DNA of 63,740 bases, counting the filler, from Sluysia triapertura (lineage: Eukaryota), in NCBI GenBank assembly GCA_046118255.1. It is 5 parts of 5 records of this genome, joined end to end, with 100 filler letters (N's around TTAATTAATTAA, not from the genome) between each part and the next. Parts side by side here need not be neighbours in the genome. Positions count along the whole stretch, not along the records: positions 16,040 to 27,213 come from JBJNIA010187856.1; 4 more parts are not named here. One strand, given 5' to 3'. This document shows, piece after piece, positions 1 to 63,740 of the stretch. A model generated the notes under the pieces. That model had not been told where the DNA came from. It saw only the letters and a list, made by a program, of their open reading frames with translations, and did no database searches. The translations under genes were made by a program, and so were the position numbers. Each line of letters opens with the position of its first letter. Positions within the stretch are counted from its first letter, which is position 1.

Positions 1-13430: not shown

Positions 13431-13994
13431 TAATATCGCTTGATATTAAAAGAGTTCTGGAATCTGAGGGAAAACGGCATAGTAAATAAGTAATATGATG
13501 ACGGTATTGGCGTTAATTGTTAGAAAGAGAAAGAAAATAAATAAAAATAAATTATGGAGTATCGTAAGAGCATGAACAAAGTTAAATGTGTTAAAAGAAA
13601 TTCCATTTAGTTTATTATTTAGAAATTTTAATTACAAATTTAATGATTTTTGATGTAACGAGTGCTATACGTGTTGAAAAAATTTGATTTTTAGTGTAGT
13701 GTGATGTATTAAAATTTTGTGTGAATATGTTATTATTATTATTGTTATTATAATACATTATTAGTGTAATAAAATATTAAAATTATTATAAAATCATAAA
13801 TATTTATTTAAAGTATTTAAAAAAATTTTTGAACAAATTAATATTTAAAATTTTTGTTTGAACAAATCAATGCTCAAAGTCAGTGCAAATAATTATATAA
13901 ACACAAAATTTGAAGATTCACAAATAATTATTTAGTTAATACAGTGTCAATTTAAAACCTTTCAAGGATCTATTATTACTCGAGGAAATTATAA

Positions 13995-14453
13995 CTTGAA
14001 GGATTAATCACATTGATATCGAATGTGAATTCCAAATTTGGTCGTTTAAAGTCATCTTATCGTTGTACCAAACCTCTATACATAAGTTATGTTAATGACA
14101 ACAAACATTATATGATGGCCCTCTGCCCACTTGCAACTACACCAACTGGTGAATGTTCAAAGTATGCTAGAAGATGTCACAGTCAATGAATTTAAAGATT
14201 TTGTCACTCATCCAGCAGATACAGTGGACATCAAGAGAGAATAAACAATCTTTTATCAAGTTTAGCTAGTTCGTCTCCAGTGCAATATTCTTCTACTTAT
14301 GTGGTCAATGTTTCCAATATCAATCATATTAGTTTCCTATCTGATCAAGTGACACTAGAGACAATAGTAAATTTTAAATGTGATTTGATCTATTTTAAAT
14401 TAGATCAAGTGGCATATACGAAAAATTTTTGGAATGAATTTAAAAAATTTTAG
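13995..14453 (+). pseudogene. Decayed ORF, possibly related to the nuclease-like cassettes
   Basis: One long frame with two stops: LEGLI...YRCTKPLYISYVNDNKHYMMALCP...CSKYARRCHSQ*. Confidence 0.25.
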
Positions 14454-15384
14454 TACAATTAGTGTTTATTGTGGTTTATTACATTTGATAAAGTTTAAAT
14501 TTTGATTTATAATGAAACCAATTTTATATCTTAATAATAGTTTTTAATAAAAATAATCATATTTCATCAATAAACATCATTAATCTAATGTTTGTGATAG
14601 ATTACATTAGACCATCACAACTTAATTTAAAAGTCAAAATAAATAATAAAGTCCGAAGTAATAAACAAGACTCGCTAATTGTATAATTATTATTATTACT
14701 GTTATTGTTATTATTACTTTAATATCACCAGACTGTAATTTATACAACTATTCATATTATTATTACTATTATTATGATTAGACACACAAAAAAATTCAAA
14801 AATTATAGAATTAAAATGTACTATTATATTGAATTAGAAATTAGAGTTGTAATAGACTATTATAAGAAATTTACATACATAAAAATTTATATTGGACAAA
14901 AATTATTGTATCATATAGCATAGACTATTATAATTTTAACATTAGATATTTAATATAACAAAAAATTTATAAAGAATCTATATAAAAAGAAGACATCCGT
15001 AATTTCAAATTATTCTACAACAACGATACAAGGAAGATACAACATAAACATTCATAACTTGAAATTATGAACCGTTTTTGGCTATAATTTGTAAACTTTG
15101 TTTTTCTTTTAAATTCCTAATAAATCAACTGAGAGCAGTGCCACTAGTAAATTTTTCATTAGCATCGGAACGAGTATTAGAACTCCCATCTCTCGATACT
15201 AATAAAACATTGAGTAATTGGAAGATATAGAATAGCGACAAGTAATAAGTAGGAACATTGATAAATACTAGTAGACGTTGAATGTTCATAAGATTATAAG
15301 AAAAAGAATAAATAAATGCATATAAACATTTGCGCTGGAAATTCGTCGACTTACATTTATAAAGAATACATTCAAATATATTTT

Positions 15385-15934
15385 TCAGTCTGTGACAAGA
15401 CTTAAATCGTGCAAATTAAGTTTTTGGAATTGTGATTTAAATAAAATTAATAAATCTAACAGTTGCATAAAACAATTAAACAAATCGGTGGTCATCCATG
15501 CTTTCGAATTTACGTGGTAATTACAGTATCTTGCAACATTAAATCTTTTTAAACATCTTGGTTTCTTGCTATGTCCAATAACAAAAGGTGTAATTTTAAT
15601 TGATCCACCAGCATTTGAACATAAAGCTATGGTCATACTAACTTTAGATTGTTTTGTCATTTTCTTCACTTGATGAAATCGTTCTTGTAAGAAATGCTTG
15701 AAAAAAAGTCCAGTTTCACTCATATTGAGCATAACTCTGGGTCAATTCATGTCATTTTTCCAACCATTTTTTTCTATGGGCTGAAATATCAAAATCATTC
15801 ATTGAATTTTCTTCTTCATGGAGAACTTTCAATTTCAGATTAAATCTATAGAACCATCCTTTGTTGAATTGCAGGTCATCAACATTTAGTTTTTGTCCAA
15901 ATTCCTTTGCTTTTATAATAATTTCATCAATCAC
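15385..15934 (-). mobile_element. Tigger/pogo (CENP-B-like DDE_1) transposase remnant
   Basis: FNKGWFYRF (HTH), NMSETGLFFK, VIGHSKKPRC, NSKAWMTTDLF; truncated by contig end. Confidence 0.92.
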
Positions 15935-15939
15935 GTAAC

Positions 15940-16039
15940 NNNNNNNNNNNNNNNNNNNNNNNNNNNNNNNNNNNNNNNNNNNNTTAATTAATTAANNNNN
16001 NNNNNNNNNNNNNNNNNNNNNNNNNNNNNNNNNNNNNNN
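15940..16039. other. Artificial contig-joining spacer
   Basis: 44 N + TTAATTAATTAA (stops in all six frames) + 44 N. Confidence 0.97.
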
Positions 16040-16666
16040 GACTTTTAGAATCAGTAAATTACAACTATACATTTTATATTTAAAAACTGACAAACAAAAT
16101 CTAATTAAGTTAATTGCATTGAGCAAAAGGAAACATCTATTTTTAATGAAGAATTCCTCCATTATTCGAAATTCATATTCCACTAAGTCGTGTTGCCCCC
16201 AGCCGTTCCAGATTTTAATTTTGTAATCTAAAATACAGAATGATAAAGATAAAAAGTCAAATCTTACGCATGAATTCTTACCATGTACCATCTTTCTCGT
16301 AAACTTAAACGGACGCACTGTAGTTGTTATTGAATATCTTGGAGTAACGGTTTCCTTTCTTAAAAGTAATGGTTCCATCGGTTTCCGATTAACTGTTTTC
16401 AACGGATACTTCTTAGATCGTGACGAACATACAGAAAATTTCACAACTGATAGATATAATAGAATATTTGATTCTTCATCAACACCTATAATGAATGAAA
16501 TAGTTAATGATCTAGTTCCTTTTGGTTGATCTTGAAGAATTCTTTTATTAATTATGTACTTATTCCTTCTAAGCAATAGACTTGATTTAGTTTTTCTTCT
16601 ACATATGAATAGATTATAAATCATCAGAAAAACACCCTTTGACACGAATAATTGTTCCTGATTCAT
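16040..16666 (-). CDS. Uncharacterised ORF, putative DnaQ/DEDD-like nuclease; runs into the gap
   Basis: Open for more than 200 codons; blocks FIIGVDEESNILLYLSVVK, RPFKFTRKMVHGKNS and WNGWGQHD are shared with 34524-35030. Confidence 0.45.
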
Positions 16667-16927
16667 TTCATTGATAACGTAGTTTAGACATAAATCATTA
16701 GTGATTTACAACATGTTGATAATCTAAAAATATTTTATAACAATTTATGTTTATAATAAAACAAGGAAATGGAATTTTAGAATCGCTCATGATTATATTA
16801 CTCGAAAAAGAAACTTTTGATATAACAATCAAACGGGTAAATTTTAGTCGATTGAGGTTAGCAATTGAATCAATATCATCTTTTTGGTTTGGTCTATGAG
16901 CTTTACCAATTTTACAGCAACTTATAG

Positions 16928-17227
16928 CTAGTCTCTTATTACAATTCTTATTTCATCTTTTTCTTTATCGTCCATCCAAAATGCTTTAGTGCAAAGATGA
17001 TCTTGATCTGGGATGGGTGAGTCTTCATCAAAACTGCTCTGACTCTGTAAAATACTGTTAAAATTATTTGGATCATGATTGGAAACATTATAAAAGGTAG
17101 CTGCTTGATTCTGAACTTTTCTACGATTACAAAAAGGTACTATCACGTAACCATTTGAAACTTGTTCAGCTTTTTGCTTTAGGTCTTGCGAATTTTCACC
17201 AAACTCATTCGATTTTGGTAACATCAT
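16928..17227 (-). CDS. Uncharacterised 99-aa ORF, 5' part of the same cassette
   Basis: Lies just downstream of two hairpins/CCAAT boxes (17345-17490), same strand as 16040-16666. Confidence 0.35.
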   Translation of the reverse strand: MMLPKSNEFGENSQDLKQKAEQVSNGYVIVPFCNRRKVQNQAATFYNVSNHDPNNFNSILQSQSSFDEDSPIPDQDHLCTKAFWMDDKEKDEIRIVIRD

Positions 17228-17344
17228 TACATAAATCAGTTAGATTAAACAAGATTTTTAATTTTTTGATTTAAAGTTTTATAATTTGCTTTTTTTGCAG
17301 TAAATAAAACTTTTGATGTTGCTTTCTGTAAATTTTGGTTGGTT

Positions 17345-17490
17345 ATCCAATCACGACTTTAAAAATTTACAGTAAATAATGTGAGTCATGATTGGATGTT
17401 GGTGTAGCAGAATAACATGTGGTAATGAACCATCATCAATATTGACATGTTAATAAAAATGACGAATAAAGTGTCACTATTGATGATGGT
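17345..17490 (-). promoter_or_regulatory. Two adjacent inverted repeats, one with paired CCAAT boxes, heading a gene cassette
   Basis: Arms 17345-17358/17384-17397 (13/14 match, 25-nt spacer) and 17429-17447/17472-17490 (18/19 match, 24-nt spacer). Confidence 0.6.
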
Positions 17491-17937
17491 GACAATTAAA
17501 ATGATTTAATAATATTGTTATTATTATTATTATCAAATAAAATTAAATCACATAAATCTTTCTCTTAAAATTACATAATCTTGGCTTTCAAATTCTTTAT
17601 TGCTTCTAACATATTAAATCAAAAGGAATTAGTAATATGTGAAGGAGCAACATAATATGATATACCATGGTTAAATTATCGTTGCTGCCTTCCACAAAGA
17701 AATGAATTCTTTAAGACGATATTAGAATTATTTTGAATCTTTGAAGATGAAAAATGATTTCAGCTGTAAGTGAAACAAAGAATATTAGAATAAATTCTTG
17801 AGATTTATTTAAGTTTTGTAATTAAAAATACGATTTATGCATTGAATGTAATGGTTTAAAAGGTTTGTTAAAAGGTTATAGTTTATTTGATTTAAAAGAC
17901 TATTACAAAATACATCTTGGCGTATTTACACTGTTGT

Positions 17938-19200
17938 TGTAGAATGTTAATAATGGTTGTGTAGTTGAAATGGGTTTGAATTAGTTGTAATGTAAATGTT
18001 TTCTATGTTTCAGGTATTTGTTAATGTTGTTGAATGGTGTCATTGTATTTGTAACTTAAATATTATGTGTTGTGGTTTTGATTTGGTTTGAGAGAATGAC
18101 TATTGCGTGGATGTTATGGATTGTTTCGTATTAATTATCAAAGTATGGTGTGAGATGAATGGTTGAGAGTATTAGACGAGTTGTTTAAGAAGTATATGTT
18201 GTTGAATTATTATAAATGTCGAATGTTGTTTATGATGAATCAGTTAATGTAATTCGATAATATGAAATGTGATTGATTTAGATGTTATGTTTTTTGTAAA
18301 CTGATTGTTGTGATTTGATAATGTTAAGTATGATTAACATTTAAAAATTGTGAGATTTTTAGAAAATTTAGAATTGTGGATGTTGGTCACTACAGTTTGT
18401 ATGGTATGAGACCGTTGTGAAGACTTAAGATGCCTTGAAGCATGAGATACCTTTGAACTTCCGAACCTTTGGATCATTGAGACCTTGTTGATCTTTTGGA
18501 ATCTTTGAAGACGTTTATGACCTTAATAAACTTTTGAGATCTTCGAGTAACCTTGTAAAATGTTTTGAGCCTTTGAAATGTTCAAGAACTAAAATCATGA
18601 TTCATAATATTAAGGATAAATTTAATAAGTTAATAATTTAAGTAAAAAAAGTAGAAGAAGGAATTAGAGCGGTGAAGTATTTAGCAATTTTATAACCGTA
18701 ATGAAACCTTTAAACTTAGAATAAATTAAGTTAAAATAATTAATTAATTAAATAAAATCTTAATTAACTTAATTAGGAAAAATTACGTTTGTGTGAATAA
18801 CTTCTGAATGAGGAAGGCTATGTTAAAATTGTAACTGTACTTGTATGTGTTTCAAAGAGACCTTCAGATGAAGATAACGTTTGACCGAGTTCATGCTAGG
18901 AAAGCCTCTATATTGAGAAAAGTCGAATTTTAATAAATTTTTAATTTAAAATGCTAAAAGAAAAGTTTCATATTTAGAATGTTGAAAAGATAATGAATGG
19001 AATATGAGATTATCGCTTTGAAATAGGATAATCCTAAAATGAGATCGAAATGTTTGTAAAATTGTTTGTTTGGGAATGAGAACCTTAAACATTTTCCATT
19101 AAAAATTTGAGTGTAAGGAATTAAAAATTAATTAAAGTGTTAAAACTAAAGTTAAATTCATCACTTTTAAGTATGTCAATAATAATAATAATTGTTATTT
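17938..19200 (+). mobile_element. Probable LTR (17938-18394) with degenerate internal sequence
   Basis: TGTAG...CTACA termini followed within 7 nt by a PBS-like TGGTATGAGACC; decayed coding-like sequence follows; no TSD. Confidence 0.45.
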
Positions 19201-19233
19201 TAATGTAAGGTCGAATAGAGTAGAAGAAAAATG

Positions 19234-19445
19234 ATAGTTGATTGTTGTAGAGAAATCATATAAAATTCATTACACTTCATCACATAAAAACATCTCATAC
19301 ATACATAGAACATTAAACAAACTACTTAACTCATTCAACAAACATAACCATTGTACATAATTATCATGAACTATAATTATTGTTATTATAATTCCAGTCG
19401 TAATAAAAAATATAATAATTATTAGGATTATTGTCGTATAATATG
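19234..19445 (+). repeat. Dispersed repeat, copy 1 (copy 2 at 63395-63609)
   Basis: Colinear blocks CATCACATAAAAACATCTC, AAACATAACCATTGTA, TCATGAACTA. Confidence 0.85.
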
Positions 19446-19626
19446 ATTTCCACGATTGTCACATAATAACTTTCAAATTAACATCAACAATACCATTATT
19501 TTTAAATATATAGTAAGTATGTTATCGTTATCATTATTATTTCTTTTATCTTTATCATCAATTTTTCTTCTTATTCCTGTGTTCTTCTGAACATATACAT
19601 ATTTATGTATGTGTGTATCTGATAAG

Positions 19627-19728
19627 GTACATGCCAATTTAATTAAAACAGCTATTCAAGAATCACCTGAACAACAATTAACCTTAAGCGAGATATATAA
19701 CTAGATGCAAACTGAATTCATGTATATT
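19627..19728 (+). pseudogene. FoxP: FoxP-type forkhead domain fragment
   Basis: HANLIKTAIQESPEQQLTLSEIYN*MQTEFMY versus FoxP YASLIRQAI.ESPEKQLTLNEIYNWF...F.YF; conserved Trp is TAG (19702-19704). Confidence 0.85.
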
Positions 19729-20721
19729 GATTTAACTATAAATCCATATTATGTTGGTCACCGCAAGAATTAGGTCCAAATTGGCAAATTTATGCCGAAA
19801 CCTATTGTTGGATTAGTGGTACTTATTTATCTAGCAAAGTACATAAATCGAGTCAATCAACTAACTCTGATTCTAACTCTGTCAAAATCATAAGTTATTA
19901 TCAGTGGTTTTGCAATAGGTTTGTTGCTACATTTTGTTTTATGCACAATACCAAGCTACATGTGGAATAATGTATCGCAAATTATTGAACTATTGTGGCT
20001 AAATCGCAAAACTGAATATTCTCGAGAAATTCTGAAAATGAAATCCGTAGAAGCTGAAAATCGTGCTGTAGATATATTATCAAAGGAAATAAACGAAAGT
20101 TTAAAGATTTACGAAAGAAATTACCAATCTTTGTCCAAATCAGTATGGTCAATATTTTGCTACAGATATAATCTTTGATCTAGCATATTTCTCTTCTACT
20201 TGATAATAAAAGTATTATTATTATTTCATACCACGAAGTCATCGGATTTCCGAGTAATATTTGATTTATTTCTATAATAAAATACTGAAGTTCATTTTAA
20301 TTGAAAACAGTCTATTAACACAATTCTCCTCACAACGGAAACGACTCCAAGTAATGTGGGTAATACTAAAACAAAGAATATCAAAGAATCAAATATTAGA
20401 TACTATTTTCACAAGGTAAAAATTGTAGGTGAACTAAATTTGTGAGCAGGTTATGAACTGATTCTCAGCTAGAAAAAAGAAGAAATTATGTGATCGATTT
20501 CATTGAATATAAAAATTGGTGGGATTTTATTTCATAGTTATTTTCATTATTTTAAAAACGTTATACTTCTTCATATGCATTAATTGATAAATAAATGGAT
20601 ATTAAATTATGTAGTTCAAGTGGAAAATGGAGAAGAATGTGATACAAGATTTATCATTACAGAGATAACTTAAAATAAGTACTTACGGCTCTATCCAACC
20701 ACCAGATTGTTTCCTAGAAAT

Positions 20722-20878
20722 TGTTAGACTTCATAAAATGGACTGACCGGGGATCGAACCTGGGACCTTCGCTGCGCAGTTCGATTGCCCTACCACTGAG
20801 CTATCAACCCCATCTAACAATTTTATTTTATTATAGTCAATTTTACCAAATGGCACCTTAGGCCTTTTTGCCCCAACA
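20722..20878 (-). mobile_element. 157-bp solo-LTR-like element containing a tRNA-like gene
   Basis: TGTT...AACA termini; AAAT 4-bp TSD on both sides; splits the innexin right after FPR. Confidence 0.85.
20739..20810 (-). ncRNA. tRNA-like Pol III unit with aberrant anticodon arm
   Basis: GGGTTGA-TAGCTCAGTGGTAGGGC...GGTTCGATCCCCGG-TCAGTCC-A-TTTT: A box, B box, 7-bp acceptor stem, T4 terminator. Confidence 0.8.
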
Positions 20879-21597
20879 AAATTATATAATAAAAAATATT
20901 AATATTAATTTGCTGTAAAAAAATAATCAATACAAATATACATTTGTGAAAATTTCTTCCTTTCATTACGTTGTCGGATTTTTAATACTAGTAACATTAA
21001 TAGCAAATAATTTGAAGTACAAATTAACATCGCTTTGAATTTATGTATATTTATGATTTACTAAGATCTTAGTATATACTGTATTGTAAATTAATAACCG
21101 AAGGATTATTTTAAATTTTATTATTTATATTTATGAATAGTCGAAAACAATCGGTTAAATCAGTTCATCAATTAACTCAAGATGAAATTCAAGCTACATA
21201 TTTTTTTCACTCCATTTATCTAGAATAAAAACGAAATAATCAAATTTGGATATTTCATAGTACTTCATTGTGGTGTTGTATTAATATTTATTTTATTATA
21301 TACACTATCGAAAATGATTAATTTTTCAATTTATGATCACGAATTTTTTCCATTCCTTCAAGTCAATTTTCTCTTGTTTTGTATTATCAGCCTTAGTATG
21401 TTTCTCATATCATACGGATTCATATTATACGGCATTTTTATTATGGCTAGAGACATTTTTATCTGATAAACAAAAAATAGATTTTAATTTAAAATATTCA
21501 ACCTATACAATGTATAATATAGTTCAATTTTCAAATATCGATAATTTTGGAAACGCGTGATCCTTTACCTTGTATCTACCACCAATTTTTTAATTGT

Positions 21598-21870
21598 TGT
21601 AGGTATGATTATATGTGTTTTTACAACATTTTATCGTTTTATTAATAAACTTTTAAACTTTGTTGATATTTTGTTAAAATTTTTATCTTTAAAAGGCCTT
21701 AAGCCTAGTTCATTAATTAAGAAGTTTAATATTGTGTTAATTGTTTTAAAGTTAAATTGTAATTGTTTTTTATTAGGGAAATTTTTTTATCTTTTTTAAT
21801 ATAAATTTAAAAATAAAGTTGAATATTTATAATAAATTTCTAATATTTAAATCTAAAAGCCCTCCTCACA
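21598..21870 (+). mobile_element. Solo LTR, 273 bp
   Basis: TGT...ACA termini flanked by a perfect 5-bp TSD ATTGT; related copy at about 1215-1513. Confidence 0.8.
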
Positions 21871-22284
21871 ATTGTTAATCGAATTGTTATGTTTTGAATG
21901 ACAAGTCGTACCATGTAAATGGCAAAGTCATTTTAGTCGGTTTAATCTTTAAAAGAGGTTTTGATTATTTGTGTAAGAGTAATTCTTGACTGAGAATGTA
22001 GAAATGATTGGATGACAAAAAAGGTATAAATTAGAATACTTAGGCATTCGCAAGAGGCCACGAAAAAGAATATCAATGCTTTTGGTAATGTTTTTTAAAA
22101 TTTTTTTATTTAAAATAAATATTAATTTTAATCAAGACTCTTTTGCCATAATATTTTAAATTTTATTATTGATCTAGTTAAAATAAATATAATTTTGCAG
22201 TAATCTTCTTACTTAATATTAATAACTATTACCCCCAAAATTAAGCTCTTAAAAATCAAATCAAAAATAAGACAATAATATACC

Positions 22285-22370
22285 GGTAAGCCTTATTCTA
22301 ATATTGTTAATATTTAATAAAATTATATGATAATTAATTAAATATTAACAATACTAAAATAAGGCTTGCC
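22285..22370. repeat. Hairpin with 34-bp stem
   Basis: GGTAAGCCTTATTCTAATATTGTTAATATTTAAT matches the reverse complement of 22337-22370 at 31/34. Confidence 0.85.
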
Positions 22371-25300
22371 ATTTAATTGTATTTTTAAACTTCCAAAAAT
22401 TTTAATTTCCAAATAAAAATAGTTTCAAATTACAAATAAAATTACAAAATTAAATCATAAATTATAAAAATAATCAATATAAAAATATTCAATTAAAAAT
22501 GGTTATAGGTAAAAATGAACGTCTCAATGATCAAATGATTCATACAAATCATAACATAACATATACATATATATTTTTAGGGAACAAAAATAAATATTAA
22601 TTTATATTTCGCTTATTGGAGTTATAAATGTAATAATATTTGTATTAAGTATTAACATACAGCGATCATTTACATTTTATATTTTCGTCGTTGCCTTGAC
22701 CGTTTTTATTGATTCTTATTGTTCTTATGTACAATAACAAATTCAGTATCAGCTAAATTATTTACCATATTTCTCACTCTATACAAAATTTGAAAAATAA
22801 TTAATTTATCTGATTAATTAATTTATTGTATTAATACTAAAATAAAATTCAAATTTCAAGGTAGAAATCCTTCATACTTTTTATATTTTATCGATTTTTT
22901 TTTGTATTTTCTATTTTCCTGTTTATATTAATTTTAAATGTCTTTTTGACGAAAAAGTCAATAATTAGTTTGTCTTAAATATTTTATTTTTATTTTTATT
23001 CCATTATGTAAAGCTATTATATTTAGAAATCACTTTGTTGAATTTATTAATTAATATAAAAAAAGAATCAAATAATGAATATTTAAAAATTATTTAAACA
23101 ATTTAATAAATGAATAGAAAATTAATTAAACAATAATTATAAAATTTTAAAAAGTGACCAATGTGGACTACATTATCGCAAAATATGTGAAAAAAACTCA
23201 CGAAAAATTGTGATTAATCTTCGTGAGTGAACTGAAAGAAAAAATTTTTCTACATAACCAATGAGATGGAATTTCTATTTTAAAAATAATTATTGGAAAA
23301 TTTTCATTCAAAAATTCTTATTTTTATCGAAAAGTATTAATATACAATTTTTATAGTTCAGATATAGAAATATTTTCTTGATCGTAAGATGTTTCCGTGA
23401 TTTTTTTCAGATTTCAATAATATCAATAATGATTTTAAATATATCTTTATCTATTACTTATTGTTGTCGGCATAATTATAATGTTTTGAAAATTGTATAT
23501 AATGTGCAATATTTTATGATAAAATCGAATCTTTTTTATTTTTGGAAAGACCAATGCTAAATAAAGCATATATCAAAATAATTGATTTAATTTCATACCA
23601 TGATAAATCATTTTATTTCAACTCTATATAAAATTTGCGACTTTAAAATTGATTGGAATTTATGTTACATTTTCAAAATTGCCCTTTAAAACTGATTTAT
23701 AATTAAAAATTAAAACAAAATATGATTTATAATTTTAAAATGAATTTTAGAGAATTTTGTCACATTAATTATTTTTATTTTAATTAGTCCAAAATCTAAA
23801 CGTACAGTATTATTTTAGCTTCATAAAAATTACCTGGAATGCAAATTAATAAAAGTATTACTAAAATTATACATTATTTAATTAGGTATATTAAAATTAG
23901 TTTTAAAATTGAAAATTTTGTTAAGTAATTAAATTAAAGTTGCATAAAAATTAAGCCTAAAATACATTTTATGAGTTTTAATTGCGTGCAAAGAATGATT
24001 AATTTGTACGAATATTGAAAATAACAGAATTTAAATAGTTGCAATTAAAAAGATTTCTATACATATTTAATGTTGAATAGCTCAAATTTAACGGTATATT
24101 CTTTAAATATTCCATGCAATTATTAAAAACACATAATTTTAACGAGTAAATTTATTTTATTAATATTTATCATTTTTAGATACATTGAACATTACATCTT
24201 TTTCAGAGTCATTAAACTCATTAATTCATAATTTTCCTTGATATTTTTATTGTTAATCATATTTTAATTTCTAAATTTTTGATTTTTATAAAATTTATAA
24301 AGAAATAAATATTAATGCAATAAATAGTGCAAAGTATATTAAAATTAAGAATAAAAGAACAATAAAACAATAACAATTATAATTAATATATAATTTTACA
24401 TGGATTCAAAAATGAACATAGAAGAGAATATTTATTGTATTGTTAAATACCAATAAAAATATAAATATTAGAAAATTTATTAACATTATTTTAATAATAA
24501 TAATCATAATCATAATTATAAAATTAATAATATTATATCGCACTCAGATCCGTGAAGAAAATTCAAAATTGTAATTTTTACTGAATCATTCAGCAAAACA
24601 AATTTTTCAAGTAAGAAGATTTCTTTTAAAGAAGTGTATTATCTGCTAAAATTTTCTAAATATCTCTTGGAAATCTTAAAATAAATGTTTTTAAGATATC
24701 AAAATTTATACAGAACCTACAGTGATAATAAGGTATATTATAGGTGGTATACCGATTATGTTTCAAAAATATAAAAGCAACTATCGACAAATGTTAAGTT
24801 ACTGGAAAATTAAGAAATATTTATTTTTCGTATCTTTGATTTATTAGATTTATATAAATTAATATATTTTATTATTAATTCTTTATTAGAATTTTCGTAT
24901 TCTATTCAGTCTTTCAGTAATCTGTAAAAATAATTTAAATAATTAAATATTCAGATTTAATGAAAAATCTGTACAGTTTTAAGAAAGCTTGTAAATTGTT
25001 AGAATTGGATCATCTCATACTAAAAATAACATATGAAATTATATCTCATCCGTTGTACTCAGATATTATTTCTCCTGAAAAATAGACGTCGCATCACGAC
25101 GATCCTGAAGAGGACTTTCATATAATCAGATGATGTCAATTTTTTCATACTGGAATAAAACATCTAAAGTGACATAAAAATACATAAATTGTGATGATGC
25201 TTATTTTGATTAATAAGTTATTTAGAAATTATTCAATTTTAATTTTTAAATAAAATTAAATTATAAATCGAAAAATAAAATAATTGTTTATATTTATTTA

Positions 25301-41385: not shown

Positions 41386-43608
41386 AGCATAAATTTCATT
41401 TATTGTTAAGAAAAAACATAAAATATAAGCAAATCAATTACCAACTAATGACTTTTTTAAGAAAAGATAGTTTTCTTTTGAACCTGAAATAAATAACTCA
41501 AAACTATTTTTACATAAAAAATTTATATATAGAATTAATTCAAATTAATCTAAAAATGTTATTATGGGAGTTAATAAATATTGTATTGGAAAAAATGTGA
41601 AGATTACACTTATTAAAATTAAAGAGAAATATGATTATGTTTTGTCATTATTGGCCTTCCTATAATAACAATTTCCTATCGCAACAATTTTAGGAGATTT
41701 TGCGACTATAGTAAAACAAATTCGTAAAATAGTAACAAACACGGCAAATGTTTGAGAATGAAAACAAATTAAAGAAAAAAGTGAGAATTTCTAAAAGCGT
41801 TTAAATCCCTATCAAGATAAAGAGGCCAAATAATGATTAAAAAATCAAATTAAACTAAACTTCTAAATCATTAAATGTAAAATAAGAATGTAAACATGAT
41901 ATACATAATATATGGAGAACAAAAAAAATTATATTTCATCATTTTGTTACAAATAATTACTAATTTAAATTTATAAATTTCAATAACGTAATTGTAAACA
42001 AGCATTACAAATGTGAAGAAACAATTTAAAATACCATAAATATAAATTAACTTTTCACTTTTAAATTTTAAATAAAATATTTTATGATTTATATAATGTG
42101 TATCAGATAATAAAAGGATCTATAATAGAATAAGAATTTTAATTTAAAAAATAACAAAATATTTATTAAATCAAGTTTAAAATTCACTACAAACATATCA
42201 ATGTGAATTATAAGATAAATTATCTTTAAGAAAATTAAGAAAAACAATGATATTACCATTTAAAAACTGTTTGCATAATGCTTTAATAAAGTTTATAATG
42301 ATTAAATTCTAATGGTAAATTTATTTTTCAATTACACAATAAACAAAACTAAATTCTCGAATATCATTTTACATGTTAATTAATATTTGTACTATTTTTA
42401 TAAATTGTAATTACATTTTTTATTCTTTCACAAATCAATTCATGCGAAAATTAAAATCCAGTTATGTATCATTTCGTACTGATTCATTGCACTCTATACT
42501 CAAATTTATTAATTAAAATTAATAATAATTTTGTTTTAGTTATTAAAGGAATAATTTTGTAAAAATTTGAATAATTGTAATTTCAACGAAAAATCTAATC
42601 AGTAGTAAAAAAGTAAATTTAATATATATTTATTTAATTTTTTTAAATGCAAAAGCAATTTAGATATTATTTAGATATTATTTATAATCAATATTTACTA
42701 TAAAATAATACTCGAATGTGCTTTTTTGTGGAGTTAATATTTTTGAAATGACGAGTAACAATTTTGTAAAATGATAATTTGCCGTTTTTGTTTTATATAT
42801 TAGTAATGAAATGTTGTTATGGGTTAGATTTAAATATACTTTAACTGTATTTTTCGAAAACTTCAAAATGTGACTGAAGTTCTTTTACTTTTCAGAGTAT
42901 TTTAAACAAAATTTTATTAATATTTAAATGTATTTCACAAAAGAAACTTTTACGATCTATTATATAGTTTTTGGATCTAGGGTCTTATTTGGTCTTAAAC
43001 CTGAGACAAACTTACGATATCTTTATAATTTATTATCGGCCTTATCGGTTTAGAATTGAATTAAGTTACAATGACAATAAGGATTTCAGCTCTGTTTTAT
43101 TTCAGTTCATAAATTTCCTCGTGATAATTTGGGAGAGTTTATTCCAACTCCCATTCCATATTTAATTTTATTAGAACTTATTTCATCATGTACAAAAATG
43201 ATTGATATTAGCAAAATAATTAATATTTATTATTATGGTTTGATATGACTTTATAAACCATAAGAATCTCTTTTTTGGGTCTGTATTATATTCATAGGAT
43301 CTCATTTTTATTGGCAACAATTACAATTTATGACCGTTAACCTAATTTTATTGTCTTTAACACTAAATGTTTTGGATTACTCTTTATTTTTCTCCAGTTA
43401 AATGTGAATTGGTTAGGACGCAGCATTTCATTGGTTGATCAAACCATTTTTCATATTTAAGATTACGAAGTTACATCACAGAATGACGCGATTATCTTTG
43501 ACCATTACGTCATTAATGTATGACGTACCAATTTATTATTATTAATTTAAATTAAATTAAATTTATTTTCTTTATTCTCTGGATACAAGATCTTTTGCAT
43601 AAATGAAA

Positions 43609-44466
43609 TGCTGTGGTTTTTCTAACACTTGACCTCCAGCAAAATATTTTTGAGTAGGGTTCAGTTACAGTAAACGTTTTACAACGTACTGTTGGCGCTC
43701 TGTAACTAATAAGTTAAAAGAGATACTTAAAAAGTAACGTTTCTAACTAAAAAAATTAATTGAAGGGTTCTTACAATTACTAAATAATTTAATATTTAAT
43801 TCAATAATTTAATAATTAAATGATGTAAAAACACTAATTCTTTTATTAAAAAATACAAAAATCCAAATAGCTTAATACAGTAAGTTATGAAACAAGATAA
43901 AATAATCAATTTTACAGATTAAAGCTCCGTGAGCGTTTAATCTGATTCTAATAAAGTTTAAATGGAGTTTATCCCTCAATATATCGGGACTTTATAAATT
44001 AATAGGGCATTTGAGTGAATTTTACGATTTTAACTTCAAAAGTTAAAATCTCCCTTAACAAATGTATAAATTACCAAAAGTTTGATTGAATTCCACAATT
44101 GGGCGATGGATATCTCGTAATTATCTTGAATAAAATTACCAAAATTGCAAATACCAAGATGGCGACTTTTTTTGTAAGATACTAGTTTATATGCTAGTAA
44201 TCATCGATTGAAAATTGATGGAATGTTCGTAATTATTCTAGAACATTCTAGAAGCTTCTAATCTATTTTTATTTTATAATTAATTTTATTTTCTTTTTTG
44301 GAAAATAATTGTTTTCAAAGTAATTTTAAAAATTAATAATTGATTTTAAGATGTTTTATATGTTTTTAATTAATTTTTTTGATAGTTTTAAATATTTTTA
44401 ATTAATTTTGCGGTGTAACTTTGACATATTTGAATTATTTCATAAGGTTGTGATGACAACCTAACA
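43609..44466 (-). mobile_element. Second, inverted solo LTR of the 39462-40265 family
   Basis: Shared AGAAGCTTCTAGAATG, CCCGATATATTGAGGG and AACTTATTAGTTACAGA blocks and matching termini. Confidence 0.8.
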
Positions 44467-45393
44467 AATTTAAATAAACAAACAACAAATCATGATTTAC
44501 AATGTTGATTATAAATATAATTAAATTATTATTATATTAAGTTATGATTATAATGTTACTGTTAATTGTAATTATAAAAAATAATTATAGTACAATCATA
44601 ATTATGCTTTGTTATTTTTGCGCCATCATAATCAAATTAACATTATTAAAATTAATAATAATACACATAATTAAATATAAAATATAAATAATAAAATATA
44701 AATCGTTGTGCTTAATTGAAGTAATTTAGTAAAATATTATTATTTATTAATATATTTCGAAATATATATAAAAATATTTTAAATAAAATTTAATAATCAA
44801 CAATGTAAATTCTAAAATTTAATTGGGGCAAAATTTAATTCTGACACAAATATTTTTACCTCGTAATAATATACTTTAATAAGATTTATTTTTAAAATTT
44901 ATTTAAGGAAATTTCTAGAGCTTATTTACTGATCATGCAATCAATAAATAATAATAAAATAATAATAATGATAATAATTTTTAAATTAGCAGAGGAAGTT
45001 ATATTAAGTTCGTCGTATACTATATGCTAGTAATAATTTAATGTTGTTAATATTAAAATAAATTAATAATTTATTATTATTATATAAAAATATAATTAAT
45101 AATTTAATATTATTATTTTAAAATGTTTAATCACCTCTTTGGTCACTCTTAGACTTGTATTACCACATGAATTTATTTTCAATATTATTTGTAATAATTT
45201 TAGATATTACGCCTTATTTAATGTTTTGTTTAATACCTTAATTGTTAAATTTCAACCTCTTTTCAAATGATATAAAATCATATGGAAAAAGCTATTATTT
45301 GTTAAAGCAATTTAGTATACACAGCGATAAAATCTATTTAAAATTCTTGTTTGATAATGTAAAATAAAATTAAAGAAGAAACTTAATATTTGA

Positions 45394-45444
<51 letters not shown>

Positions 45445-46658
45445 CATTCAAATCTTATGATCTTAGCGTTATGCATCTATTACATTAAAAAACTGTTTAT
45501 AAATAAATCTATTATTGTAATGTTTATTTGAAATTTAAATTGTTTACAATTACATTGAATTTATGAATAGATAGAATAATTGCATTATATTTAAAATAGT
45601 TATTTATAGTTACGTTAGAGAAATTTTATCTTTTTTTGTTTTAAAAGTTATAATGGAATGGTCACGGGACACCAAAATGAATCCTTATACATTTTAATTC
45701 ATGAGATAGTAATTAACTTACATAACAATCCTTGTAGTATATTGTCTACATTTGATTTGATTAATTCACCGAGGTTTTAATTTATAAAGTGCATTAATAT
45801 AATATAAATACAATATTTATTTGATGCGTTACATTGTCATATAATCTTATATTATTGTTGATAATTTTGCTAAAAAAGATACTCAAATTGTGGCAAATTC
45901 TATTTCAGTAATAAAATGAAGATATCACTATTTTAAATGTTAATAAAATTTGCTGTTTCTAATTACCGTTTCTAAATGATATGGTTGCTACTAAATTTCG
46001 AAAACGAAAAACCACTTCTTCCTTTGTTTCTAGTGAATTTATGATTATTTGAGATAAGTAGCAACCAAATTCAGAACATAATTCATCTTCTAAAGATGAG
46101 AAACTAACTATTTGTCAATGAGTTGTTAGATAAACAATTCTTGAATTAATCTATGCTTTTACTTAAATATTTGTAGTACAATTTCATGTAATTTTAATTA
46201 AAATGTGTTTAAATTTGTGTCTTTTTCGAAGATATATTTTGATACAATATTTTAAACCAGGTTCAGTCATTATTTTCAATAAAACACTCTATCTATTGTT
46301 TAGTGTCATCACAAATTTAATTATTTAAAGTATAATTCCGATTATTTAACTAATATTCTTTGTACAATATTATTTACTTTAACTAGTTTCGCAATCATAA
46401 CGAAATAAGGTACTTATTAGGTTCGATATCATCAACATTCATTACAGTCATCATTTAAATTCCAATAAATTATAAATCAAAAATCAATAATGTGATAATT
46501 TTAGGTTTTGAAATATAGAAAAAACAAAAATATGTTGTTTAGAAATAGTTTTCTTTTTACATTTTCATGTCTAATCATACTGCTTATTACTTGTTATATT
46601 ATAAAACACTGGTTTTAAGATTTTTAGCATTAATGTATTATTCTTTATTTTATTATTA

Positions 46659-47641
46659 TAGGGTTATTCCTTTTTATACCAACCAATATTCATTTTCATT
46701 TTAACCTGTATTCATTTTTATATTAAGCACTATTCAATTTTATATCAACTAATATTCATTTTTATATTAACATAATTAAGAATGAATAAAAAAAATTTCC
46801 AAAAATGAAGGTTCAAACTTAAAAAACGCGGTTTGTTCTATTATGAAATAAATCATAGCTGTTTATATTATTCGTAATATTAACATTTTTAATCAACTGT
46901 TTTAATCTAAAATAAAAGTATATCTCAATAACCCTTAAAAATGGAAAGAAAATCTAGGAAAAACATTACTAAAGAAGTTCCGGAAATAATAGTATCAATG
47001 TCTCAAGCAGAAAAAGCTTCAATTAAAAAAATTTCCGAAATGTTTAATATTAGTCGCCAAGCGGTCTGGAGAATCATAAAAGATCATGAAAGTGGAAAGA
47101 TTTTTACAACTTCTAACTAAAAAAGAAATGGTTTCAATGGACAATTCAATCACACAAAATGAAATCAAAGAAAAAATCATTGGCTTAAAAAATTTAAATA
47201 TTTCCCAACCTATGATTTGTAGAAAACTAAAAAAATGGGATTCAGTAGAAAAAGAGTGACAATGGTACCAATTGAAAGAAATGCATTAGAAAGGATAAAT
47301 CAAAGAAAAATTTATTCAAATGAAATTTCAAGAATTGCTGATGAAAATCTCATATTTTTTGATGAATATGTTTTGACCTTTGACAGTTTTAAAATTGTAT
47401 ATCTTTAATAAAATTCATACAAACCAGTAGAAAACTATTCAAATGTTTAAGATACTCATCCTTTTAATATTTTTAACTTACATATTTATATTGAACAGAA
47501 TTCATTTTTCAGCTAAGTCGGATTTAATTTTTGAAACATTTTTTAACTATGTAAATATAAAAATGAATATTAGTTAATATAAAAATGAATATTAGTTAAT
47601 ATAAAATTGAATAATACTTAATATAAAAATGAATAACCCTA
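46659..47641 (+). mobile_element. Internally deleted Tc1/IS630-like transposon
   Basis: TAGGGTTATTC...GAATAACCCTA TIRs with TA flanks and ~21-bp subterminal repeats; transposase from ATG 46941 (HTH ISEMFNISRQAVWRII, GFSRKR, LIFFDE) cut after the first catalytic Asp. Confidence 0.9.
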
Positions 47642-47769
47642 TAAATTTGTACTTTTTGATTTAGATTACTATAAATGAAACAAGTTTTTTCGAAAACACT
47701 TTGTTGTTAGAAAAACAGAGAATTTTATATATAAATAACAGAGCCGGCTTTCCCAAAAATCCAACGTAA

Positions 47770-47809
<40 letters not shown>

Positions 47810-48299
47810 TTATATAAATATGAATAAATTAAAATTTAAAATCATTATTTTAATTGTTTTTAAATAGCATCAGAAATAAAAATTGGGAAGTAAATGTGTA
47901 ACAATGTCAAACTTTGAATTCAATAGTTAGTAGACAATATTTGAATAGTAATGGTGACAAGTATAATAATAACAAACTTTGTACAAGTAATATGTAGAAT
48001 ATAAACTACATTAAATAAAGATAAAATATCAATATCATAACGTATGTTGATTGAATTTGTTTCAGTTTAATCTCACAATGTCTTATTAACACTTTATTTT
48101 CAAATGTTTACAAAGAATACATTGTCTTTATAAATGTCCGAGAAAGCATTATATAAAGTGGAAATAGACGAGGAAGCTGACGCCAAACTAGAGTTAAAAA
48201 TCTTTATAATAAAAAGAAAGTAAAGTGTTTCGTAAAAAAACATAATGAAGAATTTTCATCATTGCTGTTAATATACATTTTATTGACATTCAAATGAAA

Positions 48300-48830
48300 G
48301 ATGTTTATCTTTCAGTTAGAATTATTGGTTGTCCTAAAGTGTTTGTTAATTTTTGGGTTAAAAGTTATATAATTGTCAACTGTATTGAAGTTATGACGTA
48401 AAAGGTACAAGCATTAACAAAACCAACAGCACGTGATAAAAATATTCGTAAATATCTTCTATAAAATACTTGTGTTGGCTAAATAAAGAAGTTTATAAGT
48501 TTCCTCAAAAATCGAACAAGCTGAGGAAATAGGACTTAATGAATGTTATATTAATGCATAGAAAATGTTGTATTACAGCTCTAAGATCTTCGGTATTTAT
48601 ATAGATGAACAATTATTTTTAAATCAAACTTAAATTACAAATAATATTTGAATTTTAATAATTAACTTTGTTGAATTTTTACACTCTTCTAAATCCTGGA
48701 ATACAAAAATTATAAAAATAGATCACAAGTGTCAATTACAGAAAATATTAAACTCTGCTATAATGTACAATTTCCCAACTAGTTGTGCACAGCTCACTTG
48801 CTATCACAGAACTTTTCAAATCTAATAAAA
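48300..48830 (+). mobile_element. Highly degenerate LINE reverse transcriptase C-terminus
   Basis: KIFGIYIDEQL resembles the K.LG..ID..L motif; ends near an (ATT)n tract. Confidence 0.35.
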
Positions 48831-48921
48831 TATAATAAAGTCAAATAAAGTTAAATATTCTATAGAAATAAATAGAATGTAAAGAAATTGATAATGTCGA
48901 AAGAATTAAATGTTGTTTACG

Positions 48922-48972
<51 letters not shown>

Positions 48973-49716
48973 TTGTTATCTTTTTCAATCTTTTATAAAC
49001 TTTATATAAAATTAGAAATTATCATAATTTAAAAAATAAAATAAAGGATTCAATAATATGCAAGGAATTAATTAAACATGAGATGCTACAGAAATATTTG
49101 TTTTGTAAACAAATTTCAGAGTTTTGGTGGTCAACTTGTCACTTTAAGAATTTTATTCCACTATGACACAATAAAATCATCCTTGAGAACATTCACAATT
49201 GTTATCATCATCAAACATTTTAAACATAAAATTTCACAACAGCAAAATTTTCCTCGTCATCGAAAATCACCAAAAATCAAATTAAAAAATTTTTAAATTA
49301 AATCAACTCATTGCATATAAAACCATATTCTATAATATTTTAACATTTTCATATTTTATCTCCTTTACATCCACTAAAACATTATTCTAACCTTATTAAA
49401 ACAATCATACTTCATAACTTTACAATATCAAAATTACATTTCTTAACATTGCACAACAACCTTTTAGGATATATCAAAACTGTTCCTATATTTTATTCCT
49501 TTCAGATCCACTAAAATCAATTTCCATATCTCAAAACATTTTAGTTCTTTCTAAACTAAAGAGATATTTAAACTAGAAAGAAAGTTTATGTTTTAAAGAT
49601 AATAAAAAGTTTATACTTTTATTAGTTTTGTCATTTATTTTATACATTTTTGTATTATTGTTTTTATTATTATTATCATCAATTTTATCTAACATTAATT
49701 TTATAAACTAATAATT

Positions 49717-49775
49717 ACCACTATCAATGGTGACGTAGTTTCTATGTATAAATCGTTGTCATCATTGATAGTGGT
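49717..49775 (+). promoter_or_regulatory. Inverted repeat heading a gene cassette
   Basis: Arms 49717-49734/49758-49775, 17/18 match, 23-nt spacer; homologous to 17429-17490. Confidence 0.65.
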
Positions 49776-49996
49776 TGGCTTGTCAATATGAGAAATATCA
49801 GTGCTATTATTGGTCGTCCAACCAGAGTAAGTCTGTTCATTATTTTTATCACTCTTGTTGAACGCCAATGAAAATTTGCAACGATTTACAAGTTTGTATT
49901 CATTGTTGTTGCATAAAATAAATAAAATTGCATAAATGACTCACAATAACAATTAATAACATTATTGGCAGATAAATATATTTATAAAAATTATTA

Positions 49997-51250
49997 ATGA
50001 ATGATAATCTTTTGTTGAATTTAATGAATAAATTTATGATCGTTAATCCCTTAGTTAAACATTATGAAAGTGGATTCAGTATGACCGTTTTAGATGAACG
50101 TGATATCGTCAGTGGTCTGTATAGTGTAGAAAGTAGTGATTTTAATATAGGTCAAAAATGAAGGAAATTCTGAAAGTGAAACACAATCTCATTATAATTC
50201 GAGAAATCAAATCAGTAATAATAATTTAGAATTTACTTGTCAAAATCTAGAGCGGAGGTTCACTCACCTAAGCAACATCGAAAGTATGGTCAATGCAATT
50301 AGACACGAAGTTTGTGACCTGAGAACTCTCATCAACAGTGTCTGCAACAAAACTGGATTAAGCATTAAAAATTCAATCGACTTTAGTAGTTAAAATATTA
50401 ACCGAAAATTTAAAAAAAGATGCCTTTTATGAATTTATGATGCGAATTAATTGAAAATAGTAAAGCAAAAACTGATATGACTCAAAAGATACTGAGTTTT
50501 TTAATAAGAAGAGATGTAATGAGTCGTATTAATATGAGTGGTCGAAATCAAAAATTAAAGTTCCCACCAATAGTTACTAGTATAGTTCATGATTACTCTA
50601 AACTATATAAGATAGTTTTTGCTGCCACTGAAAACAAGATATAAAAAATGTGTCTTGAATATGGAAAAGATTAAACCTTTTGAGATTCTAGTAATGAATT
50701 TAGGAGAAAAGTCAATGCCAAATAAAGTTCTACTAATTAACTCAACTGAGTTAAACAAGGACGATAAAAATCGTTTGGAGAAGTCTCAAATATATCATTA
50801 TATCGATTCCTGAAATTAACAAAATGCAAATAATGTGATCAATAATTTAATGTCCGATCGATCAGCTACTATTAATTCAATTCATCGCAAATATGTCCGC
50901 GATTCATCAAGTTTAGATGTGTCGTAAATGGACACATTGTCCTTATTCAATTTATCAAGATGACGAATGTGCAAAATTCGGAACTAAATGCGTGTATGTA
51001 CACACTGATAATCAATTACTAGACTGTAAAGTCAACTGTGCATCCCTAACGGATCATCTCATTAGATTTGCAGATTTATTCACAAGCATCGGTATGCAAA
51101 CTCTAGAGATAGTTGACGATATAACTTTTGTTGGTAATAATAATAAAGTAAATTCTTTTACAATTATATCAAAGATATTTTAATTTTAAATTCTTTTTTA
51201 GATAGTGAAACGTGGTTATCAAAAAATTTGCGTATACAGATCCAACTTTA
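49997..51250 (+). pseudogene. Decayed ORF with BEN/DUF4806-like segment and CCCH-type zinc finger
   Basis: MTQKILSFLIRRDVMSRINMSGRNQKLKFP from 50477; MCRKW..C...C.KFGTKCVYVH in ORF 50917-51183. Confidence 0.5.
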
Positions 51251-51738
51251 TAAACAATAAAAAATTTAAATAATAATTTTAGGTGTTTCTAAGTGTTCAT
51301 TCATTATTTATAAATTTAAATTTTATTATTTCAATTAAACCTAATAAAAAGTAATTTTGTGCTACAAAGTTTTAAAAATAAAGTAAAACCTTATAAAAGG
51401 AATCAATTCGTAATCAAATTAATAATATTTCAGAAAACAAACAATTTTAAATTATTATCAGAGTATTGTTTTGAAATTTCCCAGCATGCTTTCTGTTGTT
51501 AATACCTACTTAGTATCTACTCTTTAATTGTTTCATGAAATAACAATGTATATTTGAAATTGTAAATATTCAAAGACTATTTAATTGCAAGATAAGTTAT
51601 GCTAAATTGTTTATTTATTTTTATCCTACGTGAATTCTTTACGATATTAGGCTTACTTACTTAAGGGTTAATACGTAAGTGGCGTATAAAATAGCTATTT
51701 TTTTATTGTTATTGGTATAATAATATTTATATACGTTG

Positions 51739-51880
51739 TGTAACCCCTGAAATTGAGTACTATAATTGATTTATAGTTTATAGTAAATTATAATTAATTG
51801 TCAAAAAAGACTAATTGTATTGAGTTAATTATTATTGATTTCTATTTTGATAAACTTGTGAGATTCAGACATTTAAGTAT
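51739..51880 (+). repeat. LTR-like family start TGTAACCCCTG (also 57658-57900)
   Basis: Shared start plus TTGTCA, TTGTAT and GAGATTCAG blocks. Confidence 0.5.
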
Positions 51881-52176
51881 ATTATATAATTGTCGTTGTT
51901 AATTTAAAAATATAAAAACACAACATTATTATCATTAATATTATTAACTATAATTATAATATTAACTATAATTAAAAATTATTGTTAAAATCATTATATA
52001 ATTATCGGAATAATTTTTGTTCCGATCTAAAATTAAGAAATCATTCTTTAAGTAACTTGCAACATACACATAAAATAACTAAATTAATTTTATATAATTA
52101 TTTAAATCTTTAATTATTATTATTTAAAATATTACACAAAAATTATGAGCTCGATAACACATTAATATTTATTTAG

Positions 52177-52385
52177 TAATTTAAGAACCCTCAATGTTAA
52201 TGCTTATTATGATCCGGCTCGTAATCAGATTTTATTTCCTGCTGCTATTTTACAACCACCTTTTTTTGATCCTGGGGTACCGCGTTCATTAAAATATGCT
52301 GGTATTGGTACTGCTATTTCTCATGAATTAATTCATGGATTTGATGATACTGGTTCCAAATTCGGACCATATGGAAATATTCAGA
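52177..52385 (+). CDS. M13 (neprilysin/ECE) metallopeptidase exon, cut by contig end
   Basis: TTTAG acceptor, then VNAYYDPARNQILFPAAILQPPFFDPGVPRSLKYAGIGTAISHELIHGFDDTGSKF with intact HExxH. Confidence 0.93.
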
Positions 52386-52485
52386 NNNNNNNNNNNNNNN
52401 NNNNNNNNNNNNNNNNNNNNNNNNNNNNNTTAATTAATTAANNNNNNNNNNNNNNNNNNNNNNNNNNNNNNNNNNNNNNNNNNNN
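52386..52485. other. Artificial contig-joining spacer
   Basis: 44 N + TTAATTAATTAA + 44 N. Confidence 0.97.
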
Positions 52486-52554
<69 letters not shown>

Positions 52555-53439
52555 AAATGTATTATAATTATTTTGTTAGATTTTATTATTTTGTTTCATT
52601 TGTTGTTTGTCTAAAAACTTAATCTAAACGATGGATTCACTTCAAAATTAGAAAATATAATCAAATGTATAAATTTAAGATTTCTGATGCAAATGCTTAT
52701 AGAAATTTATTTATTCCCTGTCTTAGATTCTTATAAATATTTCCACGTTTACTAATATTTATCCATGCTTCTACTTATTGATTGTCAATCTACATTTCTT
52801 AATCACTTGGTGTTTTTATTAATATAAGATCGGATTTCTTATACTCGTTCCGAAGTCCGGGAATGGAAACGCTTTAAAAAATTCTATTTTACGAAACTTT
52901 CTTTTTAACGTTACTACTCTTAATTTAATAATGAAAAAGAAAACAAACTCAACAACTTATTTATTTATTTTTATAAAACGTAACGTATATTTATATATAT
53001 AAAAATATATAAAACTTTTTATAATTTTAACAATGTTAACGTCCGAATTAAAAAATTATAAATCACTTACTGATTTCAAATGCCAGATAATAGTAAATGT
53101 TCACAGCTGTTAGATTCCTTTTCCCTTTATGAAATCGAAAATTAGCCCGTTCTATCAGCTCGAGAGATATTGTTATCTTGTAATTAATTTTATATTCTTT
53201 TATTGTTTTAACTTCAGACACCAGATTAATCACAACTAATTTTTATGTGTACAAAATCAGATACTTGTGTTGATTCACAATTTTTTGGTTCCTTTTATAT
53301 ATCCTTTAATTAATTTCTTGCTATAATATTAATCATTCAATATAGTCCATATACAATGTAACTTGTTTACAATGATAATTTATAAGTGTAATAATTCTGT
53401 AGGATGTGTAATTAATCATAAAAATTTTTCACAGTAATA

Positions 53440-53621
53440 ATTTAGTATGTTATAATAATTTTGTATACAATATTAGTAAGTACATAAATTTTATGCATGT
53501 AACTTTTATCAATGTTAATTATTTCTATATAAACTAGTATCAAATAATAATAATAGATACAATGGTATTTAGTATGTTATAATAATTTTGTATACAATAT
53601 TAATAAGTACATAAATTTTAT
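53440..53621 (+). repeat. Local 55-bp direct duplication
   Basis: 53440-53494 versus 53567-53621, one mismatch; a similar tandem duplication at about 54561-54646. Confidence 0.9.
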
Positions 53622-55651
53622 AGTCAGCAAATAATAATAATGAATACAATGATAATTATAATCACAATAATGATAATAGTCAGTGACTATTATTTTTATT
53701 TCGTCTTTGTATAATAAAAATTTAAATTTTATATTTACTCTTAAATTGGTAAAATCATTATAAATTTAATGATAATATTTCTAATTTTTATTTTAAACTA
53801 ATTTTAGAAAGATTTTAATAAATATTGTCTACAATTTTATTAAAAGTATTATTATTATCACTCTAGTATTTTGAAAGTTCTATTATTATCATTCTTAAAT
53901 GCATTTAATCACATCAATTCATTACTAGTTTTCTAAATATTATTATTAGTCATCAATATCAGTACATTTCATTTATCAGTTTTAAAGGTCATATGGCCTT
54001 ATAAGAAGTGTGAATATAAATAGCGTTTAAAAACGCTTCGTCTCACAATCAATTATCACACACTGAAAAGCAGTAAAACCACTATTTTAAATCACTAGTT
54101 GATACATATTAGTTTAAGTTTTAATTCTAAGAATTTATCAAAAGAAACGACTTCATATAAATCTTATTTTTCAAGAAGTATCAAAGACGAATTTTTAAAA
54201 GTTATTCTCAATATTTTGATTTTTTTCGAAAAAATTTATCAAGAAGAAGACATCATTATATTTATTCCTTCACAATTCATTTCTAAAAAATTCAAGGTTA
54301 GTTTCTAATTAATAATGTAAAAGTTTAGTTAAAAGTTTATAGTATAAAGTCTAAAGTTTGGAATCAGCACAATTAGTTTTAATATCCGAAAATTAAATTT
54401 ATTTTATGTTTTAATATATATTCGAAAATTAGAGTTTAAAGTTTATGTTTTAAATTTACATTAACATAATTGGTTTTAAATATAATATAAATTCAAATAG
54501 AATTATTTTATTTCAAATTTTTAAGGATTTTGTCATCAAACCTCCAAATTAGTAAGCTTGATTATTGTTATATTTAAATTATTAAATTATTAAATCTTTT
54601 TATAATTATTGTTATATTTATTATTAAATTATTAAATCTTTTTATAAAAATCTTTTTATAAAACTTATTATTATGAAATTTAATTATAATTTAATTATTT
54701 ATGAAAATTTTCTTGTTTAAATGATAAATTTTGTTTAAATGGACTAACCTTAACAGGTAAACATTTAGTATAAATAGGCTTATTCAATTCATAATTTTCA
54801 CAACAACAATTCTTACAATTACAATTGTAAATTACTATCTGCCACTTGCTAAGATTTTTCTGACGACATTAACGCAGAATTTTCAAATTTTTAATTTATA
54901 TTCAATCTTTTGGATCGTTCTCAGAAAGAAATCGTCGATAACGCTACAGTCACACAATTCGCCAAATTACTGAAATTCACCGTTACTTGTTACTGTTAGT
55001 CTATTTTGATAAGTTTTTTCGCAATTATTAACAATTGCTAAGTAAAATCAACGTAAAATATAATTTAAAAGAATTTCGTTTTCTTTCACGAAAACAAAGA
55101 AAAATCTCTTCTAAAATCATTATTATAAAGATTATCATAATAATCTGTGTAAAGTTAATTATTATATTATTATATTATTATTACCTTTTTGAGTAATATA
55201 ATTTCATCATTATTTTTGTTGATTTTAATTTAAAAATCGTACAGGTTCGAGAAAGAACCTTAGCAAAATCATTAATTATTGATAAGGGTTCAGTTTACTT
55301 GAACCCAAGTAAATTATACATTAACGGTTTGTATAATCAAACCGAAGTAAACTCACAATATTATAAGTTTTTAATATATTAATAAAATCTATTATAAAAT
55401 CTATTGTCCCTAAAATTTTTACTCATTTAACTATTGATATTTGAATTTTTGATCATTATTATTTTAACATTTAATATCACATTAAAGTATCACTGATATA
55501 CAAGAAATCCTTCTTCTTAGTCTTGACTATTAAATTTAGTGACCTCCATTTTTACTTTACAAAAATCCAACGGTTGGCCGTTCAGTCTGTAAGTCCAATA
55601 CGTTGGTGGACTCACTGACATCTTTTAAGTTTTATTCATAGCATACATACC

Positions 55652-55960
55652 TTGCATATAGCTCATCGTCATGAAACGACTATCATTAGACAAGAAGATT
55701 ACATCACTCAAGTTATCGCCTTTTGTCAATACTCCGCAGACGATCATTGGATTTGTCTGAAGAACGGAGTAAAGTATCGACATACGCATATGGTCGAAGA
55801 ATCAGAAATCTTCGAACTACTCAAGAATCTTGATTCATGGATAATTACACATACCTAAAAGGGTTGTGAATGAAAATTCATGAAGTGATATTTACTTTTT
55901 CCGATAACAATAACAACTTTATGGACTCAAATAAAATACACATGTATAACAGAGCGACCA
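55652..55960 (+). pseudogene. Decayed ORF with possible HUH-endonuclease motifs
   Basis: HWICLKNGVKYRHTHMV and, in the same frame past three stops, LLFPITITTLWTQIKY. Confidence 0.3.
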
Positions 55961-56502
55961 AATCTCAGAATTTTAATCGTCAATATTTCAAATAAATATA
56001 TTCATGTTTACATTCGTTTAATTTTTATTTATGAGTTAAACTTTTCATTCAATTTGTTAATTATAATGAATCTACGAATACAATTTAGAATAATATAGAA
56101 TGTTTAATTAAATGTTTTGAAAAATTTCTGTTACATTCAATACTAAACGTAGTTTTATCATCAATTACAAAACTCACACTACTAAATTGATAATATGCGT
56201 TTACTTATTACAAAAATGTACTAAATTAATTAATTAAAGTAATTTTAAAAAGTCTAAAGTTAAATTTAAATTAAATTTAATAAAGTCAGATATTTCAACC
56301 AATTAATTTCTGCTCTCTTGCACCAAGTAAAAACTAAAATTGAATGTAGTTTCCCATGCTGTAATGCGTTATTTAAAACGCCAAATCTCATAAACTTATA
56401 ATTTAAAATCATTTCCTTCATTTACAATTTATTTAGTTGATATATTGATAAAAAGTAAAACATTGTGTTGTAAAAAATCACTTATTCATTTAAAAAATGC
56501 AA

Positions 56503-57319
56503 TAAACTTAAGTTTTAAGAAACAAATGGTTGATTTATTTGTGCAATCCTAACAATTGCAGTATCACTCACTGGTAGATTAATAAGTGTTTAGTAAATTA
56601 AATTAATAAATTAAATATTTAATTATTAAGGGTAATTATGTGTTTAGCATTAGCTAAACTTATAAACTTATTATAAACTTCAGTACAAATTCAGATTTAT
56701 GTATCGGACGAGCAAGCGAATAAAGTGATGGCAAAAGGCTCAGTTAGAATAGAAAAGCTAACAAAAAATACGATAGAACAAGCGAAAAAATGGTTGAAAA
56801 ATCAGTTTGCATACTCATTTAACAAACCAATGAGAAGAACATATGCAGCACATCAACGTAAAACAGGGGAACCACATAAATTTACGGTAAGCTGTTTTAA
56901 TGGAAATAATTCAATAATCAAAAATTAATAACGGTTATATTTTTAATTTCGCTGATATATTTTGAAGATTTGCACAGTAGTACCAGTTAAATCATAGAGT
57001 GTTAAAAATATGAGTGAAGCAGTTATGAAAAATGACAAACCTATAAAATTTCAAACAGATTGATGTTAAGAGTTTTACAATAAAGGCGACAAAAGTAAAA
57101 CATGAAATTCATCATTATTCTATATTCAGTTATTCGTAAAGTTTATAATAAGTAAAATAGCTAATGCTAAACACATAATTACCATTAGTATTTAAATACT
57201 TAATTTATTCTAATACAACACTTATTAATCCACCAGTGAGTGATAATGCCATTGCTAGAATTGCACAAATAAATCAACCATTTGCTTTTAAATTATGTTT
57301 CTTTTAATACTTAGGTTTA
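56503..57319. mobile_element. Foldback element with ~180-bp inverted arms enclosing an integrase fragment
   Basis: Arms 56503-56680 and 57139-57319 are reverse complements with indels; outer ends are TA. Confidence 0.85.
56681..57138 (+). pseudogene. Maverick/Polinton-type integrase fragment
   Basis: KKWLKNQFAYSFNKPMRR, NNGYIF..ADIF*RFA, VPVKS, KPIKFQTD*C*EFYN, IHHYS match the Polinton integrase layout. Confidence 0.8.
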
Positions 57320-58743
57320 ACCGACTCTAAGAAAATAGCATGTGTAGTAGACATGCAAAATAATTAAATTGAATTCCCGACTATCTGGAAATTATCTCGA
57401 TAATATATAAAGATCTAACTTTTTACATAAAATCACAAGAAAAATCCAAAAAGCGACAACAGTACCAGTTGACAAATTAGTAAAGAACTTGTTGCTATAG
57501 TAACGATGGATTCAATTGAGTTGTGGATAACGCTCATTGAATCTTTTTCTTCAGCAATAACATTAAGACAAAATAAGTTTACGCGGTTAGTAGAGAGTTA
57601 AGATTCATTTTGTTTTTATTATTATTTTATATTTTATTTGTGGTAACGACATTTATGTGTAACCCCTGCAATTTTTAAAGAGGTAGACAATAATTTATTA
57701 AAGAATTTGATTTAAAGAAGTGTTTTTTACTATATAAAAAGTTTGATCTATATAACTATAATTGTTATAACTATAACTATAATTATAATTATAACTTCTT
57801 TATAATTATAACTATAAAGAAGTTGATTTATAGAATTATATTTGTCATATAAGGATTTGATTTGTATAACTGTTATATAAGAATATATCGAGATTCAGTT
57901 TTATTTGATTTTTAATTAATAACGAGGGATATCAATAAACAAAGCAAAAAACACAACAGTACAAACAAAAGCAAAGATCAAATAAAAATCCTAAAAAATC
58001 TAGTAAAATACAAGTCGATTCTCTAGTTCAATTATACGAAAAGCTTTTTACTTACAAAATTCAGACGATGCGAAACTAAATTTTATTTATTATTTAACCA
58101 ATATAAAATTAATAGAATCCTTTTATTTATTTAGTACAACTGTTTTTTGGCATATGCGAAAAACAATAACAATAACAATAATAACAAATTTTGTTTTAAA
58201 ATAAAATTTGTAAAATTAATAGGTTGGCCACTACACGTATGCAATCACGCTACTTGATTCTGACTTCTACGAAATATATAACTGTACTGTTAATATATTG
58301 TTGTTATTGCAATTTATCGTGTCGTTATCGTTTTATTACTCTGTCTTCCATTTTATTATTTATCTATATTTTTATCTACACAATCACAGGAATAAAAGGA
58401 GAGCGTGTTCTTTTGCTAAAAAAGTATTTTAAGAAATCTAAGTCATAAAAGCAACCACAGAAATAAAAAGAAAGTGAAGAATAAACTCCAGCAATTGCTC
58501 AGAAAGTAAAGCCGACTTCTATTTTAAGAGAAAAGGCTAAAAAGAAAATAATTGATTATTTTGAAATTCGTCTGTTTTGTTTTATTTTGTTTTGCTTGAC
58601 TTTAGCAGGTTCATACATAGTTTGATTTTTCGCAAAACAAAAAAAAGAAATTTTTTAAATAATTTAGTTCTATTTTTTTTTATCTTTCGATTTTTTAAAT
58701 TTGTTGGAAGTTAATTTTTTATTTACGGTATTGAAAATTTTAA

Positions 58744-59100
58744 TGTCATAATTTATGGGTATTTACAAAAAAATATAACAGATCTCTCAGTTTAAAACTG
58801 ATGAAGTTTCTAAGGTCATGGATTTTGATACAACAAAGAAGCTTTCTTTACTTTATCGCATTTAAAGAGCTAAGTGATTATGAAGTATTTAAAAAGGATA
58901 TTGAACCAAAGTGGGAAGATCCTAATAATATAGAAGGTTGTAGATGGATTATTAGTTTTAATAAATTAGCTTCCTTGAAGCACTTTAAACTTTTAATTAC
59001 AGCGTTTATTAACGATATTCTTCCAAATTTTAAATCAAATGGTATATAACTAACTGTTATGTCATTGTCGTTTGGGAAATGTATAAAAGGCTGTAGATCT
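58744..59100 (+). pseudogene. eIF4E: Divergent intronless eIF4E-like pseudogene
   Basis: LWVF; (shifted frame) KVMDFDTTKKLSLLY; DYEVFKKDIEPKWEDPNNIEGCRW. Confidence 0.85.
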
Positions 59101-62100
59101 AAAAAGCCGCCTTACAGAAAATTTAAAACAAACTCACGCAGAATTAGCATTTGAAAAAAGCTCGGACGACGGCAAATATTATGAAGATATTAACATACAA
59201 AAGTAACTGAGTCCATGTTTTTTAAATTAATTAATATTTTTATATCTGGTAGGCCTTCCCTGATTGTGCTCGTGAGACCTTGTTTATTATTTCAATCTGA
59301 TATCAACAATTTGGAAAAGGTTGTAATAAGTATCTTAAAGTTAATGATAATAACCTTAGCCATCGTATTAAACTTTTTAAAGTTTTGTAGTAAATGTCTT
59401 GAAGTTAATAATAACTTTCGTTTTTGTAAAATGAATGTTCATTTATGTTTCTGTCCTAGTTTCAAATTTAAACATAAAGAAAAATCCAGATGCTTTAAGC
59501 CCCTGTGTACACTATATGATAAAACTAATGCAACTGCAAGTGTTCTATTGGAAAACAAAAACTTAAACTTACAAAAAGAAAACTGAAAGTCGGATTCACC
59601 TAATATAAACGGTTTATATCAACATAAAGACGTGCTATTAGGATTTTGAAGCAAAAAACAAAAAATGTAAGATTTACTTCAATGTCAAAGAATAGAAGCA
59701 AGTTAAATGTGCTATTTACATGGTAAAAATATAAAGTTAACATAAATCGAGTAAGTTATTTAATTTTATTAATAAAAAAGTTTCTTATTATATTAAACTA
59801 GTTCTATTACGATCTAGTGTTCAAAAATTTGGTTTTCACTAGCCTCTGTACGGTGAAGTATGTTTTAGTGAATGCTTTTTTAAGATTTTTAATCTGCCTG
59901 ATACGATCTAGTTTTTAAACATTAAAATTAGTTAAGGTTTATGAAACAAAATTAACGTTAAGAAATACGTTTATTAATATACACTTAAAATATGCACTTT
60001 TAAAAGATAATTATAGTAAAAATAGTAAAAGGATACTGAATGCTAGATTAAAATTAATCTAGCCTGTTACGGTCTAGACAAAATAAAATTATGTTACGTG
60101 GATTTAACTTTCAATAAGGCAGCAACATAACAAACAAAAAATTACTTGTGCAAGGAAATTAGTTAAAAAGTCTTGAAATTAATCTTCTGCTAAAATTCAT
60201 TTTTCTTCTTTCTTTGTTGAAAATTTGTCTATTTTTATATTAAATTTACAATTGCCAGCTTACCTGTATTTAAATTTAGTTTAAATAAGCAAAGATAAAG
60301 AAATTTAAAATTTAATGAAATAAAACTTAAAATTAAGTATTGTTAATTTTTATTTATTCATTATCTATTAATTTTTTTACTTTCTGATTAATTAATTATT
60401 TTGGTTTGTACTTAATTCTTTTTCTTTTTATTTTGTAATAAAAATAATGATTTTGATAAAATATACAAAATTACACAAAATTTAAAATATACATATAAAA
60501 ACTCAAAACGTTCATGTTAATAAAAATATGTCAAAAAAATTTAAAAAATAATAATGTATTGTATTTATACAGTGGTAGAGCCAAGTGTTACGTTCACTAC
60601 AATCAAGTGTTAATAATACCGTAACGGCCCAAGAAGGAATTAAAATTATTAATTAATTAATGAAGTCAGTACTAAAACCACAGTCATTATAAAGTTATAA
60701 ACTCAAAACCAATATGTTGTGTATGTTTTATAGTCTTGTAGCATAATGTTGCATTTTTATATTTTTAAATTGACAAAAATAATTCTCTAACACAAATCAA
60801 TGAATCTGAATATCAATATATTCTGAAATTTTTGACAAAGTACACAACAAAACAAATCAGTCTTTATATTAATTAGAATTCACTATAAATCGATCTCATA
60901 ATAAGAATCAAATATAACTCAGTATAAATCAATCTCAATTATAACTAAAAAATAAATCAATCGTTTTATAATAGTATAAATCAATTATAAACAGATTACA
61001 CTAAATATATACATGTTAATACCGAAGTAGCAATAAATTAACAATAAAAACTCAAAGCCCAACTAACTTCGAATAAGTCAGTTAAAAATAAAATTTAGTC
61101 AGAATACTAAAGAAATATAAGATTCAATCATTGTTTGAAACAATTTTCTTACAGCAGAAGAGAATAATAAACTATTGCAATGATTTATATGTTATTTGGT
61201 GGCGAAATATGGTTCATTACATAGTATTTATATATTTAGAAAGTCTGGAATTCGACTTAATTATTGTGCATGTGGATAACACGTGCTTATTTATGCTGAT
61301 TAATTTTAATAATCATATTTGAACATTAATTTCGGTCGAATTTCTTACTTAGTATTATTCGGCAATTATCAGAAGACAATGAGTTTTGCGACAGAACTCT
61401 TATCTTTTAAGAATAATAAAATTAATATTTAATATAATGGTTACAATAATACATCAACTTAAACAATATACAATTCTAATCCAATATGAAACTTATTTCA
61501 ATATCTTTTAATAAAACGGTGCACATACATTAATTTCAATAACATGCATAAAATATCTCCCAATGAGAATTAATTTGATGCATACTTTTACTACGTGTGT
61601 TCATAACACATAGAAATGTAAGTCTATAATGTAAAAATTAATTAAAACTAATGATTTTGCGTTACCTATGTTGACATGTTTCTCACTATCTCTGTGTTCA
61701 TAACACTAATGCATTTTTTCTTTGTATTTCACTGTGTATGGTGTATCACACACAAAGTTATGAAGTAAAAATAATTTGAACTAAAATAATTAATAAATGT
61801 ACTGATCAATAATTTGTAAAGCTTTAGAAAATGTTAATCCCTTCACTTTACAAGCCAATATATGTTTAATTACGTCTTATACTCTAACATTACAATAATA
61901 TGTATTTAAGCTAGGTAAGAGTAATCATATATTTAACATGCAAAAGTAGATTTTCTTTCATTGATTTTAAATCCTGTTTAAGACTTTGACCACAGGCGAA
62001 CTTATTGTATATAATATATACGGTAATTGTATATATGGTAATTGTAGGTTTTTCATTGGAACCACATCAAAATAAAGTTGGGTCTATGCTTGATCCTAAG

Positions 62101-63394
62101 GTTGGTTATTTCAATATACGTTCGACACTTGTAGTACTTAAATCTTATGTAACATGATTTTTGAACAGCTTATTTATAGCTTATCTGATTTTGAAGTTTC
62201 AATATATCGTGAACTTAATCAAAGGAATTATCTCATTTAAATTTTTATAAATACTAAGATACAATAACTTTAATTAGAAAATTGTAATAATTTTCCTCAA
62301 TAAACAAAAACACTAATTAAATACGGTATATTTTAAATTCATAACAAATAACTTTATATTTAGTGAGTTCGTCAACGTATTTAGTCTTACCAGTTAGGGC
62401 TAGCCGTTGGATTTTAAAAGAAATAGTAACGTGTAATTATTGGAAGTTATTTTAAAATGTCTTATTAATAAATTCTAGCAATACATCGTATGTAAGCAAT
62501 AATTATTTAAGCTAAGAGTATCACGAATTTTTTATGATTCAAAAAACCAATGGGATTTTAAATTTGTTATGGATTATCAGATTTTATGATCGATCCTTTC
62601 TTAATTATGATCTTTAGAGTTTAATAATTTACGTTATCCGATTAAATTTCGGATTTTTAAAGAGAAAACTTAGTTAGGTACTGTAATTTATAAAAATTTA
62701 AATCTATATAATTTATGATGATCCTTCTTAAATAGGATCGTTAATTATTAATTTAATTGTTTAGCGTTAGAGAATTGAGGTAGATTCAATTTAAACTGAA
62801 TCGTACAAAATCAATTTTCTTGTAACAGATTTTAGTTTTAAATTAATAATTCTAAAGAATAACTAATGTTAATTACAAAAAATTAGACAAAAGGTTTCTA
62901 CAAATATATATATATAACCAAGGTTAAACTTTCTTTTCTTTTGTGATTTACTCGGATTAACTTTAATAACGCTAATCCTAAGAACAAAATTTTTATTTAA
63001 TAATATTCTGAAATCGTTTAGAAATATGTTAAGTGTTTTTTACTAAATACTAAAACATACGCAAAGCTTAATTAAAATAAACTAACGATAATTACAATAA
63101 AAGATATGTTAAAAATCTTCTTTCGAAGAATAGAGAGTTCCTAGCCAAGTTTGTTTGATTCAAATTTTTAAAGAATTAGGTTGTATTGTATTGTATTGTG
63201 TTGCATTTTAAAATGTTAGATAGAGCATTTATATTTATTTTAGTTTAACACTGATGGGTTTCAAATTCAAATAAATTCAAATAATTCTGTCAATGTATAA
63301 ATTTTAAAAAATCTTCATTTCACGTAAAAATTAAATTAAATTTTATGCAAAAATATAGAAAAATTTAATTAAAATGATGATAAATTAAATATAA

Positions 63395-63609
63395 ATAGTT
63401 AATGTGTGTAGGGAAATCATATCAAAATATCAACATTTCATCACATAAAAACATCTCTTACATATGCAGAACATTAAATAAACTACTTGATTCATTCAAA
63501 AAACAAACATAACCATTGTATATAATTGTCATGAACTACAGTTATTGTCGTTATAAATCCATTCGTATTAAAATGTATAATGATTATTATCATTATTGTT
63601 GTTTAATGT
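63395..63609 (+). repeat. Dispersed repeat, copy 2 (see 19234-19445), interrupted by the tRNA-LTR element
   Basis: Colinear with 19234-19445 up to the TGTTAGAC junction. Confidence 0.85.
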
Positions 63610-63740
63610 TGTTAGACTTCCTAAAATGGACTGACCGGGGATCTAACCCGGGACCATCGTCTACGCAGTCCGAATGCTCTACCACTGAGCTATCAGCCCC
63701 GTCTAACTTTTTCATTTTCAATATATTCAATTATACTACT
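63610..63740 (-). mobile_element. tRNA-containing short LTR-like element, third copy (cut by window end); tRNA-like unit 63627-63699
   Basis: GGGCTGA-TAGCTCAGTGGTAGAGC...CCGGGTTAGATCCCCGG-TCAGTCC-ATTTT; same TGTTAGACTTC terminus. Confidence 0.85.

Follow-up and report, generated by a model that had tools for sequence, protein, structure and literature searches.

Sequence comparison indicates that two loci of the window, designated D and E, carry one homologous twin-hairpin module in dispersed repeats. The window is the whole stretch of DNA analysed (63,740 nt, GC 23%). It consists of contigs joined via N-linker-N spacers, which makes the loci at 17 kb and 49 kb separate, dispersed sites. The order at both was the same: a G-poor leader, an AT tract, hairpin 1, hairpin 2 and an open reading frame (ORF). 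The explanation that we favour, at about an even chance and from the sequences, is that the module is a promoter-region structure of host-gene-capturing elements that are non-autonomous and probably of LTR type. The features are shown in Table 1.

Table 1. Position, strand and properties of the features found at loci D, E, A and B and of element H
Feature	Position	Strand	Properties
G-poor leader, locus D	17540..18394	-	G 4.6%, C 21%; candidate 5' end TGTAGTGACCAAC at 18394
Upstream hairpin (third), locus D, 57 nt	17638..17694	-	z -3.8 and -3.9
AT-trinucleotide tract, locus D (follows leader, precedes hairpin 1)	17500..17535	-	
Hairpin 1, locus D	17429..17490	-	18/19 bp, spacer 24, inner TGACA...TGTCA, 29.4 bits
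Hairpin 2, locus D	17345..17397	-	13/14 bp, spacer 25, 21.7 bits
Cargo of D	16040..17239	-	orphan coding region, split over three frames, cut by contig end, multi-contig
G-poor leader, locus E	49123..49640	+	G 5.8%; decayed candidate start TTTGGTGGTCAAC
ATT-like tract preceding hairpin 1, locus E	49648..49716	+	
Hairpin 1, locus E	49717..49775	+	17/18 bp, spacer 23, homologous to 17429-17490
Hairpin 2, locus E	49813..49866	+	spacer 22, 20.1 bits; arms homologous to 17345-17397
Cargo of E	49997..51180	+	orphan ORFs, broken; weak match to Unkempt-type CCCH finger at the end
Borderline hairpin behind G-poor leader, locus A	10592..10643	-	13/15, spacer 22; not alignable to D or E
Possible decayed hairpin-1 copy, locus A	10847..10912	-	19.3 bits, rough E 0.06
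Bulged hairpin, TGAC/GTCA repeats, after AT tract, locus B	12537..12598	-	
Cystathionine gamma-lyase copy, decayed, locus B	11688..12293	-	residues ~20-239, E 2.3e-5
Element H (2.6 kb)	19246..21870	+	TGT...ACA, 5-bp duplication ATTGT, G-poor leader

Inverted repeats and the twin-hairpin module

The window was scanned for inverted repeats with a composition-aware search (spacers 3-60, at least 3 GC pairs) and 100 local shuffles as control. The earlier note had listed six repeats with a fixed 22-25-nt spacer. The arm and spacer counts given for four of them (10592, 17345, 17429 and 49717) were recovered, while the one at 12537 paired only with bulges and the one at 13473 was due to chance. The strong repeats at 17345, 17429 and 49717 are real. 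The repeat at 10592-10643 (17.4 bits, fold z -2.6) was borderline, its level being reached by about 5 matches per shuffled window at any spacer of 3-60. That at 12537-12598 scored 13.6 bits ungapped, with an RNA fold z of -4.4 on the plus and -2.1 on the minus strand, and that at 13473-13514 scored 9.8 bits (fold z +0.5 and +1.0). Two repeats had been overlooked, namely 49813-49866 and the upstream hairpin 17638-17694.

Spacer-length enrichment, checked within the window for a range (22-25) picked post hoc, was present at 17 bits or more (6/13 matches, shuffle mean 0.33, maximum 3) and at 20 bits or more (4/7, shuffle mean 0.04, maximum 1), and was gone at 14 bits or more (6/52, P 0.15). The six matches of at least 17 bits began at 3927, 10592, 17345, 17429, 49717 and 49813; four of these make up two homologous pairs, and the 3927-3983 match sits within a DDE_3 transposase-like fragment. 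Since similar spacers largely reflect homology, and the repeats listed for it include two weak or chance ones of six, the fixed spacer is not supported as an independent signal. The inner GAC...GTC was likewise present, at gaps of 23, 26, 27 and 31 nt instead of a fixed distance. AT-trinucleotide tracts adjoined 12598, 17490 and 49717.

Both hairpins of the module were contained in 150 nt (D, 17490 to 17345; E, 49717 to 49866). Folded as DNA, the whole twin modules gave z of -6.4 (D) and -4.6 (E), and 0/200 shuffles equalled them. The arms of hairpin 2 carried two inverted CCAAT boxes at D, while hairpin 2 of E extended through ATTGG...CCAAT; locus E also had an AT-rich hairpin near 49545-49590. 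Between D and E the module arms were 71-79% alike and were altered on both sides together. The earlier claim that 17429 and 49717 are homologous and keep their symmetry despite letter changes was borne out by the 19 pairs of hairpin 1, with 14 unchanged, 3 changed on both sides, 1 changed on one side and 1 unpaired in one copy; two of the three double changes adjoin each other and possibly arose in a single event. Hairpin 2, aligned by hand, showed three substitutions and a 1-nt gap common to both arms, and its arms differed at 4/14 positions on both sides, CCAAT itself included.

Identity was 25/33 for the arms and 46/92 for loops and linker (P 0.014), with the arms being how the homology was recognised. 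Loops and linker aligned no better than shuffles between D and E; the 45 nt downstream of hairpin 2 aligned better than shuffles (P 0.003). A pair-shuffle control (63/500) was uninformative with two sequences. Only two clean module copies were available, and the loci were picked for symmetry, which also doubles motif counts. A longer MAFFT alignment of the two loci misaligned the hairpins and was dropped.

The hairpin-1 model search returned 41 matches at E up to 10, one of which, on the expected strand, was a weak additional candidate. This candidate, at 10847-10912, was the best match apart from the two training copies, and nothing was found at loci B or C. No hairpin had an Rfam match, and the Rfam matches in the window were two tRNA-like stretches only. 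A pattern scan of viral contigs for the hairpins gave 0 matches. Pattern matches in metagenome contigs (22/22 in DNA of 43-58% GC, none with a BLAST match to the window) were for these reasons rejected as coincidences. No description of the twin-hairpin module was found in the literature searched, with subscription papers, transposon databases and Repbase out of reach.

Leaders, cargos and the bounded element H

The window contained seven strongly G-poor stretches, in which G made up 4-7% of the cargo strand, the overall figure being 11.7%. Five of the six spacer-22-25 matches (3/4 loci) lay just 3' of a G-poor leader, such zones making up 5.7% of the window, while the leaders at 2.8, 9.0 and 26.2 kb had no such hairpin. 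When nine leaders were aligned, no pair reached z 3 or above and only composition was common to them.

Copy evidence was obtained from contigs of one public run (X1) over the region 16040-25400 at 80% likeness; the run contained 0.34 of sampled words, its counts refer to the difference rows (40 of 551) and joints (15 of 448) that were listed, and summed depth of its contigs is not copy number. Over a unique stretch there was a single contig (2003 nt), which differed at one site. Among the sites listed, those of the D cargo were each common to 1-15 contigs, site 17576 to 16, those of the outer leader (17931-18110) to 44-45, and those of the repeat neighbouring locus D to more than 110. Summed depth was 440-1900 at 17557-17695, like the cargo, and low at 18444, outside the leader start. 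The D leader and cargo are both multi-contig, although short contigs cannot prove their physical linkage.

The protein-coding remnants differed from locus to locus. The D cargo gave no credible protein or domain match and no viral relative; a match at E 3.7e-5 spanned 38 residues of a target protein with 7 matched stretches and was not credible, and a single-sequence fold (pLDDT 32) was discarded. The CCCH match of the E cargo (PF25427, E 0.021) was below the cut-off, and other searches were blank. What had been taken by eye for DUF4806/BEN at 50441-50641 and THAP at 16928-17239 received no support in the searches. At locus B, 146 codons cover 163 residues of cystathionine gamma-lyase, which leaves no room for an intron; the cargo is thus colinear with a host protein and intronless, as in LTR retrocopies, the latter read from the cargo alone. 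The cargos of A and C had no named match, and PHROG matches at C (E ~5e-5), to families of unknown function, were put down as probably compositional. No transposase domain was found in the cargos; CMC (CACTA/Transib/Chapaev) elements would have one, together with CAC-type terminal inverted repeats at their ends. The earlier observation that the hairpins stand ahead of different decayed ORFs holds at D and E, and the B cargo is intronless.

Across the window, decayed fragments matched innexin, forkhead, M13 peptidase and eIF4E, and the nearest relative of a flavodoxin-domain fragment was NDOR1; these matches mark the host as an animal. The eIF4E and M13 peptidase fragments lay at 58744-59049 and 52166-52385, the latter cut by a contig end and possibly a real exon. 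Within 1700-3164, the NDOR1-like fragment (2138-2695, minus) stood behind a G-poor leader and a T-rich tract with no hairpin and was followed by sequence homologous to 22185-22287. At 55585-55858 a small hairpin preceded another weak match of the Unkempt CCCH type (E 0.14). On the minus strand of one contig (8000-13950), four leader/AT-tract/ORF units stood in tandem (C, B, A and a further one at 9.5-8.0 kb); they may be nested insertions or a multi-cassette unit.

Element H, a neighbour of locus D, was the one unit with an accepted boundary. It starts TGTAG and ends TCACA, with ATTGT on either side, and the best-supported of the listed joints (11 contigs) skips it, giving an empty site. Ends homologous to its own were found elsewhere (5' end at 63407, 3' end at 1513). 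Target-duplication scans gave chance matches at most starts, so only H was accepted, its duplication being agreed on by the joints and the two homologous ends. Its cargo consisted of forkhead and innexin scraps joined together. The 3' arm had AATAAA and then T-rich sequence. In the pair of homologous 3' arms (H and 1258-1513) the distance of AATAAA to the end was 226 and 236 nt. A third occurrence of the 3'-end motif AAGCCCTCTCCCA, at 28190-28202, had no T-rich arm.

The 5' and 3' arms of H did not align, which makes it one LTR-like unit with no two direct repeats, and its ends matched at 6/13 letters with no longer inverted match. TG...CA ends, a short imperfect inverted repeat and a 4-6-bp duplication were thus found together for H, and candidate 5' starts only for D and E. 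Both H ends fit TGTNR, an end pattern that belongs to Gypsy LTRs and Ginger in the available part of PMC2836005, and animal LTRs have AATAAA and then T/GT-rich sequence near the 3' end in that of PMC3601003. No primer-binding site or polypurine tract was found beside the ends checked, and no reverse-transcriptase motif (six frames) or mobilising enzyme in the window. No 3' arm like that of H matched after E. Neither a far end nor a target duplication was found for E, or for D, which stops at the contig end. No twin hairpin was found in H, so we infer its tie to D and E from architecture; H serves as a model for the unit and may be of the same family.

Other repeats were also observed. A tRNA-cored short repeat, the separate "tRNA-LTR" of the earlier note, occurred at 20722-20818 and 63610-63707, with a weaker copy at 6743-6867. 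It starts TGTTAGA, the copy at 20722-20818 ends TCTAACA, and it had the highest summed depth in the run X1 alignment (16040-25400). An element of about 800 bp at 56501-57303 had terminal inverted repeats of about 180 bp (84%) and an interior that was integrase-like by eye only, with no Pfam match. Long decayed inverted arms about 4 kb apart (39485-40265 and 43609-44369) may form a foldback-type element. Decayed Tc1/mariner and pogo-type transposase fragments lay at 3795-4061, 15385-15991 and 46932-47408. An 80-nt AT-rich inverted repeat with spacer 12 (22288-22367), possibly a small inserted element, stood beside a loose-end site of a very abundant repeat.

Explanations of the module

If the module is a promoter-region structure of LTR-type, gene-capturing elements, D and E would be units of the kind seen in H, and the module stems would pair in a single-stranded copy of the element. 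The cargo mRNA would have entered through template switching between the promoter and poly(A) sides during reverse transcription, with enzymes supplied by an autonomous Gypsy-type partner. CCAAT boxes in or beside the stems would drive transcription of the cargo. The stems would have been kept by selection, as folded RNA or cDNA signals, while master elements were active, and the few present mismatches would be decay after insertion.

A somewhat unlikely alternative is a pure DNA promoter, with symmetric CCAAT/TGACA factor sites, belonging to a gene-capturing DNA transposon or a duplicated host promoter; its arms would be kept equal by occasional template switching, and folding would play no part. 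In its favour, as in that of the LTR-type reading, five 200-nt modules contained CCAAT nine times against 2.0 expected and TGACA nine times against 2.3 (GC-matched), counts that symmetric arms double. At D, TATAAAA about 60 nt and ATGs 112-120 nt past hairpin 2, the first at 112 nt, speak for the DNA promoter; at E the first long ORF started about 130 nt beyond hairpin 2, and the locus A module had no CCAAT. Loops of 22-25 nt that are AT-rich are poor cruciform formers, which also counts for a DNA promoter. Template switching is described as homogenising inverted-repeat arms in the portion of PMC8604942 available. Planarian tissue-specific promoters contain AT-trinucleotide repeats and CCAAT boxes according to the accessible text of PMC10558129, so the module resembles a host-type promoter as far as that text goes.

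The pairing itself fits a pure DNA promoter less well. Locus E has no CCAAT inside either arm of hairpin 2 and the pairing is retained, which disfavours a fixed protein site; a site co-evolving with an element-specific protein is possible. Purely neutral homogenisation of the arms predicts arms as diverged as loops and is disfavoured by arms that are less so. No match to the DECA decamer was found within one mismatch at D or E. The earlier note had proposed a shared cis signal of a modular mobile system, in the form of a terminus, an origin or a dimeric binding site. A shared cis module of dispersed, modular, gene-carrying repeats stands, with symmetry kept while letters change. The plain dimeric site is a poor fit, because the hairpin-2 arms changed on both sides, CCAAT included.

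Production of small RNA was considered decidedly improbable. Hairpins of 55-65 nt would yield microRNA-like products, most likely from the anti-cargo strand, in the manner of foamy-virus U3 dumbbells. Two or three hairpins of precursor size do stand in a row, T4 runs are absent from the antisense twin modules and present on the sense strands, and 7/9 hairpins fold better antisense. The strand evidence is mixed, with hairpin 2 of D and hairpin 1 of E folding better on the sense strand, and with z-scores of the whole module that are better for the sense strand at D but for the antisense strand at E. However, the G-rich antisense strand favours G-U pairs anyway, the stems are of 14-23 bp with no Rfam match, and no T4 terminator follows in the next 100 nt or so of the antisense strand. 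The module also measures 150 nt with a linker of 31-37 nt, against 111-128 nt for the predicted foamy dumbbells in the available part of PMC6950176.

It is very improbable that the hairpins mark the terminus or origin of a Helentron/HINE-like rolling-circle element with AT tracts as its insertion sites. An AT-rich tract directly before hairpin 1 at B, D and E, the gene capture known for Helitrons, and DINE-1, in which a 13-bp subterminal repeat has an inverted copy 3-22 bp away (PMC4067079), would agree with such an element. Against it, a G-poor leader lies ahead of the hairpins at A, D and E, and the hairpins are internal, 904 nt (D) and about 594 nt (E) inside leaders with candidate TGTNR-type starts. 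Sites just outside the AT tract at D are multi-contig, and sequence repeated like the cargo beyond that tract argues against hairpin 1 as an element end. No third copy of the E arms with up to 2 mismatches was found anywhere in the window, in which D ends at a contig boundary. The terminus or origin of the earlier note was not upheld on the same evidence. Chance or unrelated palindromes within AT-rich DNA have an almost negligible probability; they explain 13473 and possibly 10592 and 3927, but four spacer-22-25 matches of at least 20 bits were obtained against 0.04 in shuffles, and the homology and equal arrangement of D and E refute them there.

A promoter-region structure of probably LTR-type elements is the reading retained here. 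A further proposal, which we hold to be quite unlikely, is a family of expression cassettes derived from a single LTR, with a promoter half bearing the folded module, an exchangeable captured gene, a poly(A) half and integration as one unit. If true, such a cassette would be a gene-shuffling vector giving each retrocopy a ready promoter, and its hairpins would be a copying or packaging signal. The origin of retrocopies and the source of their promoters are only partly understood outside mammals, and a constrained promoter-hairpin module ahead of changing host-gene copies is a tractable case of which many copies exist. With the two-sided changes, selection on pairing can be tested cleanly against homogenisation through template switching. 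These copies have decayed, and LTR and DNA transposons are already known to capture genes; new are the 49813 hairpin that completes the twin, the spacer statistic with its limits, and the empty-site boundary for the cargo-bearing element H.

Comparison with known systems

The defining parts of Gypsy-type LTR retrotransposons (two direct LTRs, primer-binding site, polypurine tract and gag-pol) were not found. Helentron, HINE and DINE-1 elements have a subterminal repeat 2-4 nt from the 5' end and a 3' copy, unlike the internal hairpins here. In DECA-CCAAT composite promoters, as given in the accessible part of bioRxiv 10.64898/2026.02.16.706105, TGAC(A) and CCAAT co-occur as in the module, but the decamer stands 11 bp from CCAAT; D and E have no decamer and no 11-bp spacing, and carry their motifs in inverted arms. 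The dumbbell pri-miRNA cassettes of foamy viruses, in the portion of PMC6950176 available, place two adjacent hairpins in the LTR promoter region like the module and add a Pol III terminator, whereas the module has no adjacent T4 and has T5 runs inside its sense-strand loops.

Ginger1/Ginger2 (PMC2836005) and Pack-TIR (PMC8277862) elements share TGTNR termini and capture of host sequence with the units here, as far as the accessible texts describe them. Ginger elements have terminal inverted repeats of 40-270 bp and mostly 4-bp duplications, while H has no long repeat and a 5-bp duplication. The planarian Burro giants, likened by description only and from the available part of PMC6431247, also carry borrowed host domains; their cargo is in internal polyprotein or accessory ORFs, and here it is between LTR-like halves.

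LTR-mediated chimeric retrocopies (Tan et al. 2016, PMC5131818, available in part) are likewise truncated host-gene copies without poly(A) tails that spread secondarily as non-autonomous units, and they join pieces of two genes, comparable to forkhead and innexin in H. Both LTRs flank their cargo, while the two arms of H, a promoter-side one and a poly(A)-side one, form no direct repeat; internal retrotransposon sequence was not found here. Solo LTRs of animal Metaviridae, in the accessible part of PMC3601003, have TG...CA ends and AATAAA followed by T-rich sequence, as does H, and their stem-loops conserve both arms, like the module; unlike in these solo LTRs, the cargo here lies between the two halves of an LTR-like unit.
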